A DNA stretch of 64,000 nucleotides from positions 3,879-67,878 of the forward strand of contig VGZX01000004.1 of the NCBI GenBank assembly GCA_016872415.1. The letters run 5' to 3'. Each line of letters opens with the position of its first letter. Position 1 is the first letter of the stretch. Positions 1-64,000 of the stretch are shown here, piece by piece. The stretch is from SAR202 cluster bacterium. GTDB lineage: Bacteria; Chloroflexota; Dehalococcoidia; Lucifugimonadales; Australimonadaceae. The translations under genes were made by a program, and so were the position numbers. Under the pieces are notes generated by a model that was not told the DNA's origin, ran no database searches, and saw only the letters and a program-made list of their open reading frames with translations.

Positions 1-25
1 CGCGGATCGAACCGTCGCCGTGTAC

Positions 26-52
26 AGAGCCCCGCTCCAACAGCGGGGCTCT
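26..52. terminator. GC-rich hairpin downstream of mrp, possible terminator
   Basis: Perfect 11-bp inverted repeat AGAGCCCCGCT-ccaac-AGCGGGGCTCT; no clear U-tract on the minus strand. Confidence 0.45.
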
Positions 53-87
53 CGCTTCTTGGGAGGGCCAGGAGAGGCCTTGGCCGT

Positions 88-936
88 CTAGTGCTTGTGG
101 ACAGCCGGCAGCGCGTCGACCTCGGCAAGCCGCGCTTGCAGCCCCTTCCAGATGTGGTCGTACTCCTTGAGCACGTCCTTACTGGCGAGGACGCTGGGCT
201 TGGTGTCGGTGCGGTAGTCGCGCCGCATCGCGACCTGGCCGAGAAACGCGAGCCCCAGATCCTTCGCGAGCTGCTCGCCGGCGCCGCCGCCGAACATATC
301 GCCGGTCATGTTCTCCACGATGCCGAGGACGTTGACGTTGAGCTTACGGACCATGTTGATGGAGCGCTTGGCGTCGAGCGCGGCGAGACTCTGCGGCGTC
401 GTCACGATCACGAAACCGTCCAGCGTCAACGTTTGCATGATGGTCAGCGGCGCGTCGGACGTTCCCGGCGGCAGGTCGACGACGAGAAAGTCCAGGTCGC
501 CCCACTCGGTCATCTGGAGGAATTGGTTGATCGCGTTATGGATCATGGGACCGCGGAAGATGATCGCCTCGTCCTCCTTCTCTTGGAAGAAGGACATGGA
601 GACGACGCTGACGCCATGGGCCTCCGCCGGCTCGATGCGGCCCTCGTGGACGTGCGCGGGCTCGGTGGCGCCGATCACCTTGGCGACATTGGGGCAATCG
701 ATGTCGGCGTCGAGCAGGCCCACGCGGAAGCCCTGCTTGGCGAGGTAGGCGGCGAGGTTGACGGCCACGGTGGTCTTGCCGACGCCGCCCTTCCCGCTAT
801 AGACGCCGATTTTGGTCTTGATGCGGCCCAACGTTTCGGTGATGCGCCGGCGCTGCTCCCACTGGCCCTTGATCTGGCGCAGGCGCGCCTGGCGCTGTTC
901 TTCCGACATCTGCGGGGGCTGGTGCTGGTGTGTCAT
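88..936 (-). CDS. mrp: Mrp/NBP35 (ApbC) family P-loop ATPase, Fe-S carrier
   Basis: SGKGGVGKTT deviant Walker A, DADI, RGPM, DLPPGTSD, VTTPQ and ENM motifs; start placed at MTHQH. Confidence 0.92.
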   Translation of the reverse strand: MTHQHQPPQMSEEQRQARLRQIKGQWEQRRRITETLGRIKTKIGVYSGKGGVGKTTVAVNLAAYLAKQGFRVGLLDADIDCPNVAKVIGATEPAHVHEGRIEPAEAHGVSVVSMSFFQEKEDEAIIFRGPMIHNAINQFLQMTEWGDLDFLVVDLPPGTSDAPLTIMQTLTLDGFVIVTTPQSLAALDAKRSINMVRKLNVNVLGIVENMTGDMFGGGAGEQLAKDLGLAFLGQVAMRRDYRTDTKPSVLASKDVLKEYDHIWKGLQARLAEVDALPAVHKH

Positions 937-1025
937 TCGTCGCTCCTCGGAGCCGCGCGGGTCGCGGGCAAGCAAGCGCCCCGACGGGTGATCGGGGCGC
1001 GCGAGATGGAGATTAGGATAGCACG

Positions 1026-1337
1026 TCAGTCGATGCCGAGGAGCTTCTTGCCCTCGTCGGTGATGCGCTCGGGGCTCCACGGCGGCTCGAAGACGATTTC
1101 GACGTTGACGTCGTTGACGCCCTCGAGCTCGGCGATGGCCCACTCGGCCTGTTGCGCGATGTAGGGGCCCATGCCGCATCCGGCGGCGGTGAGCGTCATC
1201 GTGACCTTCACGTTGTTCTCGGGCGTCACGTCCACGCCGTAGATCAATCCGAGGTCTACCACGTTCACGGGAATCTCGGGATCGTAGACGTCGCGGAGAG
1301 CGTCCTTCACCTGCTCGGTCGTCAATGACTGCGCCAT
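1026..1337 (-). CDS. sufT: DUF59/SufT Fe-S assembly protein
   Basis: DPEIPVNVVDLGLIY, TLTAAGCGMG and FEPPW motifs. Confidence 0.88.
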   Translation of the reverse strand: MAQSLTTEQVKDALRDVYDPEIPVNVVDLGLIYGVDVTPENNVKVTMTLTAAGCGMGPYIAQQAEWAIAELEGVNDVNVEIVFEPPWSPERITDEGKKLLGID

Positions 1338-1379
1338 CGCCGTTCCCTCTTTTCTAGGCCATGATCGGCTTCAAGGACT

Positions 1380-1409
1380 ATTGTAGGAAAAGGCGATTTC
1401 CATTGTCAA
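1380..1409 (-). promoter_or_regulatory. sigma70-type promoter for sufT-mrp
   Basis: TTGACA-18 nt-TACAAT on the minus strand. Confidence 0.7.
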
Positions 1410-1412
1410 GAA

Positions 1413-2412
1413 TTACTGGCGGGCGGCTTGGCTGTCCACGACGGCCTTCACGAACGCCTCCGCGTGTTCGCGGCTGCCGGCCAGCGCGAAATACATCGTG
1501 GCGCCGAACCGCGTCACCATGAGGTGCAAGCCCGGCTCAATGGGCCGGTGATACGCCCTTTGACCTTCCACGGCGGCCGCCTCCAGGCCAGCCTTGCCGG
1601 CGAAGCTGTCCAGCGTCCAGCCGAGCATCAGGCCGCCCACGCCCGCGTTGCCCACCGCGATGATGCCAAGCCCGGCTTCGCGGAAGGCTTCGGGCCGTGG
1701 GCTCGCCCGGCACCCGCGCGATATCGCTGGCGTAGACGGCGAATGCATGGTTCTCCAGCTTGATGGAGGCCAGGGCGCCGTCGAGCCCGGCCGCTTCCAC
1801 GCCGCGCCCCGCCAGCAGCGTGTCGACACCCGAGGAGGCGTTGCGGATGAAACCGGCCGCGATGGCCTCGCCCGGCGCGTCCTCGGGCAATAGGCGCACC
1901 GTGTGCCACAGCTCCGGATAGCGCGATGCGATGCTGGCCCGCGTGTCCGAGGACCAGGCGCGTTGGAGGTCGCTGGCCCAGACGGGGTCAGTCGAGGCGC
2001 CGAGGTGCAGCGCGGACCCGCTCGCGGTGACCCACGACAACTGCCTTGCTCTGTCGCCCGCCTCGATGCGCGCGGCAAGGGCAGAGGCCGCCCGCGCGTC
2101 TCGCAGGTCGGCGTAAACGCCCCATTCGCTCCGCGCGGCGCGCGCGGCGACCTCCAAGACGTGCGGGACGCTGTGAGTTTGGCCGGCGAGATCGCTGTCG
2201 CCGAACGCCGAGGTTGCCAAGCGCACCCCTTGCGCGCTCCCGCCGTAAACGTAGGCGTTCAGCTCCACATCGGGGATGCCGCGCGCCTCGAACCCCGGCG
2301 GTAGCTCCGGCTCGCCCGGAGTGGCGGCCGCCACGCATGCCGCGAGCGAGCTTATGGCGGCCAACAAGGTGGCAAGCGTCGAGACAGCGGACCTAACGCG
2401 GCGAAGGCGCAT
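1413..2412 (-). pseudogene. Putative lipoprotein of unknown function, frameshifted near 1695
   Basis: Signal peptide with LAAC lipobox; protein-like sequence switches from ORF 1537..2412 to the frame of ORF 1413..2078 (EAFREAGLGII...); total span 1000 nt = 3n+1. Confidence 0.6.
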
Positions 2413-4453
2413 GCGGGCGCTCCCCTTTCGATGCGATCGCGGCGACCTCTTGCGTCGCCATCAGTTTCTTCACTTCCACCATCTCGTCGCGGAGCAGCGC
2501 CGCCTTCTCGAACTCCAGGTTCTTGGCGGCGGCGCGCATTTGTTTGTCCAGGTCGGCCGCCAGCTTCGCGAGGTCCACCTTCGAGAGGTCGCGGCGCACC
2601 GCGTACTCGGCTTTCGGTTCGGCGGCCTCGCGCACGCGCTCCGTGATGTCGTGCACGGCCTTCACGATGCCCTCCGGCTTGATGCCGTGCGCCTCGTTGT
2701 AGGCGCTCTGGATCGCGCGGCGCCGCGTCGTTTCGTCCATCGCGGAGCGCATGGAATCGGTGACGCGGTCGGCGTACATGATGACTTGGCCGTTCACATG
2801 CCGCGCCGCCCGGCCCATCGTCTGGATGAGCGACGGGGTCGAACGGAGGTAGCCTTCCTTGTCGGCGTCAAGGATGGCGACGAGGCTGACCTCGGGTAGG
2901 TCGAGGCCCTCACGGAGGAGGTTGATGCCGACGACGACGTCGTAGATGCCGAGTCGCAAGTCGCGCAGAATCTCGATGCGCTGCAGCGTGTCGACCTCGG
3001 AGTGCAGATAGTGCACCTTGACGTTCATCTCCCGCAGGTAGTCGGCCAGCTCCTCCGCCATGCGTTTCGTCAGCGTCGTCACGAGAGAACGTTCGCCGCG
3101 CCGCACGCGCAGGTTAATCTGCTCGAGCAGGTCGTCGATCTGTCCTTTGGTCGGTTTAACTTCAATCGTTGGGTCGACCAGGCCCGTTGGGCGGATCACC
3201 TGCTCGACCACTTGCTGGCTCTGCTGCATCTCATAGGGCCCCGGCGTGGCCGACACGAAGACCACCTGATTCACGCGGCGCTCGAACTCCTCGAAGCTCA
3301 ACGGGCGGTTGTCGCGCGCGGAGGGGAGCCGCCAGCCGTAGTCGATGAGCTGGTCCTTGCGCGACATCTCGCCGTGGAACATGGCGCGGAGTTGCGGCAC
3401 GCCCATGTGCGATTCGTCGATGAACATGAGGTAGTCGTCGGGGAAGTAGTCGAGCAGCGTCCACGGCGCGCTGCCGCGCGGGCGGCGGCCAATGGGCTGC
3501 GAGTAGTTTTCGATGCCGGCGCAGTAGCCGGTTTCCTTCAGCATCTCCAGGTCATACTTCACGCGGTGCTCGAGGCGCTGCGCTTCCAGCAGCTTGTTGT
3601 GCTGGCGGAACCACTCGATGCGCTCCCGCAGCTCGTCCTCGATGTCGACGACGGCCGCGTCGAGCTTGTCTTTCGACGTGACGAAGTGCTTGGCCGGGTA
3701 GATGTCGATGCGGTCACGCTCGGCGATCAGCTCGCCGGTGAGCGGGTCGAGCACGACGATGCGCTCCACCTCGTCACCGAAGAACTGGATGCGGACGGCG
3801 TGATCGTCGTAGGCGGGCAAAATCTCCAGCGTGTCGCCACGGATGCGGAACTTCGTGCGGGCAAGGTCGTAATCGTTCCGCTCGTACTGCATTTCGATCA
3901 GGCGGCGCACCATCTTGTTACGGTTCTTGCGCTCGCCTTTCCGCACCGTTTCGACGAAGTTGAAGTATTCCGACGGCGAGCCCAAGCCGTAGATGCAGGA
4001 GACCGAGGCAACGACGAGGGTGTCGCGGCGCGTCATCAGCGCGCGCGTGGAGGCGTGGCGCAGTTTGTCGATCTCGTCGTTGATGTCCGCTTCCTTTTCG
4101 ATGTAGGTGTCGGTGCTGGGAACGTACGCCTCCGGCTGGTAGTAGTCGTAGTACGAGACGAAGTATTCGACGGCGTTGTTCGGAAAGAACTCGCGGAACT
4201 CCGTCGCCAGCTGCGCGGCGAGTGTCTTGTTCGGCGCGATCACCAAGGTGGGCTTTTGTATCGCCTCCACCACCTTGGCCATGGTGTAGGTCTTGCCGGA
4301 GCCGGTCACGCCGAGCAGCGTTTGGGCGCGCATGCCAGCGCGCACGCCATCCGCCAGCTTGTGGATCGCCTGCGGCTGGTCGCCGCGCGGCTCGAAGTCG
4401 GAGACGACTTTGAACGGCACGCCTTCGTCGGTGCGTTGAATCGATAGTGTCAT
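2393..4453 (-). CDS. uvrB: Excinuclease ABC subunit B
   Basis: [33 protein letters not shown] and C-terminal FEKAALLRD. Confidence 0.98.
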
Positions 4454-4770
4454 GGCTGCTCTCCCAGCATGCACCGCAAGAGGGCGCGGATCCGCGGCGT
4501 CTCGCGAAGGGCCTCAGCGAACCGGTCGATCGCTTCCTTGTTCACCATCATGGGGCCACGGCCGAAGCGCGGGCCATGGTAGTAGCAAAACCGCAGCGCC
4601 TCGGCGCCGTCGTCGTAGCGCAGCAGTTGAATCGTGGGCTCATGCCAAGGCGTCGGCTTCGCTGCCTCCTCGACGATTTGGCCGGCGCCCCACGGCATCG
4701 CGAAGGGGCGCGGCACGGGGCGCGAAGCTGTCGCGGGCTCGGCTACGGGCTTGCTCATCCGCTTGACCAT
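4450..4770 (-). CDS. Hypothetical protein coupled to uvrB
   Basis: GGAGGTG SD upstream, protein-like composition, stop overlaps the uvrB start (ATGA). Confidence 0.7.
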
Positions 4771-4851
4771 GGCATCACCTCCGCCGGCGCGGCTCTAGCG
4801 GCCCACCATTCATGGTAAGCCTGGCGTCGCTACAGTGTATCGCGACGGGGA

Positions 4852-5628
4852 TCAAACGGCCCGGCGCGCCAGCCACACCATGTCATCGCTGTGGGGCCGC
4901 AGCGGGCCGCCCTTGAAGTCGCCGTGGACCGCCTCCGGCGCGAACCCGGATAGGCGGAGCAGGTGCTCCATCTCGAAGCGGAACGTGTAGCGCACGTCGA
5001 ACTCGTGGTGCAGGCGCCGCGAGACCTTGCCGCCGGGCCGCACCTCGCGGAGATCGACCCGGACGTGGTTGACCTGGGCCAGGTGGTCCCACCGATTGCG
5101 TCCGTGGATCGACCAGTAGCGACCGCCGCGCCCCTGCCGCACGTCGCGCAGGTGAAAGGGCGAAGTGTCCTCGTCGGCGAGCATCGAGATGTCCGGGTTG
5201 AAGAGGTCGAACGCGAGCAGGCCTCCCGGCGCGAGGTGCTCCGCGGCCGTCTGGAGCGCTGCGAACTGATCCTCGACCATGAGCATCGATTGGAATGAGC
5301 GGAAGGGCATGACAGCCAGCGCGAACCGCCGGTCGAGGCGCATCGTCCGCATGTCGTCGACGCGCAGGTGAATGCGGGAGCCGTATGGCGATGCGTCCGC
5401 TTTCCGCCTCGCGACGTCGAGCATCCTTGGCGACGCGTCGATGCCGGTGACGTCGGCGCCGGCCGCCGCCATTCGCAGCGTGACGCGGCCCGTTCCGCAG
5501 CCCAACTCCAGCACGGGGCCATGCGCCTCCGAGGCCAGGCGCGTGTAGAACGGCAGGTCGTGCTTCAGGTATGCGTAAACCTCGTCGTAGGTCTCTGCCC
5601 ATGCGTCGAACCATTGCGCCGGTTGCAC
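4852..5628 (-). CDS. Class I SAM-dependent methyltransferase
   Basis: VLELGCGTGR motif I, GIDAS, LAPGG. Confidence 0.9.
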   Translation of the reverse strand: MQPAQWFDAWAETYDEVYAYLKHDLPFYTRLASEAHGPVLELGCGTGRVTLRMAAAGADVTGIDASPRMLDVARRKADASPYGSRIHLRVDDMRTMRLDRRFALAVMPFRSFQSMLMVEDQFAALQTAAEHLAPGGLLAFDLFNPDISMLADEDTSPFHLRDVRQGRGGRYWSIHGRNRWDHLAQVNHVRVDLREVRPGGKVSRRLHHEFDVRYTFRFEMEHLLRLSGFAPEAVHGDFKGGPLRPHSDDMVWLARRAV

Positions 5629-5630
5629 GT

Positions 5631-5930
5631 TTACGCGGGTTTCGAGCGCGAGGCGCGTGTCTTGGGGGCGGCGGCTCGTGAGCGGCCGCCGGTCGAGCGC
5701 GGGTGCTTCGGCGTGGGGCCGCTGGGCGCCGGACCGCCAGCCGTGGCCTCCGTCTCGGTGCGCGGCATCGGCAGCGAGGCAAGCGGAGCGGGCGCGGCCC
5801 TGGCGACCTGCTCCGCTTCGCGCAGGATGCGCTCGGCGGTAAGGTAGTGCTCCAGCGCTTGCCCGTGGGGGTGCCCCGCGCGCTCCCAGAGCGTGTATGC
5901 GAGCTGCTCGATCTCTCGTTGCGCCGGCAT
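5631..5930 (-). CDS. DUF2934-like protein with a basic low-complexity tail
   Basis: IEQLAYTLWERAGHPHGQALEHYLTAE matches the DUF2934 pattern; AGGAGG SD. Confidence 0.75.
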   Translation of the reverse strand: MPAQREIEQLAYTLWERAGHPHGQALEHYLTAERILREAEQVARAAPAPLASLPMPRTETEATAGGPAPSGPTPKHPRSTGGRSRAAAPKTRASRSKPA

Positions 5931-6032
5931 GACTTGTTCCTCCTGATGTCGTGTGCCGTGCGACCTGTGGTGGTCGATGCGCGCACCAGTCTAGGGAACG
6001 AGATGCGCCAGCGGAACCGGGAAACGATGCGG

Positions 6033-6070
6033 GAAAAATGAACAGGGGAGAGAGCGAGCTCCCTCCCCTG
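6033..6070 (-). terminator. Intrinsic terminator after the small ORF
   Basis: Minus-strand stem CAGGGGAGGGAG-ctcg-CTCTCTCCCCTG (one G-U pair, possible only on this strand) followed by TTCATTTTT. Confidence 0.8.
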
Positions 6071-6098
6071 CCATCATCTTACCGCGGACACCAGCCGA

Positions 6099-6155
6099 TT
6101 ACTTCTTGCCAGGCTTGGCGGCGGGCTTGGCGGCGGGCTTGCCAGCGCTCTTCAT
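6099..6155 (-). CDS. 18-aa Lys/Ala/Pro micropeptide MKSAGKPAAKPAAKPGKK
   Basis: AAAGGAGG SD 9 nt upstream of ATG, TAA stop, terminator immediately downstream; below the ORF-track size cutoff. Confidence 0.7.
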   Translation of the reverse strand: MKSAGKPAAKPAAKPGKK

Positions 6156-6629
6156 TGTCCGTGCCCTCCTTTCATCGGATGCTGGTGGACAATCATTCGG
6201 GCCTGCCGTGTCATCGACCATGACCGACGAGACGCAGCCTTCGGCGCGTTTGGCCCTATCAGGTAATGTCGTTGGTTGCGCGAAGCCGGAGCCGCTGCGC
6301 GAACGCTCGCGGCCGGTTTGGCGGTGAGGGGGCCGGTGTTTGGAATCGACGTGTGAGGGATCGTGGCTATTGAACCCAGTGTCCGCACAGCGATCCGAAC
6401 GATGTCGTGTCTCTCGATAGGCTCGGCATCGTGGCTTAGGGCCACTGGCTGGCTATCTTTGAAACGTCGTGACGACGGCGCGTACATGCTGAAAGGCACG
6501 ACCTAAGAGTGTGTTGAAACTAGTGAAGATTAGATCATTCCTTTCACGTCACGTCAACGGAGAAACAGGCCTGTTGCCGGGCGATTTCAGTGGAGTTTCG
6601 CGAGTTGCCGTCCGAGGCCCCACGCGCTC

Positions 6630-7232
6630 TCAGCGGGGAGCGCCGAGTCGGCGCAGCGCGCGGCGCACGCGCTCCTCGACCGGCAGGCCCTCGGCGGACT
6701 CGACCGCCAACGCCTGCCGCGCCTCCGCGGCCGAGAAGCCGAGCCCCAACAGCCATTGCAAGGCGGGGTCGCCGGCGTCGTTGGAGGTGGCCGCCAGGAC
6801 GGTCGCGGGAATGCCGGCGCTCTCCTCCAGCTTGCCCTTGAGTTCCAAGACGATGCGCTCGGCGGTGCGCTTGCCGACGCCGTGGGCTCGCGTCAACGCG
6901 CGCGTGTCGCCGGCGACGATCGCGGCGGCGGCGTCGGCGGGCGAGAGGGCGGATAGCACGGCGAGCGCGACACGCGGCCCAACGCCGTTCACTTGCAGGA
7001 GCGCCTCGAAGAGCTGCAGGCCGGGCGCGGTGGCGAAACCGTAGAGCTGCAAGTCGTCCTCGCGCACCACCAGGTGCGTGTGCAGGTGCACCCGCGACTC
7101 GTCGGCTCGCATGCTTGCGAGATCGCTGGCGGGGACGGACACCTTCAGTGTCACGCCGCCGCCGATGCGAACGAGGGCGAAATCGGCGCCGCGGGATACG
7201 AGCACGCCTTCGATGGCGGCGACGAGGCTCAT
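6630..7232 (-). CDS. ruvA: Holliday junction branch migration protein RuvA
   Basis: HLVVREDDLQLYGF, VNGVGPR, GVGKRTAERIVLELK. Confidence 0.96.
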   Translation of the reverse strand: MSLVAAIEGVLVSRGADFALVRIGGGVTLKVSVPASDLASMRADESRVHLHTHLVVREDDLQLYGFATAPGLQLFEALLQVNGVGPRVALAVLSALSPADAAAAIVAGDTRALTRAHGVGKRTAERIVLELKGKLEESAGIPATVLAATSNDAGDPALQWLLGLGFSAAEARQALAVESAEGLPVEERVRRALRRLGAPR

Positions 7233-7729
7233 GCCGTTCGCACCTTGGCCGTCACCCGCCAGTGCGCGAGGTGGCAGAGGGCGACGGCGATGGCGTCCGA
7301 GGCGTCCTCGGCGATCGGCTCGGGCGGCAGGCCGAGCACTAGCTGTAGCGTGCGCTGCACCTGTGCCTTCGTGCTCGCGCCATAGTCGGCAACGGCGCTC
7401 TTCACCTGCGACGGCAGATAGCGATGGACCTCCATGCCCGCGCCGGCCGCCAGCAGCAGTCCCACGGCCTGCGCCTGCCCCACCGCGACCGCCGACTTGG
7501 CGCCACGCTCCGGCGCGACGAACGGCTCTTCGATGGCGAGGTGGTCAGGGCGCCACGCATCCACCACTTGCCCGAGCGCCAGATAGAGGAAGCGCAATCG
7601 CTGATGCACCGGTTGTCCGCGCGGTGCGTCCAGCGTGCCCCACGCCACGCAGCGGACGCTGGGCCCCGCCACTTCCAGAACGCCGTAGCCCATGTGCTGC
7701 GTTCCTGGGTCCACGCCGAGTACGCGCAC
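7229..7729 (-). CDS. ruvC: Holliday junction resolvase RuvC
   Basis: VLGVDPG, AIEEPF, DASDAIAVALCH. Confidence 0.96.
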   Translation of the reverse strand: MRVLGVDPGTQHMGYGVLEVAGPSVRCVAWGTLDAPRGQPVHQRLRFLYLALGQVVDAWRPDHLAIEEPFVAPERGAKSAVAVGQAQAVGLLLAAGAGMEVHRYLPSQVKSAVADYGASTKAQVQRTLQLVLGLPPEPIAEDASDAIAVALCHLAHWRVTAKVRTA

Positions 7730-7837
7730 CGGTCAACCTCCCCGCAGGCAAAACGAATGGCGCCTGCCTCGCGGCTGACGCCATTCTATGATGCCCATGT
7801 CCCATGGAGAACGGCCTGCCGCCACGCCTGCCGCCAA

Positions 7838-8599
7838 CTATGCGGCGCCGTATTCCTCCAGCGCTTCCTTGGCGAAGTCGGCGTTGGTGAACACCTGTTG
7901 CACGTCGTCCAATTCCTCGAGGCGGTCCATCAGGCGCAACGTTTGCACGGCGGAGCCGCCGTCGAGCGCCAGCGTCGTCTTCGGCACCATGCCGATGGTT
8001 GCGTTCGAGGCTTCGAGCCCGGCGGCCTTGACGATCTTGGTGATCGCTTCCAGGGAGGCGGGCGGGCCGATGATCTCCAGCGAGCCGTCTTCCACCTTGA
8101 AGTCGTCCGCTCCGGCGTCGATGGCGGCGAGTGCAACCTCCTCCGCCTTCGCCTCGTCAACGTCGTCGACGGTGACGATCGCCTTGCTGTCGAACACCCA
8201 ACCGACGGAGCCGGTTTCGCCAAGGTTGCCGCCGCCGCGCGTGAAAGCCGCCCGCACTTCGGAGGCCGTGCGGTTGCGGTTGTCGGTCATCGCCTTCACC
8301 AGGATCGCGGCGCCGCCGGGCCCATAGCCCTCGTAGGCGATCTCCTCGAAGCGCGCGCCGGAGTCGCTGACGCCGAGGCCCTTCTTGATAGCGCGCTCGA
8401 CGTTCTCGCCGGGCATGTTCGCCGCGCGCGCCTTGTCCACGGCGAGGCGCAGGCGGAAGTTCATGTTGACGTCGCCGCTGCCACCCTCGCGCGCGGCGAC
8501 GGATACTTCGCGGGCGAGCCGGGTAAAGGCGGCGCCCTTCTTCGCGTCGAGCGCCGCTTTCTTGTGCTTGATCGTCGCCCATTTGGAGTGACCGGACAT
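7838..8599 (-). CDS. yebC: YebC/PmpR family protein
   Basis: MSGHSKWATIKHKK, YEGYGPGG, TDNRNRT. Confidence 0.97.
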   Translation of the reverse strand: MSGHSKWATIKHKKAALDAKKGAAFTRLAREVSVAAREGGSGDVNMNFRLRLAVDKARAANMPGENVERAIKKGLGVSDSGARFEEIAYEGYGPGGAAILVKAMTDNRNRTASEVRAAFTRGGGNLGETGSVGWVFDSKAIVTVDDVDEAKAEEVALAAIDAGADDFKVEDGSLEIIGPPASLEAITKIVKAAGLEASNATIGMVPKTTLALDGGSAVQTLRLMDRLEELDDVQQVFTNADFAKEALEEYGAA

Positions 8600-8690
8600 G
8601 TGCTCATCTCCAACGTCCCGCGAACCGGCGGGTATGAGGTTCCAGGCATCAGTGGGATTCTAGCATCGGGGGCGCGCCGGGAGAGAACGC

Positions 8691-9368
8691 CTAGGCTTGC
8701 GGCGGCGCCGGAGCCTGGGGCGCCTGGCCGGCATCCCGATGGTGGGAGCGGCGCCGTCGCGGGCGGAGCGGGCGCGCCGGCTTGGGGGCCGCCACCGGTC
8801 GAGGCTCGAGGCCCTGGGGTATGGCGACGCGCATGCGTCTCGCGGCCAGGTCGACCTCCACCACCACGTCGCCGATGGCGGGAAGCAGCCACTCTTGCCG
8901 CTCGTCGCGCACCACGAATACATCGTTGGCGCCGGTTTCCAGCACCTCGACCAACCGGCCAAGCGGCTCGCCCGACTCGGCCACGACATCCATGTCGATG
9001 ATCTGATAGTGGTAGTAGGTGCCTTCGGGCGGCTTGGGGACGGCGCGTTCCGGCACGAACACCGGCTCGCGCACCAACTCTGCGCCCGCCTCCGGGCTGT
9101 CGATGCCGTTGAGCTTCACTAGCAGGATGTGCTGCTGTGTTTGAACGCGGGCGACCACGAAGCGTTGGCCCTTGATGTGGATGGCCGCGCGCGGCCGGAA
9201 CCGTTGGGGGTTGGCTGTCTGCGGAAGGATGCGCAAGCGGCCGTCGTGGCTGTGCGTGCCGACGACAACGCCAACCTGGACATAGGCATCCAGGGCCGCG
9301 GGTTTGGCGTCCGGCGTGGAAGCGGCGGTCTGTTCCTTGGGGGGCTTAGACGATCTCGAGGGTGACAC
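8691..9368 (-). CDS. rimM: Ribosome maturation factor RimM (start uncertain)
   Basis: VGVVVGTHSHDG, YYHYQIIDM, ETGANDVFVV; follows rpsP-KH. Confidence 0.9.
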   Translation of the reverse strand: MSPSRSSKPPKEQTAASTPDAKPAALDAYVQVGVVVGTHSHDGRLRILPQTANPQRFRPRAAIHIKGQRFVVARVQTQQHILLVKLNGIDSPEAGAELVREPVFVPERAVPKPPEGTYYHYQIIDMDVVAESGEPLGRLVEVLETGANDVFVVRDERQEWLLPAIGDVVVEVDLAARRMRVAIPQGLEPRPVAAPKPARPLRPRRRRSHHRDAGQAPQAPAPPQA

Positions 9369-9573
9369 GCTGGTCGTGCTTGATGGCCGCGACGCGGAGG
9401 AGCACGCGCATCGCCTGGGCCACCCGGCCTTGGCGGCCAATGATCTTGCCTTTGTCGTCGGGGTGGACCTCGAGCTTAATCACCACTTGTCCGTCGGCCA
9501 CCTCTTCCGCGACCTTCACGTCGTTCGGATTGGCGACGATGGACTTGGCGATGAGTTCGACCAACTCCTTCAT
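9346..9573 (-). CDS. khpA: KH-domain RNA-binding protein
   Basis: DKGKIIGRQGR GxxG loop; rpsP-khpA-rimM order. Confidence 0.92.
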   Translation of the reverse strand: MKELVELIAKSIVANPNDVKVAEEVADGQVVIKLEVHPDDKGKIIGRQGRVAQAMRVLLRVAAIKHDQRVTLEIV

Positions 9574-9827
9574 TAGGCTCCGGCTTTCCCTGTTACGCCC
9601 TGACTCTTCAAGATCTGCGCGACGGACTCCGATGGCTGTGCCCCGGCCTTGATCCAGTATTGGACGCGCTCTTGATTGATCGACACCGTTGGAGGGTTGG
9701 TCAGCGGGTTGTAGATGCCGACCTGCTCGACGAACGCGCCATCGCGGGGAGCCGCGATATCGGCCACCATGATGCGATAGCTGGGTTGCTTCTTCTTGCC
9801 TACGCGGCTCAAACGGATGCGGAGCAT
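9573..9827 (-). CDS. rpsP: 30S ribosomal protein S16
   Basis: MLRIRLSRVGKKKQPSYRI, PRDG, GAQPSESV. Confidence 0.97.
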   Translation of the reverse strand: MLRIRLSRVGKKKQPSYRIMVADIAAPRDGAFVEQVGIYNPLTNPPTVSINQERVQYWIKAGAQPSESVAQILKSQGVTGKAGA

Positions 9828-9875
9828 GAAAGGGCAGACTCCTGGGACACAAATTCCTAACGTCAGCAAAAAGCG

Positions 9876-9904
9876 ATTGTAGAGTGGCGCCATTGCCTTG
9901 TCAA
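9876..9904 (-). promoter_or_regulatory. sigma70-type promoter for the rpsP operon
   Basis: TTGACA-17 nt-TACAAT. Confidence 0.8.
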
Positions 9905-9993
9905 CGCGACAAACGCCTTGAGGAAGCCGTTGTCGGGCCACGCGCCATCCGCGCCGGCATGCCGGGAACTCCACCGTGACTCCCGCCTTGACA

Positions 9994-10719
9994 TCAATGC
10001 CCCACGCTCAATCGGGAGGTCAATGGATCGGGCAGGCCGGCCTCCGCCATGAGCCGTTGCGTCTCCGCGATGTCCTACCAGACGCGGCCGAGCGAGATCG
10101 CCTCGGCCCCCTCATCGTAAACGGCGTACGCGGCGCGCGGATCGCCGTCGCGGGGCTGCCCCACGCTGCCGGGATTGACCGCTACGCGCAGGTTGCCCAG
10201 CTCCACGCGCAGGCCGTCGGGCCCCGGCTGCCGCAGCCCATCGCCCTCGATACACGCGAACGGCAGGTGCGAATGGCCCACCAACACGACCTTGGCGCCC
10301 GTTTCGTACCATGCGTCTGTCGCCTGCCCAAAGCTCAGCAGGTAACCGCGCAGCGGGTCGGCCGGCGTGCCGTGCACCAAGACGAACGGCTCTCGCGACT
10401 CCGAGATGGGCAACGCGGTGAGGTAATCGTGGGCCTCCGGGGTGAGCTACGTCATCGTCCACCGACACGCCTCGGCCGCGAAGTAGTTGAAGTCTTCCAG
10501 CCCGAGCCGGCCGACGGCGGCCGCATCGTGGTTGCCGGTGATAGCAAGGGCGCCGAGGCTCCGGAGCCGCTCGACGCACTCGACGGGCTTCGGGCCATAG
10601 CCGACGATGTCGCCGAGGCACCAGACGGCATCCGCGGCGCCGTAGCGCTCGGCGTCGAGCAGCACCGCATCGAGGGCGGGCAGGTTGGAATGGATGTCGC
10701 TGACGATGAGCACGCGCAT
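9994..10719 (-). pseudogene. Calcineurin-like metallophosphoesterase with two in-frame TAG codons
   Basis: SDIHSN, LGDIVGYG, GNHD, VHG, GHSH and NPGSVGQPRDGD all lie in one frame; TAG at 10447-10449 and 10075-10077; natural-looking end at TGA 9994-9996. Confidence 0.85.
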
Positions 10720-10766
10720 GGCGTCATTGTACCGGGCGGCGGCGCGGCTTTGCGTATAATCGCCTC

Positions 10767-11768
10767 ATGACCACCGTGCGTGACATCGGCGAGTTCGGGC
10801 TGATCGACCGCATCGCGCGCCGCATCGCCGATGCCCACCTCCGGCCTCCGGCTTACGAGGAGTTCAAGCTGCGGATCGGCATTGGTGACGACGCGGCCGC
10901 GTGGCAGTTGACCGGCGGCATCGAGGTCTGCACCACCGATACGATGGTGGAGGGCACGCACTTCCGCTCCGACACGCTCTCGTGGGGCGACGTGGGCTGG
11001 AAGCTGGCGGCCGCGAATATCAGCGACATCGGCGCCATGGGCGGCATTCCGCTCTGCGCCGTCGTCACGATGGGCCTGCCCGCCACGTTGCCGACGGCAT
11101 CGGTCGACGATCTGTACGACGGCATGCTCGCGGCGATGAATGCCTACCGCGCGCTGTTGGTCGGTGGCGACATCGTCAACTCGCCGGTCGCCTTCGTATC
11201 CATGACCCTGACCGGCGTTTGCGTCGGCGAGCCGATGATTCGCACGGCGGCCAGGCCGGGCCACGTCATCGGCGTCACCGGTCCATTGGGGGCGTCGGGC
11301 GGCGGCTTATGGCTGCTGCTGCAAGGGGAGGCCACCGAGACGCCGTCGGCGCAGGCCCTGCTCGCGGCGCACCGCCGGCCCGCGCCGACGCTGGAGGATG
11401 GCCGGCGGCTGTCGTATGGCGGCGTGCGTTGCGCGATGGACATTTCCGATGGGCTGGTGGCCGACCTCGGCAAGCTGACCAAGGCGAGCCGCATCGGTGC
11501 CGTCATCCGGGCCGACCGCGTCCCCGTCGCGCCGGCGTTGAGCGAGGCGTTGCCCGAGGAGGCGGCGCGCTTGGCGCTGACCGGCGGCGAGGACTACGAG
11601 GTCGTGTTCACGGCGCCGCGCGAGATCGCCGCGCGTTTGTTGCCGGAGCTGCCGCGCGCCACGCTCATCGGCGAGGTCACGGCGGAGGAACCGGGCACGG
11701 TGCGCGTGTTGGACGCGCGCGGCCAGCCGGTGCCATTGTCCAGCCACGGATGGGAGCACCTGCGTTGA
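10767..11768 (+). CDS. thiL: Thiamine-monophosphate kinase
   Basis: GEFGLI, GIGDDAA, NISDIGAMGG, DISDGL, GGEDYE. Confidence 0.96.
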   Translation: MTTVRDIGEFGLIDRIARRIADAHLRPPAYEEFKLRIGIGDDAAAWQLTGGIEVCTTDTMVEGTHFRSDTLSWGDVGWKLAAANISDIGAMGGIPLCAVVTMGLPATLPTASVDDLYDGMLAAMNAYRALLVGGDIVNSPVAFVSMTLTGVCVGEPMIRTAARPGHVIGVTGPLGASGGGLWLLLQGEATETPSAQALLAAHRRPAPTLEDGRRLSYGGVRCAMDISDGLVADLGKLTKASRIGAVIRADRVPVAPALSEALPEEAARLALTGGEDYEVVFTAPREIAARLLPELPRATLIGEVTAEEPGTVRVLDARGQPVPLSSHGWEHLR

Positions 11769-12241
11769 CGGAAGCCCCGCTCAAGGTCACCACGCGGTCG
11801 GCGGAGGAGACGCAGGCGTTTGGACGACGCATCGGCGCGCTGCTGGAGCGCGGCGACTTGGTGCTGCTGCATGGCACGCTGGGCGCGGGGAAGACGACGC
11901 TCACGCAGGGTATCGCCTGGGGCGCCGGCGTGACCAAGTACGCGCACAGCCCCACATTCGTGTTGGTGCACGAGTACGGGGGGCGCATTCCGATTTATCA
12001 CTTGGACCTTTACCGTCTCGACGAGCTGCTGGAGGTCCACGATCTTGGCATCGAGGAGATGCTGGAAGAAGGCGCGTGCGTCGTCGAGTGGGCCGAAAAG
12101 GCGCCGGAGGTGTTCCCGCGCGACCACCTGGCGATCGACGTGGTTCCGGGCGTGGGCGACGAACGCACGCTGAATGCGACGCCGCACGGCGCGCGCTACG
12201 TCCGGCTGGTGCGCGACTTGCGCGAGGCGCCGAGCCGGTGA
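11765..12241 (+). CDS. tsaE: tRNA t6A biosynthesis ATPase TsaE
   Basis: GTLGAGKTT, SPTF, HLDLYRL, VEWAE. Confidence 0.95.
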   Translation: MTEAPLKVTTRSAEETQAFGRRIGALLERGDLVLLHGTLGAGKTTLTQGIAWGAGVTKYAHSPTFVLVHEYGGRIPIYHLDLYRLDELLEVHDLGIEEMLEEGACVVEWAEKAPEVFPRDHLAIDVVPGVGDERTLNATPHGARYVRLVRDLREAPSR

Positions 12242-12966
12242 GCGACCTGCACCTCATCATCGACACCTCGACCCGCCACGGCGCGGTCGGCCTGCACGAT
12301 GGAGCGGCCATGATCCGCTCCGAGGCCTGGTTGTCGCGCCATAACCATACGGCGGAGCTGCTGCCGGCAATCGATCACCTGCTCGCGGCGCAAGGCGCGA
12401 CGGTGGACCTGCTGCGTGGCATCGCCGTCGCACGAGGCCCGGGCGGCTTCAGCGCATTGCGCGCGGGGCTGGGTGTCGCCAAGGGGTTCGCGTTCGCTCG
12501 CGGCATCCCGTTGGTGGGCGTTAGCACGCTGGAGGCGACGGCATACCCGCTCCGCGATGTGGGCCTGCCCATCTGCGCGTTGTTGGAAGCCGGCCAAGGG
12601 GCGGTGGCATGGGCGCGGTTCGAGCAGCGAGCGGGCGGCTGGCGGCGGGCGACGCCGGAGCGCGTGACACCGCTCGACCGCATGCTGGGCAAGGGTGGCC
12701 GCCGCCTGTTGTTCTGCGGCGAGGGCGCCAGCAGGTATCGCGGCGAGATCGAGGCTGTCGCGGGGGCGAGGGCGCGCTTCGTCGATGGGGCCCCGCACAT
12801 GCGCCTGCGCGGCGTCGCCGAGCTGGGCGTGGCGCGTTTGGCCCGGGGCGAGTCCGACGCGGTGGCAAGCCTGGAGCCGCGCTATCTGCGGCCGCCGGGG
12901 ATCACGCCGGCGAAGGCGACAACCGCCGTGAAATTGGGCGCCGCGCCGCGCGCGATGAGCATGTGA
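12238..12966 (+). CDS. tsaB: tRNA t6A biosynthesis protein TsaB
   Basis: IDTST, HTAELLP, GPGGFSALR, PRYLR. Confidence 0.93.
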   Translation: MSDLHLIIDTSTRHGAVGLHDGAAMIRSEAWLSRHNHTAELLPAIDHLLAAQGATVDLLRGIAVARGPGGFSALRAGLGVAKGFAFARGIPLVGVSTLEATAYPLRDVGLPICALLEAGQGAVAWARFEQRAGGWRRATPERVTPLDRMLGKGGRRLLFCGEGASRYRGEIEAVAGARARFVDGAPHMRLRGVAELGVARLARGESDAVASLEPRYLRPPGITPAKATTAVKLGAAPRAMSM

Positions 12967-13059
12967 CGGAAATCGAAGCCATGTGATAGCCTTGCGGCAC
13001 TTGCCTTGCGTAAGGCGACGGCCACGCCGGGCCGATACTTCCGAGGGAGCAGCCTCCGA

Positions 13060-13512
13060 ATGGAACGGACCCTGATTCTGCTAAAGCCCGACGCATTGCA
13101 GCGTGGCCTGTGCGGCCGCATCATCGCTCGCCTCGAGGACCGCGGCCTGAAGCTCGCTGGCATGAAGCTGATGCGAATGGACATGGCCGTGGCGCGAAAG
13201 CACTACGAAGCGCACGTGAACCGGTCATTCTTCGTCGGCCTGGCCGAGTTCATGACGTCGCGGCCCATCGTCGCGATTGCCGTCGAGGGCAAGAACGCGG
13301 TGGACGTGGTGCGCGGGACGATGGGCGCCACGGACCCGCAGAAGGCGGCCCCCGGCACGGTGCGCGGCGACTTCGGCATCGACATCGCTCGCAACCTCAT
13401 CCACGGCTCCGACTCGCCCGAAGCGGCGGAGCGCGAGTTGGCGATCTTCTTCAAGCCGGAAGAGTTGTTGAGCTACGAGCGGGAAACCGACCGCTGGATC
13501 ATTGAATCCTGA
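13060..13512 (+). CDS. ndk: Nucleoside diphosphate kinase
   Basis: ERTLILLKPD, PGTVRGDF, NLIHGSDS. Confidence 0.97.
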   Translation: MERTLILLKPDALQRGLCGRIIARLEDRGLKLAGMKLMRMDMAVARKHYEAHVNRSFFVGLAEFMTSRPIVAIAVEGKNAVDVVRGTMGATDPQKAAPGTVRGDFGIDIARNLIHGSDSPEAAERELAIFFKPEELLSYERETDRWIIES

Positions 13513-13903
13513 CGAGCGGCTTGGCCTGCTTCCATATCTGCTCCAGGCGGTAGAAATCGCGCTGCTCCTCGCTGAAGACGTGGATCACCACGTCCACGTA
13601 GTCGAGCAGCACCCACCCGGAGTCCGCAGACCCCTCCCGGTGGTGCGGGGTAACGCCCTTTTGCTTGAGCGCGTACTCGACATCGTCAGCGACGGCGACG
13701 AGCTGCCGTTGGCTGCCCGCGCTCATGATCACCAGGTAGTCGGTGAAGCTCGTGGCTGGCTGGACGTCGAGCAGCACGATGTCGGTTGCTTGTTTGTCGG
13801 AGGCCGTGTCGACCGCGGCGCGTGCGAGCTCAAGTGGTTTCAGCGGTACACCTCGTGTCGTGCGAGTTGCCGCGCTCGTCATTGCGGCAAGCCGTGGTTT
13901 CAC
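13499..13903 (-). CDS. rsfS: Ribosome silencing factor (start uncertain)
   Basis: DKQATDI, WVLLDYVDVVIHVF, RDFYRLEQIW. Confidence 0.93.
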   Translation of the reverse strand: MKPRLAAMTSAATRTTRGVPLKPLELARAAVDTASDKQATDIVLLDVQPATSFTDYLVIMSAGSQRQLVAVADDVEYALKQKGVTPHHREGSADSGWVLLDYVDVVIHVFSEEQRDFYRLEQIWKQAKPLVRIQ

Positions 13904-14001
13904 AACGATTATATGGCCGCGATGCGCCGCGCGCAGCAGGTATAATCGATGAGTCTCGTACGTCCCCTAGAACACGGCCCGCTTCGTCGAAAGGATCCGA
14001 C

Positions 14002-14718
14002 ATGGAGCCCGTGACCCGTCAGAAGTCCTCGTTTCATCGGGCGGTGTGGAACGAAGTCGCCCAACACCTGCGCTCCCGGTTCACGGCCGGGCTGCTGGTG
14101 CTCGTGCCCATCATCGGCACATACCTCATCCTCCGCATCTTCTTCGATTTTCTCGATGGGGTGCTCAAGCCTGCGTTCGAGTGGATATTCGGGCGCTACT
14201 ACCCCGGTATGGGCCTGGTCACGCTGGTCATTGTCGTCTACCTCGCGGGGGTCATCGCGACGAACCTGATTGGACGCGCCTTCTTCCAGGGCATCCAACA
14301 GGCGCTCACGGTGCTGCCGGTGGTGCGCTCGGTGTACGGCGTCGTGAACCGCTTGGTCGATTCGCTCGCCGGCAAGCGCACGACGGGGCTCAACCGCGTG
14401 GTGCTGGTGGAGTATCCACACCCCGGGCTATGGACGGTGGCGTTTTTGACTGGGTTCTCGTACTCGGATTCCGACAACGAGCTGTTGGCCGTGCTCTACA
14501 TTCCCACCGCGCCGACGCCCACGTCGGGTTGGCTAGCATTCGTGCCCGTCGCGCGTGTGTTCGATACCGACATTTCGACGCAGGCCGCGCTGCAGACGGT
14601 GCTGTCGGGAGGCATATCCTATCCCGAGCGATTCTTGAAGCGGCCGTTGCCGGAAGCGGAGCTTGTCGCGGCAATGCCGAGGAAGGCCAATGGCTCAACC
14701 AGCGTTCCAGCCCCCTAG
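14002..14718 (+). CDS. DUF502 family membrane protein
   Basis: FTAGLLVLVP, VVLVEYP, YIPTAPTPTSG. Confidence 0.88.
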   Translation: MEPVTRQKSSFHRAVWNEVAQHLRSRFTAGLLVLVPIIGTYLILRIFFDFLDGVLKPAFEWIFGRYYPGMGLVTLVIVVYLAGVIATNLIGRAFFQGIQQALTVLPVVRSVYGVVNRLVDSLAGKRTTGLNRVVLVEYPHPGLWTVAFLTGFSYSDSDNELLAVLYIPTAPTPTSGWLAFVPVARVFDTDISTQAALQTVLSGGISYPERFLKRPLPEAELVAAMPRKANGSTSVPAP

Positions 14719-15799
14719 GAGCTCCCGCGTCGTGGTCGCCATGAGCGGCGGCGTCGACTCGTCGGTCGCCGCCTACCTGCTGCGGCGCGAGGGATGTGAC
14801 GTCATTGGCGTCACGATGCGCCTCTGGTCATCCGACGACGCCGCGATCACGCCCGACCACCAGGGCTGCTGCTCCATCGAGGACATCGAGGACGCGCGCC
14901 GCGTGTGCCAGGTCATCGGCGTGCCGCACTACGTCCTCAATGTCGAGCGCGAGTTCCGGGCGCACGTCATGGATTACTTCGTCGCCGAATACCGGCGCGG
15001 GCGCACGCCGCACCCCTGTATCGCATGCAACGACCGCATCAAGTTCGATTTCTTGATGCGCCGCGCGTCGATGATGGACGCCGGCTTCGTCGCGACCGGC
15101 CACTACGCCCGTCTCGTCACCGACGAGCGCACCGGCGCGCGGCAGCTGCTGCGTGGCGTCGACTCGTCGAAGGACCAATCGTACGTCCTTTTCGGACTCT
15201 CCCAGAGGCAGCTGGGGCATGTCTTACTCCCCGTGGGACACTTCACGAAGCAGCGGATTCGCGGCCTCGCGCTCGAAGGCGGGTTGCACCTCGCGGACAA
15301 GCGCGACAGCCAGGAGGTCTGCTTCATTCCGCAAGGCGATTACCGCGAGTTTCTCCGCAAGCATGCGACGCCCCAACCCGGCGAGTTCGTCGACAGCGCC
15401 GGTCGCGTTCTGGGCAGCCACGGTGGCATCGAGCAGTTCACGGTCGGCCAGCGGCGGGGCCTTGGCGTGGCGGCCGGCGAGCGCCTGTTCGTCACGCGGA
15501 TCGAGCCGGAGACGCGGCGCGTGGTGCTCGGCCCGGCCGAGGAGCTGCTGCGGCGCGGCGCCCGGGTGGAGCGGGTGAACTACGTGGGTGGCGACGCCCC
15601 CGGCGAGCCGCTTCGCGTGAGCGCGAAGATACGTTACAACGGGCGTGACGTGCAGGCGATGCTGGAGCCGCGCGACACCGATACGGCCGACCTCTTGTTC
15701 GAGATGCCGCAGCGGGCGGTGACGCCGGGCCAGGCGGCGGTCTTTTATGATGGCGACCGCGTCGTTGGAGGCGGCTTCATCGCCGCTGCCCTAGACTAA
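14690..15799 (+). CDS. mnmA: tRNA 2-thiouridylase MnmA
   Basis: AMSGGVDSSV, TPHPCIACN, ATGHY, KDQSY, DSQEVCF, TPGQ. Confidence 0.97.
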   Translation: MAQPAFQPPRSSRVVVAMSGGVDSSVAAYLLRREGCDVIGVTMRLWSSDDAAITPDHQGCCSIEDIEDARRVCQVIGVPHYVLNVEREFRAHVMDYFVAEYRRGRTPHPCIACNDRIKFDFLMRRASMMDAGFVATGHYARLVTDERTGARQLLRGVDSSKDQSYVLFGLSQRQLGHVLLPVGHFTKQRIRGLALEGGLHLADKRDSQEVCFIPQGDYREFLRKHATPQPGEFVDSAGRVLGSHGGIEQFTVGQRRGLGVAAGERLFVTRIEPETRRVVLGPAEELLRRGARVERVNYVGGDAPGEPLRVSAKIRYNGRDVQAMLEPRDTDTADLLFEMPQRAVTPGQAAVFYDGDRVVGGGFIAAALD

Positions 15800-15824
15800 C
15801 GCTGGCCCCCCGTCGGAGGGTTCC

Positions 15825-16472
15825 GTGGCTGTTGTGACGCTACCGACGCAGGATGAGGAGCGACGCCTGCGGGCGGCGGGCTTCCCGCGCGTCGCCGGCG
15901 TCGACGAAGCTGGGCGCGGGCCGCTGGCGGGTCCGGTCGTCGCCGGGGCCGTGGTGCTCCCCGATCTCACGGCGAGCGCCGCCGCCGAACTGCTGCTGAT
16001 CCGCGACAGCAAGATGCTCTCGGCGAGCCAGCGCCGGCGCGCGGCGGCGCTCATCCATTCGTTGACGGATGACATCGGCATCGGCGTGGCGTCGGTGGAC
16101 GAGATCGACGAGCACGGCATCGCGCCGGCCACCAAGCTGGCGATGCGTCGAGCACTCTCCGGCCTGCGCCTGCCGCCCGACCATTTGCTGGTGGATGCGG
16201 TGCGTCTCGATTGGAACCGGCTGCCGTGCCTGGCGCTGGTGCGTGGAGACTCGCTCTGCACGGCCATCGCCGCCGCCTCCATCGTCGCCAAGGTGCACCG
16301 CGATGCGCTGATGGACGAGCTCGACGCCGTCCACCCCGGTTATGGGTTTGCCCGGCACAAGGGTTACGCGGCTCCATCGCACCTCGAGGCGCTCGCGCGA
16401 CTCGGACCGTCACCCGCGCACCGGCGGTCGTTCGCGCCGCTGCGGCTCGCGCTGCCGCACGCCGATGCCTAG
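15825..16472 (+). CDS. rnhB: Ribonuclease HII
   Basis: [36 protein letters not shown]. Confidence 0.96.
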
Positions 16473-16838
16473 TCAGCGCACGCGCACCGGCACCGTGGGC
16501 GAGCGCATCGCCGCGAGTCATCTCGAATCGTTGGGATGGACGCTGCTCGGCCGCAACTACCGCACAAGGCTCGGCGAGGTGGACATCATCGCGCGAGACG
16601 GCGACGAGTTGGTGTTCGTGGAGGTGCGCACCAAGACAAGAAGAGCTTGGCGTTCGGCACGCCGGAGGAGTCGTTGACGCCGCGCAAGCTGCTGAGTCTC
16701 TTACACGCCGTCGTCGAATATTTGCGCGACAACGACTTGGCGCCGGCACGCTGGCGGGTCGACCTCGTCGCGATAACGCTGCGCGAAGGCCCCGCGACGA
16801 TCAACCACCTGCGCGCGTTGGGACTGCCGGAATCCTGA
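16465..16838 (+). pseudogene. yraN: YraN family endonuclease, frameshifted
   Basis: [20 protein letters not shown] in one frame, FGTPEES...WRVDLVAI in the next; CAAGA duplicated at 16632-16641. Confidence 0.85.
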
Positions 16839-17643
16839 CCGCCCGCAAGGCCAGGAACAGCGGTATCTCGGCGCGGGCGCGATTCTCGGCCCTTGCCCTC
16901 GGCCCCGGCTGGCTCGCCTTGTTCGACGCCCACTCCTCGACGGCGTCGATGAACAAACCGGCGTCGGCCAGCGCGCGCACGTAATCTTGCAGGGGCCGGT
17001 GGAAGCTCCACGCCACCAGGTTGGGCGCTGAGCCTGGGTGCACCTGTATGGGCACCTTGAGGGGCGAGAGGTAGTGGTCGACGCGGCGATACAGCAGTTT
17101 CCGCTCCGTGTCCTCGCCCCAGCCGCTCTGCCGGGGTATGCGGAAACTGGGGTGCGTCATCACGAAGATGGCCTTGCCGCCGGGCCTCAGCAGGCCGGCG
17201 CAGCCATTCATGACAGGCGCCAGCAGCTCGATGTTCTGTATCGCGAGTATGCACACCACCGCGTCGAACGTGCCTTGACCCTCCAGCGTGTGCAACTGCT
17301 CGGCGCGCAACACCTTGAACGTGGCGCGCCCGCCCCGCTGACGGGCCGCGCGAATGAGGTCGGACGATGCGTCGACTCCAAGTGCGTTGACTCCCAGTCG
17401 CTCCAGCTCGCGAGTGAACGCGCCCTGGCCGCACGCCAAGTCCAGCACGCGCATGCCGGGCCGCAGCTGCAGCATGCGTAGCACGCCAGGGAAAACGACT
17501 TCGCGCTGATAGCCGCTGCCGCCCTCCCCGACGAGCGCGTCGTACCATGACGCGACGGCGCCGGTCCACGCGGTCTGCCGCGACGGTGGGGGCGCCCGCC
17601 GAGTGGGCGGGGTCCGGCGAGGGGGTCGTTGGCGTTGTCGCAT
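16801..17643 (-). CDS. Class I SAM-dependent methyltransferase
   Basis: VLDLACGQG, GVDAS, LRPGG, THPSF. Confidence 0.9.
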   Translation of the reverse strand: MRQRQRPPRRTPPTRRAPPPSRQTAWTGAVASWYDALVGEGGSGYQREVVFPGVLRMLQLRPGMRVLDLACGQGAFTRELERLGVNALGVDASSDLIRAARQRGGRATFKVLRAEQLHTLEGQGTFDAVVCILAIQNIELLAPVMNGCAGLLRPGGKAIFVMTHPSFRIPRQSGWGEDTERKLLYRRVDHYLSPLKVPIQVHPGSAPNLVAWSFHRPLQDYVRALADAGLFIDAVEEWASNKASQPGPRARAENRARAEIPLFLALRAVRIPAVPTRAGG

Positions 17644-17726
17644 GAGCACTCATTCTACGGCCAACCGCGCTGTGCTAGGGTACGATCAGCGCGGCGCGAC
17701 ACCGCTTACTCGACGTAGGAGGTCGC

Positions 17727-18797
17727 ATGACGACCTGGAAGCCCGGCACTGGCCCCGATGCCCACCGCACCGAATACTGGCTGTTGAGCGGCCTGGAAGG
17801 CTTGCACCGCGACGTGAGCGTGCTGTTCCGCGACCCCGGCGACGATCGCATTCTGAAGGCCATTAAGAGGACCGCCCAGGCGCTGGGCTTCGAGCGCGTG
17901 CTGCCGGTCGCCGGGCCGCCCATCCACAAGGCCATCGCCGAGCTCTCGCCGTTGGAGGGGTTGTTCGCCGGGCCGAACTTCATGGAAGTGAAGTTCATGG
18001 CGCAGACGCTCGGGCTCCTGGCGGTCGCGGAGACCGCCGACCTGATGCCGAAGGATGTTGAGGCGACGTTCAGACGGCCAGACCTCACTGGCCTGTCGGA
18101 CGCGCTTTTCCTGATGAGCCGCGCCGCCGGCTCCGGCTTCCGCAAGCGCGCCGCCGAGCGGTTCCGTGGCCTCTATGTCATCGTCGACCCTGACCTCACC
18201 AACGGCCGAGACCCCCGATGGGTGGCGGAGGAGGCATTACGGGGCGGCGCCACGGCCATCCAGTTCCGCAACAAGAGCAAGGACAAGGGCGATGTGTTGC
18301 CGCTGGCCCGCGATCTGGTGGGGTTGTGCGAGGCGCATGAGGCGACGCTGGTCATCAACGATCATGCCGACCTCGCCATCGCGAGCGATGCCCACGGCAT
18401 GCACGCCGGCCAGCACGACCTGCCGTTGGCCGTCGCGCAGCGCATCCTCAAGCCGTGGCAGATCGCCGGCACGTCCAACGCGCTGCTAGGCGAGGCGGAG
18501 GCGTCGCTCGCCGCCGGGGCCGACTACATCGCCGTCGGCCGCATGTTCGACACGACCTCCAAGAACAACACGCGCCCGGCCGGCCCCGAGACGCTCCGCC
18601 AGGTGCGGGCGCTGGTGCCGGATGGCGACACGCCCATCGTCGGAATCGGCGGCATCACGCTCGCGAACGTCGCGCGCGTCGCCGAGGCGGGCGCCGACGG
18701 CATCTGCGTCATTAGCGCCGTGACGCAGGCCGACGACCCACGAAAGGCCGCGGCGGAGCTCCTCGAAGCGTTCCGCCGCGCGAAGCCAACCCACTAG
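17727..18797 (+). CDS. thiE: Thiamine-phosphate synthase with an N-terminal extra domain
   Basis: C-terminal LYVIVD, QFRNK, INDH, HAGQHD, TTSK, GIGGI, VISAV; about 145 extra N-terminal residues; AGGAGG SD. Confidence 0.9.
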   Translation: MTTWKPGTGPDAHRTEYWLLSGLEGLHRDVSVLFRDPGDDRILKAIKRTAQALGFERVLPVAGPPIHKAIAELSPLEGLFAGPNFMEVKFMAQTLGLLAVAETADLMPKDVEATFRRPDLTGLSDALFLMSRAAGSGFRKRAAERFRGLYVIVDPDLTNGRDPRWVAEEALRGGATAIQFRNKSKDKGDVLPLARDLVGLCEAHEATLVINDHADLAIASDAHGMHAGQHDLPLAVAQRILKPWQIAGTSNALLGEAEASLAAGADYIAVGRMFDTTSKNNTRPAGPETLRQVRALVPDGDTPIVGIGGITLANVARVAEAGADGICVISAVTQADDPRKAAAELLEAFRRAKPTH

Positions 18798-18809
18798 CGG
18801 AGGGTCTCG

Positions 18810-19820
18810 ATGCGAGTGGCGCTGTTCAGCAGCCAGCGATACGACCGGGACTCCTTCTCATTCGTCAACGACGCGTTCGGGCACGACCTCGTCTTTCTGG
18901 AGCCGCGCTTGTCTCAGGAGTCGGTCGCATTGGCCCGGGGCTTCCCGGGTGTTTGTGTCTTCGTCAACGACCAAGTCGACGCGCCGGTGCTGCGCGCCCT
19001 GCACGACGACGGCACGCGCCTAGTACTGCTGCGGAGCGCCGGCTTCAACCAAATCGACATCGAGGAGGCGGCGCGCCTCGGCATCGCCGTCGCTCGCGTG
19101 CCGGAATACTCGCCCCACGCCGTCACCGAGCACACGATCGGACTGATCCTGTCGCTCGACCGCAAGATACACCGGGCCTTCAACCGGGGGCGCGAGGGAA
19201 ACTTCTCACTGGACGGCCTGCTCGGGTTCGACCTCCACGGCAAGACGGTGGGCATCGTGGGCACCGGGCGCATCGGCAAGGTCGTCGTCCGCATCCTGCG
19301 CGGCTTCGGCTGCCGACTGTTGCTCCACGACCCATTCCCCGACCGCGCGCTGGAGGGCGACGACGCGAGGTACGTGGCGATGGAGGACCTGCTGGAGGAG
19401 TCCGACGTCGTCACGCTGCATTGCCCGCTGACGCCGCAGACGCGGCACCTCATTGACGTCGTCGCGCTTCGCCGCATGAAGCCGGGCGTCATGCTGATCA
19501 ACACGAGCCGGGGCCCGCTGCTCGACACGCGGGCGGTGATCGAGGCGCTCAAGACCCGGCACATCGGCTCGCTGGGGCTCGACGTCTACGAGGAGGAGGG
19601 CGATCTCTTCTTCCGCGACCTGTCGGACCAGGTCATCACCGACGATGTGTTCACTCGGTTGTTGACGTTCCCGAACGTGCTCGTCACCAGCCATCAGGCT
19701 TTCTTCACGCGCGAAGCGCTGCACAACATCGCCACGACGACGCTTGGCAACGCGGCGGCGTTCGAGCGAAACGAGCCCTCGGGGAACGAAGTGCTGCCGG
19801 CGGCCGTCCGGCGCGGCTAG
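18810..19820 (+). CDS. ldhA: D-lactate / 2-hydroxyacid dehydrogenase
   Basis: RSAGFN, YSPHAVTEH, GTGRIG, INTSRG, LDVYEEE, SHQAFFT. Confidence 0.9.
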   Translation: MRVALFSSQRYDRDSFSFVNDAFGHDLVFLEPRLSQESVALARGFPGVCVFVNDQVDAPVLRALHDDGTRLVLLRSAGFNQIDIEEAARLGIAVARVPEYSPHAVTEHTIGLILSLDRKIHRAFNRGREGNFSLDGLLGFDLHGKTVGIVGTGRIGKVVVRILRGFGCRLLLHDPFPDRALEGDDARYVAMEDLLEESDVVTLHCPLTPQTRHLIDVVALRRMKPGVMLINTSRGPLLDTRAVIEALKTRHIGSLGLDVYEEEGDLFFRDLSDQVITDDVFTRLLTFPNVLVTSHQAFFTREALHNIATTTLGNAAAFERNEPSGNEVLPAAVRRG

Positions 19821-21343
19821 AGGGTCTGCAGCAGCGCGGTCGCGGCGGCCCTCGCGGCGTCCAACAAGCCAGTGGGCCAGAGGCCGAACAGCAGCACGGC
19901 GATGCTCGTGAACGCGAGGGCGACGGTGGCCGGGGCGTTGGCGCTCACGGGGCGCGCGTCGCCGTCGGCCGGCTGCAGGTACATCACGCGCACGATGTTC
20001 AGGTAGTAGTAGGCGGAGACGACGCTGTTGATGACGCCGATCACCGCCAGCCATGTATAGCCCGTGTTGATCGCCGCGTTGAACACGAACAGCTTGCCCA
20101 TGAACCCGACTGTCGGCGGGATGCCGGTGAGCGACACCAACGCGAACGCGAGCATGCCGGCGAGCAGCGGCGACCGCTGGCCGAGCCCGGCGAGCCCGCG
20201 CACGGTTTCGTTGCCGGTGCGGTTGGTGATGGCGATGACGGCGAAGAACGCCGCGAGGTTCATGGCCGCGTAGCCGCCGAGATAGAAGAGGACGCTGACG
20301 ATGCCGAGCGAGCCGTCGCCGGCATCGCCGGCGCGCGCCGCGATGGCCGCCACGCCCACCAGCATGTAGCCCGCGTGGGCGATCGTGCTGTAGCCCAGCA
20401 GGCGCTTCACGTTGCTCTGCGCGATGGCGACCAAATTGCCCACGCTCATCGTGACCGCCGCGAGCGCGGCGAACACCAGTGACCAGTCGGCGCTCACATC
20501 GCCCAAGGCGGAATAGAACACGCGCAGCACGACGGCGAACGCCGCCGACTTGCTTGCCACGGCGAGGAAGGCGCTCACCGGCGTGGGGGCCCCCTCGTAG
20601 ACGTCGGGTGTCCACATCTGGAACGGCACCATGGAAAGCTTGAAGCCGAAGCCCGCCAGCACGAGCACGACGCCCGCCAGCACGGCCACGTTGCCGAATG
20701 GAAGGCCCGCGTGGGTGACCGTCAGCATCTGGGCGATGCTGGGCTCGGCGGCGGACGGCGACACGATGCGCATGGTGCCGGTGGCCGCGTAGAGGAGCGC
20801 GAAGCCGTAGAGCAGCACCGCCGACGAGACGCCGGACAGCACGAGGTACTTCAGGCCCGCCTCGGTCGACCGGGCCTGCATCTTGAGGAATGCCGCTAGC
20901 GCCACGATGGGCAGCGACGCCAGCTCGAGCGCGACGTAAACGGTGATCAGGTCGCCGGCCGCCGGCAACAGCATGAGGCCCGTCGCCGAGAAGAACACGA
21001 GGCCGGTGAACTCCGCCTGGTATCGCCGGAACCGACCGGTGTATTCGTTGGAGGCCAGCAGCACGAGCACGAGGATGCCCAGCAGCAAGAGCTTGAAGAA
21101 GATGGCGAATTGGTCGATCACGAGCGAGCCATTGAAGCCGGTTTCGCGAGCGAAGACCAAACCGTCGACGCGCACCCACAGCGATACTGCGAATGCGATT
21201 GGCACCAGCAGCCCGACCACGGCGACGCCCAGCACCACCGTCTTATTCTTGAGGGCGAGGTCGAGCAGCACGACGGCTAGCGCCAGCCCGGCCAGTGCCA
21301 GTTCCGGCGATATCAGGTAGATGTCGGTCGATGTGAGCCCCAT
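19817..21343 (-). CDS. nuoN: Complex I subunit N
   Basis: EAGLKY, FKLSMVPFQMWTPDVYEGAP, KRLLGYSTIAH. Confidence 0.95.
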   Translation of the reverse strand: MGLTSTDIYLISPELALAGLALAVVLLDLALKNKTVVLGVAVVGLLVPIAFAVSLWVRVDGLVFARETGFNGSLVIDQFAIFFKLLLLGILVLVLLASNEYTGRFRRYQAEFTGLVFFSATGLMLLPAAGDLITVYVALELASLPIVALAAFLKMQARSTEAGLKYLVLSGVSSAVLLYGFALLYAATGTMRIVSPSAAEPSIAQMLTVTHAGLPFGNVAVLAGVVLVLAGFGFKLSMVPFQMWTPDVYEGAPTPVSAFLAVASKSAAFAVVLRVFYSALGDVSADWSLVFAALAAVTMSVGNLVAIAQSNVKRLLGYSTIAHAGYMLVGVAAIAARAGDAGDGSLGIVSVLFYLGGYAAMNLAAFFAVIAITNRTGNETVRGLAGLGQRSPLLAGMLAFALVSLTGIPPTVGFMGKLFVFNAAINTGYTWLAVIGVINSVVSAYYYLNIVRVMYLQPADGDARPVSANAPATVALAFTSIAVLLFGLWPTGLLDAARAAATALLQTL

Positions 21344-21349
21344 GTTCCT

Positions 21350-22828
21350 CTACCCGAACCGCGAGATGATGGGCACGAGGCCGACGCTGAACACGTCCGT
21401 GAGAAGCCGGGGGTAGAGGCCAACGGCCAAGATCGGCACGATCAGCACCGCCATGGCGGCCACGTCGACAGCGCTGGCATCGCGCAGGTGGTCCCACCGC
21501 GCCGGCCGCGGGCCGAACAGTGTCCGTTGCGCCGCCCATAGGATGTAGCCGGCGGCCAAGACGACGCCGAACGCCGCCGCGCCGGTGATCCAGCCGAACA
21601 CCGGGAACGTGCCCAGGAAGACAAGTATCTCCGCGATGAACCCGCTGGTCGACGGCAGGCCCAGCGACGCGAGGCCCGCCAGCATGAAGCCGATGCCGAT
21701 GAGCGGCACCCGGCCCATGAGCCCGCCCATGTCGGGGATGTGCCGTGTGTGCGCCCGCTCGTAGATGAGACCCACGGCGACGAACAGCAGGCCGGTGATG
21801 GTGCCATGGGTGAACAGCTGGAGCGCCGCGCCCTGGAGGCCGACGGGCGTGAGGGCGGCGCCCGATGCGCCGAGCGAGGCTAGGCCCAGGCCGACGTAGC
21901 CCATGTGGCTGACGCTGCTGTAGGCGACCATGCGCTTGAGGTCGCTCTGCCGCATGACGATGAAGGCCCCGTAGAGCACGCCGATGACCGCCAGCACCGC
22001 GATGGGCAGCGCGAAGCGCGCCATCTCATTGGGGAACAGCCCGGCGTTGATGCGGATGAGGCCGTAGCCGCCCATCTTCAGCAGCACGCCGGCCAGCATC
22101 ACGCTCACGGCCGTCGGCGCGTCGGTGTGGGCGTCGGGTAGCCAAGTGTGGACGGGGAACAGCGGCAGCTTCACCGCGAACGCGACAAGGAACCCGCCGA
22201 AGACGAGCGCCGTCGGGATGAGCAGCGCCGACAGGTCGCGGCTCGCGAGCGCCGTGATGTCGAACGTCCGCTCGCCCGCCGGGAACGAGAAGTAGAGCAC
22301 GATGATGGCGGCGAACATGAATGCCGAGCCGAACAGCGTGTAGAGCAGGAACTTCATCGCCGAGTATTCGCGGCGTCCGGTGCCCCATATCGAGATGAGC
22401 AGGAACATGGGGATGAGCTCGAGCTCCCAGAAGACGAAGAACAGGATCAAGTCCAGGGAAACGAACACGCCAAACACGGCGGATTGGAGCACGAGCAGCC
22501 ATGCGAAGTATTCGCGGGCCCGGTGCGTGATGCGCCAGGAGACGAGCACGGCGGCGACGCCGAGAATGCCGTTGAGCAGCACCAGCGGGGCGTTCAAGCC
22601 GTCGACGCCGAGGTGATAATTGATGTCGAAGGCGGGGATCCAGGGCGCGCGCTCGACGAACTGGAAGCCGGCCGCTTGACGGTCGAACGACGCGAAGAGG
22701 ATTCCGGTGAGCGCCAGCTCCGCGATGACGGCGATGACGGCGATCGCTCGGGCGACACGCGCGTCGCGGCCGGCGATCAGCACCAGGATGGCGGCGGCGA
22801 TGGGCAGGAAAACGATGGTCGTGAGCAT
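21350..22828 (-). CDS. nuoM: Complex I subunit M
   Basis: FWELELIP, PVHTWLPDAHTDAP, LLKMGGYG, AYSSVSHMG. Confidence 0.95.
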   Translation of the reverse strand: MLTTIVFLPIAAAILVLIAGRDARVARAIAVIAVIAELALTGILFASFDRQAAGFQFVERAPWIPAFDINYHLGVDGLNAPLVLLNGILGVAAVLVSWRITHRAREYFAWLLVLQSAVFGVFVSLDLILFFVFWELELIPMFLLISIWGTGRREYSAMKFLLYTLFGSAFMFAAIIVLYFSFPAGERTFDITALASRDLSALLIPTALVFGGFLVAFAVKLPLFPVHTWLPDAHTDAPTAVSVMLAGVLLKMGGYGLIRINAGLFPNEMARFALPIAVLAVIGVLYGAFIVMRQSDLKRMVAYSSVSHMGYVGLGLASLGASGAALTPVGLQGAALQLFTHGTITGLLFVAVGLIYERAHTRHIPDMGGLMGRVPLIGIGFMLAGLASLGLPSTSGFIAEILVFLGTFPVFGWITGAAAFGVVLAAGYILWAAQRTLFGPRPARWDHLRDASAVDVAAMAVLIVPILAVGLYPRLLTDVFSVGLVPIISRFG

Positions 22829-22833
22829 GTGCC

Positions 22834-24921
22834 CTACCCTCCGCCCTGCGTGAGCAGCACGAGCAGTATGACGACGACGCCGAGCGCGATGCCGACGCCG
22901 TAGAGCTGCACTTGGCCGGTCTGCACCTGAGCCATGGCCCGTCCGGTGTTCCGCCCCAGCCAGCCGGCGAGGTCGACCGTGCCATCGACGATGTGCCGGT
23001 CGATCCAGTCGGCCGCCTGGAAGACCCCGCGATACAGGACGCGCCGCACGATGAGGCCCTCGTAGAGCTCATCCATGTAGTAACGACGGCTGAGGAGCAC
23101 GTGGAACGGTTTCAGGGTTAGCGCCATGCCCTCCGCCGATATGGCGTTGGTCCGGTACATCAGAGTGGCGAGGCCGATGCCGCCAAGGGCGACGAGCGTG
23201 GAAACGATGGCGATGGGCCAATTGAAGTGTGGCGCTTCTTCCTCCAGGAAGTGCGCGAACCAGTGCGCCGGCACGATGCCGAGGTCGAATGGCGCGTTGG
23301 CGACGATGCCCGAGAGCACCGCGGCCCCCGCCAGCACGACCATGGGCGTCGTCATCACCCTTGGCGACTCGTGTCGATGGACGGCGTGGTGCGCCTCGTC
23401 AGGAATGCGCTCCGCCATCGGCACGGCATCGATGCCGCCCCGGAACTCGCCGTGGAAGGTCAGGTAGATCATGCGGAATGAGTAGAACGCCGTCATGAAT
23501 GCCGCGCCGATGCCGAAGAGGAACACCAGCCTGCCGACGGTGTCGCCCTCCCACGCCGCGACCAGTATTTCGTCCTTGCTCCAGAAGCCGGCCAGGGGGA
23601 ATATGCCCGCGAGGCTGATGGCCCCGATGAGCACGGTGACGTACGTTACCGGCATCCACCGCTTCAGGCCGCCCATCTTCCGCATATCGAACGTGTGCAC
23701 CGAGTGGTGCACCGAGCCGGAGCCGAGGAAGAGCAGGCACTTGAAGAAGGCATGGTTGAACAGGTGGAACATCGCAATGACAGGCGCACCGACGCCCACG
23801 GCCAGCATCATGTAGCCGAGCTGGCTGACGGTGGAAAAGGCGAGCACGCGCTTGATGTCGTGCACGACGAGTCCCATCGAAGTGGCGAAGAGCGCTGTGA
23901 ACCCGCCCGTGAGCGCGATGAGGTTAAGCGCCGTGGCGCTCTCCTCGAACAGCGGGAACATGCGCGCCATGAGGAACACGCCGGCGGCAACCATCGTCGC
24001 CGCGTGGATCAGCGAACTCACGGGCGTGGGGCCTTCCATCGCGTCGGGCAACCACGTGTGGAGCGGGAACTGGGCGGACTTGCCGACGGCGCCCGCGAAT
24101 AGCCCAAGGGCGATCCACGTCACCACGCCCGGGCCCAGCAGCGGCGCCGCCTGATGGAGATCGCGGATGTCGAACGGGTTGAGGCCGGCCGCCATCAGCT
24201 CGGCGCGGTGCGAGAAGATGTAGAGCAGCGCCAGCAGGAATCCGAAATCGCCGATGCGGGTGACGATGAACGCCTTCTTCGCCGCCGCGGCCGCGCTGGG
24301 CCGCCAGTGATAGAAGCCGATGAGAAGGTAGGACGAGAGGCCGACCAACTCCCAGAAGATGAAGAGCTGTATTAGGTTGCTGGAGAGCACGAGCCCGAGC
24401 ATGGACGCGGTGAACAGGCCCATGTAGGCGAAGTAGCGCGGATAGTCGGCATATGGGTGCTCGCGCGAGACGCCATCGCCAACGGGCGCGTCGCCGCCGT
24501 GGCCGTGGGCGTCGTGGGCGTGGGCGGCGCCGGCATGGACCGCGCGCTCCTCGGCCGCATGGCCGCCGTGCGCCGGCTCGCGCCGCATGTAGCCCAGCGA
24601 GTAGACCTGCACCAGCAGGCTGATGCTGGACACCACGATCAACATGATCGCCGTGAGCGGGTCGAGGAAGATGCCGATGGTCATGTCGAAAGGGCCGACG
24701 GCGAACCACAGGTGCGGCTCGTAGCCGGCCGTGCCGTGGGCGTCCTGCACCGCCATGAGCGCCAGCACGCTGAGCACGAGCGTGACGGCTAGCGCGGTGA
24801 CAGTGACGTACCCGGCCAAGCGCGCGGCCGGCGCGCCGAGTGGCCGCACGATGAACGCGTTGATGGCGAACGCCGCCAACGGCAGCGCGATGATGGCCCA
24901 GGCCGCCCATTCGCTGAACAT
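22834..24921 (-). CDS. nuoL: Complex I subunit L
   Basis: GKSAQFPLHTWLPDAMEGPTPVS, STVSQLG, HAFFK, QTGQVQLY. Confidence 0.95.
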   Translation of the reverse strand: MFSEWAAWAIIALPLAAFAINAFIVRPLGAPAARLAGYVTVTALAVTLVLSVLALMAVQDAHGTAGYEPHLWFAVGPFDMTIGIFLDPLTAIMLIVVSSISLLVQVYSLGYMRREPAHGGHAAEERAVHAGAAHAHDAHGHGGDAPVGDGVSREHPYADYPRYFAYMGLFTASMLGLVLSSNLIQLFIFWELVGLSSYLLIGFYHWRPSAAAAAKKAFIVTRIGDFGFLLALLYIFSHRAELMAAGLNPFDIRDLHQAAPLLGPGVVTWIALGLFAGAVGKSAQFPLHTWLPDAMEGPTPVSSLIHAATMVAAGVFLMARMFPLFEESATALNLIALTGGFTALFATSMGLVVHDIKRVLAFSTVSQLGYMMLAVGVGAPVIAMFHLFNHAFFKCLLFLGSGSVHHSVHTFDMRKMGGLKRWMPVTYVTVLIGAISLAGIFPLAGFWSKDEILVAAWEGDTVGRLVFLFGIGAAFMTAFYSFRMIYLTFHGEFRGGIDAVPMAERIPDEAHHAVHRHESPRVMTTPMVVLAGAAVLSGIVANAPFDLGIVPAHWFAHFLEEEAPHFNWPIAIVSTLVALGGIGLATLMYRTNAISAEGMALTLKPFHVLLSRRYYMDELYEGLIVRRVLYRGVFQAADWIDRHIVDGTVDLAGWLGRNTGRAMAQVQTGQVQLYGVGIALGVVVILLVLLTQGGG

Positions 24922-24923
24922 GC

Positions 24924-25118
24924 CTACAGTTTCCTCAATATCTCGTCGGCCACGTGCTCGCGTCCCCGGGGCACCATGACGCGGAATGGCACCGACTCGC
25001 CGTAGTCGAGGATGTCGCCCTCCGGCAGCAGGCGCACGGGCAGTCCCTCGCCTTCGAGGACCTCTTTCCACATCTCGGCGGCCATCAGGTTCGGCACCCG
25101 CTTGTATTCAACCCACAT
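24924..25118 (-). CDS. Small DUF2007-like protein inside the nuo operon
   Basis: W..(N)LMAAEMWKEVLEGEGLP...RVMVP...ADEIL pattern; fills the nuoK-nuoL gap exactly. Confidence 0.7.
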   Translation of the reverse strand: MWVEYKRVPNLMAAEMWKEVLEGEGLPVRLLPEGDILDYGESVPFRVMVPRGREHVADEILRKL

Positions 25119-25127
25119 ACGCTTGGC

Positions 25128-25472
25128 CTATCGCCGCAACAAATTGACTTGCGTGATGTCGACGGTGTCTCGCTGGCGCACCAGCGTGATGAGCAACGCG
25201 AGGCCGAGGGCGACCTCGGCCGCCGCGACGACGATGACGAACGCGGCGAGCGTTTGGCCGGTCAGCACGGAGGCGGCGTTTGCCTCGGTCGGCCCGGCGG
25301 CGCGCACGGCGGCCGGCGTCACGTAGCGCGAGATGGCCACCAGCGCGATGTTGACTGCGTTGAACATCAGCTCGATCGACATGAGCATCGCGATGATGTT
25401 GCGCCGCGAGAGCACACCGTACATGCCGATGCAGAAAACGATGGCGGATAGGATGAGGAGGCGCTCCAGCAT
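25128..25472 (-). CDS. nuoK: Complex I subunit K
   Basis: RRNII, SIELMFNAVN, VAAAEVALGLA. Confidence 0.95.
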   Translation of the reverse strand: MLERLLILSAIVFCIGMYGVLSRRNIIAMLMSIELMFNAVNIALVAISRYVTPAAVRAAGPTEANAASVLTGQTLAAFVIVVAAAEVALGLALLITLVRQRDTVDITQVNLLRR

Positions 25473-25475
25473 CGG

Positions 25476-25997
25476 CTACCGCTCCCGCACCAGCGCCAGC
25501 GCCCCAATGACCGCGGCGAACAGCAGCACGCCCGCGATCTCGAACGCTAGCACGTATTCGTTCAGCAGCATGGTGCCCAACCGAGCGGGGGTATCAACGA
25601 AGACGGCCGCCAAGGGCGCCGGAACGTCCTCCGGAAGCAGGTCCCATTCGGCTTGCATGATGGAGTAGATGAGCGCGCCGAGCAGCACGGCAGCCATGGT
25701 GAAGGCGGCCGGCGCGATGGGCGACGAGCGGTTGGCCTCCGGAACGTCGCGGGTGAGCATCACCGCGAAGACGACGAGGATGGCGATGGCGCCCGCGTAG
25801 ATCGCCACCTGCACCACCGCGAGGAACTCCGCGTTGAGTAGCACGAAGATGCCCGCGACGCTCATTAGGCTGGCGATGAGCAACAGTGCCGCGCGGAACA
25901 TGTCGCGCACGACCACAACGAGCACGGCGCAGCCCACGGTCACCGCCGCGAGCAGCCAGAACAGGAACTCTTGGAAGGCGTTATCCACGGGTTGCAT
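25476..25997 (-). CDS. nuoJ: Complex I subunit J
   Basis: AEFLAVVQVAIYAGAI, YVLAFEIAGVLL. Confidence 0.93.
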   Translation of the reverse strand: MQPVDNAFQEFLFWLLAAVTVGCAVLVVVVRDMFRAALLLIASLMSVAGIFVLLNAEFLAVVQVAIYAGAIAILVVFAVMLTRDVPEANRSSPIAPAAFTMAAVLLGALIYSIMQAEWDLLPEDVPAPLAAVFVDTPARLGTMLLNEYVLAFEIAGVLLFAAVIGALALVRER

Positions 25998-26011
25998 GCG
26001 GCGCGAAACGG

Positions 26012-26593
26012 CTATTTGTATTCGCCGTCGGCCGTCGCCTCCTTGCGCGCGCTTTCGGGCAGCATTGCCGGACGCTTGGGGTGCCAATAATAGGGCTCCC
26101 GCGCCACGGTCTGCATGTCGGCCTCTTGCTTGTATGGATCGAAGTCTTGGCGCTCCAACTGCGGGCGATACCAGGTGCTCGGGTGCTTCGCACGCTTCCG
26201 TAGCACGTCGACCGTGATGACGAGGTCCTGGCGGCGCAGCTGCGCGCCCTCGAAGTTCGTGCCCATGTGCAGGGCGTCATAGGGGCACGCTTCGACGCAT
26301 AGGCCGCAATACATGCAGCGCGCCTGGTCGATGTCGAACACGTCGATGTTGAAGTCCGCGCCGTCCTGCTTGTGGCGGTCGCTGGGGCTGGTCACGATGC
26401 GGATGATGCCCAACGGGCAATACTTCGCGCAGCTGGCGCAACCCGTGCAGCGGTCCTCGAACCACGAGAACTCCTGCCCGCGGAAGCGCGAGCTTTGCCG
26501 CACCTTCTCCTCCGGATACTGGACGGTCACCGGCTTCCGGAACAGGTTCCGAATGGTGACGCCGAAGCCCTTCATCATGCCGGAGCCGTACAT
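26012..26593 (-). CDS. nuoI: Complex I subunit I
   Basis: TVQYPE and two CxxCxxCxxxCP motifs. Confidence 0.95.
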   Translation of the reverse strand: MYGSGMMKGFGVTIRNLFRKPVTVQYPEEKVRQSSRFRGQEFSWFEDRCTGCASCAKYCPLGIIRIVTSPSDRHKQDGADFNIDVFDIDQARCMYCGLCVEACPYDALHMGTNFEGAQLRRQDLVITVDVLRKRAKHPSTWYRPQLERQDFDPYKQEADMQTVAREPYYWHPKRPAMLPESARKEATADGEYK

Positions 26594-27775
26594 CTATCCC
26601 ACTTCCAGTCGAACGGCGCGCGCCGACGGCGAAACCCGCAGCCCATTGCTCGCCCGCCATGCCCGGGTGACGGCCACCGTGGCCACCGCCGTGATGCCCC
26701 AGTTGATGATGCCCATGATGACCAGTTGCGGCAACGTCCGCTCGGGCCAGGCCACGACCTCGATCGCGATCGCGGCGACGTTCACAAGGCTCAACGGGAA
26801 CAGCACCTTCCAGGCAATCACCATGATCTGGTCGATGCGGAAGCGCGGGATCGTGCTACGCACCCAGATCGCGATGAAGGCGAAGGCCATGACCTTGACG
26901 AGGAACCACACATGCGACAGCGGAGTCCACCAGGGCCATCCGCCCAGGAACAGCGTCGAGAAGATGGCGCCGGCAAGCAGCACGTTCGCGAACTCGGCGA
27001 GGTAGAACACGCCGAACTTCATGCCGCTGTATTCCGTGAGATAGCCCGCTATCAACTCCGACTCGGCCTCCGTGATGTCGAACGGCGAGCGGTTGAGCTC
27101 GGCTGAGATGGCGAGGAAGAAGATGATGGCGCCGAGCGGCGTCACGAGAAGAAATGGGATCGCCTGGCTGGTCATCACGTCGACGAGCGACATCGAGCCG
27201 GCGAGCAGCGCGACGGCGAGCAGCACCATCACGAGCGGAATCTCGTAGGAGATGAGCATGGCGACCGCCCGCATGGCGCCGAACATCGCGTAGCGGTTCG
27301 ATGACGCGTAGCCGGCCATCATCACCGCCAGCGATGCGATGCCGCTGGTCGCGATCAGGTACAGCAGGCCGATGTTCAAGTTGGCGAGGTAGCTGGTTTG
27401 GCCGAACGGGATCACCGCCAGCGCCATGACCGACGGCGCCAGCATGGCGATGGGGGCCAAGTTGAACACGATGCGGTCCGCGGCGCGCGGAACGATGTCT
27501 TCCTTGAACAGCAGCTTCACCGCGTCGGCGATAGCCTGCAGCAGGCCGAAGGGCCCAACGCGGTTCGGCCCGACGCGCGATTGGAAGCGGCCGATGATAC
27601 GGCGCTCCGCCCATGTGTAAAGCGTGCCCATCGCGAGAAAGGCGTTGACGACGAGCAAGATGATCGCCATTACCGCGACGGTGTACGCCAGCCATGCCAG
27701 ATCTTCGCCGACGATGCCGATGGCCCAGTCGTAGATATTGCCGTAGAGCGTGTTTTCGCGTAGCAGGTCGCCCAC
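26594..27775 (-). CDS. nuoH: Complex I subunit H
   Basis: GPNRVGPFGLLQAIADAVKL, ISYEIP, PFDITEAESEL, PRFRIDQ. Confidence 0.96.
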   Translation of the reverse strand: MGDLLRENTLYGNIYDWAIGIVGEDLAWLAYTVAVMAIILLVVNAFLAMGTLYTWAERRIIGRFQSRVGPNRVGPFGLLQAIADAVKLLFKEDIVPRAADRIVFNLAPIAMLAPSVMALAVIPFGQTSYLANLNIGLLYLIATSGIASLAVMMAGYASSNRYAMFGAMRAVAMLISYEIPLVMVLLAVALLAGSMSLVDVMTSQAIPFLLVTPLGAIIFFLAISAELNRSPFDITEAESELIAGYLTEYSGMKFGVFYLAEFANVLLAGAIFSTLFLGGWPWWTPLSHVWFLVKVMAFAFIAIWVRSTIPRFRIDQIMVIAWKVLFPLSLVNVAAIAIEVVAWPERTLPQLVIMGIINWGITAVATVAVTRAWRASNGLRVSPSARAVRLEVG

Positions 27776-28878
27776 TAGCGGTCCACCTCGCCCATGTTGA
27801 AGTCCAGGCTGCCGAGCGACACGATCGCGTCGGACATTTTCCAGCCCACCATCATCTCCCGCAGCAGGCTCAGGTTGATGAAAGAGGGCGCGCGGATGTG
27901 GCAGCGGTATGGCTTGATGCTGCCGTCGCTCACCAAGTAGAAGCCGAGCTCGCCCTTCGGCGCCTCGACCGGTACGTATGCCTCACCCGGCGGCGGTTTG
28001 AACAGCATCGCGGTGGTGGCGCGGACCGGCCCCGGCTCGATCTGCTTCACGCACTGCTCGACGATGCGGATGGACTCGCGGATCTCGCGGATGCGGACGA
28101 GGTAGCGATCGTAGTTGTCGCCGTTCTCGCCCACGACCACGTCGAATGCGACCTTGTCGTACGCATCATAGGGGGCCGCCTTGCGGAGGTCCCAATCGAC
28201 GCCCGTGCTACGCAACACCGGGCCCGTCCACGAGCCGTTGATCGCCTGCTCCGGCGTGACGGGGCTGACGCCCTTGGTGCGCGCGAGCACGATCTCGTTC
28301 GTGGTGATCAGCCCCTCAAGTTCGTCGATGTAGCGCGGCAGCTCATCGAGCAGCTTGCGGAGCGCGGGCCAGAACTCGTCGGGCGCATCCTGAAAGACAC
28401 CGCCGATCCGCATGTAGGAGACGGTGATGCGCGCGCCGCACAGCATCTCGAACAGGTCGAGGATGCGCTCGCGCTCGCGCATGCAATACATCAGCGGCGT
28501 CGCGAACGCCCCCAGGTCTTGCAAGAAGAACCCGGTGCCGATGAGGTGGCTCACGATGCGCTGCAGCTCCGCCGCGATGACGCGGAGGTACTTCCCGCGC
28601 TCCGGCGCCTCGAGGCCGACGAGCCGCTCGCACGAGAGAACGTAGGCTTCGTTGTTCGTCATCGACGCCACGTAATCGAGGCGGTCGGTGAGCGTGATCA
28701 CTTGCGTGTAGTGGCGCTCCTCCGCCAGCTTCTCGGTGCCCCGGTGCAGGTAGCCCACCACGGGCTCGACGTCGACGATATTTTCGCCGTCGAACGTCAG
28801 CCGCATGCGGAACACGCCGTGGGTGCTCGGGTGATGCGGGCCGATGTTGACGACGACGGGTTGTGTGTGGAGTGTCAC
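27775..28878 (-). CDS. nuoD: Complex I subunit D
   Basis: GPHHPSTHGVFR, GYLHRG, EAPKGELG, GEVDR. Confidence 0.96.
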   Translation of the reverse strand: MTLHTQPVVVNIGPHHPSTHGVFRMRLTFDGENIVDVEPVVGYLHRGTEKLAEERHYTQVITLTDRLDYVASMTNNEAYVLSCERLVGLEAPERGKYLRVIAAELQRIVSHLIGTGFFLQDLGAFATPLMYCMRERERILDLFEMLCGARITVSYMRIGGVFQDAPDEFWPALRKLLDELPRYIDELEGLITTNEIVLARTKGVSPVTPEQAINGSWTGPVLRSTGVDWDLRKAAPYDAYDKVAFDVVVGENGDNYDRYLVRIREIRESIRIVEQCVKQIEPGPVRATTAMLFKPPPGEAYVPVEAPKGELGFYLVSDGSIKPYRCHIRAPSFINLSLLREMMVGWKMSDAIVSLGSLDFNMGEVDR

Positions 28879-28902
28879 GCTCGCAATCCTCTCGTCACTT
28901 GC

Positions 28903-29379
28903 CTAGCCGCCATGGGGCCATGAATAGGGCAACGGTGGCTCCAGGTAATCGCGTCGCAGCGGGTGGCCCTTGAAGCCTTCCCACGTGAGGATGCGCTTTA
29001 GGTTGGGGTGGCCCGAGAACACGACGCCGAGCAGATCGTAGGCCTCGCGCTCTTGCAGCTCGGCCCCCTTCCACAGGACGGAGACCGACGGCAGCGTCGG
29101 CCTTTCGCGGCCGAACACCCGCGCCTTGACCACGGCGGTCGCGTTCCGTGGAATCGAGGTGAGACGGTAGACCACATCGAAATGCTCGACATAGTCCACC
29201 GCCGTCACCGAGCTCAACAGGTTGAACTCGAGGCCTTGCGTCTCCTTTAGCAGCGCGCACACTTCGCGGATGGCGTCGGGCCGCACCCACACCGCCTCGG
29301 CGTCCGCCATCAGCGCCGTCTCGGGAAGGCGTTGGTTGATGGACGTGACTAGCTGCCCGCCGGGCATGACGGTGCTCAC
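28903..29379 (-). CDS. nuoC: Complex I subunit C
   Basis: TAVDY, EREAYDLLG, GHPNLKRIL, GHPLRRDY. Confidence 0.94.
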   Translation of the reverse strand: MSTVMPGGQLVTSINQRLPETALMADAEAVWVRPDAIREVCALLKETQGLEFNLLSSVTAVDYVEHFDVVYRLTSIPRNATAVVKARVFGRERPTLPSVSVLWKGAELQEREAYDLLGVVFSGHPNLKRILTWEGFKGHPLRRDYLEPPLPYSWPHGG

Positions 29380-29380
29380 G

Positions 29381-30022
29381 TCACGATCCCGCCGGCGCGT
29401 GGCCAATGCTGTAGTGCTTGATCTTCTCGTGGAGCTGCATGATGCCGTAGAGCAGCGCGTCGGGGCGCGGCGGGCAGCCGGGCACGTAGACGTCCACCGG
29501 CACGATGTGGTTCACGCCGGGCACCACGCTGTAGCCCTGGTAATAGGGGCCGCCGGAGGTGGCGCACACGCCCATGGCGATGACCCACTTTGGCTCGGCC
29601 ATCTGGTCGTAGATGCGGCGCACGGCCGGGGCCATCTTCCAAGTCAGCGTTCCGGACACGATGAGCAGGTCGGCTTGCCGCGGCGTCGCCCGCATGACCT
29701 CCATGCCGAAGCGGGAGATGTCGAAGCGTGACATGGCGGAGGCGATCATTTCGAACACGCAACACGCCAAGCCGAATGCGACCGGCCACACCGCCGACTT
29801 GCGCCCCCAATTAAGGAGGGCGTCGACGGAGGTTACCGCGACGTTCTGCTTCAGGTCGTCCGGAACGACGATCGTGGGATCGGGGAACGCTTCCTGGGCG
29901 CTCCACTTGATCTGCTCGATCGTCTCTCCCTCTATGCGGTCGATGTCCCACGCCGTTTGGTCCGACCGGCCCTGGCCGTATGCCGTTCCATCGGAGAGGC
30001 CATGTTGGGGTGCGTGCAGCAT
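29381..30022 (-). CDS. nuoB: Complex I subunit B
   Basis: [30 protein letters not shown]. Confidence 0.96.
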
Positions 30023-30505
30023 CGTGAAGCCGTTCTTTCTAGGCGCCGGAGCGGCGGGCGGCTAACAGCTTTTGAGTGGAATCCACCACCGTGGCGAGCA
30101 TAGCACAGGGGTTGTGAGCCAACAAGTGAAATGAAGCACAATCGATCGCAAGGGTAGCGTACCTCATGTTCCCTATCGTTTTTCAGGCTTGGAAGCGGCC
30201 CTGTGGCCTGACGCGCTGTTGCGCGCTATTTCGCGCTGATCACCACGTCTTGCCGCCACGGGATGCGCGGTGCCGTCATGGCCGTGGCGGGAACGTGGAC
30301 TCGTGGTCACAGTTGGCGGCGCGGGTGCCGACGCCGCGTTCCGCTCGTCCGTGCATGCCGAGGCTCGCCCGCGCTGACGCGTGCGGGCCAGGCCTATCGC
30401 CAGCGGTGGCGCGTGGGCGCAAGCGCGGCTTTCCCTGGGGCGGCGCCGCCATGCGTCGAGGCGGTGTCTCTGATAGCCTGCGGGCATCAACCTCCGAGGC
30501 ACTCC

Positions 30506-31138
30506 ATGGCTGACCACAGCGCCCGACTGGCCCAGATCACCAACGGAGCCCTGGAGCTCTTCACTGAGAAGCATCGCGTCCGCGAGCGCGTGATCGTCCT
30601 CTCCCGCGAGGTGATACGACACTCCGCGAACGCCATACGCGCCGTTCAGCGGACGGAGCTGGACCAGGCTGGGGAGATATTGCACGAGGCCCGCGTGCGC
30701 CTGCGGGAAGCGCAGGCACTCCTCGTCAACCATCCGGACTTGAACTACACCGGCTACTCGCAGGACGCGCAGAAGGAGTACGCGGAGGCGTGCTGCGTGC
30801 TGGCCTTCATCGGTGGAGGGCAGCTGCCCCTACCCGACGAGATCGGCGTGGACGTGGCGTCGTACCTCAACGGCCTCGCGGAGGCGGCCAGCGAGCTGCG
30901 GCGTTACATCCTCGATTCGCTACGCCGCGACCAGGACGAGCACTGTGAGGAGCTATTGGGCGTGATGGACGGTGTTTACAACCTGCTGGTCGTGATGGAC
31001 TTCCCCGATGCACTGACCAATAACCTCCGGCGCACGACGGACCAGCTGCGCGGCGTGCTGGAGCGCACCCGTGGCGACTTGACGATGGCGCTTCGCCAGC
31101 GGCGGCTGGAGCGCCTGCTGGCCCAGCACGAGCCGTAG
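30506..31138 (+). CDS. Translin/Trax (C3PO-like) family protein
   Basis: RERVIVLSREVIR, QKEYAEA, YLNGLAEAASELRR, LRRTTD. Confidence 0.85.
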   Translation: MADHSARLAQITNGALELFTEKHRVRERVIVLSREVIRHSANAIRAVQRTELDQAGEILHEARVRLREAQALLVNHPDLNYTGYSQDAQKEYAEACCVLAFIGGGQLPLPDEIGVDVASYLNGLAEAASELRRYILDSLRRDQDEHCEELLGVMDGVYNLLVVMDFPDALTNNLRRTTDQLRGVLERTRGDLTMALRQRRLERLLAQHEP

Positions 31139-31369
31139 CCCGCTTCGCGGTGGCATTGCCGGCGAGGCGCGCCTGCCGGTGCCACGTCCGCGATGCATGT
31201 CGCGATCGCGACTTTAGCCTTGGCGCGGCGGCTTCGGGAGGCGTCGCGGCTGCGCGCTCGCCTTGACGATGCGGCGGACAGGATGATAACGTGCCGCGCG
31301 GTCATGGCGCCCAACTTGGGCGCCGGCACCGGTTCGCACTTTTTACACCGGCATACGGAGGGATTGCAC

Positions 31370-33418
31370 ATGACTGGCCTGTGGTTGGCCATTGGTTCAG
31401 GCGTGCTCGCACTATTGTTCGCGGGCTACCTCGCCCGCAAGGTCTTGAGCCATGACGAGGGCAATCAGGCAGTGCGCGACATCGGCCGTGCGATCCAAGA
31501 AGGCGCCAGCGCCTTCCTTGGTCGCGAATACCGCGTCCTGTCCATCTTCGTGATCGCCGTCACGCTGATCCTGCTCGGCGTCGGCCTTTGGGTCGAGGGC
31601 CAGGAGCCGATGACCGCCGTCGCGTACATCACAGGCGCCATCGCGTCCGGCGTCACCGGCTACATCGGCATGTACATCGCGGTGCGCTCCAACATGCGCA
31701 CGGCCACGGCCGCCATCCAGGGCCTCAACCCCGCGCTGCGGGTGGCCTTCTCCAGCGGCGGCGTCATGGGCATCACGGTGGTGGGCATCGGCGTGCTGGG
31801 CGCCGCGATCCTGTGGATCATCTTCGAGAACCCCAGCATCGTGGCGGGCTTCAGCTTCGGCGCATCCAGCATCGCGCTGTTCGCCCGCGTGGGCGGCGGC
31901 ATCTACACCAAGGCCGCCGACGTGGGCGGCGACCTTGCCGGCAAGGTCGAGGCCGGCATTCCCGAGGACGACCCGCGCAACCCGGCCGTCATCGCCGACA
32001 ATGTCGGCGACAACGTGGGCGACGTGGCCGGCATGGGCGCCGACCTCTTCGAGTCGTATGTCGGCGCCATCATCGGCGCGCTCGCGCTGGCGGGAACGGT
32101 GGCGTGGTACGGCGGCGTCGTCGAGGCGGGCCGGCCCAGCTACGTGCTGCCGTTCCTCATCGCGGCGGTCGGCATCGTCGCGGCCATCATCGGCACCTTC
32201 GTCGTGCGCACGGGCGAGAAAGCCGACATCAACCAACTGTTGTGGGCGCTGCGGCGCGGCATCTTCACGGCCGGCGGCCTCAGCCTCGTGTTCTCGTTCG
32301 CGGCCATCTTCTGGCTTTTCCGCGTGGCGAACGACATCCCCATGACCGAAGTGTGGAAGGTCTTCGCCGCGGTCGTGTCCGGCCTCATCGGCGGCGTCAT
32401 CATCGGCCTGGCTACCGAATACTACACGGCCTACACTAATAAGCCGGTGCAGGGCATCGCCGACCGCGCCGAAACCGGCCCCGCCACCGTCATCATCAGC
32501 GGTTTCGCCGTCGGCATGATGAGCACGGTCATCCCGCTCCTCGTCATCTGTGGCGTGGTGCTCATCGCCTACCAGGCCGCCGACCTCTACGGCATCGCGA
32601 TCGCGGCCGTCGGCATGCTGTCGACCCTGGGCATCACCTTGGCGACCGACGCCTACGGCCCCGTTGCCGACAACGCCGGCGGCATCGCCGAGCAGGCGCA
32701 CCTGCCGAGCCACGTGCGCGAGCGCACCGACGCGCTCGACTCATTGGGCAACACCACGGCGGCCACCGGCAAGGGCTTCGCCATCGGCTCCGCGGTCCTC
32801 ACCGCCCTCGCCCTCATGGCCGCCTACGCGGCGTCGGTCGGGCTCACCACGGTCGACCTGCTGCGGCCCCAAGTCCTCGTGGGCGTGCTCATCGGCGCGC
32901 TCATGCCGTTCGTGTTCAGCGCGCTCACGATGGAGGCCGTCGGACGCGCGGCTCAAGACATGGTGGAAGAAGTGCGGCGCCAGTTCCGCGAGATCCCCGG
33001 CCTGCGCGAGGGCAACGTGGGCGTCAAGGCCGACTACGCTCGCTGCGTCGACATCAGCACGCGTGGCGCCCTCCGGGAGATGATCGTTCCCGGTCTGCTC
33101 GCCGTCATCATTCCGATCGTGGTGGGCGTCATTCCGTTCCTGGGCGCCGACGCAGTCGCCGGCTTGCTCGCTGGAGCCATCTCCTCCGGCGCGCTGCTTG
33201 CCATCACCATGGCAACCGCGGGTGGGGCCTGGGACAACGCGAAGAAATACATCGAGGCCGGCCACCACGGCGGCAAGCGTTCCGAGCCCCACAAGGCCGC
33301 GGTCGTGGGCGACACCGTGGGAGACCCGTTCAAGGACACCTCCGGCCCGTCGCTCAATATCCTGATCAAGCTCATGTCCATCGTGGCGTTGGTTTTCTCG
33401 GCCACGTTCCACGTCTGA
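31370..33418 (+). CDS. hppA: Membrane pyrophosphatase, K+-dependent, probably Na+-pumping
   Basis: GGGIYTKAADVGGDL, IPEDDPRN, DNVGDNVGD, GNTTAA, GDTVGDPFKD. Confidence 0.97.
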   Translation: MTGLWLAIGSGVLALLFAGYLARKVLSHDEGNQAVRDIGRAIQEGASAFLGREYRVLSIFVIAVTLILLGVGLWVEGQEPMTAVAYITGAIASGVTGYIGMYIAVRSNMRTATAAIQGLNPALRVAFSSGGVMGITVVGIGVLGAAILWIIFENPSIVAGFSFGASSIALFARVGGGIYTKAADVGGDLAGKVEAGIPEDDPRNPAVIADNVGDNVGDVAGMGADLFESYVGAIIGALALAGTVAWYGGVVEAGRPSYVLPFLIAAVGIVAAIIGTFVVRTGEKADINQLLWALRRGIFTAGGLSLVFSFAAIFWLFRVANDIPMTEVWKVFAAVVSGLIGGVIIGLATEYYTAYTNKPVQGIADRAETGPATVIISGFAVGMMSTVIPLLVICGVVLIAYQAADLYGIAIAAVGMLSTLGITLATDAYGPVADNAGGIAEQAHLPSHVRERTDALDSLGNTTAATGKGFAIGSAVLTALALMAAYAASVGLTTVDLLRPQVLVGVLIGALMPFVFSALTMEAVGRAAQDMVEEVRRQFREIPGLREGNVGVKADYARCVDISTRGALREMIVPGLLAVIIPIVVGVIPFLGADAVAGLLAGAISSGALLAITMATAGGAWDNAKKYIEAGHHGGKRSEPHKAAVVGDTVGDPFKDTSGPSLNILIKLMSIVALVFSATFHV

Positions 33419-33435
33419 GGGGGAGGGTAGGCGCC

Positions 33436-34233
33436 ATGGACCTTGAACTGAAGGGCAAGGCCGCCCTGGTGACCGGCGGCAGCCGGGGTATCGGCAAGGC
33501 CGTGGCATTCGCACTCGCGCGCGAGGGCGCGGACGTCGCCATCTGCTCGCGGCACGAGGCCGAGGCGAAGGCGGCGGCCGAGGAGGTCGCCAAGGCGACC
33601 GGCGCCAAGGTCGTCGGCTTCCCGGCCGACACGTCCAAGGCCCACGACATCGAGCGTGTCGTGGCCGGTACCGTGAAAGCCCTGGGGCGGCTCGACATCC
33701 TCATCAACAACGCGGCGCGCGTCGGCGGCACGGCGCCCGACAGCCTTGCCACCGTGACCGATGACTTGATCGTTTCGGACTTCGAAACGAAAGTGCTGGG
33801 CTATGTGCGGTGCGCGCGCGAAGCCGTGCCGCACATGGCCCGCAACGGCTGGGGCCGCATCGTCAATGTCAGCGGGATGGCCGCGCGCATGGCGGGCGGG
33901 GTGAGCGGCGGCATGCGTAATGCTGCGGTCGCCAATCTGACGAAGGTGCTGGCCGACGAGCTGGGGGCGCAGGGCATCAACGTGAACTGCGTGCACCCCG
34001 GCGCGGTGGTGACCGAGCTGTTGCAGAACCGCCTCCAGCAGCAGGCGAGCGCGCGCAAGGTGGGCACCGAGCAGATCGAGCAACAGATGGCGCAGAACAA
34101 TGCCATCCGTCGCATCGTGACCGCCGAGGAGATCGCCGTCGTCATCGCGTTCCTCTGCTCGCCCAAGGCGGTCTCCATCACCGGCGAGAACATCGGCGTT
34201 TCGGGCGGCGGCTCGCGCGCCGTCTTCTACTAG
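33436..34233 (+). CDS. SDR family oxidoreductase
   Basis: TGGSRGIG, LDILINNA, VNCVHPG; atypical MRNAA in place of YxxxK. Confidence 0.9.
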   Translation: MDLELKGKAALVTGGSRGIGKAVAFALAREGADVAICSRHEAEAKAAAEEVAKATGAKVVGFPADTSKAHDIERVVAGTVKALGRLDILINNAARVGGTAPDSLATVTDDLIVSDFETKVLGYVRCAREAVPHMARNGWGRIVNVSGMAARMAGGVSGGMRNAAVANLTKVLADELGAQGINVNCVHPGAVVTELLQNRLQQQASARKVGTEQIEQQMAQNNAIRRIVTAEEIAVVIAFLCSPKAVSITGENIGVSGGGSRAVFY

Positions 34234-34243
34234 GCCGGCGGCC

Positions 34244-34831
34244 ATGGTCTTGAGCGACCGCAGCATCCGCCAAGCCCTGCAAAGTGGGCACATCGTCATC
34301 AAGCCGCTCGGCGAGAACGCGGTGCAGCCCGCGAGCGTCGACGTACGCCTCGACCGCAAGATACTGGTCTTCCGCAACGACCGCGTGCCCTTCATCGACC
34401 TGCGCGCCAATACGGAGCGCCTCACCGAAATGGTCACCACCGGCGACGACGACCCGTTCATCCTGCACCCGGGTCAGTTCGTGCTCGGCAGCACGCTGGA
34501 GCACGTCGAGGTGCCGGCCGATCTCGTTGGCCGGCTGGAGGGCAAGAGCTCGCTAGGGCGCGTCGGCCTGCTGATCCACTCGACGGCAGGCTATGTCGAC
34601 CCCGGTTGGAAGGGTCACCTGACGCTGGAGCTCAGCAATGTGTCCGCATTGCCCATCACGCTCTATTACCGCATGAAGATCGGGCAAATCTCATTCTTGC
34701 AGCTCACGACGCCGGCCGAGCACCTCTACGGTTCGGCGGAGCTCGGCAGCAAGTACCAAGGGCAGACCGACCCGACGCCGAGCCGCGTTTCCCAGGATTT
34801 CGTCGAGCGCAAGCCGAAGCGGAAGCCTTAA
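34244..34831 (+). CDS. dcd: dCTP deaminase
   Basis: QPASVDVRL, EGKSSLGRVGL, TAGYVDPGW, SKYQGQ. Confidence 0.96.
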   Translation: MVLSDRSIRQALQSGHIVIKPLGENAVQPASVDVRLDRKILVFRNDRVPFIDLRANTERLTEMVTTGDDDPFILHPGQFVLGSTLEHVEVPADLVGRLEGKSSLGRVGLLIHSTAGYVDPGWKGHLTLELSNVSALPITLYYRMKIGQISFLQLTTPAEHLYGSAELGSKYQGQTDPTPSRVSQDFVERKPKRKP

Positions 34832-34881
34832 TACCTTCGGCGCTTGCCGATTCGCCCATCCGCCTCCGATACTCTACGGCT

Positions 34882-35979
34882 ATGCCTGCATCGCCTTCTC
34901 CCTACATGGCCGAGGCACTCGCCCTGGCGCGAGAGGGGCTCGGCACGACCAGCCCGAACCCGTCCGTCGGCGCCGTGCTCGTCAATGAGGGCCGCGTCGT
35001 CGGCAAGGGGCGCACGCAGCCGCCCGGACAAGCGCACGCCGAGATCGTCGCGCTGCGCGAGGCCGGCGAGGCCGCCCGCGGCGCCACCCTCTACGTCACG
35101 CTGGAGCCTTGCGCGCACCATGGCCGCACCCCTCCCTGCGCGGACGCCATCGTCGCTGCGGGAGTGCGCGAGGTGCGCGTCGCGACGCTCGACCCCAACC
35201 CCAAGACGGACGGGAAGGGGGTCCGGGTGCTGCGCGAGGCGGGCATCGGTGTGACGATTGGCGACGGCGAGGCCGATGCGCAGCAGGCGATCGAGGCCTT
35301 CGCGAAGCACGTCCGCACGGGGCTGCCGTTCGTGACCGCTAAATTCGCCATGAGCCTAGATGGCAAGGTGGCGACACGCGCCGGCGACTCCATCTGGATC
35401 ACGGGGGAAGAGGCCCGCCGGGTGGCGCATCAGCTGCGCGCCGAATCCGACGCCGTGATGGTCGGCGTGGGCACGGTGCTCGCCGACAACCCGCGCCTCA
35501 CCGTGCGCGACGTCCCGACCAAGGGCGACCGCCAGCCGATGCGCGTCGTGATCGACAGCGAGGGCCGCACGCCGGCGGACGCCGCGCTGCTCTCGCAGCC
35601 CGGCCAAACGCTGGTGGCCGTGGCCGATATCGCCGCGAGCCAGCGCGCGTGGAAGGGCGGCTCGGGCGCCGTGCTACTGCCGGGCGAGGACGGGCGCGTG
35701 GACTTGCGCGCGGTGCTCGAGCTGCTCGGGCAGCAAGACGTCACCTCGGTGCTGGTCGAGGGTGGCCCAACGCTGCTCGGCTCGCTGTTCGACGCCGGCC
35801 TCGTCGATAAGGTCATCGCCTTCGTCGCGCCCACGATCATCGGCGGCGAGACGGCGAAATCGGCGGTCGGAGGCCTTGGCGCCGCGCGCATGGCCGATGC
35901 GCTGAGACTGCGCGACGTCAGCTACCGGCAAGCCGGGGACGATATGATGGTCATCGGCTATCCGGCGCGGGAAGAGTAG
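34882..35979 (+). CDS. ribD: Bifunctional riboflavin deaminase/reductase
   Basis: PNPSVGAV, HAE, TLEPCAHHGRTPPC, SLDG, VEGG. Confidence 0.96.
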   Translation: MPASPSPYMAEALALAREGLGTTSPNPSVGAVLVNEGRVVGKGRTQPPGQAHAEIVALREAGEAARGATLYVTLEPCAHHGRTPPCADAIVAAGVREVRVATLDPNPKTDGKGVRVLREAGIGVTIGDGEADAQQAIEAFAKHVRTGLPFVTAKFAMSLDGKVATRAGDSIWITGEEARRVAHQLRAESDAVMVGVGTVLADNPRLTVRDVPTKGDRQPMRVVIDSEGRTPADAALLSQPGQTLVAVADIAASQRAWKGGSGAVLLPGEDGRVDLRAVLELLGQQDVTSVLVEGGPTLLGSLFDAGLVDKVIAFVAPTIIGGETAKSAVGGLGAARMADALRLRDVSYRQAGDDMMVIGYPAREE

Positions 35980-35982
35980 GCA

Positions 35983-36573
35983 TTGTTCACGGGTATCGTG
36001 GAAGAGGTCGGCATCGTCAAGGCGGCGTCACGCCATCGCCTGACGGTCGGCGCGAAGTCCGTGTTGAACGACCTGCGCCTCGGCGACAGCATCGCGGTCA
36101 GCGGGGCCTGTCTCACGGCGGTTGAGATCGACGCCGAGGGCTTCACGGTCGACCTCTCCGAGGAAACAATCGACCGCACCAATCTCGGTGTCTTACGGCC
36201 CGGTGGAGCAGTCAACCTCGAACGCGCCATGCGGGCCGATGGACGCCTGGGCGGTCACATGGTGCAAGGCCATGTCGACGGCGTGGGCACCGTCGTCTCC
36301 TTCGACGGCCCGGAGGAGGGCCGCGTGCTGCGCGTCGAGGCCCCGCGCGCCCTGCTGCCCTACATCGTCGAAAAGGGGTTCATCGCCGTGGACGGCATCA
36401 GCCTAACCGTCACCGGTGTCAGCGACAGCTATTTCACCATCGCCGTGATACCGTATACATGGCGGCACACCGCGTTGCGCCACCGCAGGCCAGGCGATGG
36501 CGTTAACATCGAGGTGGATATTCTCGCCAAGTATCTGGAGCGGCTGCTGGCCGCCCAACGGATTGCTCGGTAG
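35983..36573 (+). CDS. ribE: Riboflavin synthase
   Basis: [29 protein letters not shown]. Confidence 0.96.
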
Positions 36574-36584
36574 GAGAGCGCCCG

Positions 36585-37796
36585 ATGCCTTTGGCCACCG
36601 TGGAAGAAGCGATCGAGGAGATACGCGCGGGCAGGTTTGTCATCATCGTCGATGACGAGGACCGCGAGAACGAGGGTGACTTGGCGGTCGCGGCCGACGC
36701 CGTGACGCCCGCCGCCATCAATTTCATGCTGCGCCTCGGCCGCGGCCTCATCTGCGTGCCCATGACCGGCGAGCGGCTCAAGGCCCTCGACCTCGACCTC
36801 ATGGTGCCGAAGAACACTTCGCGCTACTCCACCGCTTTCACCGTCTCCGTGGACGTGCTGAACGGCGGCACCGGCGTTTCCGCGTTCGATCGCGCGGCCA
36901 CCGTGCGCGCGTTGCTGGACCCGGCCACCAAGGCGAGCGACCTCGCGCGGCCCGGGCACATGTTCCCCCTGCGCGCGCAGGAGGGCGGCGTGCTGGTGCG
37001 CGCGGGCCAGACCGAGGCTTCCGTCGACCTGGCCCGCATGGCGGGTAGGGCGGAGGCGGGCGTCATCTGCGAAATCCTCAACGAGGACGGCACGATGGCC
37101 CGCATGCCCGAGTTGGAGAAGCTGGCCGCCGAGCACAACATCAAGATCGTGAGCGTGGCGCAGATCATCGCCTACCGCCTCACGCACGAGCGGCAGGTGG
37201 AGCGCATCGCCGGCGCCCGCATGCCCACCAAGTACGGCGAGGCGCGCATCATCGGGTTCAAGTCGGCGGTCGACCCCGCGGAGCACGTCGCGCTCGTTTT
37301 TGGCGAGGTCGATACCGACGAGCCCGTGCTCGTGCGCGTGCACAGCGAATGCGTCACCGGCGACGTTTTTGGCAGCCTGCGGTGCGATTGCGGCACGCAG
37401 ATGCAGATGGCGCTGGCCGCCATCGGACGCGAAGGCCGTGGCGTGTTCCTCTACATGCGCCAGGAGGGCAGGGGCATCGGGTTGCACAACAAGATCAGGG
37501 CTTACGCGCTGCAAGACACGGGCCTGGACACCGTCGAGGCCAACCGCGAGCTCGGCTTTCCCGCCGATTTGCGGCACTACGGCATCGGCGCCCAGATACT
37601 CGTCGACCTCGGTGTCAAGAACATGCGTCTTCTCACCAACAACCCGCGGAAGGTTGTTGGGCTGGAGAGCTACGGCCTTCACATCTTGGAGCGGCTGCCC
37701 GTGATTGCCGCCCACAACCCCGAAAACCTGCACTACCTCGAGACCAAGCGTGACAAGCTGGGTCACCAGTTTGGAGACCTGACGCCCAGCGGCTAA
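36585..37796 (+). CDS. ribBA: DHBP synthase / GTP cyclohydrolase II
   Basis: [40 protein letters not shown]. Confidence 0.97.
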
Positions 37797-37891
37797 CGCC
37801 GCGCGCCCACCGTCTCCTCGCCCGGCCGCCTTGCGTTGAGCCAAAGCGACTGCGTCTGTTTCGCGACGGCGCGAAACGGTAGAATGGAGTC

Positions 37892-38380
37892 ATGGCACGC
37901 GAGTTGAAGGGCACGCTCGACGCACAAGACTTGCACGTTGGCATCATCGTTTCCCAGTTCAACGAGTTCGTGACGTCAAAGCTCCTGGCCGGCGCCCGCG
38001 ACGCCCTGCGGCGCCACGGTGTCCGCGAGGAGCGTGTCACGGTGGTATGGGTGCCCGGCGCGCTGGAATTGCCGCAAGTGGCGCAGCGCATGGCCGACTC
38101 CGGCAAGTGGGACGCGCTGATCGCGCTGGGCTGCGTCATCCGTGGCGAGACGTCGCACTATGACGTGGTGGCGAACGAGTCCGCCCGAGGCATCGCCGAA
38201 GTCGCGCGCGCCACTGGTGTGCCCGTCACGTTCGGGGTGCTGACGACGAATGACGCCGATCAAGCGGCGGCGCGCGCGGGCGGCAAGCTCGGCAATCGCG
38301 GTTATGACGCCGCCGAATCGGCAATCAAGATGGCGAGCCTCTACCGGCAGCTTGCGGTGGAGCCCACGCCGGTATCCTAG
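37892..38380 (+). CDS. ribH: Lumazine synthase
   Basis: VPGALELP, GCVIRGETSHYD, FGVLT. Confidence 0.97.
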   Translation: MARELKGTLDAQDLHVGIIVSQFNEFVTSKLLAGARDALRRHGVREERVTVVWVPGALELPQVAQRMADSGKWDALIALGCVIRGETSHYDVVANESARGIAEVARATGVPVTFGVLTTNDADQAAARAGGKLGNRGYDAAESAIKMASLYRQLAVEPTPVS

Positions 38381-38399
38381 GGCGGTTAAGAGGACGACT

Positions 38400-38858
38400 G
38401 TGACCATCAAGCAGCGGCTAGACGAAGACCTGAAGAACGCGATGCGGACGCAGGATACCGTGACGCGCGACGCCGTTCGTCTTATCCGCAATCAGATCAA
38501 GAACGTGGAGATCGACAAGCACAAGGAACTCGATGACACCGAGGCCGTCGAGGTGCTCACCAAGATGGTGAAGCAGTACCGCGACAGCATAGAGACCTAC
38601 AAGCAGGGCAACCGGCAAGACCTGGTCGACAAGGAGCAGGCCGAACTGAACGTGGTGCTGCGCTACATGCCCCAGCAGATGTCGCGCGACGAGATACTCG
38701 CCGCCGTCGAGCGCGCGACGGCGGAGACGGGAGCCAAGGGCCCGGCTGACAAGGGTAAGCTCATGGGCAAGCTCATGCCGGCGGTGCGCGGCAAGGCCGA
38801 CGGCAATCAGGTGAACGCAGTGGCGACTGCGTACTTGGAGTCGCTCGCGAAGTCTTAA
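38400..38858 (+). CDS. GatB/YqeY domain protein
   Basis: [35 protein letters not shown]. Confidence 0.9.
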
Positions 38859-38871
38859 GGCATGTGAGTGC

Positions 38872-39609
38872 ATGGCAACCATCACGGACAACAAGGCCCG
38901 CTTCGGCATCCTGGTCTTTCCGGGCACTTGGAGCGACGGCGACTGCCATAGCGCCGTGAGGGACGCGCTCGGCGAGGATGCCGCGTTCGTCTTTCACAAG
39001 GAAACCGACCTTTCGCGATTCGACTGCGTGGTGCTGCCGGGCGGCTTCTCCTATGGAGACTACCTGCGCCCCGGCGCCATCGCGCGCTTCTCTCCCGTCA
39101 TGCAAGCGGTGTCGCGCTTCGCGGAGCAGGGCGGGCTCGTCATCGGCATTTGCAACGGTTTCCAGATACTCTGCGAATCGGGCTTGTTGCCCGGCGCGCT
39201 GATGCGAAACAACCACCTGGAGTTCCGCTGCCAGCAAACGTACCTTCGCGTCGAGCAAGCCAAGGCGCCGTTCACCTCGCGGGCGGCCGCCGGCCAGGTG
39301 CTCGCCATTCCCATCTCGCACGGCGACGGCAACTACTACGCCGACGATGCGACGCTGGCCCGGCTGGAGGCGAATGGGCAAATCCTGTTCCGCTATGCCA
39401 CCGCCGACGGCCAGGTGACGCCGGAAGCCAACCCGAATGGATCGCGTGGCAACATCGCCGGCATCGTCAACGAACGAGGGAACGTCCTAGGCATGATGCC
39501 CCACCCGGAGCGCGCCGTCGAGGCGCTGGTTGGCGGCACCGACGGCCTCGTCATCTTCCGTTCCATCGCCGACGCCATCCGCTCGCGTGCCGCGGCGCCT
39601 CACCACTAG
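38872..39609 (+). CDS. purQ: FGAM synthase glutaminase subunit
   Basis: [30 protein letters not shown]. Confidence 0.97.
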
Positions 39610-39639
39610 GCTGGCAATCCGCTCTGAAGGAACGACCGC

Positions 39640-40086
39640 ATGGGTGTGGGCATTGCATTGGCCTTGCTCGCGACGCTGGCGTGGGGCGCGGGCGACGTGT
39701 TTGTCCGCAAGGCGACCTTCGGCGCTGTCACTCCGCTCGTCGCCGTCGGCGCCCTTGCGGTCATGGTGGCCGTGCTTGGCGTGGCCGCCTTCGCGACCGT
39801 CGGCTGGGGCGGCCTCACGCCCGACGGCGCCCGGTTCTACTTGCTCGCCGGACTCATGGGCATCTTCGCCCACCTCACGGGAACGCTGTTCTACTTCCAC
39901 GCCATGCGGCGCGCCGGCCTGTCCATCGTGTCGCCCATCATCGGCATCCAGCCGCTCGTGAGCATTGGGCTGGCGATGGCGCTCGGCGGCGAGCGCCCCA
40001 ACCTGCCGACCGTGCTCGCGGCGCTCCTCATCGTGGCGGGCGTCATCGTCATCATCACCGACAAGCGCGCGGGGGTGGCGGAGTGA
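39640..40086 (+). CDS. EamA/DMT half-transporter
   Basis: About 5 hydrophobic segments, WGAGDVFVRK, SIVSPIIGIQP, LGGER. Confidence 0.8.
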   Translation: MGVGIALALLATLAWGAGDVFVRKATFGAVTPLVAVGALAVMVAVLGVAAFATVGWGGLTPDGARFYLLAGLMGIFAHLTGTLFYFHAMRRAGLSIVSPIIGIQPLVSIGLAMALGGERPNLPTVLAALLIVAGVIVIITDKRAGVAE

Positions 40087-40562
40087 GGGCGGAGCGGGAG
40101 CCCCGCCGCGCCTCGTTCGCCCGCGTGCCTGCGGTGGCCGTGGGCGTGGTGCTCGCCGTCGCGTCCACCTCCTCGTTCGCGATGACCGGGTTCATCGCGA
40201 GCCGGCTCGTCGAGACGACGCCCGGCATCGTAGTCGCGTTTTACGAGGCGCTTTTCGGTCTCGTGCTGGTCGCCACGGTGAACGCGCGCTTCATTGCCGC
40301 CGGGCGAGGCGTTTCGCGCTCCGCCCTGCCGTGGATTGGCATTGGCGGCCTGGCGCTCGGCGCCGGCACCGCGTTCTTCTACACGGCGCTGGGGCACATC
40401 CCCTTCAGCGTCGCGGCGCCGGTCATCGGCGCCGTGCCACTGGTATCCTACGGATTCATCCTCTTGTTGCTTCGGGGCCGCGAGCGCCTGACGCCGCGCG
40501 TGCTGCTCGGGGCGACGATGGTCGTTACGGGTGTCATCGTCATACGCATCGTGAACGCGTAG
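40083..40562 (+). CDS. EamA/DMT half-transporter
   Basis: About 5 hydrophobic segments, SVAAPVIGAVP, GRERLTPRVLLG; GTGA overlap with the previous gene. Confidence 0.78.
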   Translation: MRAEREPRRASFARVPAVAVGVVLAVASTSSFAMTGFIASRLVETTPGIVVAFYEALFGLVLVATVNARFIAAGRGVSRSALPWIGIGGLALGAGTAFFYTALGHIPFSVAAPVIGAVPLVSYGFILLLLRGRERLTPRVLLGATMVVTGVIVIRIVNA

Positions 40563-40573
40563 GGAGGCTCCAC

Positions 40574-42784
40574 GTGCCGGTTTCCCAAGAGACCCTGGAC
40601 CAGATCGCCTTGACCCGCGCCGAGTACGACATGATCGTCGAGAAGCTGGAGCGCGAGCCCAACACCGTCGAGCTCGGCCTCTTCGGCGCGCTATGGAGCG
40701 AGCATTGCGGTTACAAGCACTCGCGCCCGTTGTTGCGCTCGTTCCCCACCACCGGAGCGTCCGTGCAGGTCGCGGCCGGCCAGGAGAACGCCGGCGTCGT
40801 CGACATCGGCGATGGGCTGAGCGTCGTGTTCAAGATCGAATCGCACAACCACCCGTCCGCCGTCGAGCCGTACCAGGGCGCGGCCACGGGCGTTGGGGGC
40901 ATCATCCGCGACATCCTGGCGATGGGGGCGCGTCCCATCGCGCTGCTCAATTCGCTGCGCTTCGGGCCGTTGAGCGAGCCGCGCAACAAGTTCTTGTTCC
41001 AGGGCGTCGTCTCCGGCATCTCCGGCTACGGTAACTGCGTCGGCATTCCAGACGTGGGCGGCGAAATCCAATTCGCCCCCGCCTATTCCGGCAATCCACT
41101 GGTGAACGCGATGTGCGTCGGCCTGCTGCCGCAAGGCGCCCTCGTCCGTTCGCGCGCGTCGACGCCGGGCAACACGCTCATGCTGGTCGGCTCGGGCACG
41201 GGGCGCGACGGCATCCACGGCGCCTCGGGCCTCGCGTCGCGCTCATTCGAGGAGGAGCGCGAGATGCGGCCGACGGTGCAGGTGGGCGACCCGTTCTTGG
41301 AAAAGGTGCTGATCGAGGCCTGCCTCGAGGCCGCGAGGAGCGGCCATCTCGAAGGCATGCAGGACCTTGGCGCGGCCGGCCTCACCAGTGCGGCGATGGA
41401 GAGCGCGCAGCGCAGCGGTAGCGGCGTGCGGATCGACGTTTCCCGCGTTCCCCGGCGCGAGCCCGGCATGTCGCCCTATGAGGTCATGCTCTCCGAGTCG
41501 CAAGAACGCATGCTCCTCATCGTGAAGCAGGGGCACGAAGAGGAGATACGCGAGCTATTCGAGAAATGGGACTTGCGCGCCGTGGCGATCGGCACCGTCA
41601 CCGGAGATGGCGTCGGCCGCATTCTCGATGGCGACGAGCCGGTGGCCGAGGTCCGCATTGACACGCTGGTCGAGGCGCCGACCTATCGCCCGCCGGCCCA
41701 ACGGCCGTCGTATCTGGCGCGCTTGCACGCGGCCGTGCCGCCCACGCCTCCGCCCGACCGCATCGGCGGCTCGCTGCTCAAGCGTCTGCTGGCCTCGCCC
41801 AACATCGCCAGCAAGCGCATGGTCTACCGCCAGTACGACCACGAGGTGCAGACCAATACCGTGGTGAAGCCCGGCCAGGGCGATGCCGCCGTGCTGCGGC
41901 TGCGGGGCACGAAGAAGGGCCTGGCGGTCGCCGTCGATGGTAATGGCCGCCACGTCCATCTGGAGCCGTACGCCGGGGGCGCCATGGCGGTCGCCGAGGC
42001 CTGCCGCAACGTCGTGTGCGCGGGCGCCACGCCCGTCGCGGTCACGGACTGCCTCAACTTCGGCAACCCGCGAAAGCCGGAGGTCTACTATCAGCTTCAG
42101 CAGGCCATCGAGGGCATGGCGGCCATGTGCCGCGCGCTGGGCATCCCGGTGGTCAGCGGCAACGTGTCGCTCTACAACGAATCGCAAGGCAAGGCCATTT
42201 ATCCGACGCCCATCGTCGGCGCCGTCGGCGTGCTGCAGCAAGCCGAGCAGCGGTTGACGGCCGGCTTCGCCGCCGAGGGCGACGTCGTGCTGCTCTTGGG
42301 CGCCGCGGCGTTGCGGGGCGAGGATGCCGACCTGTCGGGCAGCGAGTTCCTCGCTCACCTCCACAACCAGGTCATCGGGCGCCCGTCCATCGACATGGAA
42401 GCCGAAGCCCGGCTGCAACGGCTAGTGACCGGCCTCGCGCAGGATGGGTTGCTGCGGTCCGCTCATGACTGCTCGGACGGTGGGCTGGCCGTGGCGATAG
42501 TGGAGTGCTCGATGCTGGGCAACGTCGGCTTCACCGCCGAGGCGTCCTTGTCCGGGCGCTGGGACGCGGCCCTGTTCGGCGAGCGGCCGTCCCGCGTCGT
42601 CGTGAGCGCCAGTCCGGAGCGGGCGGCCGAGGTACTGCGGCGGGCTCACGACGCGGGCGTGCCCGCGTTGCGGCTGGGAGTCACCGGGGGCGCCAACGTG
42701 CGCTTCCCCGGCCTCATCGACGAGCCGATCGCCAGCCTCGTCGACGCCTACGACAACGGCCTCGAACGCGCGCTCAACGCTTGA
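40574..42784 (+). CDS. purL: FGAM synthase subunit PurL
   Basis: WSEHCGYK, ESHNHPS, DLGAAGL, SESQERM, DCLNFGNP, SGNVSLYN. Confidence 0.97.
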   Translation: MPVSQETLDQIALTRAEYDMIVEKLEREPNTVELGLFGALWSEHCGYKHSRPLLRSFPTTGASVQVAAGQENAGVVDIGDGLSVVFKIESHNHPSAVEPYQGAATGVGGIIRDILAMGARPIALLNSLRFGPLSEPRNKFLFQGVVSGISGYGNCVGIPDVGGEIQFAPAYSGNPLVNAMCVGLLPQGALVRSRASTPGNTLMLVGSGTGRDGIHGASGLASRSFEEEREMRPTVQVGDPFLEKVLIEACLEAARSGHLEGMQDLGAAGLTSAAMESAQRSGSGVRIDVSRVPRREPGMSPYEVMLSESQERMLLIVKQGHEEEIRELFEKWDLRAVAIGTVTGDGVGRILDGDEPVAEVRIDTLVEAPTYRPPAQRPSYLARLHAAVPPTPPPDRIGGSLLKRLLASPNIASKRMVYRQYDHEVQTNTVVKPGQGDAAVLRLRGTKKGLAVAVDGNGRHVHLEPYAGGAMAVAEACRNVVCAGATPVAVTDCLNFGNPRKPEVYYQLQQAIEGMAAMCRALGIPVVSGNVSLYNESQGKAIYPTPIVGAVGVLQQAEQRLTAGFAAEGDVVLLLGAAALRGEDADLSGSEFLAHLHNQVIGRPSIDMEAEARLQRLVTGLAQDGLLRSAHDCSDGGLAVAIVECSMLGNVGFTAEASLSGRWDAALFGERPSRVVVSASPERAAEVLRRAHDAGVPALRLGVTGGANVRFPGLIDEPIASLVDAYDNGLERALNA

Positions 42785-42997
42785 TGTCAAGCGGATCATC
42801 GGGCTGAAGCTGGGACAAATCCGCCTTGCGCGGCGGCGGCGGCATCCCGCACTATACGCTCGCTGTCTGGGGAGACATTCGATTCGGTACGCTCTTAACG
42901 GCCTGGCGGTGGTATGATGCTGCTTTGTCCGCGCGCGACAGCCCGGCGCTGACGTTCCGCGGAGCAAGGCAACACGGACAAGGAGTCCTGTCGAACG

Positions 42998-43543
42998 ATG
43001 AAGGTCATCTTCCTCGAGGACGTTCCCGGCACCGCCGATGCAGGCGAGGTTAAGGACGTCAAGAACGGTTTCGCGCGGAACTTCCTGCTACCCCGCGAGT
43101 TGGCGGCGCCGGCCACGGCCGACAACCTCCAGCGCATCCGGGCGATCGAGAAGGCCGCCAACGAGCGCCGGCTGAAGTATTCCGAAGAGTGGAAGACGGT
43201 CGCGAAGGCGCTGGAAGGCAGGCACATCACGGTCGAGGCGCGCGTCGGTCCCACCGGCCGACTCTTCGGTGCCATCACCGGCCGCCAGATCGCCAGCGAG
43301 CTGAGCAAGCAGATCGGCCGCGATTTGGACCACCGCATGGTGTTGCTGTCGCAGGCGATTCACGAACCGGGCGACCAGAACGTAACGATACGGCTGTACC
43401 GGAACGTGCAGGCGCACGTGAAGGTGTCCGTCGTTCCGGAAGGCTTCGTGCGCGACCAGGCCGCGAAAGCGGCCGCGGATGAAACGGCGCCTCCCCAGGC
43501 CGCGGAGAACGCCGCGGAACCGGAACAGCCCGCCCAGGCCTAA
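42998..43543 (+). CDS. rplI: 50S ribosomal protein L9
   Basis: MKVIFLEDV, VKNGFARNFLLP, GRLFGAIT. Confidence 0.96.
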   Translation: MKVIFLEDVPGTADAGEVKDVKNGFARNFLLPRELAAPATADNLQRIRAIEKAANERRLKYSEEWKTVAKALEGRHITVEARVGPTGRLFGAITGRQIASELSKQIGRDLDHRMVLLSQAIHEPGDQNVTIRLYRNVQAHVKVSVVPEGFVRDQAAKAAADETAPPQAAENAAEPEQPAQA

Positions 43544-43573
43544 ACCGGTCCCGCGTCATCGTGGGGCCTGCCG

Positions 43574-44947
43574 ATGTATGCGGAAAAACTTCCCCCGCAC
43601 GATGTCGATGCGGAGGAGGCGGTCGTCGGTTCATTGCTCATTGATGGTGAAAGCATCGGCCGCGTCGCGCCCATCGTCCATGCCGACGATTTCTATCGCG
43701 AACGCAACCGGTGGTGCTATGACGCGTGCCTCGCGCTCTACCAGCGCGGAGAGACGATCAACCAGATCACCGTCACGCACGAGCTGACACTCCGCGAGCG
43801 GCTGCAAGACGTGGGCGGCCCGGCGTACCTCAGCCACCTCGTCTCCGTTGTCCCCACGTCCGTCCACATCGAGCACTACGCGCGCATCGTCAACCGCACC
43901 GCCACGATGCGCCGCCTCATCCAAGTGGCCGGCGACATCGCCTCCATCGGTTACGCCGGCGCCGCCGATGTCGACGCCGCGCTGGGTCAGGCGGAAGACA
44001 TGCTCTTCCGCATCCGCAATACGCATTCCGTCCAAGACTTCGTCACCGTTCGCGAGGTGCTCGACAAGTACCTCGAGCAGACTTCCGCCCTGGAAGGCGG
44101 CGTCGACGTTGCCCTTCAGCCCATCCAGTCCGGCTTCACCGACATCGACCGCGCGCTGGGCGGACTCCAGCGGGGCGACCTCGTCATCCTCGCCGCGCGC
44201 CCCTCGCTGGGCAAATCGACGCTCGCCATGAACATCGCGCAGAACGCCGCGAAGGACGGCGCGACCGTTGCGGTGTTCAGCCTCGAAATGAGCCGCGACC
44301 AGCTGGCCTACCGCCTGCTGTGCGCCACCGCCGAGGTCGACATGCAGCAGCTGCGCCTCAGCACGATGGGCATTCTGAACGAGGCGACGATGAGCCGCGT
44401 GATGGCCGCCATCGGTGAGCTGTCCGACTTGCGTATCTACCTCAACGACGCCTCGCTGCAAACGGTCGCGAACATACGTTCGATGGTGCGGCGGCTGCAC
44501 GTGGAGCGCGGCGTCGACCTCATCATCGTCGACTACCTCCAGCTCATTAGCGGCTCCGGCCGTGGCGAGAACCGCGTCGCCGAGCTCGGCGAGATCACGC
44601 GCTCGCTCAAGGGCATGGCCCGCGAGATGAACGTGCCGGTCATCGCGCTGTCGCAGCTCAGCCGCGCCATCGAGCAGCGCCCGGACCACTTCCCCCAGCT
44701 CTCCGACCTGCGCGAATCGGGCAGCATCGAGCAGGATGCCGACGTGGTGGCGTTCATCCACCGCGAGGACCGCTTCGTGACGCAAGAACAGTGGGAACAG
44801 AAGAACCCGACCGCCCCCTATCCCGAGAACCTGGCGCAGCTGGTCATCGCGAAGAACCGCCACGGCGCCACCACCAGCGTGTCGCTCTACTTCCACGGCA
44901 AGTTCTACCGTTTCGAGAACCTGGCAACCGACTCCCAGCGCGATTAG
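43574..44947 (+). CDS. dnaB: Replicative DNA helicase
   Basis: PPHDVDAEEAV, ARPSLGKS, FSLEM, VDYLQL, DLRESGSIEQDAD, AKNRHG. Confidence 0.97.
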   Translation: MYAEKLPPHDVDAEEAVVGSLLIDGESIGRVAPIVHADDFYRERNRWCYDACLALYQRGETINQITVTHELTLRERLQDVGGPAYLSHLVSVVPTSVHIEHYARIVNRTATMRRLIQVAGDIASIGYAGAADVDAALGQAEDMLFRIRNTHSVQDFVTVREVLDKYLEQTSALEGGVDVALQPIQSGFTDIDRALGGLQRGDLVILAARPSLGKSTLAMNIAQNAAKDGATVAVFSLEMSRDQLAYRLLCATAEVDMQQLRLSTMGILNEATMSRVMAAIGELSDLRIYLNDASLQTVANIRSMVRRLHVERGVDLIIVDYLQLISGSGRGENRVAELGEITRSLKGMAREMNVPVIALSQLSRAIEQRPDHFPQLSDLRESGSIEQDADVVAFIHREDRFVTQEQWEQKNPTAPYPENLAQLVIAKNRHGATTSVSLYFHGKFYRFENLATDSQRD

Positions 44948-45000
44948 GAGGTCACCGGTGATGCGCGACATGTGCCGAACCCGCCGGGGGTGGTTGAGCG

Positions 45001-45699
45001 ATGCCGACGCGATTTGACGGCTTTCCGTCCAACGCACGGCAGGTGCCGGTGCCCGCGCCGCTGCTGGGTGACCTGCTGTCGGCCATCGACGACGTCGCCG
45101 AGCTGAAGTGCACGTTGCGCTTCTTCTGGCACCTTGCCCAGGAACGAGGCTCGCCGCGCGCCGTGCCCGCCGAGCGCCTCCGCGACGACGACGTGCTGCG
45201 CGCCGCTCTCGGCTCGCCGGATGCGGTCGCGCGAGGCCTGGATGCCGCCGTCGAGCGTGGTACGCTCTTGCTCGGCGCGCTGGCCGATGGCAGCATGGCG
45301 TATCTCGCGCATACGCCGGAGCACCGCCGGTTCGCCTCGTCGAGCGGCGCCGCCAAGCCCACCCAAGGCACGGTGCCGGCGGCCGCCCGTGCTGGCGCCC
45401 CGGAAGTGCCCAATGTCTATGCACTCTACGAGCAGCATATCGGCCTGCTAACGCCTATGATGGCGGATGTGCTGCGCGATGCCGAGCAGACCTACCCGGC
45501 CTACTGGATCGAGGAAGCGTTCCGAGAGGCCGTGTTGAGCAACCGGCGCAGCTGGCGGTATGTCCAACGCATCCTCGAACGGTGGGCGACGGAAGGACGA
45601 GGCGATGGAACGCATGGAAAGTCTGGGGGACATCCTCCGGCGCTTACAGCGGCAGAGTATGTCCGCCGCTATGGGCGAAACACCGGTCGCCGAGCCTGA
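45001..45699 (+). CDS. dnaD: DnaD-domain replication protein
   Basis: C-terminal YEQHIGLLTP...WIEEAFREAV...WRYVQRILERW. Confidence 0.85.
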   Translation: MPTRFDGFPSNARQVPVPAPLLGDLLSAIDDVAELKCTLRFFWHLAQERGSPRAVPAERLRDDDVLRAALGSPDAVARGLDAAVERGTLLLGALADGSMAYLAHTPEHRRFASSSGAAKPTQGTVPAAARAGAPEVPNVYALYEQHIGLLTPMMADVLRDAEQTYPAYWIEEAFREAVLSNRRSWRYVQRILERWATEGRGDGTHGKSGGHPPALTAAEYVRRYGRNTGRRA

Positions 45700-47041
45700 G
45701 CCGTCGATCGCGGTGCCGCCGTGCCCCATCTGCGGCGGACGCGGGTGGGTGCGGCACGACGTCGCGCCCGGACACGCCGATTTCGGCAAGGCGTTCCCCT
45801 GCACCTGCCAGCAGCAAGCAAGCGTCGACCAGCGCCTCGCGCGCCTGCGCCGCTTCTCCAACATGGGGGTGCTCGCTCGCGTCACGTTCGAGCGCACCGA
45901 TGCTCAAGGCCGCGGCTCCACGGCCGATGCGCGTGCCCGCTTCCAGGCCGCTCTCGATGTCGCCCGCCGCTACGCGGAGTCGCCCGACGGGTGGCTGACG
46001 CTCTCCGGCGCGAGCGGCACCGGCAAGACGCACCTCGCCGCCGCCATCGCCAACCGGTGCATGGAGCGCGGCCTGCCCGTTTTCTTCGCGTTCGTGCCGG
46101 ACCTGCTCGATCATCTCCGTGCGTCGTTCAACCCGGAGAACGAGGTTTCCTACGACGACCTCTTCGAGCAGGTGAAGTCGATTCCGGTCCTCGTTCTCGA
46201 CGACCTTGGCATGCAGAGCAGCACGCCCTGGGCCGAGGAGAAGCTCTTTCAAGTGCTCAACCACCGCTTTGTCAGCGGGCTGCCCACCATCATCACCACC
46301 AATTTGCCGGTCGAGCAGATGGACGCCCGCCTGCAGAGCCGGCTGCTGGACCCGCAGATCGGCGCGGCGCTCGACCTGGGGCGGGCCGATAGCCCCACGA
46401 TGCCCGGCATTGGCGCCGTGCCTCCCGCATTGCTGCGCGTGATGACGTTCGAGACGTTCAAGCTCGGCTTGACCGATCCGGCGGCTCGCCGGCAATTGCG
46501 CGCGGCGTTCGACTTCGCGGTGTCCTATGCCCGCCACCCCGAGGGATGGTTCGTGCTGCTGGGCAACTCCGGCTGCGGCAAGACGCACCTGGCAGTCGCC
46601 GTCGCCAACGAGCGGCTGCGCGCCGGCGGGGACGTCTTTTTCGCCTTCGTCCCGGACCTGCTCGACCACCTGCGCTACACGTTCAGCCCGGACAGCCGCG
46701 TGACCTACGACGAGCTGTTCGACCGCGTGCGGCAGACGCCGCTGCTCATCCTCGACGACCTCGGGGCGCAGAGCAGCACTCCCTGGGCTCAAGAAAAGCT
46801 CTACCAGATCATCGTCCACCGCCATAACGCGCGGCTCGCCACGATCGTCACGACGCGCGGGCTGCCGCCGAATGCCGGCGACCCGATCACCTCGCGATTG
46901 AACGACCCCGGTAGCGGCGAAGTTCACCCGCTCGACTTGGTGCCCGACCACCGCCAGTCCGGCGGCGGGCGGCCCCGGTCCGCCCCGCCTGGCCCGCCGC
47001 CGTCGCCACGACCGCCGTACCAGGGCAGAGGGCGGTCGTAG
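45605..47041 (+). CDS. DnaC/DnaI-like helicase loader with two tandem AAA+ domains
   Basis: CPICGG..CTC Zn site; GASGTGKT/LVLDD and GNSGCGKT/LILDD. Confidence 0.88.
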   Translation: MERMESLGDILRRLQRQSMSAAMGETPVAEPEPSIAVPPCPICGGRGWVRHDVAPGHADFGKAFPCTCQQQASVDQRLARLRRFSNMGVLARVTFERTDAQGRGSTADARARFQAALDVARRYAESPDGWLTLSGASGTGKTHLAAAIANRCMERGLPVFFAFVPDLLDHLRASFNPENEVSYDDLFEQVKSIPVLVLDDLGMQSSTPWAEEKLFQVLNHRFVSGLPTIITTNLPVEQMDARLQSRLLDPQIGAALDLGRADSPTMPGIGAVPPALLRVMTFETFKLGLTDPAARRQLRAAFDFAVSYARHPEGWFVLLGNSGCGKTHLAVAVANERLRAGGDVFFAFVPDLLDHLRYTFSPDSRVTYDELFDRVRQTPLLILDDLGAQSSTPWAQEKLYQIIVHRHNARLATIVTTRGLPPNAGDPITSRLNDPGSGEVHPLDLVPDHRQSGGGRPRSAPPGPPPSPRPPYQGRGRS

Positions 47042-47044
47042 CCG

Positions 47045-47434
47045 ATGGCCCAGCATTGCGAGTTCTGCGAAATCGTCGCGAGGCGAGCGCCCGCCGCCAT
47101 CCGCTACGAGGACGACGAGGTGATGGCGTTTCACAACCGCCTCACATGGGTGCCGGTCATGCTGCTCATCGTGCCCCGGCGGCATCTGGACCAGCGCCAG
47201 TTCTGGTTGTCGCCATTGTTCGCCATGGCCGCGCAGGTCGCCGTCCGCCTCGGCGACACCGACTGCCCGAACGGTTACCGGCTCGTGTCCAACTTCGGCG
47301 AGGACGCGCTGCAGACGCAGGCCCACGGCCACCTGCACGTCATCGGCGGCGCGGGCCTCGGCCTCTACATCGACTTCCCCGGCAAGGGCGACTTCTGGCT
47401 GCATATGTACGGCGGCCACCGGGAGCTCGAGTGA
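47045..47434 (+). CDS. HIT family protein
   Basis: CEFC, HGHLHVIGG. Confidence 0.88.
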   Translation: MAQHCEFCEIVARRAPAAIRYEDDEVMAFHNRLTWVPVMLLIVPRRHLDQRQFWLSPLFAMAAQVAVRLGDTDCPNGYRLVSNFGEDALQTQAHGHLHVIGGAGLGLYIDFPGKGDFWLHMYGGHRELE

Positions 47435-47811
47435 CCGTGCCCACCGTCATCTGGGTCGGCCTTGGCGGCTTCATCGGGGCATCGGCGCGCTACCTGGTTG
47501 CTGTCGCCGTGGCGCGCGTGTTCGCGCCGCCGTTCCCGTGGGGCACCGTCACCGTCAACCTCGCCGGCTCGCTGCTCATCGGCATCGTCACCGCCCTTGC
47601 CGAAACCCGCGGCATGCTGTCCACCGAGGCGCGCTTCTTCCTGGTCACCGGCGTGCTTGGTGGCTTCACCACCTTCTCGGCCCTGAGCATGGAGACCTAC
47701 GCCCTGCTGCGCGCGGGGAGTTGGGCGCTCGCGCTTGGCAGCGTCGCGCTGCAGCTGGCGTTGGGCGTCTCCGCCGCCGCCATCGGCTATGCGTTCGCGC
47801 GCGGCCAGTAA
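47431..47811 (+). CDS. crcB: Fluoride channel CrcB/Fluc
   Basis: GGFIGASARY, FPWGTVTVN, GVLGGFTTFS. Confidence 0.94.
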   Translation: MTVPTVIWVGLGGFIGASARYLVAVAVARVFAPPFPWGTVTVNLAGSLLIGIVTALAETRGMLSTEARFFLVTGVLGGFTTFSALSMETYALLRAGSWALALGSVALQLALGVSAAAIGYAFARGQ

Positions 47812-47844
47812 CCGCCCTTGCCCGCGCTGTTGTAGAATCGTCGA

Positions 47845-48165
47845 AGGATCCGCGATGAAGGGAAGTAGTAGGGGCGTCCTGGTCGAAGCGAGCCGGCGGA
47901 GGGCCTCATTTCAGGCCCTCAAGCGGTGGAAGGCCGGTGATCCGTGGCACCCCGAACTCATCCTGGAGCGGCTCGCCCGAGCCCCGGCATCGCCGAGGTT
48001 AGGGCAGCGGCGCGCACCGTTACCGCGCGATGAGCAGTCCCGGCGAGGGCCTGTGAGGCTGTCGCTCGGCGGAGCGCATTCCCTCGCGGCTGGCAAGGCC
48101 GGGGAACGAGGGTGGCACCGCGGGAATTCCTACCCGTCCCTTTGTGGGGCGGGTTTTTGTTTGCG
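47845..48165 (+). ncRNA. Leu T-box leader riboswitch
   Basis: GCGATGAAGGGAAGTAGTA 5' end, specifier GAA-CTC-A (Leu CUC at 47957-47959), T-box AACGAGGGTGGCACCGCG near 48105-48122, terminator ACCCGTCCC..GGGGCGGGT-TTTTGTTT; lies upstream of leuS. Confidence 0.92.
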
Positions 48166-48214
48166 GCCGGCGAGGCGACACGCCTTCATTGGACAACTTT
48201 CGGTGGAGCGGAAG

Positions 48215-50695
48215 ATGGTAACGACGCGGATGGTGCAGTTGCGCTACGACCCCAAGACGATCGACGGCAAATGGCAGTCGCGGTGGGCGGCCGATGGTCT
48301 CTATCGCGTGTCCGATGACGACCCACGCCCACGGTGGTACGCCCTCACCATGTTTCCGTACCCCTCCGGCGACCTGCACATCGGCCACTGGTACGCGATG
48401 TCGCCGTCGGACGCGCACGCCCGCTTCATGCGGATGCGCGGCTTCAATGTGCTGCACCCCATGGGGTTCGACGCGTTTGGACTGCCCGCCGAGAACGCGG
48501 CCATCAAGCGCGGCATTCATCCGCACACGTGGACGATGGCGAACATCGAGCGCATGCGCGGCCAGCTGCGCTCCATGGGCACCGTCTACGACTGGAGCCG
48601 CGAGGTCGTCACCTGCCAGCCCGCGTATTACAAATGGAACCAGTGGTTCTTCCTGCGGATGCTGGAGAAGGGCCTGGTCTACCGCGCCAACGCGCCGGTC
48701 AACTGGTGCCCCGGCTGCAACACCGTGCTCGCCAACGAGCAGGTCGTCGACGGCAAGTGCGAGCGTTCCGGCGATGTGGTGATCCGGCGCGAAATGGAGC
48801 AATGGTTTTTCAAGATCACCGCCTACGCCGACGAGCTGCTCGACTTTTCCGGACTCATCGAGTGGCCCGAGCGTATCAAGACGATGCAGGCTAACTGGAT
48901 CGGCCGTAGCGAAGGAGTGGAGACGTCGTTCGACATCTCCGAGTACGGGTTGGCGGACCGGGACATCCGCGTCTTCACGACGCGTATTGACACGATCTTC
49001 GGCGTGACGTTCATGGCGCTGGCTCCCGAACACCCGCTCGTCGCGAAGTTGACGTCCGCCGACCGGCGCGCCGCCGTCGACGCCTACGTCCAGGCCGCCC
49101 GCGAGGCGAGCGAGGTCGAGCGCCTCTCCACGGAGCGCGAGAAGACCGGTGTCTTCATCGGCGCCTACGCCACGAACCGGCTGAACGGCGAGCGAGTGCC
49201 GATTTACGCGGCCGACTACGTGCTCGCGAGCTATGGCACGGGAGCCGTGATGGGGGTGCCCGCGCACGACGAGCGTGACTTCGTGTTCGCCAAAAAGTAC
49301 GGCATTCCGATCAAGGTCGTGATCGCGCCGCTCGGCTGGAGCGAGGGTGACGAGCTGCCGGCGGCTTACGTCGACAAGGCCGGTGGCACTCAGGTCCATT
49401 CCGGCAGGTTCTCCGGCATGCCGCAGGCCGAGGGCTACAAGGCCATCGCCGACGAGATCGAGGCGAAGGGCTGGGGCCGGCGCACGGTCGGCTATCGCAT
49501 GCGCGACTGGCTCATCTCACGGCAACGGTACTGGGGCACCCCCATTCCCATCGTCTACTGCGCGCGCGACGGCGCCGTGCCGGTGCCCTACGATCAGCTG
49601 CCCGTGATGCTGCCCGAGGATGCCGAGTTCAAGCCGACGGGCGAGTCGCCGCTCGCCCGGCATGCGGGCTTCGTGAACACGACGTGCCCCCGGTGCGGTG
49701 ACCCGGTGACGCGCGAGACCGATACGATGGACACCTTCGTCGATTCCTCGTGGTATTTCTTGCGTTATGTCAGCCCGCACTACGAAGAAGGCCCGGCCGA
49801 CCCACGGTCGGCGCGTCACTGGTGCCCCGTGAACCAATACACCGGCGGGGCCGAACACGCCACGATGCACCTGCTGTACGCGCGCTTCTTCACGAAGGCG
49901 ATGCGCGACCTCGGCGTCGTCGAGTTCGGCGAACCGTTCCTGCGCCTGTTCAACCAGGGCACGATCCTGTCGAACCACATGAAGATGAGCAAGAGCCGTG
50001 GGAACGTGGTCGCGCCTGATGAGTACGTTGGCGAGCTGGGCGCCGATGTGGTCCGCCTTTACCTGATGTTCCTCGGCCCGTGGGAGGGTGGCGGCGACTG
50101 GAGCGATACCGGCATCAATGGTGTCGCCCGGTGGGTAAACCGCCTGTGGGACCTCGCGACCAAGCCCGTCGGCACGCTGCCCGCCATCGACGGCTCGGCC
50201 GACCGTGAGGTCACGCGACTGTTGCACCAGACCATCAAGAAAGCCATTGGCGATTACGAGGCATTCAAATACAACACCGCTATTGCCGCCATGATGGAGT
50301 TCACGAATAACTTGGCACCCGTGCACGAGGCCGGCGCCGTCTCGGCGTCCGTCTACCGGCAGGCCATCCATGACCTGCTGCTGCTGCTCGCCCCTATGGC
50401 GCCACACATCACCGAGGAGCTGTGGGAGCGTGCCGGACATCGTTACAGCATCCACCAGCGGTCGCTGCCAACGTGGGACGAGCGCTTGGCCGCCGCCGAC
50501 GAGGTGACGCTGGTGGTGCAGGTGAACGGCAAGGTGCGCGACCGCATCACCGTGCCCGCTGACACGAACGAGGAGGCGGCCAAGAGCGTCGCGCTCGCCA
50601 GCGACAAGGTGCGTCAGTTCACGGAGGGCAAGCAGGTGGGCCAGGTCATCTTCGTCCCCGGCCGCTGGCTGGTCAGCGTGGTGGTGAAGGGGTAG
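48215..50695 (+). CDS. leuS: Leucyl-tRNA synthetase
   Basis: MFPYPSGDLHIGH, DWLISRQRYWG, KMSKS. Confidence 0.98.
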   Translation: MVTTRMVQLRYDPKTIDGKWQSRWAADGLYRVSDDDPRPRWYALTMFPYPSGDLHIGHWYAMSPSDAHARFMRMRGFNVLHPMGFDAFGLPAENAAIKRGIHPHTWTMANIERMRGQLRSMGTVYDWSREVVTCQPAYYKWNQWFFLRMLEKGLVYRANAPVNWCPGCNTVLANEQVVDGKCERSGDVVIRREMEQWFFKITAYADELLDFSGLIEWPERIKTMQANWIGRSEGVETSFDISEYGLADRDIRVFTTRIDTIFGVTFMALAPEHPLVAKLTSADRRAAVDAYVQAAREASEVERLSTEREKTGVFIGAYATNRLNGERVPIYAADYVLASYGTGAVMGVPAHDERDFVFAKKYGIPIKVVIAPLGWSEGDELPAAYVDKAGGTQVHSGRFSGMPQAEGYKAIADEIEAKGWGRRTVGYRMRDWLISRQRYWGTPIPIVYCARDGAVPVPYDQLPVMLPEDAEFKPTGESPLARHAGFVNTTCPRCGDPVTRETDTMDTFVDSSWYFLRYVSPHYEEGPADPRSARHWCPVNQYTGGAEHATMHLLYARFFTKAMRDLGVVEFGEPFLRLFNQGTILSNHMKMSKSRGNVVAPDEYVGELGADVVRLYLMFLGPWEGGGDWSDTGINGVARWVNRLWDLATKPVGTLPAIDGSADREVTRLLHQTIKKAIGDYEAFKYNTAIAAMMEFTNNLAPVHEAGAVSASVYRQAIHDLLLLLAPMAPHITEELWERAGHRYSIHQRSLPTWDERLAAADEVTLVVQVNGKVRDRITVPADTNEEAAKSVALASDKVRQFTEGKQVGQVIFVPGRWLVSVVVKG

Positions 50696-50700
50696 GCGTC

Positions 50701-51181
50701 TTGACCCTTACCGTCCGCCACGGCACGATGGCCGACTACGAGGCGTTGGCGGTGCTGTATCGGCAGACGGACGAGTACCACGCGCGCATCGAGCCGCGTC
50801 TCATGCGCGTGCCGGACGGTCCGTCGCGGCCGCCATCGCTGGTCCAGTCGGTGACCGATGATCCGGAGTCGGCGTTGCTGGTGGCGGAGGGCGCCGGCGG
50901 CGCGCTGCTGGGCACCCTCATCGTGCGGCTATCGAAGCCGTGGAGCGATCCGCGATCGGTGCCGCTCCAGTTCGCCGAGGTGAGCGATCTCGTCGTGACC
51001 GAGCGCGCGGCGCACCAGTGTCGCCAAGGCGTTGATGGAAGCGGCGGAGGCGTGGGCGCGCGAGCACGGGGCCGCCGGCCTCAGCCTTGGCCTGTTCGCC
51101 AGCAATGAATCCGCGCTCAGCCTCTACAAGACGCTTGGATTCGAGATCAGTTCGTTCCGCATGCGGAAATTCCTCGACTAG
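50701..51181 (+). pseudogene. GNAT acetyltransferase, frameshifted near 51005
   Basis: N-half ends VSDLVVTER; shifted frame continues VAKALMEAAEAWA...NESALSLYKTLGF to TAG 51179-51181; span is 3n+1. Confidence 0.8.
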
Positions 51182-52308
51182 TCGCCCTGTGTCCTGCCCA
51201 GCGCCTCATCCACGGTGATGCACGGCAGCCGGAGCGCCTCCGCCACCGCCGCGTTGGTCAGTCTGCCCTGGTGGGTGTTCAGCCCCGAAGCCAGCGCCGG
51301 GTCCAGCCGCATCGCCTCCAGCGGGCCGTGGTGGGCGATAGCGATGACGTAGGGCAATGTGGCGTTGGTCAGCGCCATGGTCGACGTGCGGGGCACGGCA
51401 CCGGGCATGTTCGTCACGCAGTAGTGGATCACGCCGTCCACCTCGTAGACCGGGTCGTGGTGCGACGTCGGCCGGGTCGTCTCGATGCACCCGCCTTGGT
51501 CGACCGCCACATCGACGATCACGGCGCCCGGCTTCATCGAGGCCACCATCCGTCGCGTGACGACGCGGGGGGCCGATGCCCCCGCGATGAGCACCGCCCC
51601 AATCACCAGGTCGGCATCGCGCACCGCCTCGGCGATGGAGCTGCTCGACGCGACGACCGTTTCGAAGCTGCCACGCAACACCTCGGTGAGGTAACGGAGG
51701 CGTGGCGCGCTCTTGTCGATGATCGTCACGTGGGCGCCCATGCCGAGCGCGATGATCGCCGCATTCGTGCCCACGGTGCCCGCGCCGATGACCACCGCCT
51801 TCGCCGGAGGCACGCCGGGCACGCCCCCAAGTAGCGTGCCCATGCCGCCGAAGTGGCGCTCCAAGTAGCGCGCGCCGATTTGCGCGGATAGGCGCCCCGC
51901 GACTTCGCTCATGGGTTGCAGCAATGGGAGCGAACCGTCGGGCAGGCGCACGGTCTCGTAGGCTATGCCGGTGGTCTGGTGGCGTAGCAGCGCCTCGGCG
52001 GCCTCGCGCGCCGCCGCGAGGTGCAAGTAGGTGAACAGCGTGAGCCCCGGCCTCAGGTAGCCGAGCTCCGGTCCCAGCGGCTCCTTCACCTTCACCACGA
52101 GGTCGCACTTGCTGAACAGCACCGATGGGTCGTCCACGATGTCGGCGCCGGCGGCCACGTACTGCTCGTCGGTGAAGCCGCTGCCGGCTCCGGCGTTGCG
52201 TTGCACGTACACGTCGTGACCTGCGTCTTCCAGCGCCTGCGCGCCGGTTGGCGTGAGTGCCACGCGGTTCTCGCCGTCCTTGATTTCCCGGGGTATGCCG
52301 ATGCCCAC
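51178..52308 (-). CDS. ald: Alanine dehydrogenase
   Basis: PREIKDGENRV, FTYLHLA, MSEVAGR, DVAVDQGG, NMPGAVPRTST. Confidence 0.97.
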   Translation of the reverse strand: MGIGIPREIKDGENRVALTPTGAQALEDAGHDVYVQRNAGAGSGFTDEQYVAAGADIVDDPSVLFSKCDLVVKVKEPLGPELGYLRPGLTLFTYLHLAAAREAAEALLRHQTTGIAYETVRLPDGSLPLLQPMSEVAGRLSAQIGARYLERHFGGMGTLLGGVPGVPPAKAVVIGAGTVGTNAAIIALGMGAHVTIIDKSAPRLRYLTEVLRGSFETVVASSSSIAEAVRDADLVIGAVLIAGASAPRVVTRRMVASMKPGAVIVDVAVDQGGCIETTRPTSHHDPVYEVDGVIHYCVTNMPGAVPRTSTMALTNATLPYVIAIAHHGPLEAMRLDPALASGLNTHQGRLTNAAVAEALRLPCITVDEALGRTQGD

Positions 52309-52358
52309 GATGGTCTCCTACGTGCCGTCAGACCCTTGCCGACGGCTGCTTAGTCCGC

Positions 52359-54947
52359 TTAAGAGATCGCGAATGTGGAGCCATCCAGTGTCCGCGTCAC
52401 TTCGATGCGTACCGGGAAGGCTTCCTTGACGTCACCCATGTGCGTGATAACCAGGATACGCTGAAACTGATCCTCGATCGTCCGTATCAGTTCCACGATG
52501 TGGTCGCGGCCGTCGGCATCCTGGGTGCCGAAGCCCTCGTCGATGAACAGCGTCGGCAATGCCGCGCCGGAGCGCCACGCCAGCAGTTTGCTCAGCGCGA
52601 TGCGGAGGGCGAAGTCGATCCGGAATCGCTCGCCGCCGCTGAACATCTCGTAGGCCCGGTGCCCCAGCTCATCGGAGATGTTGATTTCCAGCGTTTCCAC
52701 CGGCTCGCCCACGTCGCCCGCGCGTCCGGTGCGCTTCGCCCGTTGCGTCTCCATCTTCAGCGACATGCGCCCATCGGTCATGCGCTTCAGCAGCTCGTTG
52801 CCGTCGGCTTCCAGCCGGGGTATGGCCGTTTCGATCAGTAGCGCTTGCACGCCGCCCTTGCCGAACGCCACCGCCAGCTCATCGTAAATGGCGGCACGCC
52901 GCGCTTGCTCCTGTTGGTCGGCCTGCCGCGCCTTCCATTCCACCTGAGCGTGACGCGCCGCGTCGAGCTGCGTCCGCAACGAGCCGCGCCGCGACTGCAA
53001 GCCATCGTACTGGACCCTCGCGGCGTCGCGTTCGCGTTCCAACCCAGCGCGACGCGTTTCATAGGCGGGCAGCTCCCGCAGTTCGTCGGCGATCCGTTTT
53101 CGAAGCTCGACGACCTGCGCCAGCTCCTGCGCCGCCTCGAGCTGGCGGGCGCGGACCCGCTCCAATGCGGCACCGTCTTCGGTCAAGCGGGTCTTCGCCT
53201 CTGTCAGCGTGCGCTCCGCGACCTCCCATGGAGCCAGGCGCTTGACTTCGTCATCGGCGAGCAGCACTTCCTGGGGATCGAATGCCAGCTCCGCGATTCG
53301 GGCTCGCAGCGTCGCGGCGGCCGCATGCTCTTGCTCGGCGTAAGACTTGGCGTCCAGCCGCAGCCGGGACTCGGCCAACGCCGCTTGCAGGCTCGCGGCC
53401 TCGGCCGCCGCCCGTTGCGCCTCCTCGCGCTGTGCCGCGAGGAGGGCGATCTCGCTTTCCAGCCGCCTTCGTTCCGTGTCGGCCGCTTGCTGCTCGCGCG
53501 CCGCTTCCGCTTGGGCCTGCTCGGCCTCCCGCGAGAGCTGCTTGGCCGACGCATCCTGGTCGCGGTAGCGGCGCCGCAGCTCGGCGATCTCGTCGTGGTA
53601 CCGGGTGCGGAGCCGCGCCAGGGCAGTGGCGTCCAGCGATTGCTCGCACAGGGGGCAGGCCGCGCCGTCCGCGTGCTGGTGGTCCAGCAGGTCCAGCTTG
53701 GCGCGCGTCTCCTCGCCCAGCGCCTTCACGCGGACGTTGTCGTCCAGCAGCCGGCGCGCTTCCACGGCGAGCGCTTGATGGCGCTCCACGAGGGCCGAGA
53801 CGGCCGCCGCGCGTGCGCCGACCGACGCCAGGGCCGCTTGGCGCTCGGCGATCTGCTGTTCCGCGCGCTGCAGGCCGGCAGCCTTTGGCAGCACATCGCG
53901 ATTGAGGTGCCGTTGCAGCGCCGCGACCTCAGCCTCCAACCGGGCGCGGTCGGCGGCGATGCGCTGCTCAAGCGGCGCCAGTTCGCGATGCAGTGCGTTA
54001 TAGCGTTGCTCCGCAGTCCGCAGCGCGTCCAAGCGCGCGCGAGCGGAGGCAAGCGCCTTGGCGCCCGCTTCCGTCTCCTCGGCCCGCGCCATCGCATGGT
54101 TCCACCCCGCTATGCGCTGCTCCATTTGCAGCGCCTCCTGGCGGGCGTCCCGCTCGCGCGCGGCGGCTCGCCGCTCGTTCTCCGCCAGCGCGTCCGTTTC
54201 GGCCTGTCGCCGTTCGAGGTCGGCCACGCGGGCACGCACCAACTCCAGCCGCTCGGCGAGCGATTCGACCGTCAGCCGCGACGCCTCGATCTGACGGTCG
54301 GCATCGGCAAGCTCCGTCTCGACGCTCGCCATCCGCGATGCCTGCTCGTGGAGGCGATCGATGACGGAGCCGATGGCCGCGACCTGCGCTTGTGCCCCCT
54401 TCGCCCGCTGTTTCGCGATCTCTTCCAGCCGGTCGTAGAGGCCGAGGCCGAGCACGCTCGCGAGTACCTGCTTCCGCTCGGCGGGCGTCGCCATGGTGAA
54501 CAGGTCGGCGCGGCCCTGCAGCAGGAATGCGCTGTTCACGAACGTGGCGTAGTCCATGCCCACCAGCCGCTCGATATGAGCCTGTGTCGCCGGGATCGTG
54601 TCGGCGGTGATGGGCCGGTAGCCTTCGCCGGTCTCGACGCCGATCTCCAGCGAGCTTTGTGGCGTGCGCCGGGCGTGCGAGTAACGCCGCGTCACGCGGT
54701 AGCGCTGGCCGGCCGCCTCGAAATCGAGCGTGACCGACATCTCCTGCTGCCCCTGGTGGATGAGCTGCTCGGCGCGCTGCCCACGCGCCTTGCCCCAGAG
54801 CGCCCACGTCATCGCATCCAGCAGGGCGGACTTGCCATGGCCGTTCGCTCCGCATAGGCAGGCGACATGGATGCCCTCCAGCCGCAGCGTGGGTGCGTTC
54901 TCGCGGTAAGAGAGAAAATTTCGGACGGTAAGACTGAGCGGCAGCAA
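52359..54947 (-). CDS. sbcC: SbcC/Rad50-like SMC ATPase (start uncertain)
   Basis: NFLSY, GANGHGKS, LLQG, coiled coil with CPLC hook, FSGGE, LFIDEGFGTQD, ITH. Confidence 0.92.
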   Translation of the reverse strand: MLPLSLTVRNFLSYRENAPTLRLEGIHVACLCGANGHGKSALLDAMTWALWGKARGQRAEQLIHQGQQEMSVTLDFEAAGQRYRVTRRYSHARRTPQSSLEIGVETGEGYRPITADTIPATQAHIERLVGMDYATFVNSAFLLQGRADLFTMATPAERKQVLASVLGLGLYDRLEEIAKQRAKGAQAQVAAIGSVIDRLHEQASRMASVETELADADRQIEASRLTVESLAERLELVRARVADLERRQAETDALAENERRAAARERDARQEALQMEQRIAGWNHAMARAEETEAGAKALASARARLDALRTAEQRYNALHRELAPLEQRIAADRARLEAEVAALQRHLNRDVLPKAAGLQRAEQQIAERQAALASVGARAAAVSALVERHQALAVEARRLLDDNVRVKALGEETRAKLDLLDHQHADGAACPLCEQSLDATALARLRTRYHDEIAELRRRYRDQDASAKQLSREAEQAQAEAAREQQAADTERRRLESEIALLAAQREEAQRAAAEAASLQAALAESRLRLDAKSYAEQEHAAAATLRARIAELAFDPQEVLLADDEVKRLAPWEVAERTLTEAKTRLTEDGAALERVRARQLEAAQELAQVVELRKRIADELRELPAYETRRAGLERERDAARVQYDGLQSRRGSLRTQLDAARHAQVEWKARQADQQEQARRAAIYDELAVAFGKGGVQALLIETAIPRLEADGNELLKRMTDGRMSLKMETQRAKRTGRAGDVGEPVETLEINISDELGHRAYEMFSGGERFRIDFALRIALSKLLAWRSGAALPTLFIDEGFGTQDADGRDHIVELIRTIEDQFQRILVITHMGDVKEAFPVRIEVTRTLDGSTFAIS

Positions 54948-55095
54948 TGCCTGGCTCCCGAATGGGTTCGGCGGTGGCGATTGTAGCATAGGACGTGCGC
55001 CGTTCTGCCCGCGCAGCCGTCCAATACCTTGCCGGTGGGTTGCGCCGATGCTAGTATCAAGGGCGTTCGGCAATCCTTTTTCGAGAGGCCACGCC

Positions 55096-55893
55096 TTGCC
55101 CCTACACATCGTGGTCCTCGCCAAGCAGGTCACGGACTCTGAGGCCCCGGCCAGCGCCTACAGCGTCGATGCCACGGGCAAGCGGGTGGTGCTACAAGGG
55201 AGCGTACCGTTCATCGTGAACGGATTCGACGAGAATGCCGTCGAGGCGGCGCTCCGCATCAAGGACGCGGCGCCCGACAGGCGCATAACCGTCGTCTCCG
55301 CAGGCACCGAGTTCGCGCTCGACGTGGTCAAGAAGCCCGTAGCGATGGGCGCGGAGGCCCTGGTGCTGTTGCAGGACGGCGCATTCCAAAACACCATCGA
55401 TCCGCTGTTCACGGTGCGGGCGCTTGCCGCCGCCATCCATAAACTCGGCCAAGTCGACCTCGTTTTGGCTGGACGCCAAGCATCCGATTGGGACAATTCG
55501 CAGGTGCCGCTCGGCGTCGCGGAGACGCTCGGGTGGCCGGTGATTCACGTGACGCAGCGAGTCGACGTCAGCGGGGCCACCGTTCGCGCGCACCGCGTGC
55601 TGCCTGACGGCCACGAGGTGGTAGAGGCGCCTCTGCCCGCCGTCGTCACCGTGTCGAACGAGCTCGGCTCGCCGCGCTACCCCAACATGCGGGGCATCAT
55701 GGCTTCGAAGCGCGTGCAGCCCACCGTGTGGACCGCCGCCGACCTGGGCGTTTCCAGGCCGGCCCCGGCGCTGGAACTCGCCGCCGCCGCGCTGCCCAAG
55801 CGCACGGTCGAAACCGAGCTGATCAAGGGCGACGACGACGCCGACGCCGGGCGCAAGCTCGCCATGCGTTTGCGCGAGGCAAGACTACTATGA
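55096..55893 (+). CDS. etfB: Electron transfer flavoprotein beta subunit
   Basis: KQVTD, FDENAVEAAL, GRQASD, PRYPNMRGIM. Confidence 0.93.
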   Translation: MPLHIVVLAKQVTDSEAPASAYSVDATGKRVVLQGSVPFIVNGFDENAVEAALRIKDAAPDRRITVVSAGTEFALDVVKKPVAMGAEALVLLQDGAFQNTIDPLFTVRALAAAIHKLGQVDLVLAGRQASDWDNSQVPLGVAETLGWPVIHVTQRVDVSGATVRAHRVLPDGHEVVEAPLPAVVTVSNELGSPRYPNMRGIMASKRVQPTVWTAADLGVSRPAPALELAAAALPKRTVETELIKGDDDADAGRKLAMRLREARLL

Positions 55894-56888
55894 CGGACTC
55901 GAACGCCCAGGGCGTGCTGGTTGTCGGCGAAATCGAGCATGGGGCGCCTTCCGCGGCGACGTTGGAGTTGTTGGCCGCCGGGCGGGCGCTGTTGCGAAAA
56001 CTGCCGGGCGAGCATCTGTCGGCGGTGCTCGCGGGCGAGCGCGCCGCCGACGCCGCGGCGCGGGCCATCGCCGCCGGCGTGGACATCGTTTACACCATCG
56101 AGGCCGACGCCGATGTGGCGTCGCACCCCGACGCCTTGGTGGCCGCCGGGCTGGAGGCGGCGAAGGCCGCCTCGCCCCGCATCGTACTGGGGCCGCGAAC
56201 GGTTTTGGGGCGTGAGGTGCTGCCGCGCCTGGCCTTCCGTCTCGGCACGGCGCTGGCGCAAGACTGCACCGCGCTGGATTTGGACGACCAGCGACGGTTA
56301 ACGGTGACCAGGCCCATTTATGGCGGCGCGATTCAGGCAACTGTCACCTGTTTGTCCACTCCCAGCGTCGCGGCGGTGCGACCGAAGGCTTATGATGCAG
56401 AGGTGGCGGATTCCGGCAGGGCCGGCACGGTCGTGCCACTGACCCTCGACCTGGCATCCACGGTGCGCGCGCGCCTGGTGGAACGGGTGACGCGCCCGGT
56501 CGAGGGCAAACGCCTGGAGGACGCGCGGGTCATCGTGAGCGGTGGTCGTGGACTTGGCGGGCCGGAGCCGTTCAAGAAGCTAGAGGAGTTGGCGGGGTTG
56601 CTGCACGGGACGGTGGGGGCTTCACGAGCGGCGGTGGACGCCGGCTGGGTGCCCGCGGCGATGCAGGTCGGCTTGACCGGCAAAACCGTGACGCCCGACG
56701 TTTACATAGCAGTGGGCATATCGGGCGCCAGTCAACACATGGCCGGGTGCGGCAGCGCGAAGACGATCGTGGCGATCAACAAGGATCCGAACGCGACCAT
56801 CTTCAAGCACGCGCACTATGGAGTCGCGGGCGACTGGCAGAAAGTGCTTCCAGCGTTCATGGACCAACTCCACGAGCTGTTGCGATAG
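55890..56888 (+). CDS. etfA: Electron transfer flavoprotein alpha subunit
   Basis: VSGGRG, GASRAAVDAGW, QVGLTGK, GISGASQH, AINKD. Confidence 0.95.
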   Translation: MTDSNAQGVLVVGEIEHGAPSAATLELLAAGRALLRKLPGEHLSAVLAGERAADAAARAIAAGVDIVYTIEADADVASHPDALVAAGLEAAKAASPRIVLGPRTVLGREVLPRLAFRLGTALAQDCTALDLDDQRRLTVTRPIYGGAIQATVTCLSTPSVAAVRPKAYDAEVADSGRAGTVVPLTLDLASTVRARLVERVTRPVEGKRLEDARVIVSGGRGLGGPEPFKKLEELAGLLHGTVGASRAAVDAGWVPAAMQVGLTGKTVTPDVYIAVGISGASQHMAGCGSAKTIVAINKDPNATIFKHAHYGVAGDWQKVLPAFMDQLHELLR

Positions 56889-56908
56889 CTCCCGCATGGA
56901 GGGGTAGC

Positions 56909-57352
56909 GTGGAACAGGACTTCGATCGCGAAATGGCGGAGGCGATGGCGCAGGCGGAACGGGCCGAGGTGGTGTGCGTCATCATGCCGATCATCAACCA
57001 ATGCTTGGTCTATGACGCGCGACACACCGCCGACGACCCTCCCCGGCTGACGGTGTCGCCGCCACTGGGGTCGGCGGAACGGCGCCTGCGTCAGGTGAAT
57101 CAGTCGCGACCGCACCTTAAGTACGTGCGCGACCTCACGGTGCTCCCGTGGACCGGCTCGGTGGAGAGCTTCGCCCATTCCGACATTTGGGAGCTCATTG
57201 TCCGGCGCATGGTGAATTCCGGCTTGAAGACGGCCGGCAACGCATGCCAAGAGGCGCTTGACGAGCTGAAGCAGTGGGAGCGCCGCGCGCTTATCGCCAT
57301 GATCAAGGGACAGGGCCCCTACCAGACCGTATGGTCGCGCGGGCGCCGTTAG
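56909..57352 (+). CDS. Hypothetical protein
   Basis: GGAGG SD before GTG, globular composition, fills the gap before the terminator. Confidence 0.75.
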   Translation: MEQDFDREMAEAMAQAERAEVVCVIMPIINQCLVYDARHTADDPPRLTVSPPLGSAERRLRQVNQSRPHLKYVRDLTVLPWTGSVESFAHSDIWELIVRRMVNSGLKTAGNACQEALDELKQWERRALIAMIKGQGPYQTVWSRGRR

Positions 57353-57384
57353 ACGACGCCAGCCGGCGAGGGACGAAATCGATC

Positions 57385-57412
57385 GAAGGGCCTCCCGGCT
57401 GGGAGGCCCTTC
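57385..57412. terminator. Hairpin between convergent genes, probable terminator
   Basis: GAAGGGCCTCCC-ggct-GGGAGGCCCTTC perfect 12-bp stem. Confidence 0.75.
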
Positions 57413-57451
57413 TTCGTCGTACCGATCATGGCTTCCTGGAGGAAAGGCTTT

Positions 57452-59473
57452 TTATACCTTCACCGCATCCTTCTGCCGTGCCTCGACGATCTTTTGCGTG
57501 AGGTTCGCCGGCACTTCGCCGTAGTGGTCGAACTCGATGGTCATGCGGCCTCGGCCCTGCGTCAACGCCCGCAGCTTGGTGCTGTATTGCTGGGCCTCCA
57601 CCTGTGGCAGCGTCGCCTCGATGGTGCCCATGCCGTTGCCCGGCGTCATGCCGACGATATGCGCGCGGCGTGTGTTCAGGTCGCCCACCACGGCGCCCAT
57701 GGCCTCGTCCGGCAACGCGATGCGAACACGCATCACCGGCTCCAGCAGCGCCGGCTGGGCCAGCTGCACGCCATGCTTGAGCGCGGCGGCCCCGGCCAGC
57801 TCGAAACTCTGGCCCGACGAGTCGACCGGGTGCGAGCTGCCGTCGGTGAGCGCGACCTTGATGTCAGTGACATGGAAGCCGGCGAAGGCACCCTCCTCCA
57901 TCGCCTTCTGGATGCCCTTTTCCACCGCGGGCACGTACTCCTTCGGCACGGCGCCGCCGACGACTTGGTTCACGAACTTGAAGCCGGCGCCACGCCTGGC
58001 CGGTTCCAGCCGCAGCACGACGTGGCCGTACTGGCCGTGACCGCCGCTCTGCTTCTTGTGCTTATGCTCGATCGTCGCCGGCTTCGTGATCGTCTCCCGG
58101 TACGGCACTTTGGGTGGGGCGAGCTCCAAGTCCACGCCGAATTTGCGCTTTGCCCGCTCGGCCATCACCTCGACGTGCGTGTCGCCGAGGCCCGTGACGA
58201 TGAGCTCGCCCGTGGCCTGGTCGCGGGAGATACGCAGCGTTGGGTCCTCTTCGGTGAGCCGTGCCAGCGCCGTCGACAGCTTGTCCATGTCGGCTTTGCT
58301 CTTGGGATGCACGGCCACGCTGTAGATCGGCGTGGGGAATTCGATGCCGGGCAGCACGATCGGCTCGGCCTTGGTGGTGAGCGTGTCGCCGGTGAGCACG
58401 TGCGTGAGCTTCGCCAGCGTGCCGATGTCGCCCGCGGCCACTTCGCCGACGGTGTGTTGCGCCTTGCCCATTGGCGCCGTCACCTGCGCGATGCGCTCGC
58501 TGGAATGATGCGTGCTGTTGAACACCTCGGAGTTGCCGCGCAGAGTGCCGCTGTAAACGCGGAAGTAGCTGAGCCTTCCGACGAACGGATCCGCCGAGGT
58601 CTTGAACACGAGCGCCGCCAGCGGCCCCTTGGGGTCGGCCGGCAATGTCACCGGTTCTCCGTTCTTCGCTGCCCGAGTCGGCGCGACGTCGGCAGGGGAC
58701 GGCAAGAGCGAGACAATGGCGTCGAGCAGTTCTGGTATGCCGGCGCCCGTCACGGCCGATCCGGCGAGCACCGGCACCGCGCCGCATGCCCGCACGCCCA
58801 CGCGAAGACCATTGGCGATCTCGTCGTCCGTCAGGTCACCGGTGCCGAGGAACTTCTCGGTCAAGGCGTCGTCGGTCTCGGCCACCATCTCGGCGAGGCG
58901 CTCACGCGCCTGGCCCGCTCCGTCGCGCGCTTGGTCGCCCAGCACGCTGATGACGCCGGAGAACGCCTTCTCGGCGCCTACGGGCAGGGTGACGGCCGCG
59001 CAATGCTGTCCGAGTTTCGCCCGTGCTTGCTCCAGCGAGCGCATGAAATCGGCGTGGTCCTTGTCCATCTTGGTGACGAACACGAGCGTCGGCATCTTCA
59101 ATGCCTGCAACTGCTTCCATACCATTTCCGTGCCCACCTCGACCCCCGCTGGGGCCGCGACGACCAGCACCGCGGCATCGGCGACGCGCAGCGCCGACGC
59201 GGTTTCGCCCGAGAAGTCGGCATAGGCGGGGGTGTCCAGCACGTTGATCTTGTGCTCTTTCCAGGTCACCGGCACCACGGAGAGCTGCAAACTGGTGAGA
59301 CGCTTGTGCTCTTCCGGTTCGTAGTCGGATACGGTGGTGTGGTCTTCCACGCGGCCTATGCGGGGCATGGCCTTGGCGGTGAACAACATCGACTCCACGA
59401 GCGAGGTCTTCCCGGCGGCCGAGTGCGAGACGAGCGTCACGTTGCGGATTTGCTTGGTCGTAAACTGGGTCAT
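57452..59473 (-). CDS. Elongation factor G paralogue (EF-G2-like)
   Basis: Full EF-G domain order (EEDPTL, PKVPYRETI, KKQSGGHGQYGH, LLEP) with divergent G motifs; outside the str operon. Confidence 0.92.
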   Translation of the reverse strand: MTQFTTKQIRNVTLVSHSAAGKTSLVESMLFTAKAMPRIGRVEDHTTVSDYEPEEHKRLTSLQLSVVPVTWKEHKINVLDTPAYADFSGETASALRVADAAVLVVAAPAGVEVGTEMVWKQLQALKMPTLVFVTKMDKDHADFMRSLEQARAKLGQHCAAVTLPVGAEKAFSGVISVLGDQARDGAGQARERLAEMVAETDDALTEKFLGTGDLTDDEIANGLRVGVRACGAVPVLAGSAVTGAGIPELLDAIVSLLPSPADVAPTRAAKNGEPVTLPADPKGPLAALVFKTSADPFVGRLSYFRVYSGTLRGNSEVFNSTHHSSERIAQVTAPMGKAQHTVGEVAAGDIGTLAKLTHVLTGDTLTTKAEPIVLPGIEFPTPIYSVAVHPKSKADMDKLSTALARLTEEDPTLRISRDQATGELIVTGLGDTHVEVMAERAKRKFGVDLELAPPKVPYRETITKPATIEHKHKKQSGGHGQYGHVVLRLEPARRGAGFKFVNQVVGGAVPKEYVPAVEKGIQKAMEEGAFAGFHVTDIKVALTDGSSHPVDSSGQSFELAGAAALKHGVQLAQPALLEPVMRVRIALPDEAMGAVVGDLNTRRAHIVGMTPGNGMGTIEATLPQVEAQQYSTKLRALTQGRGRMTIEFDHYGEVPANLTQKIVEARQKDAVKV

Positions 59474-59604
59474 GAATGGCCTCCTCCAACCGGATCGATG
59501 CGCCTGAGGCCATTCTAGCCACGGGGAACGGCTATCGCAATCAAATGCAGAATCAGCAGCGTATATGACGTAAGTAAGCTACGAGGACGTCGAAAACAGA
59601 TCAT

Positions 59605-60870
59605 ATGAGGCGTAAGAGCTGCTATTTCGCGATCACGGGCTTGCTGTTGCTCCTCTGTCTGGTGGGGGCGGGCCGTCAAGCACCGACGGCTGGGCTGCCC
59701 GCCCTCACGGCGCCACTTGAGCAAGACCTCGTGCGGTGGGAAGTGGGCAACTTCATGAAGAAGTGGCTGCACTTGGCGCGCGCGCAGGTATGGCGTGATG
59801 CGCCGTCCTCGGCTGAAACGACAGCCATGATTGCGGAATTCTTCAGCCTTGGCGACGAGCGCCGCAGGCTCCAGCGCCAGCAGGTGGCGGCGCTGGCCGG
59901 CGATCCGGCGCGGGCCACGCTGGGCATTGGCGCTCTGACCGAGGGCCTCGACGACGTCCGGTCGCGGGCCGCCGAGCTACAGCCGTGCGTCGAGGAGGCG
60001 TTGGAGGCGGCGATCTCGGCCGCAGCCGACGAGATGGGACTCATGCGCCGCATTGGCGCCAGTCGCTGGCCGCCGGTCGACTTCACGTTCGAGCCGGGCG
60101 GCCTGGTGCTCGTGCGCTCGCCGCGCGAGAGCATACGCCGCCTGCCCGACTCCCTGCTGCGCCCCGACATTCCATTGCTCGAACAGGAGCGGCTGGAGCG
60201 CGAGGCCGAGGCGCTGGACCCCGGCATCGCCGCGCTAATCGTCCGCGTTGGCGGCGTGGCGACGTACCCCGCGCAGGTCACGCCCGATGCCGACCTGCAC
60301 GGCACGCTCATCATCGCCAGCCACGAATGGGTGCACCACTACCTCTTCTTCCACCCCCTCGGCAGGCGCTGGTGGGACGGAGGCGAGCTGACGCAGATCA
60401 ACGAAACGGTGGCGAACATCGTCGGCGAGGAGCTCGGCGACCTCGCGTACGAGAAGCTCACCGGCGTTGCCGTGCATCGCCCGCCCTGGCAACCGCCCAC
60501 GCTGCGGGCACGCAACGAGCCCCCGCCCGACGTGTTCGACTTCAACCGGGAGATGCGGCGGACGCGGGCAGGGCTGGAGGCGTTGCTGGCGGCGGGCCAG
60601 GTTGACGAGGCCGAGGCCTACCTGGAGAAGCGGCGCCGGCTGTTCGTCGCCAACGGCCACCCGATACGGAAGCTCAACACCGCTTACTTCGCTTTCCATG
60701 GCACCTACACCGACTCGCCGCAGTCGTTGAGCCCCATCGAGCCGCAATTGCGGTCGATTCGAGCGGAGGCCGGCAGCCTCGCGGCTTTCTTGGACCGCGT
60801 GGCGCGCATCGACGCGCCGGGCCAGCTGGAGGGGTTGGCCCGCGACGCGGGCTGGCAACCGCGACAATAA
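59605..60870 (+). CDS. Exported putative zinc metallopeptidase
   Basis: N-terminal signal, HEWVH followed by NETVA. Confidence 0.65.
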   Translation: MRRKSCYFAITGLLLLLCLVGAGRQAPTAGLPALTAPLEQDLVRWEVGNFMKKWLHLARAQVWRDAPSSAETTAMIAEFFSLGDERRRLQRQQVAALAGDPARATLGIGALTEGLDDVRSRAAELQPCVEEALEAAISAAADEMGLMRRIGASRWPPVDFTFEPGGLVLVRSPRESIRRLPDSLLRPDIPLLEQERLEREAEALDPGIAALIVRVGGVATYPAQVTPDADLHGTLIIASHEWVHHYLFFHPLGRRWWDGGELTQINETVANIVGEELGDLAYEKLTGVAVHRPPWQPPTLRARNEPPPDVFDFNREMRRTRAGLEALLAAGQVDEAEAYLEKRRRLFVANGHPIRKLNTAYFAFHGTYTDSPQSLSPIEPQLRSIRAEAGSLAAFLDRVARIDAPGQLEGLARDAGWQPRQ

Positions 60871-60885
60871 ACGCGGTTAAAAGCG

Positions 60886-61023
60886 GTGAAACCGCGCGGC
60901 GCGGCCCGCTACGAGGAGCTGCTCCACGAGGTGCTCATTTACAACAGCGCAGACCTCGAGGCGATGTGGGCGGTGTTCGTTTGGCTCGCCAGGTCGTTCG
61001 GCCACGAGCCGGCGCCGATGTGA
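60886..61023 (+). pseudogene. Possible C-terminal remnant of a TM0106/RNase-H-like nuclease
   Basis: 45-aa frame containing ELLHEVLIYNSADLEAMWAVFVWL (YNxxD motif). Confidence 0.4.
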
Positions 61024-61027
61024 CCGT

Positions 61028-62062
61028 CTAGCGCCAGTCGGGCTGCTGGCTTGGCACGCTGGCATGCGTGAGCTGGGCCTGCTCGCCACCGTCGCCGTTC
61101 ATGATGAAGAGGTCGGCCTTGGTGGTGAGGAGCGTGGAAAACACGATTTGGCCGTTCGGGCCCCACACCACGTCGAGCTCGTCCACGTCGTTACGGGTCA
61201 GCTCCCTGGTGTCCTCGCCCTTGAGCGACACGGTGAAGACGTCGACATTGCCGTTGCGGTCCGACAGGAACGTCAACCGGCGGCTGTTGGGCGCCCACGA
61301 CGGGCTGAAATCGTTGCCGGCGCCCTCGGTGACACGCACCGGCGTGCTGGCGATACCGTCGCCGCTGACCTGCATCACGTAAACGTCCTGATTGCCGTTG
61401 CGGTCGGAGACGAATGCGATGCGCTTGCCATCCGGCGACCATTTGGGGCCGCGATCGTTGCCCTGCGTCAGTTGCACGCGGTTGACGCCTTCCGGGTTCC
61501 GCAGGAACAATCCGATGGATTCGCCGGTGTCGTCCAGCTCGGCGAACGCGACCCACCGGCCGTTCGGCGACCACGCCGGGTCGGTGTCGGAGGCCGGCCC
61601 AAAGTTCAGCGGCTGAGGCCGCAGGTTCGTGAGATCGACCCAGTAGACCTTGGGCAAGCCCTCGCTGTTGCGCGACGTGTAAGCGAGGAAGCGGCCGTCC
61701 GGCGACCACGCGATCTGCGTTTCGTCGACTCCGGTATTGGTGACGCGCATGGTGCTGGAGCCGTCCGCTGGCGCGACGTAGACCTCGACATTGCCGGGCA
61801 GGTCGCTGAGGAACGCGATGCGCTGCCGGTCGGCGGACCACACCGGGTTGAAGTCGTCGCCCCTCGTGCCGATCACGGTGCGCCCCTCCAGGCCGGTGGG
61901 ACGGACGATCGCGATGTCGCGCTGGCCCTCGGCGCCGACGGTGTACGCGATGAAGCCGTCGTCGCGCAGCAGGCCGCACGCGGCGAACGCCGGCACAACG
62001 GCCAGCATGAGCATGGACGCTGCGAGCAGCCGGACGGCGTGCGCGGTCAGGGATGTGTGCAT
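61028..62062 (-). CDS. TolB-like PD40-repeat beta-propeller lipoprotein
   Basis: AFAAC lipobox; repeated PxWSPDG..IAFxSDRxGN units. Confidence 0.88.
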   Translation of the reverse strand: MHTSLTAHAVRLLAASMLMLAVVPAFAACGLLRDDGFIAYTVGAEGQRDIAIVRPTGLEGRTVIGTRGDDFNPVWSADRQRIAFLSDLPGNVEVYVAPADGSSTMRVTNTGVDETQIAWSPDGRFLAYTSRNSEGLPKVYWVDLTNLRPQPLNFGPASDTDPAWSPNGRWVAFAELDDTGESIGLFLRNPEGVNRVQLTQGNDRGPKWSPDGKRIAFVSDRNGNQDVYVMQVSGDGIASTPVRVTEGAGNDFSPSWAPNSRRLTFLSDRNGNVDVFTVSLKGEDTRELTRNDVDELDVVWGPNGQIVFSTLLTTKADLFIMNGDGGEQAQLTHASVPSQQPDWR

Positions 62063-62159
62063 GGCATCGCAATCTGGGGCGCGCCGCGCTTCGTGACCAG
62101 GCGGCGCGGGAATATCGCGCGCCACGTTAGCAGAAACATCGAACGATGGATAGGTTCTG

Positions 62160-62534
62160 TCAAAACGGAAGATGATGGGATTGCAGCGTCGGGCGGCGTG
62201 CGCGATGACGGTCGGCGAACATGCCGTAGACGAAACCGCCGATCACGCCCGCGGAGCCGCCACTGGCGACCATGGTCAGCGGCAGCCACTCGGCGGAGAC
62301 CTGCGGCGTGCCGGCGCAGTCGCCAGGCTGCGCCCCTTCGCTCGCGATCCGGTCGGCCGCCACTTCGTTCTCGCACGGCTGCACCAGGCCGCCGAACGCG
62401 CCTTGCACGAACAGCGCGCCGCCCATCGACAATCCGAAGCTGACCGCGCCGACGAAGACCGCCAGCAGCAGGGCCCGGCGCAGGCGCCGGCCCGCGGACG
62501 GCTTACGGCCCGTAAGGCTTGGGGAAACGCTCAT
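62160..62534 (-). CDS. Small two-TM membrane protein
   Basis: Two hydrophobic segments flanking a loop with two Cys; ATGA overlap with the upstream gene. Confidence 0.6.
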   Translation of the reverse strand: MSVSPSLTGRKPSAGRRLRRALLLAVFVGAVSFGLSMGGALFVQGAFGGLVQPCENEVAADRIASEGAQPGDCAGTPQVSAEWLPLTMVASGGSAGVIGGFVYGMFADRHRARRPTLQSHHLPF

Positions 62535-63298
62535 GCGCCCTGCAACGCCCGCACATGCGCCGGCTGCATCTTCGAAGTGGCGATACGCATCACGTTCGGT
62601 GGCACCCGGTCCTTGACGCGCTTCAAGAACTCAACCACGCGGTCGGGCTGTAGGCGGGCGGCCTCCAGCAGCAACATGCCCACGCCGGCTTGCACGTCCT
62701 CGTCTGGGTCGGCGATCACCGTTTCGGCGACGCCGAGGGCATCGGTCAAGAAGCGGCCCTCGCGCGCCATCGGCGTGAACGACATGACCGCCGCCCGCCG
62801 ACGGAAGCGGTTGTTCGACTTAGCCCAATCCCGCAGGCGGGCAACCAGCGACGGCTTTGCCGCCACCGCGCGCGACACTAGGTGCGTGGCGAGGCCGTCC
62901 GCGTTCACCACGTTGGTCACATTCTCCATCCAGGCGTCGAACCGGTCGAACTCGCCGCCGCCCACATGCCGGCCTTGGGCGTTCACGATCTCGTCCGCCA
63001 CCAGGCCCTCTTCCAGCACGCCGCCGCGCCACAGGGGGTCGGCCACGTCGATGGCGATGCCGAGGCCGTTGGTCCGCATGCGGCGGACGAAGTCCATGGC
63101 GATGCCGTGCGCTTGCTGCGCCGGCACGCCGTGACACGGCACGTCTTCTCCGAGGGTACGGCGCCACTCTTGCGCGGCGCGCGGGTTGGCGGCGGCCCGC
63201 AGCCGCTGGCGTATCTCGGCGACGATCCCTTCGGCGGCGGGGTCGGGCGTCTTCGCCGCGGCGGGCTGGGGCTGTCGGCGTTGATGCTGTTGGCGCAC
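62531..63298 (-). CDS. DNA alkylation repair (AlkD-like HEAT-repeat) protein
   Basis: HGVP, LWRGGVLEE, WAKSNNRFRRRAA, DPDEDVQAGVGMLL. Confidence 0.75.
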   Translation of the reverse strand: MRQQHQRRQPQPAAAKTPDPAAEGIVAEIRQRLRAAANPRAAQEWRRTLGEDVPCHGVPAQQAHGIAMDFVRRMRTNGLGIAIDVADPLWRGGVLEEGLVADEIVNAQGRHVGGGEFDRFDAWMENVTNVVNADGLATHLVSRAVAAKPSLVARLRDWAKSNNRFRRRAAVMSFTPMAREGRFLTDALGVAETVIADPDEDVQAGVGMLLLEAARLQPDRVVEFLKRVKDRVPPNVMRIATSKMQPAHVRALQGA

Positions 63299-63489
63299 CG
63301 GTTACACCTGCTTGGGCCTGGCGCGCGGCCACGGTGCATGGCTGCCCGCCAGGAGGGGTTTCACCGCATTGTATCGGTTTCAAGGCCGGTTCGGAGCGCG
63401 CGAAGCCCTGATGGCAACTCGCGTCGCAAGTCGGTTGTCCGCGTCGGCCGAAGCCGTTAGCATGGCCAGACATACCATCGAGGTGATCG

Positions 63490-64000
63490 TTGAGTTCTGC
63501 CGCCGTCCGTTCCGCGCCGCTTGCCCCCACCGGAATCTCCTCCCTCCGCGCTCCCATCGAGGTCTGCTGGCTGATCGCCGCAGGGCTGGTCCCGATGGCG
63601 ATGATGCCGGAGAGCTCCATGCTGGGCTTCATCCAGATGCCCAAGGTGTTCGTCCTCCGCACCGTCGCCACGGTCCTTGCGGGCCTCATGACCATTGAAT
63701 GGGCGCTGCAAGCGGCAAGATGGCGCGAGGCCGCGAGCGCAGCCGGCGACACGGCGGAATCGTCGGGCATTTGGCGGTCCATCCGCTCCGTGCCGGGGTC
63801 CTGGCTGTACGCCGGAGCCGCGGCCGTGCTACTCGCCAACCTCGTGTCGTTCGTTCTATCGCCCGTGCGGAACGTTTCACTGTGGGGCATCGACCCCGGC
63901 TGGGACTCCTACGGCCTGTTCAACGTCATCTGCTACGCCGTGGTGTTCCTCGCGGTCGCGTTGCACCTCCGCCACGAGCGACAGCTGCGCCACCTCGCGT
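63490..64000 (+). CDS. Partial polytopic membrane protein, possibly O-antigen-ligase family (runs off the window)
   Basis: Open frame IEVCWLIAAGLVP...PKVFVLR...SPVRNVSLWG...YAVVF; absent from the ORF track because it has no stop. Confidence 0.6.
   Translation, partial: MSSAAVRSAPLAPTGISSLRAPIEVCWLIAAGLVPMAMMPESSMLGFIQMPKVFVLRTVATVLAGLMTIEWALQAARWREAASAAGDTAESSGIWRSIRSVPGSWLYAGAAAVLLANLVSFVLSPVRNVSLWGIDPGWDSYGLFNVICYAVVFLAVALHLRHERQLRHLA

Follow-up and report, generated by a model that had tools for sequence, protein, structure and literature searches.

Lysine- and proline-rich micropeptide genes with predicted nucleic-acid-binding products in a SAR202 cluster bacterium and its relatives

An 18-codon frame in the DNA analysed here, a 64,000-nucleotide stretch from a SAR202 cluster bacterium (the window), is very probably a real micro-gene. 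It belongs to what appears, from sequence comparisons, to be a real and overlooked gene family, whose most distinctive features are its tandem arrays and a candidate regulator–operator pair, and for which nucleic-acid binding is predicted. In our preferred reading, to which we assign a probability of roughly 0.6, this member of a multicopy family probably undergoes high-level translation, and its product, an unstructured polycation of 18 residues (+6), would bind to the backbone phosphates of DNA or RNA regardless of sequence, much like a histone H1 tail or a polyamine. A hidden micro-gene at this position had been proposed in a first-pass annotation; the proposal is upheld by a paralogue, a family of relatives and silent-only variation, and because of these we regard the micro-gene as real and likely translated.

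Anatomy of the micropeptide gene

The frame occupies a 700-nt gap between ruvA (7232–6630), its upstream neighbour, for which no conserved partnership is seen, and a DUF2934 gene (5930–5631); these genes and all other window features described here lie on the minus strand. A Shine-Dalgarno (SD) site, AAAGGAGG (6165–6172), is separated by a 9-nt spacer (6164–6156) from the ATG at 6155 of the peptide gene, MKSAGKPAAKPAAKPGKK (6099–6155), which ends with TAA at 6099. The 18-residue product has a net charge of +6, contains two KPAA units and consists to 89% of Lys, Pro, Ala and Gly. An intrinsic terminator follows (6034–6079), comprising a hairpin at 6072–6041 with 14 pairs, eight of them G–C (folding energy −28.9 kcal/mol, pair probabilities 0.8–1.0), and a T5 run at 6038–6034. 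Terminators are called on the minus strand only, as three overlapping calls that represent one hairpin, compared with a shuffle mean of 1.3. The SD site, spacer, 18-codon frame and strand-specific terminator reported in the first-pass annotation are all confirmed from the sequence. The 18-mer is too short for a profile scan, and a 40-residue frame begun at an upstream in-frame ATG gives no Pfam hit. The locus is recovered at ≥99% identity from a second lake-water study.

A putative sigma-70-like promoter, read by eye, is located at 6529–6557, with TTGACG at 6557–6552, a 17-nt spacer, TCTAAT at 6534–6529 and an extended −10 TG at 6537–6536. It was missed by our consensus scan, which requires the second base of the −10 element to be A. 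A comparable TTGAC-16/17-(TG)-TAnnnn arrangement is found upstream of several relatives in the family. We infer that transcription starts from this promoter and, after a 5′ leader of ∼350 nt (6173–6522), ends at the terminator, giving a transcript of ∼490 nt.

Downstream, the 99-residue product of the DUF2934 gene matches PF11154 (E 4.5e-11; 42.6 bits, cut-off 22), and the gene has an AGGAGG of its own; its C-terminal tail is basic, disordered and rich in Ala, Pro, Arg and Lys, as had been noted before. The second gene downstream of the peptide encodes a class I SAM methyltransferase (4852–5628), with no demonstrated link to it, and the 106-residue frame between that gene and a uvrB-like gene (4450–4770) has no Pfam hit.

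A second copy in the source genome

A paralogue is present on contig C6 of the same genome (39782–39832, or 1496–1546 of the extracted locus L004). It consists of GAAAGGAGG, an identical 9-nt spacing, the 16-residue peptide MKKSAGKPAAKPGKKK and a terminator. It shares 32 identical nucleotides with the window gene (E 2.5e-9), and the flanks are unrelated. The copy has a divergent winged-helix gene on one side and, on the other, a convergent gene that, from its translation, we take to be pyruvate phosphate dikinase-like; a glutamine synthetase-like gene is nearby. The first-pass annotation mentions neither this paralogue nor the long leader, nor the family's link to a winged-helix regulator.

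A genome-wide scan for AGGAGG followed by ATG finds 232 starts, 35 of which open frames of at most 45 residues, the C6 paralogue among them. With a loose composition filter there are three matches in the genome, of which one forms the C terminus of a longer gene, and two in the reversed genome, so that by itself this filter cannot tell true genes from chance matches. A match to the window locus on contig C31 of genome G008 proved to be a longer frame's C-terminal tail and was discarded. A long frame on the minus strand of source contig C21, near offset 17180, ends in a histone-H1-like KKATAKAP/KPAA tail.

A family of micropeptide genes in the same order

Our curated family comprises 26 genes in 18 units from 16 genomes of the same order and encodes 19 distinct peptides. 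These are 10–36 residues long, carry net charges of +4 to +10 and, without exception, end in Lys or Arg. Their composition (Lys 32%, Pro 21%, Ala 21%, Gly 8%, acidic residues 0.4%, all of it Glu, and Phe 0.2%) is partly built in, as the family filter demanded richness in Lys, Pro, Ala and Gly. The PAAK/KPAA repeat, initially regarded as the defining unit, does not have that role: KPAA occurs in 6 of the 19 distinct peptides and is absent from 13. What the family shares is lysine, proline, small residues and the near-absence of acidic ones. A hairpin with a T run follows the last gene in all 18 units (−12.9 to −37.8 kcal/mol), and a strong one follows none of the eight internal copies.

The distribution under strict patterns is patchy. 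Relatives are found in three of 57 genomes of the source's taxonomic family, the source genome included, and nine of 401 genomes of the order match, against three in a reversed control; seven of the nine contain true short frames and two are out of frame. A peptide HMM run on 301 genomes finds 41 genomes at E up to 1 and contributed one new gene (L044) among 30 loci inspected, and is too insensitive as a family search. Synteny with the winged-helix regulator contributed six further genomes. Left out of the count were L014, L016 and L020 (out of frame), L243 (Arg-rich, with a poor SD site), and L138 and a frame on source contig C2, which are ends of longer genes. A phylum-wide SD-ATG-KK-stop pattern proved too loose, with matches in 101 of 251 genomes that were mostly out of frame and one doubtful hit among 30 loci inspected from the matches listed. 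Pattern matching in metagenomes yielded 19 loci, none of them an orthologue of the window locus, and the viral scan five loci and no micro-genes. The expected synteny downstream of ruvA was not borne out: apart from the repeat itself the locus is unmatched in 40 relatives, and 56 genomes of the taxonomic family give no real match to the leader.

Nine family relatives of at least 20 residues were looked up in a collection of 15 billion proteins, for which the window 18-mer is below the minimum length. None is present, which agrees with the earlier suggestion that such genes are missed by gene callers. Two metagenome contigs of phage-like appearance (L210 and L211) carry a 26-residue lysine-rich frame as one of several small basic ORFs.

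Tandem copies and selection on the peptide

Three genomes of one genus (L172, L174 and L178, at about 2290–2570) each contain three tandem genes of 13–14 codons, ∼105 nt apart, with an SD site for every copy and a single terminator after the last. Eight 13-codon copies all encode MAKQPSKPAPKKK; six codon columns vary among them and every change is silent, compared with the 22 of 108 random single changes (20%) expected to be silent in such a gene. The ninth copy, a 14-residue variant, was excluded from this count. In the 40 nt past their stop codons the three L172 copies are 23–33% identical. The tandem copies therefore conserve the protein, not the codons or the flanks.

A less favourable case is the orthologous pair of G008 and G022, which differs by one silent and four replacement changes in 31 codons; the amino-acid identity of these peptides is 87%, compared with 88% for the adjoining NurA. 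At four-fold sites, 15 of 16 are unchanged, against 74% in NurA, and the silent sites of this gene are therefore held as well. For the window gene itself, a soil contig (X4) is identical over the 78 nt of SD site and ORF and has eight differences in the 86 nt upstream; the hand-computed P is about 0.005, but selecting this run through shared words will have favoured conserved parts.

The leader, its fold and an overlapping frame

Contigs from soil, sludge and sediment match parts of 6173–6503 with 81–96% identity. The X4, X5 and X6 contigs, which have depths under 5 and share several differences between runs, cover 6095–6258, 6123–6273, 6387–6503 and 6189–6425, with 8, 12, 22 and 10 differences. 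The 3′ half of the leader possibly has a conserved fold. Among the 28 listed leader variants one compensatory pair is found (6226/6207). In the 3′ part, 1–3 of 19 variants break predicted pairs where 4.5–6.6 are expected (permutation P 0.02–0.07, with the split chosen after viewing the data); in the 5′ part five of nine do so, and all 28 taken together are not significant. The predicted fold is no better than those of shuffled sequences, either for the leader (z −0.76) or for the whole unit (z −1.30), and Rfam 15 covariance models give no match in 6033–6560 at E up to 5. In the global fold, positions 6509–6491 at the leader's 5′ end are predicted to pair with the SD/start region (6169–6148), and in the local fold with 6415–6404, alternatives that could constitute a translation switch.

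The leader also contains a 115-codon frame (6152–6499), a doubtful gene, whose stop codon overlaps the ATG of the peptide gene. Half of the 28 variants are silent in this frame (14, where 8.7 are expected; P 0.03). Its GC3 is 0.63, compared with 0.86–0.91 in the neighbouring genes, it has no SD site, no homologue was found for it, and it is absent from the 15-billion-protein collection. By eye, 6 of 11 further residues are altered in the unaligned end of the X4 contig. On balance we lean slightly towards a structured leader; a coding frame is rather improbable, and a leader that is neither structured nor coding is less likely again.

Other leaders in the family differ in character. The 137-nt leader of G008 and G022 (L006, 1375–1512, and L005) is about 93% identical by eye, compared with 74% at neutral sites, and is a candidate new RNA element with no Rfam match. 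Predicted folds are better than shuffles in G008 (z −2.7), G206 (z −3.8) and G186 (z −2.3), and structured leaders are also seen in L015 and L199. No Rfam model reaches threshold in the leaders of nine related loci. The leaders of five family members have no common sequence above shuffle level, with one borderline pair, and several family genes have nearly no leader.

A winged-helix regulator, a palindrome and a ∼110-residue protein

A MarR-like winged-helix gene (PF12802) is back to back with 10 of the 18 peptide units, some of which were found through regulator synteny; among units found without using neighbours the figure is 4 of 11, the C6 copy included. The window copy has no such arrangement. 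The regulator gene has 133 matches in 120 of 251 genomes of the order. Peptides are found at 7 of the 30 best regulator loci and at 1 of 40 further picked ones (70 inspected in total), and we conclude from these figures that most copies of the regulator are without them. Named homologues of the regulator are labelled Chloroflexi.

An 18-bp palindrome, CAYG-N10-CRTG, was first spotted by eye in these same loci. Of the 71 regions lying upstream of the regulator, 15 contain it, compared with 0.6 in shuffles, and nearly always with a spacing of 10. It is present in 6 of 9 peptide-bearing regions against 9 of 62 others, lies at divergent promoters upstream of the winged-helix gene (for example in L017, L044, L172, L175, L176, L199 and L240), and overlaps the promoter in several. 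We regard it as a candidate operator of the winged-helix regulator. The window and C6 promoters have no exact copy, their best matches having one and two mismatches, respectively; because of these mismatches, and because exact copies of the motif number 313 genome-wide, we claim no operator at either locus.

A third component is an uncharacterised family of ∼110-residue proteins found in 20 of the 251 genomes (for example L173, 1978–2319, and L276, 404–733). Its gene stands between the regulator and the peptides in four loci, and between the regulator and a DUF2934 gene in L173. In view of L173, the one locus of this kind, the DUF2934 neighbour in the window may belong to the same module. Searches with the ∼110-residue protein gave nothing convincing in Pfam, nothing in NCBIfam (one member scanned) and nothing in the ESM Atlas. 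Its predicted model (pLDDT 80) has no Foldseek match at E 0.001 and a best VIA Z of 4.8, and no function is suggested by the fold. In one case (L290) the protein is fused to a receiver-like domain. Contig C17 of the source genome encodes a weak homologue (E 0.002) with a one-mismatch palindrome.

These observations can be combined in a speculative model that we consider doubtful, in which a regulon of gene-encoded polyamines operates in Dehalococcoidia-like bacteria. A winged-helix repressor acting at CAYG-N10-CRTG would switch on dose-multiplied Lys/Pro peptides of 10–36 residues, together with the ∼110-residue protein and DUF2934, so that the chromosome or the ribosomes could be condensed or shielded when needed, as in stress or dormancy. 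If true, no smaller nucleoid or RNA-packing proteins would be known, and they would have a dedicated regulator.

Comparison with known basic proteins

Polyamines and protamine-like small basic peptides are small flexible polycations. The micropeptides, with charges of +4 to +10, are so too, but they are gene-encoded, and lysine- rather than arginine-based, and the source genome keeps a spermidine synthase. Mycobacterial HupB has been likened to proteins with KPAA/PAAK tails. The premise that KPAA repeats are DNA-binding units finds support for AlgP, whose KPAA-repeat peptides bind DNA in vitro (PMC9239181). The window peptide shares the motif with AlgP and PhaF, in two exact units, but whereas those proteins combine a folded N-terminal domain with 9–25 or more repeats, it has no such domain and two repeats. 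KPAA is missing from most of its family, and a polyphosphate kinase was not found in the source genome.

Hc2 and other H1-like proteins (PF07382, NF038052 and NF038053) are likewise basic, rich in Lys, Ala and Pro, almost devoid of acidic and aromatic residues, and without a folded domain. They are about 200 residues long (profiles of 194–201; about 150–240 residues with many repeats), in contrast to the 10–36 residues of the micropeptides, which differ further in being often tandem and adjoining a winged-helix regulator. The 41-residue product of a tandem relative (L102) has HC2 as its best Pfam match (E 5e-6), at 27.2 bits against a cut-off of 40, and the best relative reaches 17 bits against the NCBIfam cut-offs of 80 and 135 for NF038052 and NF038053. 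By score, length and architecture the family lies outside the Hc2, AlgP and PhaF families. By analogy, its members are nevertheless likely to work like the tail of histone H1, Hc2, AlgP or PhaF.

Proposed function and alternative explanations

Transcription from the promoter at 6557–6529 would run through the leader to the terminator. Output would be high, given the strong SD sites, the multiplied copies and the preference for AAG (138 of 152 Lys codons in the family). The peptide, an unstructured polycation, would make electrostatic contact with the DNA or RNA backbone and thereby neutralise or compact the nucleoid, RNA or ribosomes. Repression by the winged-helix regulator is suggested for the relatives. 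Charge, flexibility and a basic C-terminus are kept rather than any one motif, which fits electrostatic binding of low specificity, and strong SD sites in multiplied genes are what one would expect of a product that the cell requires in large amounts. With two KPAA units, compared with the longer tails of PhaF and AlgP, affinity should be low unless the peptide is abundant. A role as substitute for missing HU or polyamines was rejected, since the source genome has both HU and spermidine synthase; the peptide would supplement them, and no obvious gap is filled.

Alternatively, the peptide could modulate translation by selective RNA binding, as a minimal version of the PhaF C-terminal domain that targets ribosomes or particular leaders, its own perhaps among them. 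In PhaF, the KPAA tail alone binds chosen mRNAs upstream of the SD site through its lysines and activates translation (PMC12818456), and the window gene does have a long conserved leader whose 5′ end can pair with the SD site in the predicted global fold. We consider this unlikely, as PhaF has 9–22 KPAA units where the window peptide has two and most of the family none, and as the five leaders compared have little in common and several genes have hardly any leader. Somewhat less probable still is that the transcript is the working molecule, a structured or dual-function RNA of ∼490 nt in which the short frame helps to load ribosomes or to stabilise the RNA. Such a role would explain the leader conserved in three environmental relatives with its compensatory pair, the conserved G008/G022 leader, the favourable folds of G008, G206 and G186, and the unusually fixed silent sites within frames. 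It sits poorly with tandem copies that keep the protein and not codons or flanks, with a window leader and unit that fold like shuffles, with a structure test that is not significant over all 28 variants, and with the lack of an Rfam match.

In trpL-type attenuators, a short ORF precedes a terminator and a co-oriented gene. The window has this order, and translation of a cis-acting leader peptide might then control read-through into DUF2934; the match, however, is limited to the window locus. A convergent gene follows the C6 copy, downstream genes vary among loci with no conserved operon, the terminator is stable in both predicted folds with no competing helix, and two or three tandem copies can precede a single terminator, all of which make this very unlikely. 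Equally improbable is a precursor of a modified or exported cationic peptide, such as one for lysine methylation or antimicrobial use. A gene for a CxxCxxCC protein (PF03692) lies directly upstream (20–50 nt) of the micro-gene in L011 and L012, which come from two families, and the SAM methyltransferase is two genes downstream in the window. The conserved modifying enzyme or exporter of RiPP precursors is not seen, however: with neighbours read mostly from ORF lists, no enzyme or exporter is common to the 18 units, PF03692 being found in just these two; the peptides have no hydrophobic or signal segment, and members of 10–13 residues have no leader/core layout. AlgP-like binding to polyphosphate granules, suggested by the dependence of granule spacing on the AlgP KPAA tail (PMC9239181), is marginally less probable again, because neither PPK1 (PF02503) nor PPK2 (PF03976) was found in the 93%-complete genome; the controls were positive in 7 and 8 of 14 genomes. 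That GC-rich repeated DNA contains this frame by chance might be argued from the reversed-genome matches and from the two out-of-frame cases among nine pattern-positive genomes, but against the paralogue, the common anatomy of the family and the silent-only variation it can be virtually dismissed.

Trypsin shreds lysine-rich peptides, and genes of 10–36 codons fall below normal gene calling. If the nucleic-acid-binding polycation we favour is correct, an abundant chromatin or RNA-binding component could escape both annotation and proteomics. The family offers handles that are seldom available, in its identical tandem peptides with silent-only change, its candidate regulator and operator, and its synthesisable lengths. 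It makes testable whether bacteria use free H1-tail-like peptides, and how many KPAA-type units the binding of DNA or RNA requires, a question raised in PMC9239181 and PMC12818456.

Occurrence beyond the order

A search of the literature, mostly open and at the level of abstracts, found no paper on free-standing Lys/Pro micropeptide genes in bacteria. The GMSC catalogue takes in ORFs of 30 nt or more (PMC11364881) and may contain these frames.

Named Chloroflexota and Dehalococcoidia records carry such peptides. A scan of named genomes, covering 42 of 64 parts of the collection, gave 120 loci, of which 95 are in frame and 22 have closed frames of at most 60 residues; most other in-frame matches are H1-like tails of long proteins. 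Chloroflexota account for five of the 22, and these were kept out of the 26 family genes since the collections overlap; five others are Burkholderiales frames of 42–54 residues, and four were rejected or set aside. The other eight seem free-standing: one from Clostridia (L076), two from Woesearchaeota (L097 and L126), one each from a 'delta proteobacterium' (L102) and Babeliales (L111), and L135, L142 and L169. Such micro-genes may have arisen more than once; the length of the peptides precludes proof of homology. Tandem pairs of H1-like micro-genes are present in the 'delta proteobacterium' MAG (L102, 1216–1450) and in the Babeliales MAG (L111, 1214–1397).
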